Shown here one piece after another: positions 1 through 64,000 of a stretch of 64,000 nt of DNA. The stretch's first letter is position 1; every line of letters begins with the position of its first letter. The position numbers were made by a program, and so were the translations under genes. The notes under the pieces were generated by a model. That model did no database searches, had not been told where the DNA came from, and saw only the letters and a program-made list of their open reading frames with translations. The stretch covers positions 1,056,001 through 1,120,000 of the forward strand of contig CAWGMQ010000005.1 in NCBI GenBank assembly GCA_963823665.1, in the 5' to 3' direction. Origin of the DNA: an uncultured Planctomycetota bacterium. Its GTDB lineage: Bacteria; Planctomycetota; Planctomycetia; Isosphaerales; Isosphaeraceae.

Positions 1-63
1 CTCGGACCTCGTGGTAGAAGTGGCAATGCTCGGCGTTGTGGGCTGGGTGGATCCAGACGATTC
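1..63 (-). repeat. Gene-tail repeat copy 1 (cut by window edge), encodes IVWIHPAHNAEHCHFYHEVR
   Basis: Aligns with 807-960 and 1973-2117; same minus-strand reading frame. Confidence 0.85.
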
Positions 64-147
64 AGCGCAAGGCGCAGTCGATATTCGGTGCGCCGCGCGC
101 GGTTATGGTTCTCGCCCAGGAACACTCGGCGGGCGTAATAGACTCGG

Positions 148-806
148 TTAGCCTTTTTTGTTACGAGCTCTCGTGAGCTTTGAGCGTCTTGGTTGCTTGG
201 GCGGGGACGGGAGAGCAACATTTTCGACTTTCGCCGGACTCACTTGCTTGGCTAGCGATAGGCGCTCGCGCGCTCTTCGGATCGAGTTTTCGTTGTCGAC
301 GGTGATGCGCTTTTGTCGGGCGACGAAGGCGAAGTCGCTTCCGAGTTCGAGTATGAACGATTCAAGCTCGCGAAGAATCGCCTGTTCCACGTCCTTTTCG
401 GCGTAGGGATCGGTCAATCCGAGAAACGTGAGAAAGTAGGGGTCGCGAAAGACGAGGTCGGGCGTCATCCTATCCTCGTCGCGGAGCGCGGCGAGGTCCC
501 GGGCGATCAGCTCGTCCGGCTTCTTGCTGACCGCCGTGCGTTCATTGAGCAAGTGGCCGATTTTGTATCGGAGCGTGCGCACCGTCCATCGCTCGGCCCG
601 ACATAGTTCTGCGTAGAAGTCTCGCTTGAGTGCGTCCTTGAGCGGGAGGATCTCGATGAAGTGGCTCCAGCTCAATTGTTTCGACAGCGCCGAAACTATT
701 TCTGGATCTGGGAATGCCTCTGCCAACCACATCATTCGCGACAGACTCGGCTTTGAGTATCCACGCCCGTACTCACTCGTCAATTGTTTCGACAGCGCCG
801 AAACAG
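148..806 (-). pseudogene. YhcG/DUF1016 family remnant, N-terminally truncated and lacking the PD-(D/E)XK core
   Basis: VSALSKQL twice, LSWSHF, W..R.L, RDPY.L.FLGL, LELG.DFAFVARQKRI; jumps from VDNE directly to the family tail IRRARERL. Confidence 0.85.
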
Positions 807-960
807 GCCTCGAGGTCGTCGTCGGTCTGAAGGTCGTCGAGGATTTCGGATGGGCCGTCCCATTCTTCGACTTCGACGTAGAAGTTCGGGAGGTCGCCTG
901 GTTCGTCGTTGAAATGGTGGCAGTGCTCGGCTTCGTGGGCGGGATGAATCCAGACGATTC
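807..960 (-). repeat. Gene-tail repeat copy 2 (IVWIHPAHEAEHCHHFNDEPGDLPNFYVEVEEWDGPSEILDDLQTDDDLEA)
   Basis: Near-identical core cgaggatttcggatgggccgtcccattcttcgacttcgacgtagaagtt shared with copy 3. Confidence 0.9.
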
Positions 961-1057
961 GGTGGGTGGTTGCGTTTTCCGCGACGGTGGACGATCACTT
1001 TTGAGGGGATGTCGACCTGCGTTGGCTTGCGAGGACCGTAGTGCGAGCGGGATTGTT

Positions 1058-1546
1058 TCACTCTGCCGCCTGTTCCAGGACCTCGTTCCACACAGCTTCC
1101 GATAGCCGCATGCCTCGGGCGCGAAGATGCTCGAGCAGTACGCGCACTGAGGGAATAAGCCCGCGTTGTTTGGCGTCGATGAGTAGCCGTAGAGTCCCGG
1201 TCTTGGGAATCCCAAGCCGATCGGCTTCCGCGCGGGCGGCTCGATCATCGAGAACAACAGACGCGCCGGGCATTTCGAGAGCCACCGATAGAACGGCGAT
1301 CTCCCCGGCGTCGATTCTTCTGGGATTGATGTTCGCGTTCGGCGCAGGTGTCGGGACCACTCTAAGCCACGCGCTGGCCGCCGTTTCCACCAGACTTGCA
1401 CTCGGATCGTGCCTCGCGCCGAACATTACTTCATCGAACACGGCCGAAGGGACAATGACTTCAGAACCCTGTCCGGATTCACGAAGTAATTCGAGCAGAG
1501 ACAGTCGCGAAAGGTGGATCAGGGGTGATGCGTTAACGACGCGCAT
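1058..1546 (-). CDS. DUF3368 family PIN-domain protein (putative toxin)
   Basis: VVNASPLI, VP..V..E, DAGE...L, LDD..AR..A..LG....GTL..L..AK..G.I; overlaps the upstream antitoxin. Confidence 0.88.
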   Translation of the reverse strand: MRVVNASPLIHLSRLSLLELLRESGQGSEVIVPSAVFDEVMFGARHDPSASLVETAASAWLRVVPTPAPNANINPRRIDAGEIAVLSVALEMPGASVVLDDRAARAEADRLGIPKTGTLRLLIDAKQRGLIPSVRVLLEHLRARGMRLSEAVWNEVLEQAAE

Positions 1547-1799
1547 TCAGCGCCTGCATCGCTTCCGCCTTGAGCTCCTCGGCGGTTGTCTGAATTGCGC
1601 TGACGTTGGCTCGACCGAGCGCATCAATGAATTCCACGCGGCTCAGCCCAGCAATCTCAGCCCCCTTACCTTGGGAGATCAAGCCGCGATCGTACCAGAA
1701 GATTGCCGCGGCCAAGCGAAGCTGGGCCGGGAAGTCGTCTGGCGAGCACCAGCCGAGCTCCATGGCGGAGTCTGGCATCTCAAGAGTGATGGTTTTCAT
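1533..1799 (-). CDS. UPF0175 family protein (putative antitoxin), 88 aa
   Basis: LRLAAAI.WY..G.IS.GK.AE.AG.SR.EF...L; ATG at 1799; usual partner of DUF3368. Confidence 0.85.
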   Translation of the reverse strand: MKTITLEMPDSAMELGWCSPDDFPAQLRLAAAIFWYDRGLISQGKGAEIAGLSRVEFIDALGRANVSAIQTTAEELKAEAMQALNARR

Positions 1800-1928
1800 T
1801 TGGCCTGCTCGGTTGAACTCAATAGACTGGCCTGGGTTTCCGGCGAGAGCGTGATTGTAACCGTCCATGATTATAAGGCTTGGGCCATCAAGTGCGAAAG
1901 CTAGCCCACGATTGTTTGGTTTGCCTGA

Positions 1929-2117
1929 CTCATATTGTAGTGGCGCCGGTGGACTGGAGTTCCTGGAGCCATGCCTCGAGGTCGTCGTCGGTCTGGAGGT
2001 CATCGAGGATTTCGGATGGGCCGTCCCATTCTTCGACTTCGACGTAGAAGTTTGGCTCGTCGCCTGGGACTTGGTGAAAGAAGTGGCAATGCTCGGCGTT
2101 GTGAGCTGGGTGGATCC
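1929..2117 (-). repeat. Gene-tail repeat copy 3, keeps the natural stop (..DDDLEAWLQELQSTGATTI*)
   Basis: Alignment to copies 1 and 2; many differences are synonymous. Confidence 0.88.
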
Positions 2118-2672
2118 GAAGAATCCGATGGAAGGTGGTCCGTCCCTCACCGTGCTACACGATCGAGGGAATTCTGAGTCGACGGTCTTTCCCTGTGCCG
2201 ATCTGTGAGCACCTCAAGGAAGCGTCGACGAGTTCCGCGCACTGTGAGTAACGGCGCTGAGGCTATCGCTTTCGCAGTCCAACTTGCGGGGTTGAGAATT
2301 CAGTTTCTGCGTGGCTCGTATCGTTCGCGATGGTCGGACGGTAAGATTTTGTTGGAGAATCGGCCCTTTGGGAACTGAGTCGCTGGGTGACGTCCTGCGA
2401 TCGCGTGGGGAGCGAGCAATTCGACCACGCATTTCGCGTGCGCTGGTACCGGCTGGCGTTGAAGGCCCCGCAGACCCTCGCGTGGTGGTTTCACACGACG
2501 GTCTGAATCCGGTCTCGGGTGCACCAGGAGCTCGGCGGCTTGCATTTGGCACAAAGACGGCGTCGCACGAGGAACGTACTTCCGATCAACGGTGATTTAG
2601 CTCGTTCGGCTGTTGTCGGCATCGTTTGGGTCACTGCGTCTCATTAATTCGCTCTGTTTGAGGTCGACACGC

Positions 2673-5600
2673 GTGTCTCAGAACTCAGCAAGTTCTACTA
2701 CTCAACCGCTGTCGCCTGGCCTATACGAGCAACTTGTCAATTCGATTCTCGATCACAAGTTGGCGCAGTTGCGCGAATCCGGCTTCCACGTAACCGATGG
2801 TAGTCTCGATGCGGGGGACAGCAGCGTCGCCTTAGCTGATTACGTCCGACAGGTTGTCCGCAGCGCTCTTGGTGAATTCACCGGCGATGATCGATTAGAG
2901 CGCCAGCTGGAGCTGGTTAACCGCATTGTCGGACAGTTGGAAGAGTCGGATCCGATGAATGAACAGCGGCTTGTAACGCCGGCACGGCTATTGATCGGTG
3001 TATGGCCACAGGACGAATTCGGGCGGAGGACGATCGAGCGGCCGGATACTCCGCTGGCGCTTGGATGCCTGCTCGCCGGAACGCGTCTTGACCCCACCCT
3101 GGTTTCGCAGATCCGGAAGGAGCTTTCTTCAGCGGACCGCGTCGATATCCTCTGCTCGTTCATTAAGTGGAGTGGCATCCGGATACTCGAGGATGACCTC
3201 CGTACTTTCACAGCGCGTTCTGCGGTTCGTCTGCGTGTTCTCACAACCAGCTATCTCGGCGCCACCGACTTAAAAGCAGTTGACCTTTTGGAATCGCTAC
3301 AGAACACCGAGGTGCGCGTTTCTTACGACACGCACCGAACACGGCTACATGCCAAGGCGTACCTTTTTCATCGCAACTCCACATTCGGTTGCGCTTATGT
3401 TGGTTCTGCGAATATATCGCATCCGGCTTTGACCGAGGGTCTCGAGTGGACGGTCAAGTTGAGCCAGTACGAGTCGCCAGGGTTGTGGCAGCGCGTCGTT
3501 GCAACGTTTGAGGCTTATTGGGAGGATCGGGAATTCGAGCCATATCACACCGCGGAACGGCCACGCTTGAAGCGCGCGCTCGAGGAGGAGCGGTCGGTCG
3601 GCACGTCCGGGCCGGAACCGTTCCCGTTCGAGCTGCGGCCATACGAGTTTCAGCAAGAGATTCTCGACCGACTCGACGCTGAGCGACGTATACAGGGGCG
3701 TGACCGCCACCTTGTCGTCGCAGCGACCGGAACCGGTAAGACGATGATCGCCGCGTTCGACTTTCGTCGGTGGGCTCGAGAGCAATCGATGGCAATCGGC
3801 CGGTTGCCTCGGCTTCTGTTTATCGCTCATCGCGAGGAGTTGCTGAAGCAGGCGTTGCAGACGTTCAGAGCGGTCCTCCGGGAACCAAATTTCGGGGACT
3901 TGATCGTTCGGGGGCACCAGCCGGAACAGCTCGATCACTTGTTCGTGTCGATACAGAGCTACAACAGCCGGGCGCTCACTGCCATGCCCGCTGATCATTA
4001 CGAGTATGTCGTAGTTGACGAATTCCACCATGCCGCCGCGTCGAGCTACAAGCTACTTCTCGAACACGTTCGGCCGCAGGTCCTCCTCGGACTGACCGCG
4101 ACGCCTGAGCGCGCCGATAATCTCGATATCCTTGCGTACTTCGATCGGCACCTCAGCGCGCAGATCCGACTGCCCGACGCGATTAATCGCAAGCTGCTCT
4201 CGCCGTTCCAGTACTTCGCGGTTAGTGACAGCGAAGATCTCAGTGGCCTGAAATGGCAGCGAGGCGGATATCGGCCCGATGAGCTCGACCGGATTTACAC
4301 CGGCAATGACCTCCGGGCGTCCTTGGTGATCGACAAAGTGCGCTCGATCGTGCTGGACGTACGAAGAGCCAGGGGTCTGGGTTTCTGTGTCAGCATCGCA
4401 CATGCCGAGTACATGGCACGAAAATTCCGCGAGGCCGGCGTTCCCGCCGAGGCTCTGTCGGCCGAAAGCGATCAGGCCGCTCGTCGAACGGCCCAATCTC
4501 GACTAAGTCGCTGCGAACTGAACTTCCTGTTCGTCGTGGACTTGTACAACGAGGGGATCGACATACCAGAGGTCGACACGGTGTTGTTCCTCCGACCGAC
4601 AGAAAGCCTCACCGTCTTTCTTCAGCAGCTCGGCCGAGGGCTGAGGTTGTGCGAGGGAAAGGAGTGCCTAACGGTCCTCGACTTTGTAGGACAGGCGCAC
4701 CGCAGTTTTCGGTTCGACCAGCGTTACAAAGCTCTCTTGACCGACCCTCGGGTGCGCCTCACCGAGCAGGTCGAGCACGGCTTCACTCACCTGCCAGCCG
4801 GCTGCGCGATTCTGATGGAGCGACTCGCGCGGCAGCACGTCCTTGAGAACATTCGGCAGACTTTGCGCCAGTTTCGTTCGACCCTGGAGGGTGCGTTGCG
4901 CGAGCTAGCTGCGGCGATGGATCGGCCCCCGTCGCTGTCCGAATTCCTAGAGTACACAGGGATCGAGTTGGACGACCTGTATCGCCGGAAGGTCTCTTGG
5001 TCGCGACTCGAGTCCACTGTTGAGCTACGACAACAGTTTGACGATCCGGATGAGGCACAACTCACCAAAGGTCTCCGGCGCGTTGCCCATATCGCGGACG
5101 CTGAGTGCATTCGGCAACTCCTCGTTCTACTTGATCCGGAGCTCTCGGAGCGATCGACCTTTACCCTCAACCCGCTCGACGAGCGCAGATTGTTAATGCT
5201 CGAAGTCGGTCTCTGGTCGCCACGGGGCCTGTCGGCTTCAGCGTCCGAGTGTCTCCAACGGCTCGACGCCAATCCAACGCTTCGCGGAGAACTCCGTACG
5301 CTGCTCGCGCTTCGGCTCGACTGCATTGATTCGGTTGCTCCGCCTATTCGTCTCCCGTTCCCTTGCCCGTTGACGTTGCACGCTCCCTACACCCGGGACG
5401 AGATTCTCGTCGCGCTGGGTCATTGGACTCGCAGCGAGCAGCCCGAGATGCGTGAGGGAGTCCTTCATCTGCCGCAATTACGAGCTGATGTATTCTTCGT
5501 TACGCTTCAGAAAACGGAGAAAGATTACTCGCCGACGACGATGTACCAGGACTACGCAATCAACGAGCAGTTGTTCCACTGGCAGTCGCAAAGTACAACC

Positions 5601-5840
5601 TCGGCCGAGTCGCCCACCGGGCGTCGTTACGTCGAGCACGTCGAGCGCGGCTACACCGTGCTGTTGTTCGGCCGAGAGCAAAGACAACGGCAAGGCAGCC
5701 TCGCGCTACCCTACTCTTTCCTCGGGCCGGCTCGCTATGTCGAACACAGTGGCAGCCGACCGATGACTATCACATGGCGCCTGGAATATCCGCTGCCAGC
5801 TCGGCTTTTCCGCTCGCTGGCCCGGCTCGCGGTGGCCTAG
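2673..5840 (+). CDS. PLD(HKD)-nuclease / SF2 helicase / DUF3427 fusion protein
   Basis: LHAKAY..GSAN (PLD), ATGTGKT, DEFHH, LTATP, QQLGRGLR, C-terminal Y.DYAI....FHWQSQ; probable GTG start after gaggt. Confidence 0.9.
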   Translation: MSQNSASSTTQPLSPGLYEQLVNSILDHKLAQLRESGFHVTDGSLDAGDSSVALADYVRQVVRSALGEFTGDDRLERQLELVNRIVGQLEESDPMNEQRLVTPARLLIGVWPQDEFGRRTIERPDTPLALGCLLAGTRLDPTLVSQIRKELSSADRVDILCSFIKWSGIRILEDDLRTFTARSAVRLRVLTTSYLGATDLKAVDLLESLQNTEVRVSYDTHRTRLHAKAYLFHRNSTFGCAYVGSANISHPALTEGLEWTVKLSQYESPGLWQRVVATFEAYWEDREFEPYHTAERPRLKRALEEERSVGTSGPEPFPFELRPYEFQQEILDRLDAERRIQGRDRHLVVAATGTGKTMIAAFDFRRWAREQSMAIGRLPRLLFIAHREELLKQALQTFRAVLREPNFGDLIVRGHQPEQLDHLFVSIQSYNSRALTAMPADHYEYVVVDEFHHAAASSYKLLLEHVRPQVLLGLTATPERADNLDILAYFDRHLSAQIRLPDAINRKLLSPFQYFAVSDSEDLSGLKWQRGGYRPDELDRIYTGNDLRASLVIDKVRSIVLDVRRARGLGFCVSIAHAEYMARKFREAGVPAEALSAESDQAARRTAQSRLSRCELNFLFVVDLYNEGIDIPEVDTVLFLRPTESLTVFLQQLGRGLRLCEGKECLTVLDFVGQAHRSFRFDQRYKALLTDPRVRLTEQVEHGFTHLPAGCAILMERLARQHVLENIRQTLRQFRSTLEGALRELAAAMDRPPSLSEFLEYTGIELDDLYRRKVSWSRLESTVELRQQFDDPDEAQLTKGLRRVAHIADAECIRQLLVLLDPELSERSTFTLNPLDERRLLMLEVGLWSPRGLSASASECLQRLDANPTLRGELRTLLALRLDCIDSVAPPIRLPFPCPLTLHAPYTRDEILVALGHWTRSEQPEMREGVLHLPQLRADVFFVTLQKTEKDYSPTTMYQDYAINEQLFHWQSQSTTSAESPTGRRYVEHVERGYTVLLFGREQRQRQGSLALPYSFLGPARYVEHSGSRPMTITWRLEYPLPARLFRSLARLAVA

Positions 5841-6360
5841 AGCTCAGCGCTCGGAGCGCCATCGGACAGTGCGCGATTTCAGAGCCACTTCAGAGCTGGA
5901 GGAGAATGGTCGCAGGTGCGTGCTGCGCAGTGCACACACTCGATACGCGGTTGCGATCTGCACAAGGCAGAACACGGGTTGCACGTCCATGCCAGCGGGA
6001 CTGGGTGGTGTTCCCTTCCAAGGGATCGGGAATGATCTAATCTGCTACAAGGGTTCTGACTCCAGCGAAGTGAAGGCTTCGGAAGCCTAGGAGCGCGCAG
6101 CGGAGCACAAACTTCCTGCTCAACTGGCGACGCGCAATGGCGCATACGCGGGTGGGAGCGGATAAATAGGATCGCCTGAAACATTCGGCATCACTTGTCG
6201 CTGACGCCGAGTCGGTCGGAGGCGATATGGCGCGGCTCGCCTGCGGGACTTAGAAATTTGGCAACAACGTGACACGGCGATGAGAAAGTCGTAGTATTTC
6301 CGGACGGCGAAAGTCGCGAGGTCGGCTTACCTACGCAGTAGTGGGCGGGTCACGCAGCCA

Positions 6361-6549
6361 AGACGCTACCCGGGTGACGAGCGCGAGCGGGCTCCAGAGG
6401 GTGTGACAATCCAGATTCACACGCTTCCGGTCCGCCAGCAAGAGCGCGGAGCTGTGATCGCAGAAAATGTTCCAACCTTAGCCGTGTGGATTCCTCAGTC
6501 AATGGCTGAGGGCTGGCTCGTTTAAGAGCGGGCCCAGGGTGAGTTGTGA
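6361..6549 (+). pseudogene. Probable C-terminal remnant of a Z1-domain protein
   Basis: RYPGD..VTIQIH..VPTLAVWIP..M...WLV, internal TAA at 6523, terminal TGA overlaps the GTG of the DUF4420 gene (GTGA). Confidence 0.5.
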
Positions 6550-7559
6550 CCGTGGATCTCTTCGCCTTGTTTGAATCGCTCGTGGTGCCGACCGAGTTGC
6601 CAACCGGGCGTAGCTTGTCGGCTGTGGAGATCCCAGGCTGGACAAGTCATCGACTGGCGAAGGATTCAGCCGGCTCACTGTGCCTGTTGGTGCGTGAGCG
6701 GACGTCAGCGCGCTCCGCAGCGCCGATTCGCCTGCAGAATCTCGTGGTGTCGTATCGCGTGCCGTGCGCAATTAGTCATCGCGACGGCACACAGGAAGAA
6801 GGAGTGTTCACGATCATTAAGTGCACCAGCAGCGACCCATCGCTGTTTCCACATTTTTTGCGGGTTCTCTCGCCTGTTATCGAGACGCTTGGTGCAACTC
6901 CAACGGCCGCGGCCCTGCGGCGGGCAATCTCGGGACTCGTAGATCTCTTTCAAGCACTCACGGCGCCAGCCAAGAAGGCTGTGCAGGGGCTTTGGGCTGA
7001 GTTGTTCGTAATCCGCTGTGCAAGCGATCCTGGCGCCTTAGTGGGGGCCTGGCATAACAATCCGTCGGAGCTCGTTGATTTTGTGAGCAGTCGTCAGCGG
7101 ATTGAAGTCAAAAGCAGTAGCAATCGAAGACGCGTTCATCATTTCTCCCTCGTCCAGCTAATGCCGCCGGCTAATTCAAGACTGCTTGTCGCGTCGGTCT
7201 TCGTCGAGCCGATAGGGGGTGGAGTGTCCCTTCGAGCGCTCTCGGACAACATTCGGCGTGTGCTCGCGAGCAAGCCTGCGTTGCTGACGCATTTCGACGA
7301 CGTTTTCTACTCGACCTTGGGAGCCAGTTGGAGCGACGTAATGGAGGACTGCTTTGACCTGGAACTCGCACGTGAATCTTTGGAATTCTTCGATTCTGTG
7401 AATCTTCCGAAGATCGACGCCACCGGGGTCCCGCGCACCGTGAGCGACGTTCGCTTCACTTCCGACATATCGGGAGCACCGGCTTTGACCTCAGCGACGT
7501 TGGGCGGAGCGGGTCCACTTTTTGCCGCCGCAATCCCCGGACAGCGAGAGCTTTTTTGA
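6546..7559 (+). CDS. PD-(D/E)XK motif protein, DUF4420 family
   Basis: QGLWAEL, W......VDF......IEVKS, H.FS..QL, S.VRF..D. Confidence 0.8.
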   Translation: MTVDLFALFESLVVPTELPTGRSLSAVEIPGWTSHRLAKDSAGSLCLLVRERTSARSAAPIRLQNLVVSYRVPCAISHRDGTQEEGVFTIIKCTSSDPSLFPHFLRVLSPVIETLGATPTAAALRRAISGLVDLFQALTAPAKKAVQGLWAELFVIRCASDPGALVGAWHNNPSELVDFVSSRQRIEVKSSSNRRRVHHFSLVQLMPPANSRLLVASVFVEPIGGGVSLRALSDNIRRVLASKPALLTHFDDVFYSTLGASWSDVMEDCFDLELARESLEFFDSVNLPKIDATGVPRTVSDVRFTSDISGAPALTSATLGGAGPLFAAAIPGQRELF

Positions 7560-7825
7560 GTAACATAACCGCAGCGCGACGGCTTAGAGGCGATCGAAAG
7601 GGTGCAAAGGCTTAGCGGGCCGTTATGCACGAACATCATGTTTACCAGACCACGGTAGCCGCTCCGAACGCAGAAGTTGTCAGACGCGTCCGCCGCTGAC
7701 GTGGTTGAAGTTTTTGCAGAGAACCTTCTTGAAACCGGGGCGGAGAAGAAGCCAAGCGGAAGGCTGGAAGAATCTCCCGTGCCTCGGATGCAGCCAATTG
7801 GCGAACCCTGTCGGAGGCGCACGCG

Positions 7826-8944
7826 ATGCCGGTCCATACTGCAATCCACACATGTCCGATCGAGCAGCTGCTCTTGGATGGGAGAAATCCTCGACTCGGT
7901 CGGCAAAACGTTCAAAGGAACCTGGGCCAGGACCAAATCCTCGAGCTCATGCAGAATTTCACGCTTGACGAACTTGCAGTGTCAATTCTCCGGAGCGGAT
8001 TCTGGCCGCAGGAGGCTCTGATTGCCGTTAAGGAAACACCTGCAGGCAATCTCACAGTCGTGGAGGGCAACCGGCGTTTGGCAGCATTGAAATTGCTCCA
8101 ACGGAGCGACGCCGGTGACGCGGTTCCGCCGCAATGGCGCGAGATGATTCAGCCCCATTCGAAAAAGGAAATAGGCGCCCTCCGTGTATTGCTTAAAAGC
8201 GTTCCGTATATCCCGGCTGATAGCCGAAAAGACGTTCAGAGTTATCTTGGATTCCGACATGTGACAGGCGTCAAGCAATGGGAACCGGCGGAGGAAGCAG
8301 AGTATATATCAAACCTAATTGAGTCTGGCTTAAATTACAAAGAAGTGACGGACGCCATCGGAAGTAAGGTGGAATCTGTTCGACGTAGCTACATTTCTTT
8401 TCGCATTCTGCTTCAAATGGAGGGGCAGAATGGAATTCACATTCCCTCGGTTGAGGAGAAATTTAGCGTTCTGACCTTGTCCCTCCGAACCGATGGGGTT
8501 CAGTCCTACCTCGGCGTTGACATCAGCGTCGATCCGGACAAAGCCGAACGTCCGGTACCTCCAAGCAAGCTTAACCATCTTGTGAAATTCGCTCTCTGGC
8601 TTTTTGGCAACGATGAAGAGGGCATACAGCCACTCGTCACCGATTCCCGGCAAATCGAAAATTTCGGAAAGATCCTTGAGAGCTCCAAAGGCGTCCAATA
8701 TCTCGAAAGCACGAATACTCCGCGACTCGAGACCGCTTACAGGATTGCTGGCGGTGCCGCCGCCGAGGTCGCTCAATTCCTGGAGCAAGCGTGGTTCCAG
8801 CTCGAAGAGGCTCTCGGTGTCATCCACCACGTTAAGCAATCGACACGGGTCAAGGAGGCGTCAGAGCGCATCGTGAGGGATGTCGAGCGACTCCTCACTG
8901 TTTATCCTGAATTCAAGTCCATCGTTTGCGGAAAAGTGAAGTGA
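7826..8944 (+). CDS. ParB/Srx-like N-terminal domain protein
   Basis: LLLD..NPRL, L..SI...GF...E.L, VVEGNRRLAALKLL, RH.TG...W. Confidence 0.8.
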   Translation: MPVHTAIHTCPIEQLLLDGRNPRLGRQNVQRNLGQDQILELMQNFTLDELAVSILRSGFWPQEALIAVKETPAGNLTVVEGNRRLAALKLLQRSDAGDAVPPQWREMIQPHSKKEIGALRVLLKSVPYIPADSRKDVQSYLGFRHVTGVKQWEPAEEAEYISNLIESGLNYKEVTDAIGSKVESVRRSYISFRILLQMEGQNGIHIPSVEEKFSVLTLSLRTDGVQSYLGVDISVDPDKAERPVPPSKLNHLVKFALWLFGNDEEGIQPLVTDSRQIENFGKILESSKGVQYLESTNTPRLETAYRIAGGAAAEVAQFLEQAWFQLEEALGVIHHVKQSTRVKEASERIVRDVERLLTVYPEFKSIVCGKVK

Positions 8945-8947
8945 CAA

Positions 8948-9889
8948 ATGAGCGTGCTTGCGGTCCCTGGCGCTGGGTTTGTGGAGAACTCGGTCAAAGC
9001 GCATCGATCGGATCTTATAATTGTCGCAGACTGGGTCGAAGGTTCCGCGCTTTTCTTCCGACGGCCAATCTCGAAGATGGAGGTTCGAGATTTCTTATGC
9101 GACAATGGCTACTATCAGGACCAGATGTTCGCTATGGCATTTGTAGATTTGCTCTGGGCTGAACTCAGAAGGAGAACGCAATGGACCAGCGCGTTTCCCG
9201 TGTTTACTCTCGATCAGAACAAGATTGAGCCAGCTATGTCGTGGCAGGATGCCATAGGGTATTCCTTCTGTCTTATGCTCACGTTTCTTCAACGTTACTC
9301 GCGTAAGCAGCACAAGAAACTTCATGGCGCGAGCTACGTAAGACAGGGGGAACTCTTTGAGCGCTTTAGCGAAGAGAGCCTCAGCAGTTTGGGCTGGAAA
9401 AGTCTTCGCACGGGCTGGGCGAGTGGAATCAGCAATAGCCGATTCAAGAGCTTAATCGATCGGGTAAGCAAAGAGTTAAACGAGGACTGGGTGAACAAGC
9501 CCGCTATTGCCCTCTTCAAAAAGGCTAAAGACGAAGGGCTGGATCTCGTCGTTCATCGGCCGTTTACTGACGGCCGCTGGGGACGCCCGTACTTCCTCGT
9601 GCAATGCGCGAGCGGCGGGGATTGGGAGAATAAGCTCCACACTCCCGACCTCGACGTCTGGAAGGCTCTCGTCTCCTTCACGACAGGGCCAAAGCGAGGG
9701 TTCTGCTTTCCCCTGGCCTTGGGCGACGACGAATTCCGGATGAGTTGCGTGAAATGCTCCGGCATGCTCCTCGATCGCTATCGCCTCGTATCAAGCGGAA
9801 CTGGTGTGGCGAGCGGATTGTCGTCGGCACTCTTAAGTGACTTACAGTCGTGGCTTGATCCACGTGTTAAGGCCCTACCGTTAGCGTGA
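8948..9889 (+). CDS. Hypothetical protein with restriction-endonuclease-like PD-(D/E/Q)XK signature
   Basis: GELFE, KDEGLDLV, FLVQCASG.DW..K; 3 bp after the ParB-like gene. Confidence 0.6.
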   Translation: MSVLAVPGAGFVENSVKAHRSDLIIVADWVEGSALFFRRPISKMEVRDFLCDNGYYQDQMFAMAFVDLLWAELRRRTQWTSAFPVFTLDQNKIEPAMSWQDAIGYSFCLMLTFLQRYSRKQHKKLHGASYVRQGELFERFSEESLSSLGWKSLRTGWASGISNSRFKSLIDRVSKELNEDWVNKPAIALFKKAKDEGLDLVVHRPFTDGRWGRPYFLVQCASGGDWENKLHTPDLDVWKALVSFTTGPKRGFCFPLALGDDEFRMSCVKCSGMLLDRYRLVSSGTGVASGLSSALLSDLQSWLDPRVKALPLA

Positions 9890-10074
9890 ACTATTACTCG
9901 GCTGCTTCCGTCAAATCGCTTCCTCTGCAGCAATAATCGCTTGCTCGACATCACGCGGTGCCTCTGTCTGCCAAAATGGAGCTCTCCGCCACAGAAGCCC
10001 ACACAGAATCGCGGGCGTGACCAGCCGGTCCAGCCCGAGCGCGTCGCGATCGCGTTCTCGCTCGGCAGCGACGA

Positions 10075-10947
10075 TGTTCCTCGATTCTTGCATGGATCGG
10101 CATGCCAACTGGGCTGTGATCGTGTGCCTTGTGGGCGGAGGTCAGGAGATTCGTACGGGTGAGGCTGGGATTGATGCTTGGATCGAGGCCGTGAATTCGA
10201 GTTTTCCGAACTGGACGATGCACATTTCGTCGAGGCTGACTGATAGCGAATACGCGGCCGGCAACGCGATCGAGGTGGCGGGTGAACAGGAACGTGCAAT
10301 CTTTGATGATCGTCTTCATCTCGCGGTTTTTATGCGATCGTTTCGGGCAAAGAATGTGTCTTCCTTGGTCAAAGCGATCCTTGATCGTGAACGAGACGTG
10401 GCACGCGAGACCTATCGACAAGTGGCGGGTCGGTATCCGATTGCCATTACTCGAGAACCTGCCCAGGACTAAGCAATGGGTACGCGAGCATGCGCGGGGG
10501 ACTGAGCGGTATGGGTTGGTCGCTTCGTCGAAGGCTCAGCGGTTGAAACCTGATGCCATCGATATACGCGTCGACGTTAACCCAGTGCATTGGTTTTTGA
10601 ACGACAGGGAAGACACACGCTCGAGCTATTATCTCGAGGATGCGGCGACGGAGTTTCAGGTTCAAGGGTTGGAACTGGATTGGGCGTGCGTTGCTTGGGA
10701 TGGGGACTTGCGGTTTTCTGAGGCGGGGTGGAGGCACCATTATTTTCGCGGGGATCGGTGGTGCGCGATCAAGAATGAGGATAACCAGCGGTATTTGTGT
10801 AATGCGTATCGAGTTTTGCTCACGCGGGCGCGGCAGGGGATGGTGATTTATGTGCCGCGGGGGGATGCAAGCGATCGGACTCGGGCGGGTGGGATTTATG
10901 ATTCTACGTATCGGTATTCGAGCGAAGTTGGGCTCACGCAACTCTAG
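10075..10947 (+). pseudogene. DUF2075 (Schlafen-3-like DNA/RNA helicase) C-terminal half, 5'-truncated, frameshift near 10460
   Basis: WAVIVCLVGGGQEI.TGEAG, MRSFRA, RYGLVASS.AQRLKP, TEFQVQGLELDW, NAYRVLLTRARQGM across two frames; no Walker A. Confidence 0.88.
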
Positions 10948-10950
10948 AGA

Positions 10951-11660
10951 CGTCGATGAAGATGGGCTCACGCAAAGGCGCAACGGCGCAAAGAAGCTGA
11001 GCAGCAGGAGATGATGGCCGGCAGGATTTGGGGATTTTTCTTCGGAAGACGCTGGAGGGATGCAGGCGAGTGGGCGATCGCGATGGGTGGGGTACTATGA
11101 CCTCAATCAGGATGGGCTCACGCAAAGGCGCAAGGGCGCAAAGAAGCCGAGCCGCTAAAAAAGATGGCCGGCCGGATTTTTGGATTCTTGATCGGAAGGC
11201 GCTCGAGGTGTGCGGGCGAGTGGGCGGTCGCGATCGTTGGTGGAATATCACGTCGATGAAGATTGGCTCACGCAAAGGCGCAACGGCGCAAAGAAGACAA
11301 GCGGCAGAAAACGATCGCCAGCCGGATTTGTGGATCCCGATCGGAAAGCGCTGGAAGTTGGGCGATCGCGACCGCTCGGAGAATATCACGTCGACGAAGA
11401 TTCGGTCACGCAAAGGCGCCACGGCGCACAGAAGACAAGCCGAATAAGAAAATGGCGGGCCGGATTTGTGGATTCTTGATCGGAAGGCGCTGGAGATACG
11501 CAGACGAGTGGGCGGTCGCGATGGGTGGGGCACTGTGACGTCAATCAAGATGGGCTCACGCAAAGGCGCAAAGGCGCAAAGAAGTCGAGTAGCAGAAAAT
11601 GATGGTTAGCAGGATTTGGGGATTCTTCTTCGGAAGGCGCTGGAGGGATGCAGACGAGCG
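10951..11660. repeat. Degenerate tandem array of five ~150-bp units
   Basis: Units start near 10951, 11101, 11251, 11389, 11539; each has tcacgcaaaggcgc..ggcgca.agaag, ggattt.ggat and tcggaag.cgctgga. Confidence 0.9.
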
Positions 11661-11679
11661 GGGGGTCGCGAGGCCGGCG

Positions 11680-11704
11680 ATGGTCCGCAATGGCGGACCC
11701 TACG
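11680..11704 (-). repeat. GTAG-type REP palindrome (GTAGGGTCCGC-n4-GCGGACC); further copies near 12262 and 17644
   Basis: tggtccgcaatggcggaccctacg and two variants. Confidence 0.75.
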
Positions 11705-11732
11705 TGGAGACGGGGGACTGATGGTCGAGGCT

Positions 11733-12110
11733 CTATAAACCTGAACCCTTTCGACGCACCCAACGTACGGTTGTCGCTGTCATCCGCCAGGCCAGGAAGA
11801 TCGCCGCGACGAGGACGGCCTGGGCGGCCAGGATTCGCATCAGGGATGTGAACGAGCTCGCGGGGAGCGGCAGCGGCGGGGCGGCCTCCATCGTTTTGTA
11901 CCCGAGGCTGTTCACGATCGCGGACGCGGGCGAAAGGTACACGACGAAGAGCATGAGCACGCCGTAACCGGCAGCGGGGGATATCAACATCAGGATCACG
12001 GCCGCCCCAGGGAACAGCACGACGGGGTAGACCGTGAAGAGCAACTCGATGCGCAGAAGCCTGCGCAGAAAAGGTGTTTTGCCGTCTTCGCGTGCGCGTT
12101 CGCGTTTCAT
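11733..12110 (-). CDS. Small hypothetical membrane protein
   Basis: 125-aa ORF with about three hydrophobic segments. Confidence 0.45.
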   Translation of the reverse strand: MKRERAREDGKTPFLRRLLRIELLFTVYPVVLFPGAAVILMLISPAAGYGVLMLFVVYLSPASAIVNSLGYKTMEAAPPLPLPASSFTSLMRILAAQAVLVAAIFLAWRMTATTVRWVRRKGSGL

Positions 12111-12443
12111 CGTCCACTCCGGATGGCACAGCGTCGGCCGGCCATGCTATCGGTTAATCCGCCGCGAAGCCATTGACAGCCGACACGGCTATCGCTGCGC
12201 CCGGGGCCGCCGGCGCCATAAGCCCGTCGCCGGCGAAACTACCGCGGCATTAGACCGCGGGATGGTCCGCAATAGCGGATCCTACGGGGAATCGAGGACG
12301 ATCCGCGGTGACGGACTTCGCGCTGCGAGGGGCAATCTTGTGACCGCGGGTCTGTCCAGGGATAATTCGTGCTGAGGTCGGGATTCATCGTGACGAGCGT
12401 CGCGTCTAAGAGCGTGTCTGCGAATTGCGGCCGCTTGCGGAAG

Positions 12444-12750
12444 GACCCTCACCCCGGCCCTCTCCCGGAGGAGCCCTCACCCTGGGCGGATGAAAAGCGT
12501 GCCGTATTGGCGAATTTCGAGCTCGAAGATTCGGCTTTTTCTGTTGCGCGACGGTTTTGTGACGGCGGCCGCCGGGACGGACCCCCCCTGGCCCCCCCTT
12601 CTAAAGGGGGGGAAAAGGAAAGGGGAGCCCCTTCTAAAGGGGGGGGAAGCTCCGCGCAACATTCGCGACGGGAAATCTCCGCTCCTTATTCTGCAAGATT
12701 TCAACAGGCCACCCTCACCCTGGCCCTCTCCCACGGGGGAGAGGGGGCGG
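12444..12750. repeat. Cluster of REP-like palindromes (ccctcacc..ccctctccc and ccccccttctaaagggggg types)
   Basis: Several GC hairpins; the cccccctt..gggggg type recurs at 26504, 26626 and 29411. Confidence 0.7.
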
Positions 12751-12913
12751 GAGCGATCAATCGGGGGGTTCCTCAACGGTCGTTGGATCGTGGCGCGCGT
12801 GGAATTCACAGACACGCTCTGAGAGGACATGACCCGCATCGAGTGATCAAACTGGATTTCGCGGCGTGGCTCGCGCGATCCGCCGGCAGTGGACCGATGG
12901 GGGAGAAATCATC

Positions 12914-15900
12914 ATGCCGGATTCGTGCGATGCGGGACGGTCTGACGTCGAGCGCCGGGTTCTGGAAGTGACGTCGACCTATGTTGCGCTCGAGAAGACC
13001 GGGGCAGCGCCCGACCGAGATGCCCTCCTGGCCGCGCATCCCGACCTGACGCAGGAATTGCTCGCGTTCCTTCAGGACCGCGACACAAGCCGTCAATCCG
13101 TTGCGGACAAGGGAACCGATCCCCCCACGGCAGGTGAGGTCACGGCCGGGATCGATTCGTCGTCGCAGGCCGACGTCACGACCGAAGGTGCGGGTGATGG
13201 CCGGGTTTTTCGCGCTACGAACGAAGATACAGCCGGAACCAAGACGTCGGGAGCTGAAAGCGGCTTGTCGACCGCGAATGACGACGACGGTGCGATCTCG
13301 CTCAAGGATGTGATGAAGCTCGAGGCGAGCGAGAGGCGATTCGGGGATTATGAGCTGCTCTGCGAGCTGGGGCGGGGCGGGATGGGGGTGGTTTACAAGG
13401 CGCGGCAAGTCAGTCTCAATCGGCTGGTTGCGGTCAAGATGCTGCAATCTCGGCTGCTGGCGACCGCGGACGACTTGAAGCGGTTTCAGAACGAGGCCGA
13501 GGCGATCGCGATGCTCGATCACCCACACATCGTGCCCATCCTCGAAGTGGGCCAGTGGCGCGACGGGCGATTCTACAGCATGAAGCTCATCGACGGCTCG
13601 AGCCTGGATAAACGCCTGGACGAATTCCGTTCTGATCCGACCGCTGTTGCCCGGCTGATGGCGACGATTGCCCGGGCTGTGCACCACGCCCATGAGCGCG
13701 GGGTGCTGCACCGCGATCTGAAGCCGGCGAACGTGCTGCTTGATGAAGACCGTCAGCCTTTTGTCACGGACTTCGGACTGGCCAAAAGAGTCGAGGCGGA
13801 CAGCGAGCTGACACAGTCGGGCGCGATCATGGGAACGCCGGCGTACATGGCGCCCGAGCAGGCGACGGGCCGGCGGCGAGAGGTGACGAGGGCGACGGAC
13901 GTGTATGGTCTTGGGGCAATCCTGTACGCGCTTCTGACCGGCAGGCCGCCGTTCCGGGCCGATTCCGTCATGGAGATTTTGCAAGCGGTGCGCGACCAGG
14001 CGCCGGAAGCCCCATCAAAGATGAACTCGCTGGTGCCGCGGGATCTGCAAGTCATCTGCTTGAAGTGTCTGGAAAAGGAGCCCTCGCGGCGCTACCAGGG
14101 AGCTGACGAGGTGGCGAATGACCTCGTGCTCTTTCTAGCCGGGGAATCGATCTCGGCGCGACCGGCCGGGAAGCTCGAGCGAAGCTGGCGATGGTGCCGC
14201 CGGAACGCGACGGTCGTCGGGTTTTCGGCGACGATCCTGTTGCTGTTGGTGGGTATCGGCATCGTGGCGGGTATTCTCGGCGGCCGTGTTGCGCGGAGAC
14301 CGAATGATTCACCCGGGCCGCTGAACTTGAAGTCGCGTGCTGAAGGGGCGGCACGCGAGGCTGCCGGCGCGGTCGCGAGGGGGCGAATTGTGGTGCAGGT
14401 GCCCGACGATGCTCGAAACACAACGATCAGCCGCGGTGGCGACGAGACGACGGTCGCTGGCCGGGGAGCTCATGAACTGTTGCGACCGGCGGGCAGGTAT
14501 CAGGTCAGGATGAGTGGAGGGGGCCCGGAGCGCACGGACGTTGTCGAAATTGTTGCGGAGAAGCGACTCGAGGTGGGAAACAGACCGAGGCAAGGGACGC
14601 TGAATGCGGCTCGAGACGAGCTGGAGACGTTGTTCTACCAGCCGCAGCTCGTGCTCACGACGGGTGGTCACGATGCGCCGGTGCGGGCCATGCTGTTCTC
14701 CGCGAACGGCGAGCACCTGTACTCGGCGGGGGACGACAAGGTCGTGAACGTGTGGCGCATGCGAGACAAAGTGCCCACAATCGAGCGGACGCTGCGGCCA
14801 CCGGTCTGGCGAGGCCCCAGAGGAAGGATCTTCGCCATGGCGCTCTCGCCGAAGCCGGATGCGGATGGCCAGTCGTTTCTGGCTGTGGCGGGGTACGGGA
14901 TCGAGAGCTCGGGAGGGGACATCACGATCTTTCGCGTACCGGGGCTCGGGCGCAACCTTGCGGGCGAAGTCGTGAAGCGGCTGGAGCGGCCAAGGGGGGT
15001 GGCGGCGGATTCTCGAGCGATCGCGCATACGAACACGATCCTCTGTATGGCGTTTGATCATGACGGCGGCGTGCTTGCCTCCGGAAGTAACGACGCGACG
15101 GTGATCTTGTGGGATACACGCGCCGGGTTTGAGCCGATCCGGCAATTGAAGCGCGGGAACGCCCGGATCCTCAGCCTCTCGTTCAGCCCGGACGGGAAGC
15201 ATCTGGCGACGGGAGACGCGACCGGCGACGTGGTCGTGTGGGATGTGGCGAAGGGTGAAGCCGTGGAAGCGATCGGATCACGGGTTTTGCTCAACGTGGT
15301 AACATATAGCCCAGACGGACGATTGATCGTTGCTGGATGCGAGAACGGCTCGCTCGTCCGCATGGACAGTGCGAAGCTCTCCGGCCCGGGGCTTTCTTCG
15401 ATGCGCCGTGCGGACGGCAGGCCGATTCTAGGAGCTGCATTCCATCCAGGAGGCCGGCTGCTCGCGGTAAGCGTCAAAAGCGATGCGTCTCCGATGCTGG
15501 ATCCAGCGACGATCTCGTTTGACATCGAGCTTCGAGAGCTGCCGAGCGGAGAGGTTGTGAAGCGATGGCCAAACGTCGCGGGGTTGGTTCGCGCGCTGGC
15601 ATTCAGTCCCGATGGAGAACGGCTCGCCTACTCGGGAGGCGTGGCTCAGGCCGTCATGATCCAGGACACGTCGAAGCGAGATGAACCGCCGGTTGAGCGA
15701 AAGGGGGCTGGAACCACGTTATTCGACCTGGGCTTCACGGAGGACAGCAGCACGATTGGATTCACGCGCGAACGACACCGGTCTGGTGAGGTCGCGCGGC
15801 TTTACGAAGGTTTTGACCTGGTGCGTCACCGCTCACGCTCCGTGCGGGGCGACAAGCTGCGCCACGCAGCCACAGCTTACCAAGGGTGGACGCTCGCGCT

Positions 15901-17593
15901 TGATCAAAAGACGGCCGGAATTGCGGCGGTGCACCGGGACGGCCGTATCCGCCAATTCAAGCTGCAGGCCGGCATGGACGGGCTGCCGTGGTCGTTCACC
16001 GTTGTTCCTCCGGCACCCGGGCACCTGTCGGCCACGGTGGCGGTCGGCGCGGACGCGGGCGTTGTTGTTTTCGATTTCGAGACGGGCCGGCGCACGCGAA
16101 TGTTTGCCGGACACAGCGGGCCGGTTGTCTCGGTGGTCTCGTCACCGGACGGCCGATGGCTGGCGAGCAGCTCATTCGATCAGGTCATCATGCTTTATGC
16201 GCTCGCGGGGTGTGATCGGCGACCTGCGCTGGGCGCGCGGCTGCGCCAGCAAGCCGATTCGAGCTGGGTGATCCACGAGATCGAACCCGCCAGTTTCGCG
16301 GAAGCGATCGGCTTGCAGGCCGGAGACGTTGTCCTGGAGGCGGCGATCGGGATGGAGATGTACGCCCGGACCGGGCGGATTGAGCGTTTCAGCGCGGACG
16401 CCGATGAAGTGGCACCGGGGCTCCAGATGATCGGGCTTCGGGTGCGCAGGCTGCTGATGTTGCCGATCCTGAACGCGATTCCGGTCACGAAGCTCATACC
16501 GTGCACGAAGCGCGATAATGCGCTTCTGACGCTGTTTCCGGGAATTGACAAGGAATGGGTTCTCTGGACGCGGCAGGGGTATTACGATTCTTCGGCCGTG
16601 GCCGATCAGAAGTATCTGGGGTGGCACCGCAATGGCGGCGCGGGTCATTCGTCGTCTGAGTTTTCTCCGGCCATCGCGTTCGAGGCGCAGTTTCGGCGGC
16701 CGGGGGTGCTGTCGGAGCTATGGAGCGCGGATGAACCGACCCGGTACTCGGCCATGCTCGAGCGAGTGGTACCCGGGGGCGAGCTTGAGCCACGCCGGCT
16801 GAGAGTGCTGACCGTTGGGCCGATCGAATCTGATGGCGCGGAGAGACTTCCGGCGCCGGAGAGCGCCCGGCGCGATGCGAGCGATGTTGCGGAGCGATTC
16901 GTCCGCCTCGGCCGCCGACTTGGGTTTGATCAGGTTGACGCGCGGTTTCTGGGCGGCGAGTCGGCGTCGGGCGCTCGAATCGATGGAGCGTTCACCGAGA
17001 TGGAGGCAGAGGGTTCGGGGCGACGGCCTCGCCCTGGCGATGCGGTGATCGTGTTTCTGGCGGCTCGGGTGGATGAGGGGAAGCGGGGGCTCAGGCTGGT
17101 GAGCGCGCGTTCGGAGGATCCGCGAGCGGGTGAGACTGGTGCTTCTGCCAGCGAGCTGGGAGGGCATTTGAAAGGGCTGGCGCAGCGTGGCTATCAGGTC
17201 GCGGTGTTTGTAAATCTCATTCCCGTGGCAACTGACGATCGGCTGGCTTCTGCGCTGACCGAATGGGAGCGCGACCTCTTTCTTGGCGGAGTGGTCGTAT
17301 TCGCGGCATCACGGGATCGAGCCGGTGCATGGGTCGACGGATCGGGTCGTGGCGCGTTGGCCGCGGCGCTGGGGAATGTTCTCGAGACGGCCGCCAAGGG
17401 CGGTGGGCACGAGGGGCCGTCGAGCGCTTCGTGGACAGTCGAGCGTTTCAGCGAGGGTCTTGAGAGAGAGGTGCATAGGCTTACGGGGGGTCTCGAGGGA
17501 GCGAAGGGGTATTTCGTTGAGTCGGCCTCCGCGGCGCCATTCCTGAACCCGAACGCCGTTGAGAAGCGTTTACCGCCGGATCGGTCGCGTTGA
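12914..17593 (+). CDS. Membrane-anchored Hanks-type Ser/Thr kinase with WD40 propeller, PDZ-like and degenerate caspase-like domains
   Basis: GRGGMGVVY, VAVK, HRDLKPAN, DFG, GTPAYMAPE; TM helix; GH..WD / FSPDG repeats; AEAIGLQAGDVV; C-terminal caspase-like pattern. Confidence 0.9.
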   Translation: MPDSCDAGRSDVERRVLEVTSTYVALEKTGAAPDRDALLAAHPDLTQELLAFLQDRDTSRQSVADKGTDPPTAGEVTAGIDSSSQADVTTEGAGDGRVFRATNEDTAGTKTSGAESGLSTANDDDGAISLKDVMKLEASERRFGDYELLCELGRGGMGVVYKARQVSLNRLVAVKMLQSRLLATADDLKRFQNEAEAIAMLDHPHIVPILEVGQWRDGRFYSMKLIDGSSLDKRLDEFRSDPTAVARLMATIARAVHHAHERGVLHRDLKPANVLLDEDRQPFVTDFGLAKRVEADSELTQSGAIMGTPAYMAPEQATGRRREVTRATDVYGLGAILYALLTGRPPFRADSVMEILQAVRDQAPEAPSKMNSLVPRDLQVICLKCLEKEPSRRYQGADEVANDLVLFLAGESISARPAGKLERSWRWCRRNATVVGFSATILLLLVGIGIVAGILGGRVARRPNDSPGPLNLKSRAEGAAREAAGAVARGRIVVQVPDDARNTTISRGGDETTVAGRGAHELLRPAGRYQVRMSGGGPERTDVVEIVAEKRLEVGNRPRQGTLNAARDELETLFYQPQLVLTTGGHDAPVRAMLFSANGEHLYSAGDDKVVNVWRMRDKVPTIERTLRPPVWRGPRGRIFAMALSPKPDADGQSFLAVAGYGIESSGGDITIFRVPGLGRNLAGEVVKRLERPRGVAADSRAIAHTNTILCMAFDHDGGVLASGSNDATVILWDTRAGFEPIRQLKRGNARILSLSFSPDGKHLATGDATGDVVVWDVAKGEAVEAIGSRVLLNVVTYSPDGRLIVAGCENGSLVRMDSAKLSGPGLSSMRRADGRPILGAAFHPGGRLLAVSVKSDASPMLDPATISFDIELRELPSGEVVKRWPNVAGLVRALAFSPDGERLAYSGGVAQAVMIQDTSKRDEPPVERKGAGTTLFDLGFTEDSSTIGFTRERHRSGEVARLYEGFDLVRHRSRSVRGDKLRHAATAYQGWTLALDQKTAGIAAVHRDGRIRQFKLQAGMDGLPWSFTVVPPAPGHLSATVAVGADAGVVVFDFETGRRTRMFAGHSGPVVSVVSSPDGRWLASSSFDQVIMLYALAGCDRRPALGARLRQQADSSWVIHEIEPASFAEAIGLQAGDVVLEAAIGMEMYARTGRIERFSADADEVAPGLQMIGLRVRRLLMLPILNAIPVTKLIPCTKRDNALLTLFPGIDKEWVLWTRQGYYDSSAVADQKYLGWHRNGGAGHSSSEFSPAIAFEAQFRRPGVLSELWSADEPTRYSAMLERVVPGGELEPRRLRVLTVGPIESDGAERLPAPESARRDASDVAERFVRLGRRLGFDQVDARFLGGESASGARIDGAFTEMEAEGSGRRPRPGDAVIVFLAARVDEGKRGLRLVSARSEDPRAGETGASASELGGHLKGLAQRGYQVAVFVNLIPVATDDRLASALTEWERDLFLGGVVVFAASRDRAGAWVDGSGRGALAAALGNVLETAAKGGGHEGPSSASWTVERFSEGLEREVHRLTGGLEGAKGYFVESASAAPFLNPNAVEKRLPPDRSR

Positions 17594-17727
17594 AATGGCG
17601 CGAGAGCGGCGCAGACAAATGGCACGTCGTGAAGGCTGGGGACGGTCCGCAGTGGCGGACCCTACGAGGAGCGGGGGGATGGTCTGCAATAGACTAACCG
17701 ACGTTGGCCACTTTCTTTTCTTGACTA

Positions 17728-17776
17728 TTGACTGTTCGCGCGATCCTACTCAACAATGAGTACTCAGAAAAGAGTT
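17728..17776 (+). promoter_or_regulatory. Putative promoter and BlaI-type operator
   Basis: TTGACT at 17728; perfect palindrome TACTCA-acaa-TGAGTA at 17747-17762 overlapped by an imperfect second copy. Confidence 0.6.
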
Positions 17777-17798
17777 GGATCGATCAGAGGGAGGCGTG

Positions 17799-18245
17799 AT
17801 GGCGGGGCGGAAGGTTTTGGCGATCACGGAGCGGCAGTTTGCGGTTCTGCGAGTGCTGTGGGAGCGCGGGCCGCTTTCGGCGCGGGGGCTGATGGCGTTT
17901 TTGCCGCGCGGCGACAGGCAGCCTTATACAACCGTGCTGGGGCTGCTGCAGGTCATGGAGAAGGCGGGGCTGGTTGACCATGAGAAACAAGGCGCGGTGC
18001 ATGTGTACCGGGCCGCTCGTTCGCGGCAGGAGGCCACGGGGAACTTGCTCTCCGACTTCCTGGCGAAGTTCTTTCACGGGTCGGCCGAGCAGTTGATCCT
18101 GGGGCTCGTCGATGCCAAGGCAATCGCGCCAGACAGGCTGCGGGCAATCGAGGAGAGGGTCGCGCAGGGTCGTCGCACGGCGAGTCCGAACGGAGACGAT
18201 CAGGGCACGGACGGCGGGCCCAAGAGACGGAGGAAGACGCCATGA
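17799..18245 (+). CDS. BlaI/MecI/CopY family repressor
   Basis: LWE.GP, YTTV..LL..ME..G.V, F..GS...L...LV; ATGA overlap with the M56 gene. Confidence 0.92.
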   Translation: MAGRKVLAITERQFAVLRVLWERGPLSARGLMAFLPRGDRQPYTTVLGLLQVMEKAGLVDHEKQGAVHVYRAARSRQEATGNLLSDFLAKFFHGSAEQLILGLVDAKAIAPDRLRAIEERVAQGRRTASPNGDDQGTDGGPKRRRKTP

Positions 18246-21210
18246 TCGAACAGGCTTCGGGCTGGGCCGTCCCCTGGCTGATCTTCCTGGCCGAGTGGTC
18301 GATCCGGTGGGGAATCGTCATCGGCGTGCTGGCGGTCTGGCTCGCGGTGCGGCCGCCGCGGAGAACGGCGCTACGCCACCTGCTGTGCCTGGCGGCGCTG
18401 GCCGTCGGGTTCCTGCTGCCGGTCGGGCCTCGCTGGGGAGTTGGGTTCGTCGACACGTCGTCGGGGAGCAACGTGCCGGCCGGCTCGGCAGGAGCAGCCG
18501 CGCCTCGTTCGACCGCAGCCGGCAGCCCGAGGGAATCGCTCGCCGTTACTTCGCCAGGGGACAAGCGGGAGTCTCAGGAACTGGCGCGGGACACCGCCTC
18601 CAAGGTACGACCAGCACGCGAGGCCGGGGATCACGGGGCCATTCGAGCGAGGAGCAGCGCGCCGCTGGATTGGTGGCAGCTTGCGGCGATTTTGCTGTCG
18701 GGGGGGTGGGGGGCGGTTGTATTGATCATGGTCGTGAGGCTGGCGGGCGGCTGGGTGACGCTCTGGCGGCTGAGGCGCGAGGCCGTGGAGATTGTGGGCG
18801 AATCGGAACGATTGGTCGCTGAGTGTCGCGTGGCGCTGGGGTTGTCGCGGCCGGTGCGGGTGGCGGCGCACGCGGGGGTTTTATCGCCAGCGGTCGTGGC
18901 TGGGCGGCGGGCGGTCGTGCTCGTTCCGCCTGACTGGATGGAGTGGCCGGAGCCGGACCGCCGCGGCTGCCTGCTGCACGAGCTCGCGCATCTGGCGAGG
19001 TACGATGACTGGACCAAACTCGCGCAGGAAGTCGTGCGCATTCCTTTTTCTTCCACCCGCTGGTTCGCTGGCTGCTCGGCCGGCTCGACCTCGAGCGCGA
19101 GCTTCTGGGCGACGAGGCGGCCGTCGGGCTGGGTTTGTTTGATCCCGCGGCGTATGCGCGGCTGTTGCTCGAGCAGGCACGGCGGCCGGGGCGGCTGGTT
19201 CCCGTCGTGCGTTTGTCCCATCCTGGCGCGCTGCCGTTCCTTGACTGCCGGACCGTCGAGGTCCGAATCAAGAGACTTCTGGAGGAAGATATGGAAAGCA
19301 GTTTTGCCCGTCGGTCTGTCGTGGGGACCCTTTTGTTCGGCGGGGTGATCGTTGCCACAGCTCTGGTCATCGGCGGGATGCGCGTTCGAAAGAACGCACC
19401 GACTCCTGCGGTGCCACGGGCCATTGCCGGGCCCGTGCTGGTGCTTCATGGACGAATGGTAGACGCGACTGGTGCGCCGATCGCCGGCGCGACGCTCGTC
19501 GGCATCTACGAGTCGAGGATGCTCCGGCGTTTCGTGGGACCGGAAACGGCCACCGACGCGCGCGGCGAGTTTCGCGGCGAGTTTCAACTGCCGCCGTCGC
19601 TGAGCCCCGCGCCTGCGGCTGGCGACCGAGTACGGCTGATCGGACGGTTGCGCGATGGGGCCGAGTTTGAGACTGGCGTCGTTCTCACAACCGACGGCGC
19701 GGTCACTCTCAAGCTGCCGGTTGACGTCGAGGCGCCCGGCGGCGTGAGCGGGCCACGCGAGGCTGCTCGCGGGGAGCTGGCGGGACGGGTTGTTGACGCC
19801 CAGGGCAAGCCGATCGAGGGAGCCGAGGCCGATGCCTGGACCTTTTTCCCGGGTAATGAGGCCAAGACGGACAAGGAGGGGTTCTTCCGCCTCACGGGGC
19901 TCGACAAATCCGGACCGGATCCGAAGCTCGAGGTTGTCATTCGCAAGGCGGGGTACACGCCGCAATTCTTCCTGGCTCAGCCGACAGGGCGGCCGGGCTG
20001 GGTGATCGTGCTGAGGAACAAGACGTACTTTGAAGGGCGAGTTGTCGGGCCCGACGGCAAGCCCGTTGCGGGCGCCCGCGTGCGGGCCAATTGCGGACCG
20101 AAGCTGAGCGCGGGCCAGGTCTGGAACGAGGCGACGACAGGTGATGACGGGCGGTACCGGATGTATGCCCAGGCCGACGTGTACGACATCCAGGTGCGCG
20201 CTCCGGGGGTCGGGGTGGCGCGACTGCCCGAGAGAGTGCTCGGTTTCGACGAGGCCAAAGCGCTGGACATTCGTCTTGAGCCGGGCCTGATCTTCCGGGC
20301 GACGCTGGTGGACAGCCTCTCCGGAAAGCCCGTGCCGGGGGTGCGGCTGCGGGCGGTGGGCAACGATCCGGGCATCGAGGGCCGGTCAGGACCTGACGGG
20401 GGCTTGGTGATCCACGACATGATGCCCGGACGAATCGAGTTTCAGGTCGAGGCGCCCGAGTATGGTCGCTGGTGGTCGGACGACGCTCTGACCGTGTCGA
20501 ACCGCCGTACTGGCGGTGGGATGGAGAGCGGCTGGCGGCGAAACTTTGACTACCTCGACTTCGAAGTGACGTCCGGTATGCAGCAAGTGACCATCACGCT
20601 CGAACGCGCAGCGATGGTGACGGGCCGGGTCGTGGACCCGGATGGGAGGGCGGTTGCGGGGGCCACTGTCGACCCGGCCCTGACCGGAACAGGGAACTCG
20701 CTGACCGGCGATGCGCGGTTTGCCGTCCGGACAGGCGACGACGGTAAGTTCAAGCTGATGCTGCCTGCGAGCGGCCGCCACCTATTCAACCTGGTCGCGC
20801 ACGACGGCAAGTACCTCGAGTGGCGGAGGTGGGCCAACGGCGTGCTTCCGCCGATCCAAGCCGAGCCGGGCGAGGCGGTGCGTGACGTCGAGATCAAGCT
20901 GAGCCGGCCGGCGAGCGTGCGCGGGCGCGTGATCGGACCGGACGGACGGCCGGTTGCGAGGCGCGAAGTGCGCGCCAGCGCGGCCGACAAGCTCGAGAAC
21001 CGGTACTATGATCCGACCGTGACGACGGCGGACGATGGGAGTTATGAGCTGAAGTTCATCCGTGCCGGTGAACAGTTCATCCAGGTGGCCCCGTTCTGGA
21101 TTGATGGGCGACAGGCACCGGAGGGGACCAGCCGCACGGTGAACCTCACAGCGGGCGAAACGAAGGACGGGGTGGACTTCCGGCTTCCGAAGGCTGCGGG
21201 GGCGAATTGA
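18242..21210 (+). CDS. BlaR1/M56 peptidase with carboxypeptidase-regulatory-like Ig repeats, split by one frameshift near 19045
   Basis: HELAH..R.D; restoring one T gives PFFFHPLVRWL..E.E...DE; repeated GRVV.PDG.PVAGA in 19135-21210. Confidence 0.85.
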
Positions 21211-21363
21211 GGGCGATTCGCGGGGACGGACGCGAGATGCGCAGGCAGGCGAGGAAAAGATCAAGGGGTGTGACCGATTCGTAGCACGCACACGCCGTGT
21301 GCCGTGGCTCTTTCGTAGCAGGAACAACCTGTGTGCAGTGGCTCGTTTTCCTGGACTGGGCCA

Positions 21364-23292
21364 TCAGTCGAGGATCAGCTTGGCGTAGGCGTACATGCCG
21401 GGCTTGAGCTTGCCGTCGAGGTTGGGCAAGTCGATTTCGACGCGGAGCGCGCGGGGCTTGACCGTTTGCGTCCAAGAGGTGCGCGTGATGCTGGCGGGAA
21501 TCGGTTCGTCGCGATAGGCTTTGACGAGCACGGTTGCTTTCGTGCCGATGTGCACGTCATTTGCGTCGTGCTCCCGGATCTCGGCAAACACCCGGACCGT
21601 GTCGATGCGATCGATGATGTAAACTGGGGCCGTGGTGCGCGGCGACGTGCGGGGAACGCCGATGACGGCTGGAGGAACGCCCGACTTGGGGTGGACGAAC
21701 TCGCCGGTCGCGGCCTTGCGAGCGACGATCAGGCCGTCGCAGGGGGCGGTGATGGTGAAGCAGCTCGCCCAGGCCGAGATCCGCTTCTGCTCGCTCTCCG
21801 CGACGGCCAAGGCGGCGGCGGCGACCGCGACGTCGACCCTGGATCTTGCGAGTGTTGCCCGATACGCGAGCAGCTCGCCTTCCGCCTTGTGAATGGCCGC
21901 TCTGGCCACGTCGGTCGCGGCCGCGCACTCGTCGATTGCCACCCTGGCCGCTGCTTGGGCGGGGGCGTCTGCCTTCAATCGCTTGATCGAATCCAGGAAG
22001 CGCTTGGGGTCGACGACGCGCTCGAGCTGCTCGAGCTCCGATTTCCAGCGGCTCAAGCCGGTTTCGTCTGTGGTGAGGCTCGCCTGGGCCTGGTCAAGGC
22101 GCGCCCGGGCGGCCTTGACGCGGGCATCGGCGGCTTCCACCGTGATACCGGCCGGGCCGATGCGTTCCGATGCGGGCGTCGCAGGCGCGGTCCTCGTCGC
22201 GTGATCGAGAGCCAACGCAGGCGGGAGGAGGGTGCAGAGCACGTCACCCTTCTTCACCTTGGTGCCGATGTCGACCTTCATATTCTCGATATATCCAGTG
22301 ACCGTGGGATAGATCGGGATGCGCTCGAAGCTTTCGATGAAGCAAGGCTGACCGACCTCGCGGACGACGTTCTGGACCGGGGGGTGGATGAGCTTCACGG
22401 TGGGGACGCTGTCGCCAGGATGGGGCTTGGGTTTTTTCTGGACCGCCGCGGCTCCGGCGTGCCAGGCGCAATAGCTGCCGCCGAGGCTGATGCACAACAG
22501 GACCGCTGCGGTTCTGAGCTTGGCGAATAGCATGGAATTCAATACTCCTTGCGCGAGGACGGCGGCGGTCTTGTCGGTCACGAAACCGAGAGCGATGCGG
22601 GTGGTGGACTGGGCAAGCGCGGATGGGACCGCCGCCTGGGCCTGCCCGGCTGCTCCGGCGACAAGGACGGCGGCCGGTGCCGTCACGCCGCGGCGGGTGA
22701 GCCGCTGGCGCAAGTGCTGTCGCGCTCGGGCGAGCCGGCCGCGGATCGCCGCGGGCGAGAGCCCGAGCTCTAATGCGACCGCGTCGCAGGTGAGGCCTTG
22801 CAGGTAGCAGAGCACGATGGGGGCGCACAATCGTTCGGGGAGTCCGTGGATTTCCTCGCGGAGGATCTCGCAATCGGGATCGTACTGATCCTGGAGGTAG
22901 CTTTCGGGGCTCCGCTGCGCGGCACGCTGTTCGAGCGAGTGCCGGCGCGCGGCGCTGCGCCTGGCACGAGTCGCCACGCGATGCGCGACGCCGAAGAGCC
23001 AGCATGCGACGGATGCATGCCTGCGAAGGGACCCGGCCCGGTTGGCCAGGATGAGGAAGACGGCCTGGAAGGCGTCCTCCGCGGCGTGCGCGTCGTGAAG
23101 AACGCTCTGGCAGACGCGGAGCACAATCGGCCCGTGCCGGACCACCAGCTCTTCGAAGGCCGCGTCCGCGGCGTCATCGCGCTGGGTGATGAATCGGTCC
23201 ATGAGCTGCGCATCGGACAGCATTCCGACTGCTCCGAAGTTGAACAGCCGGAAGACGTGCCGGTGCGGTCGGTCGGATGGGTTGGCCGCCAT
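21364..23292 (-). CDS. ECF sigma factor fused through a TM helix to an RND/HlyD periplasmic adaptor domain
   Basis: AEDAFQA.F, WL.GVA.R, LP......LCY..G, RL.RAR; then G.I....VDIG..VKKGD.L, coiled coil, I.AP.DG, LKPGMYA. Confidence 0.85.
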   Translation of the reverse strand: MAANPSDRPHRHVFRLFNFGAVGMLSDAQLMDRFITQRDDAADAAFEELVVRHGPIVLRVCQSVLHDAHAAEDAFQAVFLILANRAGSLRRHASVACWLFGVAHRVATRARRSAARRHSLEQRAAQRSPESYLQDQYDPDCEILREEIHGLPERLCAPIVLCYLQGLTCDAVALELGLSPAAIRGRLARARQHLRQRLTRRGVTAPAAVLVAGAAGQAQAAVPSALAQSTTRIALGFVTDKTAAVLAQGVLNSMLFAKLRTAAVLLCISLGGSYCAWHAGAAAVQKKPKPHPGDSVPTVKLIHPPVQNVVREVGQPCFIESFERIPIYPTVTGYIENMKVDIGTKVKKGDVLCTLLPPALALDHATRTAPATPASERIGPAGITVEAADARVKAARARLDQAQASLTTDETGLSRWKSELEQLERVVDPKRFLDSIKRLKADAPAQAAARVAIDECAAATDVARAAIHKAEGELLAYRATLARSRVDVAVAAAALAVAESEQKRISAWASCFTITAPCDGLIVARKAATGEFVHPKSGVPPAVIGVPRTSPRTTAPVYIIDRIDTVRVFAEIREHDANDVHIGTKATVLVKAYRDEPIPASITRTSWTQTVKPRALRVEIDLPNLDGKLKPGMYAYAKLILD

Positions 23293-23574
23293 TTCTTTCG
23301 ATCTCCCGGATTGCTGGTCTCCTTATAGTAGTACCCGCTGAGCAGAGGTTGCTCACGAAGGTTTTTTGAGAAGCAGCGGGTCGCCTCAGGGGGATTCCAG
23401 GAATTCCAGGGGCTGGAAGAATTCCTGGGGCCGGAAGATTTGCAGGGGCTGGAAGCCCCGGGGTATTGACCTTCGCCCACTTCGGGGCGAGTGGAGTTCT
23501 TGGGAGGAGGCTATCCCAGGGGCTCGAAGCCCCTGGCTATTGACCGGTGCCCCGGTTGGGGCGAGTCAGTAAGC

Positions 23575-24165
23575 TTATGGTTTGGTCCGCGTGTACTTTG
23601 TTTCGACGGCTTTTGCTTCCTGGCCGCTCGGCAGCACGTTGTAGGCTGTGATCGTGAGATGATCTTCGTCGATGAGCTCAAGTACGGTGTTCCAACCCCA
23701 GGGTGGAGTGTTCGGGGCGGTCGCGTATTTTCCTTTCACCACGAAACCCCGCGGTGTTGCCTCGCCCTCCGAGAACAAGATCGCAGTATCCATGTGAAAG
23801 TCGTCCATCCACGAGACCTGGTAACGCTTCGTGATCGAATTGAATGCGATCGTCTCCTCTCCGTGGCGCGGTTTGCCCTGCATCGAACCCTCGTACTCGT
23901 GACGGAAAAGCCTCGCGCCCAAGAGTGCGTGAAACTTGCCTTTCACCTTTGACTCATCAGCCAGCTTGCCGGGTTCAAACCATGTCTGGCACGTGCCCTC
24001 CCATGAACCGACCAGTGAATTCAGGAGCTGTCTTGGCGTGGTTTTCTTGCCTTGAGCTGGGATGGGGGAGGCCTTGTCTTTGGAGGGGGAATCTTGCGCC
24101 GGGGTCGCCGCTGGCGGCGCAACGAGCAACGACATCATGAACAGAGGCACGTGAATCGGCTTCAT
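23575..24165 (-). CDS. DUF1579 family exported protein
   Basis: Signal peptide; L.G.W.G...W, W.D.FH, E.KAVE..YTR. Confidence 0.75.
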   Translation of the reverse strand: MKPIHVPLFMMSLLVAPPAATPAQDSPSKDKASPIPAQGKKTTPRQLLNSLVGSWEGTCQTWFEPGKLADESKVKGKFHALLGARLFRHEYEGSMQGKPRHGEETIAFNSITKRYQVSWMDDFHMDTAILFSEGEATPRGFVVKGKYATAPNTPPWGWNTVLELIDEDHLTITAYNVLPSGQEAKAVETKYTRTKP

Positions 24166-25412
24166 GGGTTGTTCCTTATCCTCAGATTGATCCCAAGACG
24201 CATTTCAGTAGACGCGAGCCGAGGATGACGCTCAAGCACCATTTTGGCTTTTGGATTGATGCTCTGGGCGGCGCGGTCGACGATTGCGAGGAGGCACGCG
24301 ACACACTCGTGAAGGCATGTGCGGACGGGGTCGCGCGGACCTCGTGCGGAGGTATGCTCAGGGCGCGCGCATACAGAATGAATATTCTTCGCTAATCGAA
24401 CTCATCGCTGTAAGCCGGAATCTTTCTGGAAATTTCCCGGTCGATAGCCAGTCGAATCGGCAAAGTCGTCGCATATTCTACATGAGGGAGTGCGCGGCGT
24501 GGTCGCGTCTTGCAGGCGGCGGGAACCGGCTCATGGCACCACACGCGTTTTGGAGGCAGATCCGAAGCCTGGAGGAATTCATTCATGACCGACGGAAGTT
24601 TTCCAGGGGCTCGAACGAGTTCTCAGAGCGGCGTGTTTACACTGGTGTACAAATGCTGGAAGAGCTCGAGGATGCGCCACTTTGCGCCACTTTGCGCCAC
24701 TCTTTCGAGGGGTGCGGCGGTGGAGTTGTTGCGACGCAAGTTCAATGGAAATCATCGAATAGGAGGACGGTCTGGCGATCTTCGGCGATGGAAAAACCTC
24801 GTGGCGCGGGTGCCCCACGAGCGCCACGACAAATCGCTGGTGTTGTTCACTAAGCTTTGGCCGTTTTTTTCAGGGCACTGGAAGCGAGATCTGCGCTGCC
24901 TGGGCGTGCGGTGGGCTGATGAAAAGCGGACCGTACTGGAGTGCTCAGCCGCGCTCGGGTTGCGCGGACTCCTCTTCGCGACGTCGGGTTCATTGGTGAA
25001 CCCGCGGACCGGCCCGATTGATCGCCGGCGAGAGCGAGCGACTTGAATGGCTGCCTTTGATCGCAACGGTTCTCTTTACCACATCAAAGTTACATATCGT
25101 GCGCCATTGCTGTGTTCAATCTGGTAACGCTTTTACACATGTTCGCGATGCGTCGCCATTTTTCGGGTCGGGGAGGGTTCTTCCTAGCGGTGCCGCGGGA
25201 ACGAGAAAGACCCTTCGCGGAGCGAAGGGCGACCATTCGAAACGTGGGGATGGAGATTTTCCCGTGCGTGTTCACGGTTGGGAAATGCCTCGTTCGTGTT
25301 TCGACGACGCGAAGCGTGGGAACGAGACGGCGTTGGTGCGGGCTGAGCGGCATCATCGGGGGGGAGGGGAGATTTTTTTTGAAAATGTGATCACTGAGGC
25401 TGAAAGCCTGAC

Positions 25413-26495
25413 CTACGTGAAGTCACCGTATCCGGAGTCTTTCAGGCTTTCGACCAGGGACTTGAGTTTGTCGAGTTGGTCTTTTCTGGCGACGAGTGTG
25501 GCCTTGCCGGAGTGGACGATGACCAGGTTGTCGACGCCCAGGGTGGCTATCAGGCCGCCGTCATCGGAGATGATGATCGAGCCTGTGGTGTCGCGCGTGA
25601 GGACCGAGCCCTGGGTGGCGTTGCCGGAGGGGTCTGGCTCGAGGAGGGTGGCGACGGCACGCCAGTCGCCGACGTCGTTCCAGCGATATGGGACCTCGAG
25701 CACGCGCACGCGCAGGGCGTGTTCCATCACGGCCTTGTCGATCGGTACTCGTTCGAGAGATGGGAAATGGCGTGCGAGGACTTCGGCCTCTTGCGAGGTG
25801 CCCAGCGCTTGAAAGATCGGCTCAAGAGCCAGAGCGAGGTTGGGGCGGTGGGTTTTCAGCTCGTCGAGGATGGTTTGCGCGCGCCAGACGAAGATGCCGG
25901 CGTTCCAGGCGAAGGTGCCAGCGGCGAGGAATGCTTCGGCGGTGGCACGGTCGGGTTTTTCGCGGAATTGAATTACTTCGTAGACGGGGATTCCGCCGCG
26001 GGTTGTTTCCAGCAACGCACCGCGCTCGATGTAGCCGTAACCGGTCTCGGGGTGAGTGGGTTTGATGCCGAAGGTGATGAGGGCGGCGGGATCTTGATCG
26101 ATGACCGAGACTGCGGCCTCGACGGTTGCGCGGAAGGCTTCAGGAGGTTCGATCACGTGATCGGCGGGCATGACGATCATCGTGGCTTTTTCGTCGCGGC
26201 CGCGGATGATGCCGGCGGCCAGGGCGACGCAGGGGGCGGTGTCGCGCGGGGCGGGCTCGGCGATGATGTTTTGTGCGGGCAGGCCCGGGAGCTGCGATCG
26301 CGTTGCGTCGGCCTGGTCGGCACCGGTGACGATCAGGGTGCGCTCCGGGGGCACGAGGGGCTCGATGCGCGCGACGGTCTGCTGAATCATCGTGGCGTCG
26401 CCGTAGAGGCGCAGAAGCTGCTTGGGGCGGTCGCGGCGGCTCTTGGGCCAGAAGCGTGTGCCGCTGCCGCCAGCCATGATCACTGCGTATAACAC
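25413..26495 (-). CDS. manC: Mannose-1-phosphate guanylyltransferase
   Basis: AVIMAGGSGTRFWP.SR...PKQ, EP..RDTAP, PADH, ETGYGYI, F.EKP, WNDVG.W. Confidence 0.93.
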   Translation of the reverse strand: MLYAVIMAGGSGTRFWPKSRRDRPKQLLRLYGDATMIQQTVARIEPLVPPERTLIVTGADQADATRSQLPGLPAQNIIAEPAPRDTAPCVALAAGIIRGRDEKATMIVMPADHVIEPPEAFRATVEAAVSVIDQDPAALITFGIKPTHPETGYGYIERGALLETTRGGIPVYEVIQFREKPDRATAEAFLAAGTFAWNAGIFVWRAQTILDELKTHRPNLALALEPIFQALGTSQEAEVLARHFPSLERVPIDKAVMEHALRVRVLEVPYRWNDVGDWRAVATLLEPDPSGNATQGSVLTRDTTGSIIISDDGGLIATLGVDNLVIVHSGKATLVARKDQLDKLKSLVESLKDSGYGDFT

Positions 26496-26722
26496 TCGAA
26501 TGCACCCCCCCTGGCCCCCCCTTCTCAAGGGGGGGAAATTGGAATGGCTATGACGTCAACGGAGAAAGATCGGGCGCTTGATGACCATGCCGGGTTCGAT
26601 GATCACTGCGTGCAACACTCGAATGCACCCCCCTGGCCCCCCCTTCTCAAGGGGGGGAGATTGGAATGGCTATCACGTCAACGGAGAAAGATCGGGCGCT
26701 CGATGACCATGCCGGGTTCGAT
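26476..26722. repeat. Tandem duplication (~122 bp) of the intergenic junction including both gene ends and a REP
   Basis: 26476-26600 matches 26599-26722. Confidence 0.9.
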
Positions 26723-28117
26723 TTTCGATTTGAGCTCGTTGGCGTCGAGGGCGAAGAGCGGGCTGATCTCGATGCCGAAGGGGACGGAGCCGTCGGGGCG
26801 GCGTGGGACGACGGCGCCGGCCTGCTCGAGCCAGTTGCCGAACTGGTCGCTCATGCGCTGGTGGACGGTGGCGGGCGAGTCGGGGCCGACGGCGTTCTTG
26901 AGGGGCTCGAATTCGCCGGAGCGATCGGTCTCGACTATCGTCCAACGGCTGGCCAGAGGGAGTGCATCGAAGATGAACTGCTCGAGCTTGACGGCGTTGG
27001 GCTCGTCCGGTTTTTTGAGCACACCGTCTTCGCCCAGGTAAGGGACCTTCTTCACGGCACGATGGAAGGGGAGCTGGTGATCGGTGGCGAGGCGCTCGAT
27101 GAACGAACGGTCAAGAATATGAACCGCGATGCTGCCGGCCCAGAGCTCGAGTGCACCTTCGGGCACACGGCGGCTGGCGAGCTCGGGCGGGAGGTCGGAG
27201 TATTCGATAACCTGCGGGCGGCCATTGACCGAGACGACCGCGCCCAGCTTTTCATCGGGCGTGAGGCGCTCGACGACCTTGAACGAGATATCGGCGGCGG
27301 CTTCAAGGTGCAAGCCGATGAACGCCGGTTCGGCGATACGGACCAAAGGATTATCGACTTGAAAATAATAGAGTGTTTTTACACGCTGGTCGCGCATTTC
27401 TTCCAGAGGGCTCGGGTGGCCGGGCTCGGTGCGGGCGGCCAGCGCGGTGATGGTGCCTCCATGCCCGTCGGGGGAAAGGGCGATCCGGTCCTTGCCGGCG
27501 AGGAGGATCTTGCCGGTGGATCGATCGAGGGCGGGCATCTGGCCCTGGGTGAAGAAGCGGAGCTTCTCGAGGCCGAAGCGATCGTGTTGGTCGAAGAAGG
27601 CGATGGTGGCCGCGTGGTTTTCGGGGCTGGTCATGATGAAGAGGGGAATGGCTCTTCCGAAGCGTTTGCCCAGGGCGACGATCTTCTCGGCGTGAATCTG
27701 GAACAGGCTGGCGGAGGAGACGGGACCGATGGGAAAGGTTCCCTTGGGGCCTTCGAAGCCGAGGCGCGTGCCCGAGCCGCCGGCGACCAGGATGACCCCG
27801 ACCTCGCCGGCGGCCAGGGCGTCGGCACCGGTTCCGGCGGAGCGGAGCCGGAGCATGCGCTCGCCATCGGTCTGGGGAAGGCGCATGACCTCCACGGGCG
27901 CGACCTGGTCGGGCGTGGCGGCGGCGGCGGCTGTGGCCGCGACGGGGTTCTTGAGCACGAGCTCGGCGATCAAGCGGTCGAGGCGATCGAAATCGATCGC
28001 GGCGATCTCGGCCGCCAGATGGGCACGACAGGGGGCATCGAGCTCAGGCCACCAGCGCAGAAGGTGGGTCTGTCCATGACGCTCGAGGCGCTCGAGCAAG
28101 ACCGGGTCGGGAGACAT
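26678..28117 (-). CDS. UDPGP-family UDP-N-acetylglucosamine pyrophosphorylase (UAP1-like)
   Basis: AGG.GTRLG..GPKG, SPDGHGG, QVDNPL, IEYS, KLE.FIFD, EF.PLKNA. Confidence 0.9.
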   Translation of the reverse strand: MSPDPVLLERLERHGQTHLLRWWPELDAPCRAHLAAEIAAIDFDRLDRLIAELVLKNPVAATAAAAATPDQVAPVEVMRLPQTDGERMLRLRSAGTGADALAAGEVGVILVAGGSGTRLGFEGPKGTFPIGPVSSASLFQIHAEKIVALGKRFGRAIPLFIMTSPENHAATIAFFDQHDRFGLEKLRFFTQGQMPALDRSTGKILLAGKDRIALSPDGHGGTITALAARTEPGHPSPLEEMRDQRVKTLYYFQVDNPLVRIAEPAFIGLHLEAAADISFKVVERLTPDEKLGAVVSVNGRPQVIEYSDLPPELASRRVPEGALELWAGSIAVHILDRSFIERLATDHQLPFHRAVKKVPYLGEDGVLKKPDEPNAVKLEQFIFDALPLASRWTIVETDRSGEFEPLKNAVGPDSPATVHQRMSDQFGNWLEQAGAVVPRRPDGSVPFGIEISPLFALDANELKSKIEPGMVIERPIFLR

Positions 28118-28192
28118 CGCGTACCATACTCCTCGCAAGAAAAGCAACTCGTGGGGATTGATTGCCCGAAGTCCTCCGTCTCGGTGACGGGT

Positions 28193-29008
28193 TCAGAAAG
28201 TCAGTTGCAGCCCATCATAGGCGAGGGCTACCTGCGGCGGCAGGGCAGCCTGAGTGGGCCCGTGATCGAAGCTGTGCGAAAGGTGGGTCAAGTAGGTGCG
28301 ACCCGGCTGCAGCGATTCGATGAGCGCGAGTGCCTGGCTCAAGGACATGTGGGTCGGATGCGGCTCGTAGCGCAATGCGTCCAGGATCAGCACGTCGAGG
28401 CCCTCGAGATGCGGCAGGCTCTCGTCGGGAACGCGGCTGACGTCCGTGCAGTAGGCCAACGAGCCGATGCGAAAGCCCAGCACCGGGGATGGTCCATGTT
28501 CGAGGCGGAGCGGCACGACTTGCTCGCCCAGGACTTCGAACGGCTTGCCCGGCTCGATCGTGACGAACGTGAGCCGTGGGACGAAACCCGGCGGGTCGTT
28601 TTCGGTGCCGGGGCGAAATGCGTAACTAAAGACGCGCCGGATCGTCTGCTCGGTGTCGAGTTCGCAATAGATGGGAACGGGGCCGCCAATCCAGCGCGGA
28701 AAGAGCCTGGCGTCATCGAGCCCGAAGAGGTGGTCGGCATGCGAGTGCGTGAAGGCGATGGCATGGACCAGGCGCACGCGTTCGCGCAGAAGCTGGACGC
28801 GCATTTCGGGAGTGGTGTCGACGAGCAGGTTGCCGCCGGGGAAGGACAAGAGCACGCTGGGCCGAGTGCGCTGGTTCCGGGGGTCGCTCGAGGTGCATAC
28901 GTGGCAATCGCAGCCGATCATGGGTACGCCGGTCGAGGTGCCGGTGCCCAGGAAGGTCAATCGCCGGGTCCCTGGCGGTTCGGTCTCAGTCAAACGTTTC
29001 GCCCTCAA
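28193..29008 (-). CDS. MBL-fold metallo-hydrolase, PhnP/YcfH-associated family
   Basis: LGTGTSTGVP..GC.C..C, THSHADH..GLDD, YCTD, THLSH, AYDG. Confidence 0.9.
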   Translation of the reverse strand: MRAKRLTETEPPGTRRLTFLGTGTSTGVPMIGCDCHVCTSSDPRNQRTRPSVLLSFPGGNLLVDTTPEMRVQLLRERVRLVHAIAFTHSHADHLFGLDDARLFPRWIGGPVPIYCELDTEQTIRRVFSYAFRPGTENDPPGFVPRLTFVTIEPGKPFEVLGEQVVPLRLEHGPSPVLGFRIGSLAYCTDVSRVPDESLPHLEGLDVLILDALRYEPHPTHMSLSQALALIESLQPGRTYLTHLSHSFDHGPTQAALPPQVALAYDGLQLTF

Positions 29009-29557
29009 CTGGTCGTCGTCGTCGTGATCTCATGTTTGCGGCTGCTGGGATCCGGCAGATGGCGCCTGGGAGAAGGCGATTTTCGCGTATATCTCCCGCA
29101 GCGGGACGTTGCAGTCGATCGATGCGAGCTGCAGGGTGTCGTCGATGTTTCGCAAGCTAGTCGAGTGCCAATTGTCGCCTTCGCGGAGAAATCGTTCCAC
29201 GAGAACTTTGTCCTGGGCGACCGATTTTGTACTCAGCGAGGCGCTCGAGCGCGAGATATTCTTCGGGGGTGTAGCGCAGTTTCAGCGCGGGCGATGCCAT
29301 GCTGGGCTCCGCAGTGTTCGTTGTCGCAGTCATCTCATTATCTTACGACATTGTCGCGGGCCAATGCGAATGGGATTTGGTCTTTCATGGTGATGACAGC
29401 AGACGGAATGCACCCCCCCTGGCCCCCCCTTCTTACGGGGGGGAAAGGGAGCGCGGCGAACGCTGGGGGAAGACGCGGAGCGTCGGAACGAGGAAACATT
29501 GTGGCTCAGCGGGAGCTTCGCCATTTCTGTGTCGGGCGCGGGGAATTCAATTGCTTT

Positions 29558-32500
29558 TCAAGGCGCCTTGTTCGCGCCGGTCTCGGCGGCGGGGAGCGGG
29601 ACCTGTGCAGGGCTGGCGAGATAAGATACGAGCGCGCGAATCTCGAACTCGGAGAGGGGTTTCCAGAGGTCCTCGGGCATCATCGACTGTTCGCTGGTGC
29701 GTCTGGCCTCGATCTCGTTTTTGGGGAGAGTGATGGTTTCGTTGGCGGTGGCGAGGGTGATCGAATCTTTGTCTTCGGCGCGGACGATTCCCGTGAGCAC
29801 GCGGCCGTCGGTGGTGGCGATCACGTGCGCTTGATAGTCCTTGCCGATCAAGGCACTCGGGTCGAGGACGTTGGAGAGCAGATAGTCGAGGTCTGCCCGG
29901 TTCGAGCCGGTCAAATCTGGTCCAACCTGGCCGCCGGTGCCAAAGAGGGTGTGGCACTGCTGACAGATCCTGGCGTAGACGGCACGGCCGAAGAATCGGT
30001 CTGGAGGCTGGCGATGCTTTGCGGTGAGCATCGCCTTGGCCTGGGCGATCGCCAGGGCGCGGTCGCCGGACGTTTCGCGGACGGTGCCCCAAACGCGGGC
30101 GAGCTGTGCGGTCAAGCCGGCGTCCTTGAGGTTGCGAATCTGTCGTGCGAACTCGGCCGTCAGGTCTGCTCGCGGGATTTTTCCGGTCTCGACGGCGGCG
30201 AGCAGGGCTCGACACGAGGTTTTGCGGCCGGCGAGGGTGCTCAGGACGTCGCGGCGTTCGGGTGGTCCAAGCGAGCGATAGGCCTCGATCAGGATCTCGG
30301 GCGTGGCCGGGTCGTCATAAGCGGCAAGCCCGCGCACGGCCGGGCCGCCGAGCTGGGGGTGACGAATGAGGCTATGTAGAACACCGACCAAGCCAGGGTC
30401 TTTCACCTTGAGCAGGGCCGTCAGGGCCTGGCGGCGAGCGTCGGGACCGGCGGTCGAGTCGACGAGCAGGCGTTTCAGTGAGTCTCGCGCGGCTGCGTCG
30501 CCGAAGTTCACGCCGAGGGCGACTGCTCGCGAGCGAACGTTTGCGTCGGGGTCGGAGGCGAGGGTGCTGAACACGGCGGGCCATGCGGCGGGCATCGCCA
30601 CCTGGCGGCGACCGCGGAGCGCTTCCTCGATTCCAGTCAAGAGGGTGAGCCGACGGGCCGAGCCGGCGGCGCGGCCAAGCTCGCCCACGAGGAGCGCGAG
30701 CGACTCGGGCGTTCCGAGCGCGGCGATGCGGCGAGCCATGAATTCCTGGATCCGTGAAAGCGGCGAGCTTGCCGCCAGGGCGGCGGCTCGCGGCGCATCG
30801 ACGGCCGCCAGAGGCTCGGCGGCATACCAGTACATGAGCGGTAAATTGTGATCAGAGGCATCTTCACCGTGAGCGACCAGAGCAGTCAGCGTATCCCAGC
30901 GCTTTTCGGGCGGCAGACGAAGGAGCGCCGAAGCCAGGTAGAGACGGACCATCGGCGAAGGATCTGTGCGCGCAAATCGGTAAACCTCGCCAGGATGGGA
31001 TCTGGCGGAGTCCCCTGCTCCGTCGCGAACTGGATGGTCCAGGCGCGGATCACGGGGTCCGGGTCAGTGAGAGCTTGCTCGATCGCGGCGGGATCACTCA
31101 AGCCGTTAACGGCACGCTGAGCGAGCAGGGCGCGGAGTGCGATGGAGGTGTTCGCACCGTTCTTCTTCCTCAGATCGAGGAGCAACTCCGCCGCCTCGGC
31201 GTTTGGTCCGCGCTCCTGGAGAATCCGGCGGGCGTGGCGGGCATACCATTCGTTGGGCGAGGTCTGGAGTGCGACGAGCGTCCGGGACTGTTCGCCGGCG
31301 AGATTCACGGGTACGTGCCTGGGCTGGCCGAAGCTGACCTTGAAGATGCGGCCGTTGGTGCGATCGTGGCCGTTCACATCGTTGTGGTGGCACTGGTTCT
31401 TGTCGTACCAGTCGATCATGAAGAGGCTGCCGTCGGGCCCGGTCTTCAAGCTGATGATCTGCGACCAGAGGTCGTTTGCCAGCAGGAAGTCGGGGGCGTG
31501 CGAGCCGACGAAGCCCGAGCCGCTCGGGGCCAGGAGATCGCGATTGAGCCGGGCGCCGTGGATGTTGTTCATGAACAGCGAGCCGTTGTACTCATCGGGC
31601 CAGGCGCCGCCCAGATAGATCATCGCGCCGGAGTGGGCATGGCCGCCGCCGGCGGAATCGGACCGGCCGTTGCCGCCGTGCGGGTTGGCCCCGAGGTAAT
31701 GGCGGTGGTCGGCAATCGTTTTGATATTGCCATAAGTATAAGGATTGAAATGCTGGCCAGCCTGGCGCTCGTAGCGGCCGCCCTGGATCATGTGGTAAAG
31801 ATGGGGGATGACGCAGGCGGTGATGAACATCTGACCGCGCGCGTCGAAGTCGATGCCCCAGGGGTTGCTGGTGCCAAATGCGAAGACCTCGAACTCATGG
31901 CGCACTGGGATGGAAGCGCCAGATGCCGGCGTTAAGCGGAATGCGGTCAGCGGCTTTGGTACCGGGTTTTCCGACCCGGGAGTGGGTGAAGACGCCGTGG
32001 CAACCATAGAGCCAGCCGTCGGGGCCCCAGATGAAGCTGTTGAGCGTTTCGTGCGTATCGTGCTGGCCCCAGCCGTCCAGGAGGACCTGGGGCGGTCCGT
32101 CGGGCTGGTCGTCGCCATTCCTGTCGGGGATGAAATAGAATTCCGGCGCCGCACCGACCCAGACTCCGCCGAAGCCGACTTCGAGGCCGCTCACCAGGTT
32201 CAGGTGATCGGCGAAGACCTTGCGGGAATCGAAGCGGCCGTCGCCGTCGGAGTCTTCGAAGATGAGGATGCGGTCTCGCGCCTGTGCCTGCGGCACTCGT
32301 CGCGGGTAGGAGTAGGCCTCGGCAATCCAGATGCGGCCGCGATCGTCGATTGCCATTCCGATCGGCTGAACGACGTCGGGCTCGCCGGCGAAGAGGGTCA
32401 CCTTGAAGCCCGGCGGCACGGTCATGGCCCGCGCTGCGTCTTCGGGACCCAATCCGGCGTGGGTGTAAGTATCGGGAGCGGCGGGGCGCCGGCGTGGAGG

Positions 32501-33094
32501 AACGGCCGGCTTGGTGTCGTGGAGGCGGAAGTCGTCGAAGTTGATGTGGCCCCAGCCGTCGCTGTCGGAATCGACAAGCCGGATCACGATGTCCTTGCCC
32601 ACGTGGGCAGACAGGTCGACCACGACGCGTTCCAGATCTTCTTGATCGTCGCCGGAGGCCTTGAAGACGACCTGGCCGTTATCGCTTCGGAGGAGCTCGA
32701 TGTAGGTTGTGGGACGCGAGCCGCCGGCGACCATGAAGCTTGCGAACGGCTTCGAGACTCGGAACGGGACGGAGGTGAGCGTACCCTGGGCGGCGTCTCC
32801 GTTGACCTCGAACGATCCGACCCAGAACCGGCCCTGCTGGCGGCTCTTCATGTCGCCGCGACGCCGGCTGACGGTGTCGCCGGAGACCGGCTGGCGCTGG
32901 AACGCGTCACCCTGGGCGGTCCAGTCGGAGAGATCACCGGATTCGAAATCGAGATTGAGCGGCCGGCCTTTCTGGTCGCGGGGCAGAGAACCCTCGCGAC
33001 CCGGCTGCGGCTCGGACGAATCTGCCCGGGCGACAGCCGGCGCGATGGACAGAGCGAGAATAGCGATCCAGTTCAGCGACAACACCCGTCTCAT
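29558..33094 (-). CDS. PVC-type heme-binding CxxCH protein (DUF7133-like propeller, HEAT repeats, cytochrome c), split by two frameshifts
   Basis: Signal peptide; FA.EP....PI....D.RGR.W; GTSNPWG; CQQCH, GPDLTG, SMMPE; breaks near 31907 and 30972. Confidence 0.88.
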
Positions 33095-33109
33095 GAACCT
33101 TCTTCCCGG

Positions 33110-33931
33110 TCACTTGACGGTGATCAAATCCTTGATCTTGGCGAATTCACCGTCCTTGATGCCCTTCACCTTCATCACGTCTTCGATGGTCTTGAACGGA
33201 CGGCCTTCGATGATTGCCTCGGCCCGGACCGGTCCAATACCGGGAAGAGTGTCGAGCTCTTCCTTGGAGGCGGTGTTCAGGTTGACCTTCTGCCCTGCCT
33301 TGGGCTTGGGCATATCCTTGGTCGCCGCGCCACCAGTGGTCTTGGCGGCGGTCTTGGCGGCGGCCTTGGCGGCGGGGGCGTCGGTCGTGACCAGGTCTCT
33401 GAGCGCATCGATCCGCGATTTGCCGAGGCCCTTGACGCGTTCGAGATCGTCGACCGATTTGAACGGGCGAGCTTCGATGATGGCCTTGGCGTGAGCCGGT
33501 CCGATGTTGGGCAGCTCTTCGAGTGCGGCGGAGTCAGCCGTATTGAGATTCACCTTCTCGGACTTGGCCTTGGGCTGGCTGGCTCCTTCTGTTTTGGACT
33601 TAGCCTTGGCGGCGGCGGCTTCCCCGACGTGAACCTTGGAGCGAATGGCCGTGATCACCCGCGCCGCAATGCCTGCTTTGGCGAGGTCGTCAACTTTGGA
33701 ATAGGGCCTGCCGGCGATGATCTTCTTGGCGGTGGACGGGCCGACGCTCGGGAGCTCTTCGAGCTCTTCGGCGGTGGCTTTGTTCAAGTCGATCGTGGCT
33801 GCCGGGGCTGCCTTCTCCTTGGCAGTGGTTTTCTGCGGGGCGGTCTGGGCCTGGATGGCGACGCTCGTCAGGACAACGACGGCGCCCACGAAAGGCACGA
33901 CCGCGAGTTTCATGAGATTAGGGACATTCAT
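33110..33931 (-). CDS. ComEA-like exported protein with three helix-hairpin-helix domains
   Basis: Three .N.N.A..EEL..LP.IGP..A..II..RP repeats with Ala/Lys linkers. Confidence 0.9.
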   Translation of the reverse strand: MNVPNLMKLAVVPFVGAVVVLTSVAIQAQTAPQKTTAKEKAAPAATIDLNKATAEELEELPSVGPSTAKKIIAGRPYSKVDDLAKAGIAARVITAIRSKVHVGEAAAAKAKSKTEGASQPKAKSEKVNLNTADSAALEELPNIGPAHAKAIIEARPFKSVDDLERVKGLGKSRIDALRDLVTTDAPAAKAAAKTAAKTTGGAATKDMPKPKAGQKVNLNTASKEELDTLPGIGPVRAEAIIEGRPFKTIEDVMKVKGIKDGEFAKIKDLITVK

Positions 33932-34297
33932 GGTTCTGCACTCGTCAAGTCAAAATCTACCACGGAAGAAGGAAACCGCATGGGAGAAGGTTGGATGCCG
34001 TGCGGTCTGCATGGAAGGCGATCGTCGCGTCTGGGCACAGCGGAACGCAGCGGTCCCAGCGGACTTTCGGGCTTGAAAAGGTCACAACCGGAGTCGCACG
34101 GATCTCGTCTCCCCATGCCAGCATACAGTGACGACGCGTGGATTCCAGAGCCTAGTGCCGTGCCGGATTACAGTTTTCTGAAGATGATGTGGCGGCGCCG
34201 CCGCGATTCGGGAGCGACACCTCGTTTCTTGAGTTTCGCCGCGTTATCATTCTGTGGTATTAACCCGTCATCATCGACACGTCGCGAGGAGCATATC

Positions 34298-35155
34298 ATG
34301 CGTTGGCAGGAAGGACGGCGGAGCGAGAACGTCGAGGATCGACGCGGAATGACACCCGCGAGACTTGCCATTGGAGGCGGCATCGGGACATTGCTGCTCG
34401 CGCTGGCCGCGATTTTTCTGGGTGCGGACCCTCGCCAGGTGCTGAACGCACTTCAGCAGCAACAACAACAAGCGGCGCCTGCTGGCGCCAAAGCACCGAG
34501 AAACCCTGAAGAAGATGAACGCGTTGACTTCGTGAAGCGCGTGCTGGCCATGACCGAGGACGTGTGGACGGACATCTTCCGCAAGAGCGGGAAGGCGTAC
34601 CAGAAACCCACGCTGATCACATTTAGCCGCGCGGTCGAGTCGGCTTGCGGAAATGCGAGTGCGGCCGTCGGGCCATTCTATTGTCCCAACGATTCGAACG
34701 TTTACATCGACGTGAGCTTTTTCAAGGAGCTGGAGGAGAAATTCAATTCCCCTGGCGACTTTGCCCAAGCGTACGTGGTGGCGCATGAAGTCGGCCATCA
34801 CGTACAGAACCTGCTTGGAATCAGCAGCAAGGTGCATGCGGCGCAGAGCCGTATGAGCAAGGAAGAGGCCAGCGAGCTGTCGGTGCGGCTCGAGCTGCAG
34901 GCGGATTTCCTGGCTGGCGTGTGGGCGCACCACGAGCAACGGATGGAGCAGGTTCTCGAACCTGGTGACGTCGAGAGAGCGCTCAACGCAGCGTCGGCGA
35001 TCGGTGACGACCGAATCCAGATGGAGAACCAGGGATACGTCGTTCCCGACACCTTTACCCACGGCACTTCCAAACAGCGGGTGCGCTGGTTCCGGAAGGG
35101 CTTGACAACCGGCGACATGAACCAGATGGATACGTTCAACGCCCCGGAGCTGTAG
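34298..35155 (+). CDS. YpfJ-like neutral zinc metallopeptidase
   Basis: RRSENVEDRRG, GPFYCP.D, AHEVGHHVQ, ELQADF.AG, FTHGTS.QR. Confidence 0.92.
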   Translation: MRWQEGRRSENVEDRRGMTPARLAIGGGIGTLLLALAAIFLGADPRQVLNALQQQQQQAAPAGAKAPRNPEEDERVDFVKRVLAMTEDVWTDIFRKSGKAYQKPTLITFSRAVESACGNASAAVGPFYCPNDSNVYIDVSFFKELEEKFNSPGDFAQAYVVAHEVGHHVQNLLGISSKVHAAQSRMSKEEASELSVRLELQADFLAGVWAHHEQRMEQVLEPGDVERALNAASAIGDDRIQMENQGYVVPDTFTHGTSKQRVRWFRKGLTTGDMNQMDTFNAPEL

Positions 35156-35294
35156 GTTCAAGAGTGCAAGAAAGTCTGGCCGGACTTCCGTGCCATCTCC
35201 ACCCTTCGTCGGCTCTCTCCGCCGGAACAGAGAGACGGTTGGCAATGGAGTGGAATTCGATCGTGACGTCTTCATTTCCGCGAGGTGCACGCAG

Positions 35295-35699
35295 ATGGGC
35301 AGTGTGATCGATGTTGAAGGCATCGGTGAAGTCTACGGCGCGAAGCTCAAGGAAGCCGGCATCGCGACGACCAGCTCGCTTCTCAAAGAAGGAGCGTCTC
35401 CGGCCGGCCGGAAGAAAATTGCCAAGGACACCGGGATCAGCCACGCGCTGATCCTGCGCTGGATCAACCACGTCGACCTTTTCCGCATCAAAGGGGTGCA
35501 AAAACAGTATGCTGAGCTGCTGGAAGCGTCCGGCGTGGATTCGATTCCAGAGCTGGCGCAGCGCATCCCGGCGAACCTCCAGCCCAAGATGGCGGCGGTG
35601 AACGAGAAGAAGAAACTGGTGCGCAAGCTGCCCACTTTGGACCAAGTCGCCGACTGGGTGGCGCAGGCGAAGAAACTCCCTCGAACCATCACGTATTGA
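35295..35699 (+). CDS. DUF4332 family protein
   Basis: I.DVEGIG, WINH.DL.RI.G....YAELLE..GVD. Confidence 0.88.
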   Translation: MGSVIDVEGIGEVYGAKLKEAGIATTSSLLKEGASPAGRKKIAKDTGISHALILRWINHVDLFRIKGVQKQYAELLEASGVDSIPELAQRIPANLQPKMAAVNEKKKLVRKLPTLDQVADWVAQAKKLPRTITY

Positions 35700-35737
35700 G
35701 CCCCGGCACGAACCATATAACCCGAAGAGGTACCACA

Positions 35738-36181
35738 ATGTCCGACGTCGTCGACCGGCTCGCATCCCAAACAGGCATTTCGGCCGATCAGATTCAAAAG
35801 GGCCTTGGAGCATTCTTTACCTTTCTGAAAAAGGAACTGGGTGAGGAGACGTACACCGAGGTTGAGGCGTCGGTTCCCGATGCCGTGAATGCGGTGAAGA
35901 CGTTCGAGACGGCGCCCGAGGCGAGTCAAGGATCGGGTAGCCTGCTCGGGATGGTCACCGATCTGGCCGGTAAATTTCTGGGCGGTAAAACTGGAGCGGG
36001 AGCCGAGCTGGTGGCGAGCTTTACCAAATTAGGCTTCAAGCCGGAACAGATCGAGAGTTTTCTGCCCAAGGTGCTCGAGCTGATCAAGGCCCATCTTTCA
36101 CCGGAGCTCGTCCAAAAGATCATGGCCAGTCTGCCAGCACTGGCCGCGATGCTCGGCGCGCGGGCGAAGAACGAAGCTTAA
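35738..36181 (+). CDS. Small helical protein, DUF2780-like
   Basis: Good RBS; L....G.S..Q...G.GA pattern. Confidence 0.6.
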   Translation: MSDVVDRLASQTGISADQIQKGLGAFFTFLKKELGEETYTEVEASVPDAVNAVKTFETAPEASQGSGSLLGMVTDLAGKFLGGKTGAGAELVASFTKLGFKPEQIESFLPKVLELIKAHLSPELVQKIMASLPALAAMLGARAKNEA

Positions 36182-36392
36182 GCGGCAGTGGGGCCTGCGA
36201 TTGGAATTGGTGGACTGGGCGGATCGTGGCGGATTTCCGATCGGGAGCTCATGCACGACCGCCTGGAATGCCGATGATGACGATACGAAACGGCCTGAAC
36301 GTATTGCATGCACGCTGGCTCTGAAGCTCGCATGGAAACCGTTCAGTGTCCGGGAGAATCAGCCGAACGTCTTTTGGGAATGGATTCCCGAC

Positions 36393-37328
36393 ATGCGGTC
36401 GTATCATCGATTGGGCTCGCGTGGTGTACGTCGCGTTTCCCTGCACGCCGAACCGCTCGAGCATCGAACGCTTTTGAGCGGGGCGCCGGCAACGCAGCAC
36501 GTGGCGATTGATGTACCGAGCGAGTACGTGAGCCAGCAGGCCGACCAGCTCACGGTCACGCTGGTGCGCTCGTCGCCTTCAGGGCACAGCCGCAGCCTGC
36601 GGCCATTGACGATTGATTTCTGGGCAGCGGAGGGTTCCCTTACACACGGCGGCAAGCTCACCGATACAGTCGTGCCGGCGCAATTCACGCCGGTCAACCA
36701 GTCGGTGACGTTCCCAGCGGGGATGACGACCGAGACCGTTGCCGTCCCCATCACCTCGGGAGCACCAAATCCTGGGTCAGTGGCGGTGCGGCTGGGCGTG
36801 AGCTCGCCTTCGGGACGGGCGCGCGATAGCGCTTTGACGGTTTATCTTGCGAACAGTGTCGCCGCCGTTCCACCGTCGATCGTCGCCGTTCAACGGGTTG
36901 CTGGAGGAATCGCGATCACGTTCAGCAAGCCGATGAACCCTGCTCGGGTTCAGAATATCCACAATTACGCGGTCAGGTTTACTCCCTCGCAGCAGTTCAA
37001 CGTGGTGGATTTGACCGGCGTCGGTCTGATCCAGCAGTTGACCAACGGCAAGCAGCCAATCCCGCTGAGACGAGCGACCTACGATGCCGCCACGAACACG
37101 GTCTTGCTGGTTGCTACCGAGCAGCTCGGGCTCAACGGCGTGTACACGATCAGCAACGCACCGAGCCTCCGCTTCCCTGGGAACAGACCGCACAAGGCAC
37201 GCCCCCTCACCGACCTGGAAGGCAACCCACTCGAGGAGGAAGACGGCGGCGGCGGCGTCTTCTCGATCAACATCAGCAAGGGGCGTCCGTACGCGGTGGG
37301 CGCGCCCAGTATCTCGGACGGGAGTTGA
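36393..37328 (+). CDS. Planctomycete extracellular protein with LEPRxLL-type leader
   Basis: AEPLEHRTLLS after a basic N-terminus; beta-rich body. Confidence 0.75.
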   Translation: MRSYHRLGSRGVRRVSLHAEPLEHRTLLSGAPATQHVAIDVPSEYVSQQADQLTVTLVRSSPSGHSRSLRPLTIDFWAAEGSLTHGGKLTDTVVPAQFTPVNQSVTFPAGMTTETVAVPITSGAPNPGSVAVRLGVSSPSGRARDSALTVYLANSVAAVPPSIVAVQRVAGGIAITFSKPMNPARVQNIHNYAVRFTPSQQFNVVDLTGVGLIQQLTNGKQPIPLRRATYDAATNTVLLVATEQLGLNGVYTISNAPSLRFPGNRPHKARPLTDLEGNPLEEEDGGGGVFSINISKGRPYAVGAPSISDGS

Positions 37329-37551
37329 TCGAGGAACCGAACTGAAGAAACGCGAGATCGCCCGTCGAGAAGGCGCGATCGAATCAAGCCGCGGTGTTCG
37401 ATCGCGGTGGAGCGCCCGAGGCTCTCGGGTGTGGCGTGCCGCAATTTCTCAGGTTAACCTGAGTAACGTTCAATAGAACAGCGGGCCGACTCCGAGAGGG
37501 GCAGCGGAGCACGCGCACAACACGCGGAAACTCACCAAGGGAACGGCACTC

Positions 37552-38898
37552 ATGGCGCATCGTATTCATCCTGGAATATTTGTTTGTGTGACGATAGCTA
37601 CGGGCCTGTTGATCGGCGCGGCAAGCGGTGACGAGCCGCAGAAGAGTGGGGGGGTGTTGACCGGCCAGGATGCTCTGGGCGACTGGACCACCGATGCACC
37701 GGGCGTGCGCCGGCGGATCACGATCGACGACCTTGCCAAGCCGTTCGCGACTCCGTCTGCGAACAATTTCCCCAGGCCCGCGCGCCGGCCTTCGGAGGCC
37801 ATGCCGCGGGCGCCGAAGGGATTCCAGGTTTCCGAGTTTGCGGCCGGTTTGCAGAACCCTCGCAAGATCGTGACTGCGCCAAACGGCGACATCTTTATTG
37901 CCGAAAGCATGCCGAGTGGCCGTACGCCCGGCCGAATCAAGGTCCTTCGCGATACCGACGGCGACGGTAAGGCCGACGTGACCGAGAACTTTGCGACCGG
38001 TTTGCGCCGGCCGTTCGGGATCGCGTTCTACCCCGCCGGCCCGAATCCTACCTACGTGTACGTAGGCAACACCGACTCGGTCGTCCGCTTTCCCTATCGG
38101 AACGGCGACACCAAAGCTTCAGGAGAAGCGCAGATGCTGGTCGACAACATCCCCACCGGGCGAGAGCAAGTAGGCGGTGGGGGACACTGGACTCGCGATG
38201 TTGAATTCGCCAAGGACGGCAAGACGCTCTTTGTCTCGGTCGGTTCGCGGTCGAACGTGAGTGACGACCAGAGCGAAGCGCGGCGCGCCGATATTCTGGC
38301 GTTCGACCCCGACGGGAAGAACGAGCGCATCTACGCATCGGGTATCCGCAACGCCGTCGGCCTGGCCATTCATCCCGAGACCGGCCAGCTCTGGGCTTCG
38401 GTCAACGAGCGTGACGCGCTCGGCGACCACCTGGTGCCCGATTATGTGACCCACGTAGAACAAGGCGGTTTCTACGGCTGGCCCTGGTACTACATCGGTG
38501 CCCATCAAGACCCTCGGCACGGAGGCAAGCACCCGGAGCTCAAGGACAAGGTGATCGTCCCCGACGTGCTGGTTCAATCGCACTCGGCATCATTGTGCAT
38601 GACGTTTTATACCGGCAGTCAGTTTCCTGAATCGTATCGCCTCGACGCATTCGCTGCCGAGCACGGCTCGTGGAACCGCGCGCGCCGTACCGGTTACAAG
38701 GTGATTCGGATCCCGATGAAGGACGGTAAAGCGACCGGCGAATACGAGGACTTCCTGGTCGGTTTCGTCACCCCGGAAGGTAATGTCTGGGGCCGCCCGG
38801 TTGGCGTGACCGTGGCCAAGGACGGCGCGCTCCTGGTCACCGACGACGGTTCGGGCATCGTCTGGCGGGTCGCATACATCGGCTCGGACACGAAGTGA
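37552..38898 (+). CDS. L-sorbosone dehydrogenase / PQQ-dependent sugar dehydrogenase family
   Basis: HWTR, SVGS.SN, G.RN.VG, VNERD.LGD, FYGWP, HGSWNR, GRPVGV. Confidence 0.9.
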   Translation: MAHRIHPGIFVCVTIATGLLIGAASGDEPQKSGGVLTGQDALGDWTTDAPGVRRRITIDDLAKPFATPSANNFPRPARRPSEAMPRAPKGFQVSEFAAGLQNPRKIVTAPNGDIFIAESMPSGRTPGRIKVLRDTDGDGKADVTENFATGLRRPFGIAFYPAGPNPTYVYVGNTDSVVRFPYRNGDTKASGEAQMLVDNIPTGREQVGGGGHWTRDVEFAKDGKTLFVSVGSRSNVSDDQSEARRADILAFDPDGKNERIYASGIRNAVGLAIHPETGQLWASVNERDALGDHLVPDYVTHVEQGGFYGWPWYYIGAHQDPRHGGKHPELKDKVIVPDVLVQSHSASLCMTFYTGSQFPESYRLDAFAAEHGSWNRARRTGYKVIRIPMKDGKATGEYEDFLVGFVTPEGNVWGRPVGVTVAKDGALLVTDDGSGIVWRVAYIGSDTK

Positions 38899-40079
38899 TG
38901 AGCGGTGCCAGTCAAATGCGCATTCAGCAGCCGCGATCGGCATTTCGACTTGCTCTGGGTGTTGGGTGCATTCTGGTCTTGGGACTGGAGCTGCCACGAT
39001 CGCTGCGCGCCCAAGCACGGGTGCAGCCGACGGTCGATGAGCGGTGGATCGGCCAACGGGTGGTGCAGAAGGTCGCCAAGCTGACGCTCCGCATGAATGG
39101 CGAGCCCGTCGAAGGCAACAACGGCACGCGTCACTTTTATCGGGTGGAGCAGATCGATGGTGCGTCGCTTCTGCTCAAGCCAGAAGGCCAGGGAAAAGGG
39201 GGCTGGGCGAGTGCAGTCGAGGTCATTCGCGTCGCTGAGGCACTCGAGTTCTTCCTCCAGCAAATCCAACGTAATCCCAAAGACCCGTTGTCATTCGCCA
39301 TGATCGGGCTGCTCAGGGGCGACCGGAACGAGTACGACCTGGCCATCCACAGCTACGACGAAGCAATCCGGCTCGAGCCGAAAAATGCCGCGATCTACGC
39401 AGCCCGGGCCCGATCGTGGTATGCAAAGAAAGAGTATGACCGCGCCATCGCGGACTACGACGCCGCAATCATTCGCGATCCGAAGAACTGCGCCGCGTAC
39501 ATCGGGCGCGGCCTCACTGCTGTTGCGAGGAACCAGTACACGCAGGCCATCGCCGACTTCAGCGAGGCGATCTGGCTCGACCCGCTCTCGACATCAGCTT
39601 ACTTCAATCGCGGTCGCGCGTGGCGATCCAGGAAGGAGTATGCGAAGGCGATCATCGATTACAATCTGGCAGCGCGGCTCGACCCCCAACGGGCCGACGT
39701 TTTTCGTGAGCGCGCTAATGCCTGGGAAGCGCTGAACAGCTATCGCAATGCTATCGCCGATTACGGGGAGGCGATTCGGATCGATCCGCGCGACCCGCGA
39801 GCATACAGCGATCAAGCCAGGCTCCTCGTGACATGCCCGGATCGGATGCTGCGCGATGCCAAGCTTGCCGTGGATTTGGCAAGGAAAGCATGCGAGCTGA
39901 CCCGCTGGCAGGAAGCCAGCGCGCTTGACGCGCTGGCTCGTGCCTCGGCCGCGATCGGAGATTTCAAATCGGCTGTAGAGTGGCAAACCAAGTCAAACGT
40001 ACTCGCTCGCAGCCCCGTCGAGCGGGAAGAGGGAGCCGCTCGGCTGAAGCAATACCTGGAAAAGCTGCCGGAACCGTGA
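38895..40079 (+). CDS. Exported TPR-repeat protein
   Basis: Repeated AI.DY..AI.LDP motifs; A..ACELT.W tail. Confidence 0.88.
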   Translation: MMSGASQMRIQQPRSAFRLALGVGCILVLGLELPRSLRAQARVQPTVDERWIGQRVVQKVAKLTLRMNGEPVEGNNGTRHFYRVEQIDGASLLLKPEGQGKGGWASAVEVIRVAEALEFFLQQIQRNPKDPLSFAMIGLLRGDRNEYDLAIHSYDEAIRLEPKNAAIYAARARSWYAKKEYDRAIADYDAAIIRDPKNCAAYIGRGLTAVARNQYTQAIADFSEAIWLDPLSTSAYFNRGRAWRSRKEYAKAIIDYNLAARLDPQRADVFRERANAWEALNSYRNAIADYGEAIRIDPRDPRAYSDQARLLVTCPDRMLRDAKLAVDLARKACELTRWQEASALDALARASAAIGDFKSAVEWQTKSNVLARSPVEREEGAARLKQYLEKLPEP

Positions 40080-40214
40080 GCAGACGTCTGAGGCGAACCC
40101 GCGCGGCGGCCGATTCACCCGGGCTATCGCACGCCCGGGACAATCTTGCCGCAGAGCCTAGGCATCAACGCGTACGGCACGCAAAGCTCCTATCGGACGC
40201 CATGTGGGAACATC

Positions 40215-41831
40215 TCAGAGGCCGCTCAAGTTCAGGCCGACGAGCCTGATCCCCTTCTTCAGTCCCAGTTCTTTCACGACATTCTCACTCGCCGGCACCG
40301 TCAAGCTTCGGCGCGGGGCGATGCTGATGCCGACCAGGAACTTGGGCACTTCCTCCGCCGCACTTGCGACGCCCAGTGCCGCTAGGCCGTTCAGAACAAG
40401 GGGCGATGCGTTTTCGATTCGAATCTCATAGTGCATCTTCCCCTTGTCCTTGACCCCCTTGCTCAACTGTGCCCGGACCAGTCGATTGAGGATTCCCTCC
40501 GACATCTCCTCGCAGAGATCGTAGGTGTCGAGCTTGCCTTTGTCCCGTTTGACGGGAACGTTGAACTTACCGAACGCGACCCAGTGTTGCGCCGCGCCGT
40601 CGCTCGAGAAGACCTGGACCAGCGCAGTGCTCGCGCTCAGCTTGACGCGGCAAGCCACAGCGGGAGCATTCGGCCGAGGCGGTATCCCGTTGTCAGCGAG
40701 GAGCCCCAAGACCATCTTGTTCTGAAGCGTCCGCGAGAGCTCGGCCGCCGCCACTTCACCCGCGCTGTCGCTTCCCGAGACTTCGAAAAGAACCCTGGCA
40801 TTCTCATCGACGACCTTTGTATCCAGCCGAGCCACGAAATCCTGGGCGAGCGTCATCTCGTAGCGGTTAACCCAGTTTCCCGCGAGCTGGGAAATGGAGT
40901 TCCAATCAAGTCCGGCGCACACATGCCACATGACAAGCTGCGAAACTCGCGAGGGAGCCATGCGCTCAGCCAGTCGCCTCAATGCCGTCTGGACTCGCGG
41001 GTCTTGATTGGTTTCGGCAATGTCGGCGAGTGCGAGCGGCTCGCCCTTCTGGGGCAGCCTCAAGACGATCGCGGGGTCGGGAGGCGTCAGACTCACCAAT
41101 CGCGTCGGCAAGTGACGGGTCTGACCCGGCTCCAGAACGGCCGAAGGGACCCCTGTTGCAGGCACGGAGCGCATACCGCCGCCCATTCCACCCATCATGC
41201 CGCCGCCCATACCGCCGCCCATCATCCCCATGCCGCCACCCATTCCACCCATGCCTCTCATACCCATCATTCCGATCATGAGGCTGCGCATGTCCCAACT
41301 ATCAGGATCACCGCAAAAATACATGATAATTCGCGCAAGCGTCATCATGCCGAACATTGCCGGCATTGTCCCGGAACTGCGGCCCATGCCTCCCATGCCT
41401 CGCATCCCGCCGCCCATGCCTCCCATGCCGCCGCCCATGCCTCCCATGCCACCGCCCATGCCGCCACCCATGCCTCCCATGCCACCGCCCATGCCTCCCA
41501 TTCCTCCGAACTGGCCGGTCGCGCCTTGCGCAATCAAGCCCGGCGGCAGCACGACTCGCAGTTGGCGGCGGGTGCGATTCGTGAGAGAGACGGTCATCCG
41601 GCCATCGTCTCGGCCCTCGGCCTTGACGGTGATCTCCCCGTCGCGCGCGGCGGCAAGCAGGTTGACTTCCCGAATCTCCTGCTCGTCCTGGTTCTTTGAT
41701 CGTTCCGGCGCAACTTGCGACGGACGGACTTTTGTCTCGGACTTGTCCTGGGGGTCTCCCGCACAAGCCGGGGAAAAACCAAGCGAACCTGTGAGGCCAA
41801 TTACCAGGAACGCCCGAATGCAGTAATTCAT
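40215..41831 (-). CDS. Secreted Gly/Met-linker protein, paralog P1 (most divergent)
   Basis: Signal peptide; (GGM)n-LARIIMYFCGDPDSWDMRSLM-(GGM)n; ends LNLSGL. Confidence 0.85.
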   Translation of the reverse strand: MNYCIRAFLVIGLTGSLGFSPACAGDPQDKSETKVRPSQVAPERSKNQDEQEIREVNLLAAARDGEITVKAEGRDDGRMTVSLTNRTRRQLRVVLPPGLIAQGATGQFGGMGGMGGGMGGMGGGMGGGMGGMGGGMGGMGGGMRGMGGMGRSSGTMPAMFGMMTLARIIMYFCGDPDSWDMRSLMIGMMGMRGMGGMGGGMGMMGGGMGGGMMGGMGGGMRSVPATGVPSAVLEPGQTRHLPTRLVSLTPPDPAIVLRLPQKGEPLALADIAETNQDPRVQTALRRLAERMAPSRVSQLVMWHVCAGLDWNSISQLAGNWVNRYEMTLAQDFVARLDTKVVDENARVLFEVSGSDSAGEVAAAELSRTLQNKMVLGLLADNGIPPRPNAPAVACRVKLSASTALVQVFSSDGAAQHWVAFGKFNVPVKRDKGKLDTYDLCEEMSEGILNRLVRAQLSKGVKDKGKMHYEIRIENASPLVLNGLAALGVASAAEEVPKFLVGISIAPRRSLTVPASENVVKELGLKKGIRLVGLNLSGL

Positions 41832-42120
41832 CGAACGAGACCTTTCGTATGAAAGAGATAAATGAATCGTGCGGCGCAGACGAGCGCGACACACGAAGTA
41901 CAAATTCACTCGTTTATTTAGCCGGGATCGGCTGCCGCGTTGCGGCGTGAGATGCGAATCCGGACGGGATCACCGCGTCGATATGCGGGGCGATCCACTA
42001 CCGACGCGCCACCAAGCCGTCTCACAACGAGCAGGCCGAATGCCGCGGAGGGATCCCCGCGTGACACGGTGCGGCTCGGAAGCGCTCAGGTCGCACAGCG
42101 GATGATCGAAGAAGGGAGGT

Positions 42121-42471
42121 CTAACAGCGAAGCGGTGAAAGGGTAGGAACGCGCCGCGTGCTGAAGGCAATCGACCAGGGCAAACAGAGCGAGCGCGGGA
42201 CGACTACAGGTCCCAAGTCGGTCTCTTCGCGGATGTTGTAGTCGGTCTCGGCCAGCACGATTTTTGGCCGTGCCTTCCACGGAGCAAAGCGACTCATCGT
42301 CGGCGCATCTGGAATGCTCATCCCAACCGGCCGAACGGATGTGCCGTCGACCGTCAGTGTAGCGAAAGCCGAGGCTTTTGCCGGTGACTCGGTCGACAGC
42401 GCGAACAGCGCCGACGGCGCGCTTAGCAAAGGAAAGAACAGGACCAAGAGAGCCGGACGAATGACGAACAT
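42121..42471 (-). CDS. Small signal-peptide protein sA (116 aa) ending SPLRC
   Basis: Homologous to sB and sC: APWKARPKIVL.ET, DLGP. Confidence 0.75.
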   Translation of the reverse strand: MFVIRPALLVLFFPLLSAPSALFALSTESPAKASAFATLTVDGTSVRPVGMSIPDAPTMSRFAPWKARPKIVLAETDYNIREETDLGPVVVPRSLCLPWSIAFSTRRVPTLSPLRC

Positions 42472-42789
42472 CCCGCTTCCCCACGAGGAGCCAGTCGAGA
42501 TCAAGCGCGTATCAGCCTGATCACAAGGAAAGCTCATGAGATAGGATATCTCGTCCAAAGCGCTCGATCAAGGCAGAGCTTCAGATATCTTATTATGCGA
42601 TGTTGTGCCCGCGGCCGGCCATGAAATAGCGATGTCATCCTTGGTTCTTGACAGCAGCACCGACCAGAATCCGGAACCGAACGAAGTTCCCCGGCGAGCC
42701 ATCCTCGCCGGGGCTGGTCAAGATCATTGAGACGTGTCGGTCGTTTTCAGCGTCTGGGCACGCTGCGAATCCGGTGAACGCCCGCAACA

Positions 42790-44448
42790 TCAAAGTCCGC
42801 TCAGGTCCAGTGCCGTCAGCTTGATCCCCTTCTTCAGGCCGAGCGTCTTCACGACTTGCTCATTCGCCGGAATCGTCAGGCTCCTCCGCGGCGACACGCA
42901 GATCCCCGTCAGAACCTTCGGCGTCTCGCTCGCCGGACTGTCCGTTCCCAGCAGGGCAAGACCGTTGAGTATCATCGGAGAGAAATTCTCAATCCGGATC
43001 TGATACACAAGCTTGCCCTTCTCGCGGGTCGTCGCACCCTTGATCACCTGCGCACGCACCAGCCGATTCAACACCCCCTCCGCGAAGCCGTCCGCAAATC
43101 GATTCACATCGAACTTGTCCCGGCCATCATCGAGCGGAAGGGTGAACTTGCCGAACGGAACCCAGTTCGAAGCCCCCGCGTCACTCCCCAGCACCTGAAC
43201 CGACGCTTCTCCTGCCTTCAGCTTCACTCGGCATGCAATTGCAGGCGCCTCCGGACGCTCGGCAAGCTTCTCCGAGACCGATGCGGCCAACCCCAAGATA
43301 GACTTGCGATCGAGCAACTTGCTCAACTCGTCCGCAAGCGGATGAGTCGTTTCATCCGACGCCACGACCTCGATCAACAGCCGCCCGCTTTCGGCTTCGT
43401 CCAGAGTATCCAGGCGGTTCACAAACTCCTTGGCCATCGCCAGCTCATGACGATTCGACCAGCCTTGCGAGAGCTGACCAATCGTGCTCCAGTCCAAACC
43501 CGCCGCCAGGTTCCACATCACCAGTTGCGAGAGCGACGTCGGCGCCTTTTCAGCCGCCAGCCGCCGCAACGCTTTCTGCACCCGTGCGTCATCGTTGACC
43601 TGCGAAATATCACCCACAATCCGCATCGGCTCACCCTTCTCGGGAAGACGCAAGCCATGCTCCGGATCGGGCGCCGTGATACTCACCAACCGCGTGGGCA
43701 AGTGCCTCGTCTGCCGCGGGTTCAGCTCTGCCGACGGAAGCATCGTCGGAGCCACCGAACGCATCCCACCACCCATACCGCCCATGCCGCCGCCCATCAT
43801 GCCACCGCCCATGCCGCCCATGCCGCCGCCCATGCCTCGCATGCCCATCATTCCAATCATGAGGCTGCGCATGTCCCAACTGTCGGGGTCGCCACAGAAA
43901 TACATGATGATTCGAGCCAGCATCATCATCCCCATCGTTGCCGGCATCGTACCCGACGTGCGACCCATGCCGCCCATACCTCCCATGCCGCCGCCCATGC
44001 CTCCGCCCATGCCTCCGCCCATGCCTCCCATCCCGCCGCCCATGCCGCCCATGCCGCCGCCCATGCCGCCGCCCATGCCGCCGCCCATGCCTCCCATCCC
44101 GCCGCCCATGCCTCCCATCCCGCCGAATTGACCAGTGGCGCCCTGCGCGATGATGCCCGGCGGCAGAACGACTCGCAGTCGATGCGGGGTATTATTGGAC
44201 AGCGAGAGCGTCATTCGACCGTCGCCTCTGCCCTCGGCGTTTATCGTCACCTGGCCATCACGTGCAGCGTCCAGCAAGTTGACCTCGACAACCGGTTGGT
44301 CGGCTTTTTGCTCGGTACTTCTGGCCTTCACCCGCGCAGGGCCGGCCTTGCTGCCAGCCTTGTCTTTGTCATCACCGCGTGCAGGGTGAGCAAGCGGGAG
44401 ACACGCCATGAAGGCGGCCGAGACGAATGCGCGAACGGTGTGATTCAT
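42790..44448 (-). CDS. Secreted Gly/Met-linker protein, paralog P2
   Basis: Same architecture as P1, P3 and P4. Confidence 0.88.
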   Translation of the reverse strand: MNHTVRAFVSAAFMACLPLAHPARGDDKDKAGSKAGPARVKARSTEQKADQPVVEVNLLDAARDGQVTINAEGRGDGRMTLSLSNNTPHRLRVVLPPGIIAQGATGQFGGMGGMGGGMGGMGGGMGGGMGGGMGGMGGGMGGMGGGMGGGMGGGMGGMGGMGRTSGTMPATMGMMMLARIIMYFCGDPDSWDMRSLMIGMMGMRGMGGGMGGMGGGMMGGGMGGMGGGMRSVAPTMLPSAELNPRQTRHLPTRLVSITAPDPEHGLRLPEKGEPMRIVGDISQVNDDARVQKALRRLAAEKAPTSLSQLVMWNLAAGLDWSTIGQLSQGWSNRHELAMAKEFVNRLDTLDEAESGRLLIEVVASDETTHPLADELSKLLDRKSILGLAASVSEKLAERPEAPAIACRVKLKAGEASVQVLGSDAGASNWVPFGKFTLPLDDGRDKFDVNRFADGFAEGVLNRLVRAQVIKGATTREKGKLVYQIRIENFSPMILNGLALLGTDSPASETPKVLTGICVSPRRSLTIPANEQVVKTLGLKKGIKLTALDLSGL

Positions 44449-44752
44449 CGAATCGGACCTTTCTTATGAAAGAGATCAATCGGAAATGCGGCGCAAGAAA
44501 TCGCCACATGTCTGTAATCAAACTCATTTTCTTATTGATTGATTCGGGGCCGGCACTGCTGTGAGGGCGGCAAAGATCATGGGGCCGGACGTGGGTAACG
44601 GCTTGCACAGCGACGCGCAAGCGAAGCGCCGGATAGCGTGCTCGCGGGCAGCCGGTCAGTTGTCGCGCAGAGGCCGCGCCTTATCCCGTGACCGGCAGGA
44701 AAAGACCCGGGCACACGAGTTAGGGAGAATGGAACCGGGAACCAAGGGCCCT

Positions 44753-45103
44753 TCAACAACGAAGCGGCGATTGGGTGGGAGCGCGGGGCGAGGTCCGAGC
44801 AATCGACCAAGGTGCAGTGAGCGTGCGTGGAACAAGCGCGGGGCCGAAATCAATCTCGTCGGGGAACTGGGGGCCCGTCTCGTTCAAAACGATCTTTGGC
44901 CGGGCTTTCCACGGCGCCAAGCGAACCAGGGTCGATGAGCGAGAGAGGCCGAATCCGACCGTGGAGGAGATGGACGAACCGCACCCGGCTGGAGCGAAAA
45001 CGGCGTGTCTGGCCGGAGACTGGGACGATCCGTCGGCGAACGCCGATGGCAACGTCAACAGGCCAACCAAGACAGCCGCGATCGCCGAGCGAATGGCGAA
45101 CAT
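44753..45103 (-). CDS. Small signal-peptide protein sB (116 aa) ending SPLRC
   Basis: Same length and motifs as sA. Confidence 0.75.
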   Translation of the reverse strand: MFAIRSAIAAVLVGLLTLPSAFADGSSQSPARHAVFAPAGCGSSISSTVGFGLSRSSTLVRLAPWKARPKIVLNETGPQFPDEIDFGPALVPRTLTAPWSIARTSPRAPTQSPLRC

Positions 45104-45423
45104 CCCGCTTCCTCGTATGAGGCGAATCGACAAATCCAACGTCCCACCGACGTAAATGCACGTACTACTCAAGAACCAGCCTAACTTACGCGGCTCGCTC
45201 GAACAAGACGCCATCAGATATCTTATCATGCGATTTCGCCCGTGCGACCGGCCATGAAATACCAGATGCGGACGAGTTTTGAAGGATCGCTTGTGGCCGA
45301 AGGCGGATTGCCTCGAACCAACCCGGGCGAGCCCTCCTCGCCCAGACTGGTCGAAATGCTGGCTTCGGAACGACTCCTTCCCTCGTCTCGCAATGTCCCG
45401 ACAGTACCCTGAGCAACCGACGA

Positions 45424-47097
45424 TCACAGTCCGCTCAGGTCCAGTGCCGTCAGCTTGATCCCCTTCTTCAGGCCGAGCGTCTTCACGACTTGCTCATTCG
45501 CCGGAATCGTCAGGCTCCTCCGCGGCGACACGCAGATCCCCGTCAGAACCTTCGGCGTCTCGCTCGCCGGACTGTCCGTTCCCAGCAGGGCAAGACCGTT
45601 GAGTATCATCGGAGAGAAATTCTCAATCCGGATCTGATACACAAGCTTGCCCTTCTCGCGGGTCGTCGCACCCTTGATCACCTGCGCACGCACCAGCCGA
45701 TTCAACACCCCCTCCGCGAAGCCGTCCGCAAATCGATTCACATCGAACTTGTCCCGGCCATCATCGAGCGGAAGGGTGAACTTGCCGAACGGAACCCAGT
45801 TCGAAGCCCCCGCGTCACTCCCCAGCACCTGAACCGACGCTTCTCCTGCCTTCAGCTTCACTCGGCATGCAATTGCAGGCGCCTCCGGACGCTCGGCAAG
45901 CTTCTCCGAGACCGATGCGGCCAACCCCAAGATAGACTTGCGATCGAGCAACTTGCTCAACTCGTCCGCAAGCGGATGAGTCGTTTCATCCGACGCCACG
46001 ACCTCGATCAACAGCCGCCCGCTTTCGGCTTCGTCCAGAGTATCCAGACGGTTCACAAACTCCTTGGCCATCGCCAGCTCATGACGATTCGACCAGCCTT
46101 GCGAGAGCTGACCAATCGTGCTCCAGTCCAAACCCGCCGCCAGGTTCCACATCACCAGTTGCGAGAGCGACGTCGGCGCCTTTTCAGCCGCCAGCCGCCG
46201 CAACGCTTTCTGCACCCGTGCGTCATCGTTGACCTGCGAAATATCACCCACAATCCGCATCGGCTCACCCTTCTCGGGAAGACGCAAGCCATGCTCTGGG
46301 TCAGGCGCCGTCACGCTCACCAACCGCGTCGGTAACTGCCTCGTCTGCTGCGGGTTGAGGTCCGCCGAAGGAAGCATGGTCGGAGCCACCGAACGCATCC
46401 CACCACCCATACCGCCCATACCACCGCCCATCATCCCCCCGCCCATGCCGCCGCCCATGCCGCCGCCCATCATCCCCATGCCGCCCATCATCCCGATCAT
46501 GAGGCTGCGCATGTCCCAACTATCGGGGTCACCGCAGAAATACATGATGATTCGAGCCAACATCATCATGCCCATCGTCGCCGGCATTGTGCCGGAAGTG
46601 CGGCCCATGCCGCCCATGCCGCCCATCCCACCGCCCATCCCACCGCCCATGCCGCCGCCCATCATCCCCATGCCGCCGCCCATGCCGCCGCCCATGCCGC
46701 CCATGCCGCCGCCCATGCCTCCCATGCCGCCGCCCATGCCTCCCATGCCGCCGCCCATGCCTCCCATGCCGCCGAATTGGCCGGTCGCGCCTTGGGCGAT
46801 GATGCCGGGGGGCAGCACGACGCGCAGTCGGCGCCGGGTGTTATTGGTCACTGCGAGCGTCATCCGGCCATCGCCTCGCCCTTCAGCGGTGATCGTCACT
46901 TGGCCGTCGCGTGCGGCGTCCAGAAGGTTGACTTCCTGAATCGGTTGCTCAGGCTTTTGCTGAGAACCCTTGAGTTTGGCCCGAACCCGGCCGGCATTCG
47001 TGGCCGACTTCTCCTTGTCATCACCGCGTGCAACGTGAGCAAGCGGCAGACACATCAGCAAACTGGCCGCGACGAAAACGCGAATCAAATGACTCAT
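45424..47097 (-). CDS. Secreted Gly/Met-linker protein, paralog P3
   Basis: Same architecture; 3' half almost identical to P2. Confidence 0.88.
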   Translation of the reverse strand: MSHLIRVFVAASLLMCLPLAHVARGDDKEKSATNAGRVRAKLKGSQQKPEQPIQEVNLLDAARDGQVTITAEGRGDGRMTLAVTNNTRRRLRVVLPPGIIAQGATGQFGGMGGMGGGMGGMGGGMGGMGGGMGGMGGGMGGGMGMMGGGMGGGMGGGMGGMGGMGRTSGTMPATMGMMMLARIIMYFCGDPDSWDMRSLMIGMMGGMGMMGGGMGGGMGGGMMGGGMGGMGGGMRSVAPTMLPSADLNPQQTRQLPTRLVSVTAPDPEHGLRLPEKGEPMRIVGDISQVNDDARVQKALRRLAAEKAPTSLSQLVMWNLAAGLDWSTIGQLSQGWSNRHELAMAKEFVNRLDTLDEAESGRLLIEVVASDETTHPLADELSKLLDRKSILGLAASVSEKLAERPEAPAIACRVKLKAGEASVQVLGSDAGASNWVPFGKFTLPLDDGRDKFDVNRFADGFAEGVLNRLVRAQVIKGATTREKGKLVYQIRIENFSPMILNGLALLGTDSPASETPKVLTGICVSPRRSLTIPANEQVVKTLGLKKGIKLTALDLSGL

Positions 47098-47361
47098 CGG
47101 TTGATGCCTTTCATGAATAAGGCGATGAATCGATCGTGGAAAGTAAGCAAACGCACGTGCAAATCACTCTGCAGCCACACAAACACGTCGCGAGCCCTGA
47201 TCACGTGGCAGAGCTCGCCATCGAAGCACAACAGCCTCGCGCGGCCGGCTCGAGTGAAGTGAAAACGAGCTAGCAGACGCGAGTCGACGCAATCGCACCG
47301 GCCATTTGTCACTGGCGTGGCGCGAGCGCCGCACTGAACGCCCCACGTACCGGCGCGCTGT

Positions 47362-47721
47362 TCAACAGCGGCGTCGGCAGGTTGTCGAGAGGAAAGGACG
47401 CACGAAGTGATTTGATGGAGGCGAGTTGTTCCCCTTCGGAACGTCGACGGGGCCCAGGTCGACTTCTTCAAACTCGCGTTGTGACTCTTCCAGCACAGCC
47501 TTCAGCCGGCTCTTGCGCCGTCCAACCCGCAACAAGGATGAACTGCCAGTGATTGAGGCGAGCGCCGGTAACGAATTCCATGATTCAAGGTGGCATTGCA
47601 CCACGACGGCACCGGTCCCGGGAGAGTTCCCGACCGAGGAGACCGAAGCAGCGACGGGCGAATTGAGGAAGCCCATCGTCAGGACCAGGATGCACCAGGG
47701 AACGGCGGACATCGGAAACAC
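47362..47721 (-). CDS. Small signal-peptide protein sC ending RRRC
   Basis: KSRLKAVLEE and EVDLGP align with sA/sB; same position in the array. Confidence 0.65.
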   Translation of the reverse strand: MFPMSAVPWCILVLTMGFLNSPVAASVSSVGNSPGTGAVVVQCHLESWNSLPALASITGSSSLLRVGRRKSRLKAVLEESQREFEEVDLGPVDVPKGNNSPPSNHFVRPFLSTTCRRRC

Positions 47722-47895
47722 CTTGATGGTCTAATCACGCTTATCACGCAAATCGCCGACCCGCGCGAGACGCACTCGCGCAGGTCGGTCGAAATCGCGT
47801 CAACTTATCCATTCCGAGAGATAGCCGGCCAATCATTCTCCGACTTGAGACATTGAACGCTTGTGTTGGCCTCTTTTTCAATGGCTTCGGAATCA

Positions 47896-49587
47896 TCACA
47901 GCCCGCTCAGGTCGAGCGCGGTCAGCTTGATCCCCTTCTTCAGGCCTAACTCTTTGACGACGTCCTCGTTAGCCGGAATGGTCAAGCTTCTCCGTGGTGA
48001 GACGCAGATGCCTGTCAGCACCTTCGGCCGCTCTTCTTCCGGGCTACCCGTACCCAAAAGCGCCAGCCCGTTGAGAATCATCGGAGAGTAGTTTTCGATC
48101 TTGATCTGGTAGACAAGCTTACCTTTCTCGCGGGTCGTCGCACCCTTGATAACTTGCGCCCGGACCAGGCGATTCAGCACGCCCTCGGCCAAACTGTCCG
48201 CAAACCGAGTCGCGTCGAACTTCCCTCCAGCCTGCTGAAGCGGAAGACTGAATTTACCGAACGGAACCCAGTTCGCAGCCGCCGCGTCACTCCCCAGCAC
48301 CTGAACCGACGCCTCACCATCCTTCAGCTTCACCCGGCAAGCAATCGCCGGGGCATCCGGATTGGCTGCCAGAGCCGCTTTTGATTCCGCAACCAACCCC
48401 AGAATGTACTTGCCTTCCATCGCCTTGCCCAGGTCTGTCGCCGCCCCCTGGCTCGCTTCATCCGATGCCACGATCTCCAGGAAGAGCCGACCACTCTCAC
48501 CAACAGGCAGCGTATCCAGCCGATTCACAAATTCCCTCGCCATCGCCAGCTCATGACGATTCGACCAGCTTTGCGAAAGCTCGGCAATCGTGCTCCAGTC
48601 CAGACCCGCCGCCAGATTCCACATCACCAGTTGCGATAGCGAAGTCGGCGCCTTCTCAGCCGCCAGCCGCCGCAACGCCTTCTGCACCCGCGCGTCGTCG
48701 TTCACCTGCGAAATATCACCCACGATCCGCATCGGCTCACCCTTCTCGGGAAGACGCAAACCGTGCTCCGCATCAGGCGCCGTGACGCTCACCAGCCGCG
48801 TCGGTAACTGCCTCGTCTGCTGCGGGTTGAGCAATGCCGAAGGAAGCAGTGTCGTAGGCACAGATCGCATGCCGCCACCACCCATTCCTCCGCCCATTCC
48901 TCCGCCCATGCCGCCGCCCATCATGCCACCGCCCATGCCACCGCCCATGCCGCCCATCATCCCGATCATCAAGCTGCGCATGTCCCAGCTATCCGGGTCG
49001 CCGCAGAAGTACATGATGATTCGCGCCAGCATCATCATTCCCATGGTCGCCGGCATTGTCCCAGACGTCCGGCCCATGCCTCCCATGCCGCCCATACCAC
49101 CGCCCATACCACCGCCCATACCACCGCCCATGCCACCACCCATACCACCACCCATACCGCCACCCATACCACCCATGCCGCCGCCCATGCCGCCACCACC
49201 CATACCGCCGCCCATGCCACCCATGCCGCCGAACTGGCCGGTGGCACCTTGGGCAATAATCCCTGGCGGAAGCACCACGCGCAATTGCCGGCGCGTATTG
49301 TTCGTCACGGATAGAGTCATACGTCCATCACCCCGGCCCTCAGCTTCAACCGTGACCAGACCGTCGCGCATCGCTGTCAGAAGGTTGATTTCGGGAGCGT
49401 GCGGGTCTTCCTTGACGGTCGCTTTATTTGTCTTGGCGCGCCCCTTGGTCGCCTTGCTTTGCGACGGAATCGCTTTCGCCCGAGGAAGATCGGTCTCGCC
49501 CTTATCCTGGGCAAGGACCGACAATGGAAGCAGGGCGAGCAAGCTTCCGGCGCAAAACGAGGTGAACCACCTGAGCGACTGAGACAT
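47896..49587 (-). CDS. Secreted Gly/Met-linker protein, paralog P4
   Basis: Same architecture; ATG at 49587 after gaaagg. Confidence 0.88.
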   Translation of the reverse strand: MSQSLRWFTSFCAGSLLALLPLSVLAQDKGETDLPRAKAIPSQSKATKGRAKTNKATVKEDPHAPEINLLTAMRDGLVTVEAEGRGDGRMTLSVTNNTRRQLRVVLPPGIIAQGATGQFGGMGGMGGGMGGGGMGGGMGGMGGGMGGGMGGGMGGGMGGGMGGGMGGMGGMGRTSGTMPATMGMMMLARIIMYFCGDPDSWDMRSLMIGMMGGMGGGMGGGMMGGGMGGGMGGGMGGGGMRSVPTTLLPSALLNPQQTRQLPTRLVSVTAPDAEHGLRLPEKGEPMRIVGDISQVNDDARVQKALRRLAAEKAPTSLSQLVMWNLAAGLDWSTIAELSQSWSNRHELAMAREFVNRLDTLPVGESGRLFLEIVASDEASQGAATDLGKAMEGKYILGLVAESKAALAANPDAPAIACRVKLKDGEASVQVLGSDAAAANWVPFGKFSLPLQQAGGKFDATRFADSLAEGVLNRLVRAQVIKGATTREKGKLVYQIKIENYSPMILNGLALLGTGSPEEERPKVLTGICVSPRRSLTIPANEDVVKELGLKKGIKLTALDLSGL

Positions 49588-49921
49588 CGAGAACGACCTT
49601 TCTAGACGATTCCGTAAGTGAGAAGCGATTGGCCATCGAGGCACGTCGGCATCGGCAACGCGACTGTCAATTGCCGTCGCAGTCACGTGTTCTTGTCCTA
49701 ATTGACGCTGGAGACGAGCAATCTATTCGGCAGTGACGGCGACCAACTCGCTCGATCGCCCAGTTTCCCTGCTCCCCGCCGGCTCATTCCCCCGCGTATC
49801 GGCTCCGAACCGTCAAGAATGCCTCACAACATGGTGTAATACCAGAACTTCGACCAGAGTGTTATTTGTTGTTGCGCACACGATCGGCAGGAACTGCCCC
49901 CCAAGTGCAGGAGCGCCGCGG

Positions 49922-51603
49922 ATGGAACGTGCGATTCCGCTCTGCATGAGCTTGATCGTGATCTTCGCCGTGGAATCGCGTGCCGCTGACGAACCGGCGC
50001 GGTCCTTGCGTGTCTTGGCCGATTTGAACCACACGGGCAATCTCATCAAGCCGCGCAACTCTCGGCGCTAGCCCCGAACGAATTCGGCATCGCTGTGCCG
50101 CTCCCGGCGCGAATCCTCGATCGAACCCGATTGCCCGAGAACTTGGCGCCAGGTGACCATAATCTTGAGAAGCTAGGGCGGCTCCGTGTCGAGATAACGC
50201 GGGGAGGGGGTGACCTCGTCGTTTCCATCGAAAGTGACAGTAGCCGTCAACTTCGCCTCTTTCAGAAGGCCAACGGCGAATGGCGGCGGTTGGCGACGGG
50301 TAAGGGTCAGTCATGGACGCTGGCGCCGGAACTTGATGGAGCCGTTGAAATGGGCATCGGTGTTCTGATGCCCGAGGCCCAACGAGGCGAGCCTCAGCCA
50401 ACCTGGCCTCGAACATTCGACGTCCTGGTCTCATCGCAGGCCCACCGCGGTGAGACCGTGCGCATTCCGTTCCGCGTGGCACCATGCATCATTCCCTCGG
50501 CGCTCGAGCCGGTCGAGGAACTGATGATCGTCTCCCTGCCCGTCACCGCTGATGCGGTGCTAGGCATACGAGCGCTCACGGCAGCAATGGGCGTCAAGCT
50601 CGTTGCTAATGAGGCCCACGACCTTTGCGATCAATGGATGCAGGACACGATCCAGCCCGGAATCTTCGCGTTCCCGACCGCCGTGCGCCGCGAACAGGCG
50701 CGCGCAAGCCTGATAGGGCTGCGCTCGAGGACCTCTGCGGCCCGGCTCGATCACCAGGTCGCCAGGAGGCTCCGCCGTCACGGCGTGCTGACGATAACGG
50801 CCGGAGTCCCGCGTGAGAACACTCGGTGGATCGACGGGTACGGCAACCTCGAGTCCACGCCTCCTCATACCAACCGCCACGGAACGAAGTATCCCTATGG
50901 CCGGGTTATCGTCGGCAAGCAACGCGAGCTCACAATGCATCCGGACGTGATGAAATTCCTCGAGGCACAAGGGTTGCAATGGCCGCCGATCGTCGCAGAT
51001 ACGTCTTGGTTGGCAATCGGACACGTTGACGAGGTCGTGAATTTCGTCCCGGCGAACACCGAAGCGGGCTTCAAGGTCCTTCTTCCCAGCCCGAAGGCAG
51101 CTCGAGACATGCTTGCGAGGCTTCTGGCGAGCGGCTTGGAACTGGCCCCGGTCTTCGCCGGGACGGAAAACGAGATGACCCTCGGCACCCCGCGGATGAC
51201 GATTGCCGAATCGTCAGAGAACCTGGCGATCGACCAAGCCGTCACCCGCCTCCTCAAGCAATTAAAGACCGAGCTGAACCTGGGCGATTCTGACTTCGTC
51301 ATGCTCCCAGCCCTGTTTCAGCGGGGTATCGCCGTGATCCCGAACCCGGTCAACAGCATGCTCGTCAATGGCGTTCTGCTCGTTGCGGAGCCGCGCGGCC
51401 CCCGGCAGAACGCGAAAGACGCCTTCGAGAACGCCATCCGCGCGGCCCTCACCGGATGCGATGTGCGACTGGTCTTCATCGACTCATGGAACGCATACCA
51501 CACGTCGGCCGGCGAGATCCACTGCGGCACCAACACCTTCCGCCGCCTGCGCGACCCGGCGTGGTGGAAGTACGTCGGGAATGCGGACCCGCACGCAAAG
51601 TGA
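49922..51603 (+). CDS. Protein-arginine deiminase (PADI-type) with signal peptide, frameshift near 50045
   Basis: WMQD, GNLE.TPP, YP.GR, WL.IGHVDE, GEIHCGTN, WW; leader MERAIPLCMSLIVIFAVESRAA lies in the adjacent frame. Confidence 0.85.
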
Positions 51604-51693
51604 GCCACCGCCGACCACGAAGCCGCGTATAATCGGATGGCCTCGAACCGTCGTTTGTTTTTTCCCCGTTCGACTCCCACCGTGCGGCCCCCG

Positions 51694-53097
51694 ATGCGCT
51701 CGTCGATTCGCAACCAGATCTTGATTCCACTCCTCTCCATTCAGGCGGTCACGGTCACTGCCGCCACCGTCACCATGGCCACGCTGGCGGTCAGGCGAAG
51801 CGAGCGCGAGATCATCAGCCGCATCAATGACGTGGCCGATACCCTCACCCACGGCAATTTCCCCTATAACGAGAGCGTTCTCAACCGAATGCGTGGGCTC
51901 TCCGGGGCCCACTTCGTCGTCATCGACTCAGCCGGGAACGTCTTGCACACCAGCCTCCAGCAACTCACGAGCTTGCCCGCTGCATTGCGCCAGTTGCCGC
52001 GTTCGGCGGACGTCGAGTCGCTCCAGCAGGCTCCGGCGATTCTCTTGGGCCGCACACCTTACTTCGCCACGTCCGTTCAGACCCGCAATCGGCCGCCCGG
52101 CGACTCGCTGTTTATCCTTTACCCTCGCACGAGTTTACAGCAAGCGAGGTGGGAAGCGGTCATGCCGTCGCTCTTGTTGGGTACCGGGTCCCTGGGGATG
52201 ATGATGCTCGTGACAAGCTGGATTGCCAACCACATCAGCCGGCGGATTCGCCAGGTGCAGCGCCAGGTGGCGCGGATTGCCGCAGGCGATTTCCATCAGG
52301 TCGAGCCGGTAGGGCGAGAAGACGAGGTCGCCGATCTGGCCCTCTCCGTGAACAGGATGTGTGCACAGCTCAAGGAGATGCAGCAGACCATTCATCGCTC
52401 CGAGCGCGCCCGGCTGCTCGCGCAGCTCGGTGCCGGGCTGGCCCATCAGCTCCGGAACTCGCTCACCGGCGCCAAGCTGAGTGTTCAGCTCCACGCAAAG
52501 CGCCACCCGGATGCCGCCGCCGACCAGACCCTTTCGGTCGCCCTCCGCCAGCTTGCACTCACGGAGGAGCATGTCCGGGGCCTGCTCTCCATCGGCCGCG
52601 TCGAGCAGGTTCCCCCCGAGGTCTGTGAGCTGCGACAGGTGCTCGACGATGTCGCATTCCTGGTCTCTCCCGCGTGCCAGCACGCCAAGGTCGCCTTCAT
52701 CCACCCGGCCGATGTGTCACCACCGGAATCGGTCGAGGTTTTCGCTGACCGGTCCGGCCTCCGGGCGGCGATACTCAACCTCGCGCTCAACGCCATCGAG
52801 GCAGCCGGTCAGGGGGGATCCGTCGCCATCGAGCTTCATCGGCGTGACCATGAGGTGACCGTCGAGGTCGTCGACAACGGGGCGGGACCGCCCCCCGAGC
52901 TGGCAGAAACTCTCTGTGACCCGTTTATCACCACCAAGCCGGAGGGCGTCGGCCTCGGCCTCGCACTCGCGCGGCAGGTCGCCGTCGATTACGGCGGCCA
53001 GCTCTCCTGGAGCCGCTCACACGGTGAAACCCGGTTCCGCCTGGCACTTCCCCGGCATCGCGCACTCTCGAAGGGGGCTGAATGGGCCGCATCTTGA
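51694..53097 (+). CDS. HAMP-containing sensor histidine kinase
   Basis: Two TM helices, DEV..L, LAHQLRN, N..LNA.EA, DNG.G, GVGLGL. Confidence 0.92.
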   Translation: MRSSIRNQILIPLLSIQAVTVTAATVTMATLAVRRSEREIISRINDVADTLTHGNFPYNESVLNRMRGLSGAHFVVIDSAGNVLHTSLQQLTSLPAALRQLPRSADVESLQQAPAILLGRTPYFATSVQTRNRPPGDSLFILYPRTSLQQARWEAVMPSLLLGTGSLGMMMLVTSWIANHISRRIRQVQRQVARIAAGDFHQVEPVGREDEVADLALSVNRMCAQLKEMQQTIHRSERARLLAQLGAGLAHQLRNSLTGAKLSVQLHAKRHPDAAADQTLSVALRQLALTEEHVRGLLSIGRVEQVPPEVCELRQVLDDVAFLVSPACQHAKVAFIHPADVSPPESVEVFADRSGLRAAILNLALNAIEAAGQGGSVAIELHRRDHEVTVEVVDNGAGPPPELAETLCDPFITTKPEGVGLGLALARQVAVDYGGQLSWSRSHGETRFRLALPRHRALSKGAEWAAS

Positions 53098-54485
53098 TCG
53101 TCGACGACGAGGCCAGCATCTGCTGGGCCTTTCGCGAATCCCTGGGTGACCTCGGCCACAATGTCGAGGTTGCCGCCTCCGCCGAGGAAGGTCTGCAAAT
53201 CGCCTCCCGGAACAACCTCGACGTCGTCGTTCTCGACATCCGTCTGCCCGGAATGGATGGCCTGACCGCGATGCGCACCTTCCGCGAATGCCTCGGGCGC
53301 GTGCCGATCGTCATCATCACCGCATTTGGCGACCTGGAGACCGCCGTCCGGGCCCTCGAGGGGGGCGCATTCGAATACCTCGTCAAGCCGTTCGACCTCG
53401 ATCAGGCAACCTCCGTCGTCAAACGAGCCCTCGAAAAAAAGCAAACGGACCACGACCAGCACCCGGCGCCCGCACGCACCGATTCGGAAGCGCTCATCGG
53501 CTCCTCCCCGGCGATGCAGGAGCTCTTCAAAAACATCGCACTCGTCGCCCCCGCCGGAGTGCCCGTGCTCATCACCGGCGAAAGCGGAACCGGCAAGGAG
53601 CTCGTCGCCCGCGCAATCCACCGCCACAGCGGCCGCCGCGACGGTCCATTCCTCCCCATCTGCCTCGCAGCGCTCAGCCCCAGTCTCGTCGAACGCGAGC
53701 TCTTCGGCCACGTCAAGGGGTCCTTCACCGGCGCCGTCCAGGACCGCAAGGGCCTGCTCGAGCTGGCAAACGGGGGCACCGTCCTGCTCGACGAGATCGG
53801 CGACATCGCCCTCAGCCTCCAGGTGAAGCTGCTCCGCGCCATCGAACACGGTGAAGTCACACCGGTTGGCGACGCCCGCCCGCGGCCTATCGACATCCGC
53901 GTGATCGCCGCCACCAACCAGCCGCTCGGCACCCTCATGACCGCCGGTGCCTTTCGCGAAGACCTGTTCTTTCGCTTGAGCGTCTTTCAGATCCACATTC
54001 CCCCCTTGCGCGAACGCCGCCAAGACATCCCGGCCCTGGCCGACGCATTCCTCAGACAGGCTCGTCTTGCAACCGTGACCAACACGCAAATCACCGACGA
54101 CGTCATGGCCGAGCTCCAGTCGCGGTCCTGGACCGGCAACGTCCGCGAGCTGCGCAACGCCATCGAACACGCGGCAATCATGGCCCGCGGCCAGCCCATC
54201 CGGCTCGAGCACTTTCCCGCCGTGCCGGCAACCCGACAACAACCACCATCATCATCAAGTCAAACCGGCTTCGACGCCGATCTGGCCGCCTGGGTCCGCC
54301 GCGCTTTTCACGATCGATCCCAGAACGGGAACGCGGTCTATGAACAGTTCCTCGAACGAGCCGAACCCCCGCTTCTGCGAGCCGCACTCGAAGAATGCCG
54401 GGGCAACCGCGCCGCAGCCGCCCAGATTCTGGGAATCCACCGGGCAACCCTGAGGCAGAAACTTCGCAAGTACGGGATCGAGTAG
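53082..54485 (+). CDS. Sigma-54-dependent NtrC-family response regulator
   Basis: REC domain, GESGTGKE, GSFTGA, LDEIG, W.GNVREL, Fis-type HTH. Confidence 0.93.
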   Translation: MGRILIVDDEASICWAFRESLGDLGHNVEVAASAEEGLQIASRNNLDVVVLDIRLPGMDGLTAMRTFRECLGRVPIVIITAFGDLETAVRALEGGAFEYLVKPFDLDQATSVVKRALEKKQTDHDQHPAPARTDSEALIGSSPAMQELFKNIALVAPAGVPVLITGESGTGKELVARAIHRHSGRRDGPFLPICLAALSPSLVERELFGHVKGSFTGAVQDRKGLLELANGGTVLLDEIGDIALSLQVKLLRAIEHGEVTPVGDARPRPIDIRVIAATNQPLGTLMTAGAFREDLFFRLSVFQIHIPPLRERRQDIPALADAFLRQARLATVTNTQITDDVMAELQSRSWTGNVRELRNAIEHAAIMARGQPIRLEHFPAVPATRQQPPSSSSQTGFDADLAAWVRRAFHDRSQNGNAVYEQFLERAEPPLLRAALEECRGNRAAAAQILGIHRATLRQKLRKYGIE

Positions 54486-54658
54486 CCGCCGAGCGAGGAA
54501 TGGGCCGTCGAGCGTCCCATTGAGAGTATCCAAGAGCCGACGCATAAGGCACTTATGGCTCGCTCCGCTTGACGTCCGCGAGCCGCGAGCTATAAGATTG
54601 CTCCGATAAACGACTTATCTATGTCCATTCTCAACACTTTCTGGGAGCGGTAGCGGCA

Positions 54659-57600
54659 ATGGAACTGCTGAGCGATATCTGGGACAAGACGACCGACGCA
54701 TTCACGGCCCTGACGGAAGGCGTCTCCGAGGGCCTGGTTCGTCTGTTCGGCAGCTCCAACGAGCGCAGAATCCGTCACATGCGGGCGACGGTGGACCGAA
54801 TCAACGAGCTCGAGCCCGCAATGAAGACGCTCAGTGCCGACGAGCTGCGGGCCAAAACGGCCGAGCTGCGGCAGCGCAGGACCGCCGGCGAGTCGCTCGA
54901 GGAGCTCTTGCCCGAGGCCTTCGCCGCGGCGCGCGAGTCGGGCCGTCGCTATCTCAACATGCGCCACTTCGACGTCCAGTTGATGGGCGGCATGGTCTTG
55001 CACGGCGGCAACATCGCCGAGATGGTCACGGGCGAAGGCAAGACCCTGGTCGCCACCCTGGCGGCTTACCTGAACGCGCTGGACGGCCGCGGCGTGCACG
55101 TCATCACGGTCAACGACTACCTCGCCCGCCGCGACGCTGAATGGATGAGCCCGTTGTTCCATGGTCTCGGGATGACCGTCGGCGCGATCCAGTCTGAGAT
55201 GGATTCCAGCGAGCGCCAGGCGATCTACGGCTGCGACATCACCTACGGAACCAACAACGAGTTCGGCTTCGACTACCTCCGCGACAACATGAAGCCGACC
55301 AAGGAGTATCAATCTCAAGGCGAGCTCAATTACGCCATCATCGACGAGGTCGACAGCATCCTGATCGACGAGGCCCGCACGCCCCTCATCATCTCCGGGC
55401 CTGCGTTCGACGACGTCGCCAAGTACGCCGAAGCCGACCGCATCGCCCGCCAGCTCAAGCGCGACCTCCACTTCGAGGTCAAGGAAAAGGAGCGGACTTG
55501 CCATCTGAACGATGACGGCGTGCGCGAGGCCGAGAAGATCGCCGGGCTCGAAAGCTTCTACACCCCCGGCAACATGGAGTGGCCGCACCTGATCGACAAT
55601 GCCTTGAAGGCCCATCACCTCTACCGGCGCGACCGCGATTACGTCGTCCAGCCCGACGGCGAGGTGGTCATCGTCGACGAGTTCACCGGCCGTTTGATGA
55701 TCGGCCGCCAGTGGTCCGACGGCCTCCATCAGGCCGTCGAAGCCAAGGAAAAAGTCAAGGTCAAGGAAGAGAATCAGACGCTCGCCACGATCACCCTCCA
55801 GAACTTCTTCAAGCTCTACAAGAAGCTCGCCGGCATGACCGGCACGGCCATGACCGAGGCGACCGAGTTTTACAAGGTCTACGAGCTCGACGTCATCGCC
55901 ATCCCCACCAACCAGACCCTCGTGCGGGTCAACTACCCCGACGTGATCTACCGCTACGAGCGCGAGAAGACCGAAGCCATCCTGGACGAGATCCGCGAGG
56001 TGAACGCGACCGGCCGGCCGATCTTGGTCGGCACAACCTCGATCGAAAAGTCGGAAGAGCTCGCCGGGATGCTCAAACGCTACGGCATTCCCCACCAGGT
56101 CTTGAACGCCAAGTATCACGAGCGCGAGGCCGAGATCGTGGCCCAGGCCGGCCGCCGCGGCGCCGTGACCATCGCCACCAACATGGCCGGCCGCGGCACC
56201 GACATCATCCTGGGCGGCAACCCCGAATTCATGGCCTGGGCCGACCTCAAGCGCCAGGCCGATGAAGACGGCCGCCCGCTCTATCAAACCCGCCTCGATG
56301 TCTCGAAGGAAGTGTGGGAAGAAGCGGTCCGCCGCTACGAGCCCGAGATGAAGACCGAAGGCCGCGAAGTCGCCGCCTTGGGCGGCCTGCACATCATCGG
56401 CACCGAGCGCCACGAAAGCCGCCGCATCGATAACCAGCTTCGCGGCCGCGCCGGCCGCCAGGGTGATCCCGGCTCCTCGCGCTTCTTCCTGTCGCTCGAA
56501 GACGACCTGATGCGCAAGTTCGCCGGCGAATGGGTCTCCGCCGTCCTCACCCGCTTGGGAATGCAGGAAGGCGAAGCCATCGAGAGCAAGATGGTCAGCC
56601 GCCGCATCGAAGGCGCCCAGAAGAAAGTCGAGGAGCGCAACTTCGACATCCGCAAGAACCTCCTCGAATACGACGAGGTCATGGACCAGCAGCGCCGGCG
56701 CATCTACTCCTTCCGCCAGAGCCTGCTCGAGGGCGCACCTCCCAAGGAAATGGTCCTCGAAATGATCGACAAGCAGATCGAGGATGCCGCCGGCCGCTTT
56801 CTCGCCGACGACTACGGTGCCGCCACGTTCGCCGAAGTCGCCGGCCAGGCCCTGGGCGTCGAGCTCACCGCGCGCGACGTCAAGGGCGCAAGCTTCGAAG
56901 ACGCCGTCGAGATCGCCAGGTCCAAGGCCGAGCGACAGCTCTCCGACTCCATCCGCCAGGCCATCGAGGAAAACCTCCCCCCCGACGCCGATCGCTCCGA
57001 ATGGACCTGGCAGGCCCTCGTCAACTGGGTCAACAATCGCTTCGGGCTGAAGCTCAACGAAAAAGAGCTCCGGAAAATCGCCATCACCGATGAAGAAGAG
57101 TTCCGCTCCGGCCACGATGACCTCGAGGAATTCCTCACCGAGCGGGCCACCGAGGCAATCGCCGGCATCGACTTGTCCAAAGCGAACGAGTTCCTCCAGC
57201 CCGACTGGGGGCGCCGCACACTCGCCGGCTGGGTCCACCACAAATTCACCCTGGTCGTCGACCCGGCAACCTGGGCTGATCTCGATCGCGGGGAAATCAT
57301 CCGCCGCGTCCGGGCCGCCGCACGCCAGCTCTACGCCCTCAAGGAGGCCGAGCTCCCCTTGCGCATCGCCCTCCGCCGATTCCTCGGCGACCGCTCCCAG
57401 ACTGCGTCCCCGCGCTACGACCGCGACGGCCTCGCCGCCTGGCTGAACGAGCGCTACCAGGCCCACATCGATCCCGAAGAGCTGCGCCCCCTGCTCCGCT
57501 CCCAGATCGAGGCCAGGCTCACCGAGCTCGCACACGAACATTATCAAGGTGAAAACGCCTCGCAGGAGCTCGAAGCAAAACTATCAGCCGCCAGGATCAG

Positions 57601-58285
57601 CCGCTCGCACCCCGACTCCGATTCCACTCCGCCCACACCGGCGGCGCTCGCCGAGATCGCCGACTGGGCCAACCAGTCCCTGGGCCTCTCGACCACCGCC
57701 GAACATCTCGCATCGATGACTTCCGGCGAGATCCGGCACACGCTCTTGAACGCCATCGATGCCCGTTACCGCCCCGAAATGCGCGAGATGGAAAAATCCG
57801 TGCTCCTCGATATCCTCGACTCGAGCTGGATGGAACACCTCCGCACCATGGACCACCTCCGCAGCTCGATCGGCCTCCAGGGCTACGCACAGATCGACCC
57901 CAAGGTCGAATACAAACGTGAGGGCATGCGCATCTTCGGCGACATGTGGGGCGGCATCGGCGATCGCGTCACCGACCTCATCTTCCGCGTCGAACAGTTC
58001 GACCCCCAGGTCCTGGACGACCTCGGCTCGCGCTGGAAGCTCGACCGCGCCCAGACCATCCACCACCAGGCCGAATCACAGCTCTCCGCCCCGGCTGCTT
58101 CCGGAGGCACCCGCCGCCAGCAAGACGCCGCAATCGCCGCCAGCGAGCGCTCCACCGAAAAGAAACGCGAGCCCCTCCGCAACACCAACAAGAAAGTCGG
58201 TCGCAACGACCTATGTCCCTGCGGCTCCGGTAAAAAGTTCAAAGCCTGCTGCATGCGCAAACAATCGATGGCCGACCCGTTTTGA
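54659..58285 (+). CDS. secA: Preprotein translocase subunit SecA
   Basis: [74 protein letters not shown]. Confidence 0.98.
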
Positions 58286-58559
58286 TTGATTTCCCCAGTC
58301 TCCTCATTTTGTTTCGACACCCCACCTGCCCCGTTTGGCTTTATCCGTCGCTCAGACGCACTGCGAAGCGGCGGCAATCGCAACCGGCTCGCTCGCAAGA
58401 TCTGCCGAGCAGACCATGACTTAGGGACGGCGAACCGTCGGATTGCTGGCGTCGGCTACACGAGAAATGCAGACGTTCCCCGCGCTCAAGTCCGTCGACC
58501 ATCGGTAATTGTGCGCAAAGCGTGGCGACCCTAATGAGTCCGGGCACGCCAGTTGCTAT

Positions 58560-58699
58560 CAGTGTCGCCCATCGCTCCGCGATGGGTTCCCGATTTGGCA
58601 TCGCGGCGCTGTCCAGACACGCCGATTGCTGTTAGTGTCGCCCATCGCTCCGCGATGGGTTCCCAACAATCCAGTGTCGCCCATCGCTCCGCGATGGGT
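58560..58699. repeat. Three copies of a REP-like hairpin agtgtcgcccatcgc-tcc-gcgatggg
   Basis: Copies near 58560, 58634 and 58673. Confidence 0.85.
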
Positions 58700-58761
58700 C
58701 TTAGAAAATACCTTCCGCTTCTTACGGACGAGAATCGCTTGCGGGAAAGGATTCCCTCGAG

Positions 58762-60075
58762 ATGCCATTCGCGCTCAACTTGATTTACGCCGCGGCTCTG
58801 GTCGTTTTCTCGCCGCTGCTTTTCTACCGATGGCTTCGAGACGGCAAATACCGCGAAGGGTGGGTCGAAAAGCTGCTGGGAAAAGCACCCCTCCGGATCG
58901 GCGATCACCCGTGCTTGTGGTTCCATTCCGTCAGCGTCGGCGAAGTCCTGTTGCTTCGCCCGCTGGTGCAGGAGATGGCCCGCCGCCGGCCGAACTGGCA
59001 GGTCGTGATCTCGACCTCCACCTCGACAGGGCTCGCCGTCGCTCGCCGCGTCTATCCCGACCTCGTCACGTTCTACGCACCCCTCGACTTTAGCTGGGCA
59101 ACCCGGCGCGCCATTGCGCGAGTGCGCCCGACGGTGCTGGCCTTGGTCGAGCTCGAGCTCTGGCCCAATTTGATCCGCGCCGCCAAGCGCTCCGGCTCCA
59201 AGGTCGCGATCATCAATGCCCGCCTCAGCACCAGGAGCTATCGCGGCTACCGGAGCTTGCGCCGGCCGCTGCGGCCGACGCTCGGCAGCATCGACATCGT
59301 TGCGGCCCAGAACGGCGAATACGCCAGGCGCTTCGTCGACCTGGGAATTCCCCGTCACCGCATCAGCGTCACCGGCTCGGTGAAGTACGACGGCCTGGAG
59401 AGCGACCGGAACAACGCGAAGACGCGCGAGCTCCGCCGGCTTCTCGGCCTGGCTTCGACCGACCTGGTCTTTGTGGCCGGCAGCACGATGGAAGGCGAGG
59501 AAGCCGCTGTTTTGCAGGCGTACAACACAGCCCGGCGCCAGCATCGCGGCTTGCGGCTGATCCTCGTTCCCCGCCACGCCGAGCGTTTCGACGACGTGGC
59601 TCGCTGGCTCAGGCAGAACAAGGAAACGGTCGTGAGGCGCAGCGAGTTGACGAGCCCGATCACGCGCACCTGGGGTGGAATCCCTCCGATCACCCTGATC
59701 GACACGATCGGAGAGCTCTCGGCAATCTGGGGCCTGGCCGACGTGGCATTCGTCGGCGGCAGCCTGCACGCCGGCCGCGGCGGCCAGAACATGATGGAGC
59801 CCGCCGCGTATGGTGCATCGGTGATGTTCGGTCCCCACATTGCAAACTTCCGCGAGACGGTCGATCAATTGCTCAAGCACAACGCCGCCCGGCAGGTCGC
59901 CGACGCCGACGAGCTGACGCAGGGTCTTCTGGCCGATCTCGACGACCCCGAGACCGCAGCAGCCCGTGGCGCAGCCGGCCGAGACTTCGTCCTGGCCCAG
60001 CACGGCGCCGCCGGCCGAACCCTCGCCGAGCTCGACCGCCTGGTCGAATCGTCCCTCGCCACAGTATCAGACTAA
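58762..60075 (+). CDS. waaA: 3-deoxy-D-manno-octulosonic acid transferase
   Basis: WFHSVSVGE, PLD, E.ELWPN, NARLS..S, G..KYD, PRH.ERF, GGSL, N.MEP. Confidence 0.94.
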   Translation: MPFALNLIYAAALVVFSPLLFYRWLRDGKYREGWVEKLLGKAPLRIGDHPCLWFHSVSVGEVLLLRPLVQEMARRRPNWQVVISTSTSTGLAVARRVYPDLVTFYAPLDFSWATRRAIARVRPTVLALVELELWPNLIRAAKRSGSKVAIINARLSTRSYRGYRSLRRPLRPTLGSIDIVAAQNGEYARRFVDLGIPRHRISVTGSVKYDGLESDRNNAKTRELRRLLGLASTDLVFVAGSTMEGEEAAVLQAYNTARRQHRGLRLILVPRHAERFDDVARWLRQNKETVVRRSELTSPITRTWGGIPPITLIDTIGELSAIWGLADVAFVGGSLHAGRGGQNMMEPAAYGASVMFGPHIANFRETVDQLLKHNAARQVADADELTQGLLADLDDPETAAARGAAGRDFVLAQHGAAGRTLAELDRLVESSLATVSD

Positions 60076-60317
60076 CGTCGACGTGACGTCGACCGCTGAG
60101 ACCCTCCCGGCGCTCATTCTTCGAGTCTCTGCCCGTGAACGCGCGTGTAACCCCCCCCGAAAGTGCCGTCATGCCGTCAGCTCCTTGCAGCGATTGGAGT
60201 TACGTCAGACGGCACGATTCTGCTCAAAAAGGCCCGATCGAAGCATCTCGAACGGCACACCAGACTTACGCCTGACGGCACCATGACGGCACCCGCCCGT
60301 TTTCGCCCGAGCTGCAG

Positions 60318-60524
60318 GCCCCGAAGGGGCGACATCGTACAGCCTGGTGGCGTGAGCCCCAGGTCGAGCGTCGCGAGCAAACGCCCGCCATTCCCCAAGC
60401 CCCAACGGGGCGACATCGTACAGCCTGGCGGCGTGAGCCCCAGGTCGAGCGTCGCGAGCAAACGCCCGCCATTCCCCAAGCCCCAACGGGGCGACACCGT
60501 ACAGCCTGGTGGCGTGAGCCCCAG
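60318..60524. repeat. 81-bp tandem REP/BIME-like repeat (2.5 units)
   Basis: gcccc.a.ggggcgaca.cgtacagcctgg.ggcgtgagccccagg at 60318, 60399 and 60480. Confidence 0.9.
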
Positions 60525-61761
60525 GACTGGGTGCACCCACCCCAACACGACGCCGTCTCACAGCGCGTGCGTCCCGAATTTCGATCTGCTCGCGTCAGAG
60601 CGCCTGGTTGCCGACGTGACTGTCCGCGGCGGCGCTGCTCCTCTCGTGCGACAGAACTCGCCTGGCACCGATCGCAAGGGATCAATCTCCGCCTGATCGC
60701 CGGACGAACCACGACAAAAAAGTTCGCAAGGCCTACGTCACCCGTCATCTGCGCCATCCCCTTGCGGCGCTTCAACTTAACGGGTGACGCAGGTATAATC
60801 GGAACCCCCCTTGAATCGACATAACTCCAGATTTCTAATTGACTTATACGGTGACGCAGATGGTGACGCAGAGACAGATGATGAACGCGCCGCGCACCCC
60901 CTCGTACGGCAACTTCGCCTTTCGTTCACAATCGAGTTAATCCACGCGCCGGCGCCCTCGGGAGCGCCGACCTTCTCCAGTGGGCGACGATGGAGCCCCT
61001 CGTCTCGACGCTCGGCGTCGCAACGTACTCCCAAAAAACGCTCTTTGTTTCTGCATCGAAAAAAGCCGCCCAAACATAGTGAACAACAGAGTCGCATCGT
61101 TTTGGCAATTTTTGCGGTGGCATTGCCATGAGTTTTCTCGAAGCGCTTGGAAGAGCACTCGCCATGTCCGATCCTGTGATTCAGATTCGACATGCGGAGC
61201 GAACGTCTCCACTCCAGATGACCGCTCGAACGATCGAAAAATGGCAAAAAGTGGCAATATTACGAGGGCCTTCCAGCATCCGTACACCAGTGTAAATTGG
61301 CCGCTTTTGAGCAACGGCAAGTGGTCGTCATCCGTTGGTCGTTGAAGCTCGCACAATACAGTTGGAATCATGGTCACTTCTCAAAAGGAGCGGATATGGA
61401 TGAAAGCGCGGCATCATGCATCCCGAGCAGGTCAGCCCCTTCACCCGTGGCACTATCTGGCACTGGATGGCACTTTTTTCGAGGATTTCCCCGCTGTTCT
61501 CAGGAAAACTGGAGATCGACGAAGAGGCAGGAAAGGAACGCAAAGGGAGCCGCCCATCGCGCCTGCATCGCGCGTCCGCGCACTCTCCCTCACGTGATAA
61601 TATGCGACGAGTTTGCCTGCTCGGCAACAAACGCCTCCAAAAAAAGCGCAATCACTCGACCGACACGGCTGCAACGTCAGGAGCTGCGGCTTTGCGCGAT
61701 TTCTTTGTTAATTGTGAACACGCGGTCATGGGATGGGGTCGTCGAGGGCCTTTCGTGGGTA

Positions 61762-61860
61762 AGAATGATCTACAGTACGGCCATTCCAGTTGCGCAAACG
61801 CAGGAAGAATTCGGCCTTTTTGATCAACCGCGGTCCAGTTGCACCGTTCGTAGGGCAAGG
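61762..61860. repeat. ~100-bp direct repeat, left copy
   Basis: Colinear with 63682-63780; shared core gaattcggcctttttgatca. Confidence 0.85.
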
Positions 61861-62040
61861 CCCGGATAAATAGAGGGGCATATGCCGGCGCCGCCCGCGG
61901 ATGCGGGCTCGGGCGATAGGCAGTCCGCTCGCCAGCGGGGTTCCCTCGTTCTGCCAGCCGCACGCTGACGTCCTCAGGACGAGATCGCGACCCCGTTGCA
62001 GTCTCGAGGTATAATGACACCGAATCCTGAAGGAGGAGCC

Positions 62041-62334
62041 ATGACCACCAAGACCGAAAAACAATACCAACACTTGGAGCCGCGACCCGGCTCGAATTAT
62101 CGGCAGTTGTGGCTCGAGGGTCGACGGATTCGAGCGGCGGTGGTTTACGAAGCCATCCATGGCCCTGATCCCCGCAGCCCGGAAGAATTCGCTCGGGACT
62201 ATCAGGTTCCGCTCCCGGCGGTCCTTGAGGCTCTCGACTACGTGGCCCAAAATCTCCCGCTCATCCAGCAAGAGCGGGACCACGAGGCGGCCAGGCTCCG
62301 GGCACGGGGTCTCCTCGGGCCCGCGCATGAATGA
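62041..62334 (+). CDS. DUF433-like antitoxin
   Basis: RBS aggagg; G.RI, PEE.A.DY..P...V.EAL.Y; ATGA overlap with the PIN gene. Confidence 0.8.
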   Translation: MTTKTEKQYQHLEPRPGSNYRQLWLEGRRIRAAVVYEAIHGPDPRSPEEFARDYQVPLPAVLEALDYVAQNLPLIQQERDHEAARLRARGLLGPAHE

Positions 62335-62567
62335 AGGCGCTGCTCGACGAGAACATGAGCGATCCGCGCTTGGCCGCGCGGCTTCGGGCTCGCGGTCACG
62401 ATCCTATCCTTGCTCCTGACGTCGGATTGCTGTCCGTCTCGGATCCGAGAGTGCTGATCTTTTGTATCGCCGAGAGCATTCCGGTTTTGACTCGCGATGC
62501 CGAGGACTTCGAAGACCTGCATGATCTGATCATGGCTGCGTCGGGCCATCATGCCGGGATTCTCCTC
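62331..62567 (+). pseudogene. DUF5615 PIN-like toxin, 3'-truncated (ORF runs on to 62951)
   Basis: LLDEN, GHD, D..VL, LTRD..DF, HAGIL; the sequence after this is the antisense of another gene. Confidence 0.75.
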
Positions 62568-62876
62568 TGTCATCTCGCAATCGCCCGCCAAGTGGAGGCG
62601 CAATCTCTCCCTCACCGCCTCCGACAGATTGGCGTCCGGCGGCTCGTACCGGTCGCGCTCAATCCGCTCCGCTTCCCGCTCGACAATCTCCTCACGATGC
62701 TTCATACCGTATTCAGTGAACCGATATTCCGTGTCCGAGCCGGGTACTGGCTCCATGATCCCCGCGGCAGCCAGCTCGCGGTAGGCCGGCAACTGGCTTC
62801 CCGGTACTTTGGATCGATATCCCTTGATTTCGAAGCGCAGCACGGCGACGGCGTCGGGCGACAGGGCGACCTGCAT
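62556..62876 (-). pseudogene. Hypothetical protein (PAYRELAAAGIM motif), apparently 3'-truncated
   Basis: RBS aaggagg before ATG 62876; protein-like up to EENP, then reads the toxin antisense. Confidence 0.55.
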
Positions 62877-63229
62877 TGCGACCTCCTTCGGGCGGATTCT
62901 ACCGGAACGCGCCAAGGCGCGGAACGCCAAGCCGTTGCTCTCGTCAAATGACTACAATCCCCGCGTCGTTGGCGTCACAACCTGCTGATTCGAAGCAATT
63001 ACGGGCGCACGAGGTGCCGCCGCAGGCGAATTTGGCCGTACGCTCGCACCGCGGATGTGCCGCTGCAGGCGGAGGTGGGGGCTACCGCACAGCGAAGGCC
63101 GCCCAGCCCAGCGGCGTTTGGCACTGGCGCACCGGAAAGCTGCCGTCGCCGGCGGCGGACGGCCCGCCCTGAGCATGGTCGAAGGGGGCTCGCACACACG
63201 GGGCGGCCGCGCCGACATCCGTCATTCCG

Positions 63230-63482
63230 CCAGTCCTCCGTCCTCCGCCCTCCGTCCTCCGTCCTCCGTCCTCTGCGCTTCCCCCCGCTCGGGTTCGTTC
63301 GCAAATTCCAGCCACGTTGTAAAGTCCCATTTCGTTTTCGTTTTGTGGTTCAATCACAATTCGAACCTCAACTTATGCATTTCCAGCCACGTGAGCCCAG
63401 CTGGGTTCGTTCGCGTGTTTTTCGCCGCCGATCAATTTCGTCTCCGAACCTCGGATTTCGGATTTCGAGTTTCGGATTTCGG
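63230..63482. repeat. Heptamer repeats (ccgtcct)n and (ttcggat)n plus two gggttcgttcgc boxes
   Basis: Visible at 63233-63272, 63291, 63403 and 63450-63482. Confidence 0.75.
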
Positions 63483-63681
63483 CTCTCGCCTTTGCTCCCA
63501 TTTCCGGCGCCACGCCGGCCGGTGGTGTCGTTCGCTGTAGGTCAGGCTTTCAGCTTGACGATCCGTAAGCCAGGCGTTCAGCCCAGCACCAGAACGAGGC
63601 GTTCCTGGAGTACCCGGTAGTTGGCGTCGATCTCCCCCGTTCGCGCCGACCCGCACGCAGGCTCACGCGTTGCTCCTACCT

Positions 63682-63780
63682 AGAATGATCTGCAAACAGG
63701 CCATTCAAGTTGTGCGCGCTCACGAGGAATTCGGCCTTTTTGATCAGCCCCGGTCCAATTGTGCCGTTCGTAGGTGAAGG
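63682..63780. repeat. ~100-bp direct repeat, right copy
   Basis: Colinear with 61762-61860, 1920 bp apart. Confidence 0.85.
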
Positions 63781-64000
63781 TCCATAAGAATGGGCGAACG
63801 AGCGGCGCGTTTCGGCAGCGAGAAAGGGGTTCGCGTAGAGGTGTGGCCGCGGGCACCGGCGCGGTCTCCTCATTCCGTCGCACCGTGCCGGGAGAGCGCC
63901 TGGCTTGCAACCAAGGGGTTGCCGGCTCGATCCCGGTCGATTGATCGCGGAGTGAAAGCGCGTGAACCATCCGGACCGCCCCTGTGCCTAATAACATGAA

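Follow-up and report, generated by a model that had tools for sequence, protein, structure and literature searches.

A planctomycete array of alternating small and large genes is probably built from tandem units in which a PLRC-stop ORF acts as a leader of a predicted exported Gly/Met-linker protein

The window analysed is a 64,000-nt stretch from an uncultured planctomycete of the Isosphaeraceae. Its minus strand carries, at 40215..49587, an alternating series of large (P) and small (s) genes in the order P4-sC-P3-sB-P2-sA-P1. This arrangement was announced in the original prediction and is real, as judged by re-derived coordinates. The features are listed below; the length of the small ORFs, 116 aa each, was counted from ATG.

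47896..49587, minus strand: P4, 563 aa, exported Gly/Met-linker protein heading the array, with no upstream small ORF
47362..47712, minus strand: sC, 116-aa leader-type ORF with the deviant end RRRC and no promoter match of its own
47721, minus strand: alternative GTG start of sC
47098..47361, minus strand: spacer sC to P3, 264 nt, no sigma-70-like promoter match
45424..47097, minus strand: P3, 557 aa
45325..45343, minus strand: GC-rich hairpin 3' of P3, without a U tract
45178..45206, minus strand: putative sB promoter, weak, sigma-70-like, at a family-conserved position, missed by a stricter scan
44753..45103, minus strand: sB, 116-aa PLRC-stop leader ORF with a C-rich stop region
44449..44752, minus strand: spacer sB to P2, 304 nt, GAAAGG ribosome-binding site, no promoter match
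42790..44448, minus strand: P2, 552 aa
42689..42713, minus strand: GC-rich hairpin 3' of P2
42543..42571, minus strand: putative sA promoter, weak, sigma-70-like, missed by the stricter scan
42121..42471, minus strand: sA, 116-aa PLRC-stop leader ORF
41832..42120, minus strand: spacer sA to P1, 289 nt
40215..41831, minus strand: P1, 538 aa
40118..40139, minus strand: GC-rich hairpin 3' of P1, end of the array

The pairing is s followed by P (gaps of 264, 304 and 289 nt), P4 standing without a small ORF before it. Only 2 differences separate P2 from P3 across the last 870 nt and the 16-Mb genome assembly contains a frameshift in a paralogue, as could be expected if the array or its near-identical copies were an artefact of assembly or polishing. 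We regard such an origin as extremely improbable. L007, a different assembly, shows the identical architecture P-s-P-s-P-s-P, multi-copy P arrays also occur in L010, L011 and L021, seven genomes have near-identical P neighbours, and leaders and spacers differ between copies. Short soil-metagenome contigs, each covering part of the array and one run of which may be the source sample, matched array pieces with 0 differences, including across the junction at the P3 3' end.

Identity to P4 is 81% for P3, 79% for P2 and 60% for P1. As the original prediction had described, all four copies carry two Gly/Met tracts and an L.LSGL end (LDLSGL or LNLSGL). P3 and P2 share 98.3% identity over the last 975 nt. 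The rise in P copy number is best explained by tandem duplication, and gene conversion is likely to keep neighbouring copies alike. No Pfam or NCBIfam match was obtained for P or s, the Pfam search with sA, sB and sC extending to E 10, so that both families, which had not been recognised at the outset, are still unnamed; both are planctomycete-specific. P and s are predicted to be exported, their signal peptides being called from hydrophobicity alone. A P-related unnamed family extends across Planctomycetia (112 of the 201 genomes searched).

The three small ORFs have the shared motifs first reported for them, K.R.K.VL.E, D(L/F)GP and a terminal RC. sA and sB end in PLRC. sC is atypical: it ends in RRRC, has no promoter and, with 13 C and 17 G past its stop, lacks the C skew. 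Conservation at the last four positions of s is 0.75 for Pro, 0.93 for Leu, 0.96 for Arg and 1.0 for Cys, the mature part is mostly unconserved, and the ORFs are under purifying selection. A hydrophobic 11-mer (Kyte-Doolittle 2.2–3.4) lies 105–111 residues before the end in 26/28 leaders, the distance from signal to end is ~90 residues, and an inner basic motif is separated from the C-terminal motif by 48–50 residues in 37/39. CxxC and RAPP motifs were absent from an alignment of 24 leader sequences. To our knowledge, PLRC has not been described as an arrest motif.

P was found downstream in 21 of the 23 leader loci examined, so the linkage proposed from this one array holds in other genomes. 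This tight linkage, the purifying selection on s, and its hydrophobic N-terminus with class-specific motifs (W-R-x-R-x-K-x-VL, DLGP) would suit a stable small protein, exported as a partner or chaperone for P, as in the two-gene module of the original prediction. An obligate module is, however, contradicted by distribution: P is present in 115/120 family genomes and strong s matches in 23/121, and of the 30 P copies used for the tree 15 are without s. In the L010 pair, near-identical P neighbours differ in the presence of s, and in L122 and L123 members of the s family precede a TPR-STN protein instead. Moreover, unrelated ORFs with the PLRC-stop ending precede RND pumps, and a largely unconserved mature part is hardly that of a partner. 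We thus consider a partner role quite unlikely. Because like-ending genes also precede unrelated efflux pumps, we favour a leader switch: the array probably consists of tandem units, each made of a predicted promoter, a PLRC-stop ORF and a predicted exported P, in which the small ORF is likely to be a cis-acting ribosome-stalling leader.

This preferred reading builds on gene order, promoter position, promoter-free spacers, the fixed motif spacing, the C-rich stop region, the Rho gene, and the identical ending ahead of unrelated envelope genes; the related genomes compared do not count as independent. The promoter match, made with a pattern set after the motif had been seen, is missing in 7/33 leaders, and a stricter scan returned none on the minus strand of the array. 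A loose DNA pattern for PLRC-stop was no more frequent in the array's own genome than in the control (33 vs 47). A C-rich, G-poor skew at the leader stop was observed in 28/28 and 23/28 leaders; this is a matter of composition only, and in the last 90 nt it is partly due to Pro, Ser and Arg codons. A rho gene is present in G000. In such a switch the small ORF would decide whether transcription continues into P. A ribosome stalled at or near the PLRC stop would cover a Rho loading site, allowing RNA polymerase to cross the 260–630 nt spacer, and the basic motif ~49 residues back would then lie just beyond the exit tunnel. Export machinery pulling on the signal sequence would release the stall and Rho would terminate, so that P would be produced under lagging export or envelope assembly. 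What the leader senses is a guess. If true, a new arrest motif would join the small set of ribosome-stalling leaders, with a stalling device that a single bacterial family has reused before envelope genes of unrelated kinds, and the alternating array would represent duplicated regulatory units, not a new machine.

The leader might alternatively act in cis through its RNA, the stop nucleotides (mostly CGC TGT TGA) and the C-rich tract forming a factor-binding or Rho-loading element, for which the act of translation would matter with no contact between peptide and ribosome. The codons give this some weight. Class-1 leaders encode their terminal Cys by TGT in 24/28, compared with 18/57 internal Cys codons and ~20% in ordinary genes. 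Of the terminal Arg codons, 30/38 are CGC. The TGT bias suggests a constraint at the RNA level, which stalling alone does not explain. The nucleotide stop pattern gave 120 matches vs 18 controls by hand count in 121 genomes, having been derived from the same leader genes on which it was counted. The leader stop motif may resemble boxA. Elements of the boxA type can promote Rho termination (PMC12360218). Nevertheless, AcrB-class leaders keep PLRC in 26/26 despite using TGC (18) and TGT (8) for Cys and TAG (15), TAA (6) and TGA (5) as stops, the Pro and Leu codons of PLRC vary freely in class 1, and an RNA element would need neither a fixed peptide spacing nor a signal sequence. We consider such an element unlikely.

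Among known systems, the peptide-based switch that we prefer resembles CruR (Bordetella pertussis Bp2923, DUF2946/PF11162; PMC9426467), which is also the first gene of its unit, with a predicted export signal, a long spacer to the next gene, proposed Rho control and envelope genes downstream. CruR has two motifs 45 residues apart, and ~45 residues separate the basic motif of s from PLRC. In contrast to CruR, s is without CxxC, RAPP or a PF11162 match and has its conserved motif at the extreme C-terminus; CruR precedes a TonB-dependent transporter, whereas s/PLRC leaders precede P, a TPR-STN protein or RND pumps. With Sec/YidC-type arrest peptides (criteria in PMC10987492) s shares a localisation signal, a spacer of >30 residues and conserved residues just before the stop, but the motif and the phylum are different, and the genes downstream of s are those for P, the TPR-STN protein or RND pumps, not secA, secDF or yidC. 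The leader peptides TnaC and SpeFL (reviewed in PMC12360218) are alike in a proposed stop-codon stall shielding an adjacent Rho site and in a long spacer; they are short cytoplasmic metabolite sensors, unlike the 116-aa signal-bearing s ORFs.

Another reading is copper or silver handling, in which the Met-rich tracts of P would bind soft metal ions and the leader would sense metal in the manner of CruR. Each P has 40–45 Met with many MxxM and MxxxM spacings, PLRC leaders precede RND pumps, and the L211 leader has Cys motifs and, ahead of PLRC, an RGAGPP stretch. However, the array leaders lack CxxC, Cys between the Gly/Met tracts occurs in only 39/64 aligned sequences, Gly-rich loops without Met occupy the tract site in homologues, and no recognised metal genes adjoin the array. 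The metal-binding role first suggested for the system thus finds little support, and we judge this explanation improbable.

We predict a periplasmic or surface location for P. In the P1 model an N-domain (~54–111 and 222–337) is interrupted by the Gly/Met tracts (109–151 and 187–221), with a helix at 158–172 between them, and is followed by a middle domain (343–452) and a beta-sandwich (452–536). The thioester-domain fold of covalent adhesins has so far been described from Gram-positive bacteria. With a paralogue model, thioester-domain structures were matched at middling Z (5.2–6.4); among the best 50 rows of the search with the P1 model itself no thioester domain appeared. At the position of the thioester Cys, 39/39 paralogue and 14/14 class-wide family sequences have Cys, preceded by V, I or G. 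Over 86 aligned P sequences this position holds Ser in 66 and Cys in 1, and the P family does not show the [YFL]-C-hydrophobic-polar strand that bears this Cys. The TQxx-hydrophobic-W helix motif is kept in P (Gln 88/91, Trp 86/91), with Thr replaced by Ser or Ala. The structural alignment ends at Cpa 560 and CpTIE 254, short of the strand that carries the thioester Gln, which is residue 267 in CpTIE (PMC4450167). The Cys-bearing families retain a Gln in a loop (10/10 parsed, 39/39), and this Gln is nearly absent in P. These features suggest, with moderate confidence, that the N-domain is thioester-domain-like and has lost its Cys, to Ser in most; since this residue is Ser in the array proteins, no thioester is expected, and P most likely serves the envelope non-covalently, as a scaffold or binder. 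P differs from the domains of the Gram-positive adhesins Cpa, CpTIE and BaTIE (PMC4450167) in its planctomycete host, the lack of an LPXTG anchor and an inserted Gly-rich loop. The P-related unnamed family thereby gains a first structural handle. Judging by sequence, its Cys-bearing members would be direct candidates for having internal thioester bonds in proteins other than Gram-positive adhesins, bearing on planctomycete attachment and envelope building.

A wider reading that joins both genes is possible but tentative. PLRC-stop would mark termination-stalling export monitors of a new class, which one planctomycete family would have put, behind several unrelated N-terminal parts, before efflux pumps, a secretin-like protein and P arrays. 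P would descend from a class-wide planctomycete thioester-domain family with the partner Gln from a Gly-rich loop, and would have lost that Gln as well as the Cys, acquiring a Met-rich helix suspended between two (GGM)n tethers.

The ARPP-1 (PF20208) profile matched 2/14 class-wide homologues weakly (best E 0.079); conserved Cys and Gln are described for ARPP (PMC9503650). The middle domain of the P1 model is an alpha/beta fold of ~100 residues of the TolB-N/PelC/CsgG/LptE fold group, as in the TolB N-domain, the FlgT middle domain, PelC, CsgG, LptE, PqiC and TraT. Because this is a fold of ring-forming envelope proteins, a surface-polymer role may still be considered.

The seven alternating ORFs of the original prediction were re-found at their positions, all on the minus strand:

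49587-47896 (-), P4, predicted exported Gly/Met-linker protein
47712-47362 (-), sC, small ORF (probable leader)
47097-45424 (-), P3, Gly/Met-linker protein
45103-44753 (-), sB, leader
44448-42790 (-), P2, Gly/Met-linker protein
42471-42121 (-), sA, leader
41831-40215 (-), P1, Gly/Met-linker protein

Identity to P4 is 81% for P3, 79% for P2 and 60% for P1; sA, sB and sC are 116 aa each, with 31-47% identity to sA. That neither family is recognisable was borne out, as no Pfam or NCBIfam match was obtained for P or the small proteins, and source-named homologues come from Isosphaeraceae or Isosphaerales and are annotated as hypothetical proteins. The array is a real feature: an assembly artefact is unlikely since locus L007, from a different assembly, has the identical P/s order and short metagenome contigs match array pieces exactly. 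In the flanks (50095-51603 (+), 37552-40079 (+), 54659-58285 (+)), one side has a protein-arginine deiminase family gene and the other has glucose/sorbosone dehydrogenase and TPR genes, and a SecA-like ORF, judged by eye, lies 5 kb away; none of these is kept next to P in the listed relatives.

The array had been read as a two-gene module. The linkage holds from the leader's side: the repeat unit is leader then P, and P lies downstream in 21 of the 23 leader loci read (one is cut short, one precedes a TPR-STN protein). It does not hold from the side of P, leaders being present in 15 and absent in 15 of a 30-copy set, and the first P copy being leaderless in the window array and in loci L007, L010 and L011. 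P is also wider spread: its C-terminal 325 residues match in 115 of 120 other family genomes (counts that take in a distant paralogue), and a small-ORF profile of 24 sequences, with 37 candidates per genome scored, has matches in 29 of the 121 genomes at a cutoff of E 0.01, falling to 23 at E < 1e-7. The small gene is therefore dispensable for P, while itself almost always preceding an exported protein. Leader counts are lower bounds, because a divergent, frameshifted ORF ending in Pro-Leu-Arg-Cys and a stop codon (PLRC-stop) escaped the profile; it lies ahead of a P copy, in a genus with no profile-detected leader (L152:1050-1515, +). A fifth P copy of the same genome, away from the array (L024:6779-9082, -), is likewise preceded by a PLRC leader, and neither this leader nor its two orthologues has a sigma-70-like promoter match in front.

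Motif search revealed a TTGAC box upstream of leaders. Patterns of the TTGAC-17-TANNNT type occur 98-106 nt before the leader start in 26 of 33 cases (1.6 in shuffles) and in 2 of 29 leader-to-P spacers (2.0 in shuffles); by this test, leader-bearing P would have no promoter of its own. A GAAAGG ribosome-binding site is present at P. The window's two promoter-like sites (45206-45178 and 42571-42543) are weak pattern matches, not picked up by a stricter promoter scan. Since sC has no match to the pattern and no strong hairpin is present at the P4-to-sC junction, P4-sC-P3 may form a single transcript; P3, P2 and P1 are each followed by a GC-rich hairpin. Leaderless first-in-array copies (window 49600-50100 and others) mostly miss a sigma-70-like match (present in 2 of 17) and may thus use another sigma factor.

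Among 28 non-redundant leaders, conservation of the last four residues is 0.75 (P), 0.93 (L), 0.96 (R) and 1.0 (C). DLGP is found at -32 to -29, and the basic motif W-R-x-R-x-K-x-V-L occupies -52 to -44, the remaining positions being mostly conserved below 0.4, and a hydrophobic stretch lies 105-111 residues before the end in 26. The distance from the basic-motif Arg to the C-terminus, looked for inside 41-59 residues, is 48-50 in 37 of 39 leaders. Orthologue dN/dS values (0.62, 0.39, 0.60 and 0.42 for leaders; 0.14, 0.10 and 0.32 for P) indicate that leaders are translated under loose constraint. All 28 leaders are richer in C than in G over their last 90 nt, compared to 91 of 205 ordinary genes, and 23 of the 28 are so over the 40 nt past the stop, compared to 96 of 205; P gene ends showed no such skew. 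A rho gene is present in the genome. TGT encodes the final Cys in 24 of the 28 leaders; it makes up 18 of their 57 internal Cys codons and roughly 20% of Cys codons in ordinary genes. A peptide effect does not explain this preference.

This anatomy fits three of the four screening criteria for monitoring arrest peptides in PMC10987492, which describes stop-codon stalls for three classes. It parallels CruR, where 45 residues of conserved spacing separate CxxC from RAPP and the stall shields a Rho site (PMC9426467); TnaC and SpeFL (PMC12360218) are further parallels. We propose a mechanism in which the ribosome would stall at PLRC-stop and cover the C-rich tract, so that Rho would be blocked and read-through follow, until export of the signal-bearing chain pulled the stall open. 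As the ribosome tunnel holds 30-40 residues, the basic motif would sit just beyond its exit during the stall. That the leader acts in cis, an RNA-only variant counted in, appears quite likely; a peptide stall at its end is somewhat favoured, with lower confidence both in the route through Rho and in export as the trigger.

Over their final 975 nt, P2 and P3 share 98.3% identity in the window and 99.4% in L007, and 82-83% between the two genomes; their leaders are distinct from each other and orthologous across the two. Near-identical P neighbours also occur in L010, L011, L129, L130 and L132, and one such pair joins a leaderless and a leader-bearing copy. Polishing could have produced near-identical copies artefactually, a residual chance; the pattern fits tandem duplication of a promoter-leader-P unit, then gene conversion in the coding part.

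Thirty pattern loci of the same genome include three further signal-bearing PLRC-stop ORFs, two of which, unrelated ORFs, precede AcrB-family genes with gaps of 230 and 284 nt, respectively:

L125:2234-2563 (+), HPLRC-stop ORF
L124:11422-11781 (-), HPLRC-stop ORF

The L124 cluster holds two AcrB-like genes and three more long ORFs with similar N-termini. For one pump, a signal-bearing PLRC-stop ORF lies ahead in 26 of the best 30 family loci, with a near-consensus promoter before 24 of the 26 and a spacer promoter in none. These pump leaders share PLRC alone with array leaders (< 8 bits versus 82-128), mostly end in HPLRC, with TGC as the Cys codon in 18 of 26, and carry a separate basic patch at -64 to -59. 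Over 121 genomes, 120 sites fitted a strict nucleotide pattern, versus 18 in reversed controls, by hand count and with a pattern that is partly circular. Of 29 such loci read, 20 contained an in-frame ORF of at least 95 aa, which precedes P in 6, a gene with an AcrB-like start in 8 (3 of these scanned) and another gene in 6. With a looser pattern, there was no enrichment in the array's genome (33 versus 47 in the control), nor visibly outside the family.

Same-family leaders ending in PLLC (L123:12115-12462, -; L122:4312-4662, +) precede the gene of a TPR-STN protein that has a Gly/Met tail and weakly matches the Amuc_1098 family; at L122 this gene is duplicated, one copy either side of the leader. 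Additional leader classes are suggested by acidic ORFs of some 150 aa that bear a signal and end in PLRC-stop before other genes (L126:6445-6915, -, same genome; L149, L164, L167, L172). An ORF with a signal, Cys pairs and a CPLC motif, from a different planctomycete family (L211:1189-1653, -), carries RGAGPP eight residues ahead of PLRC, immediately upstream of an outer-membrane efflux protein, and possibly bridges RAPP-like and PLRC leaders.

The literature listings searched and the cited papers gave no account of PLRC leaders or the P and s proteins; leader attenuators, the kind to which the array's proposed mechanism would belong, and the thioester-domain-like fold are already known. A single-copy paralogue of P in the same genome (L025:7131-8723, +) keeps the Cys and is thioester-domain-like in the family model; its C-terminus leaves the family frame (530 aa versus about 458) by a frameshift or assembly error. 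Other Planctomycetia families have single-domain exported homologues of about 260-350 aa (L267-L282), with no common gene neighbourhood seen among 16 loci. Their invariant Cys, Q-x-x-x-W and Gln amid a Gly-rich loop make them candidate thioester proteins.
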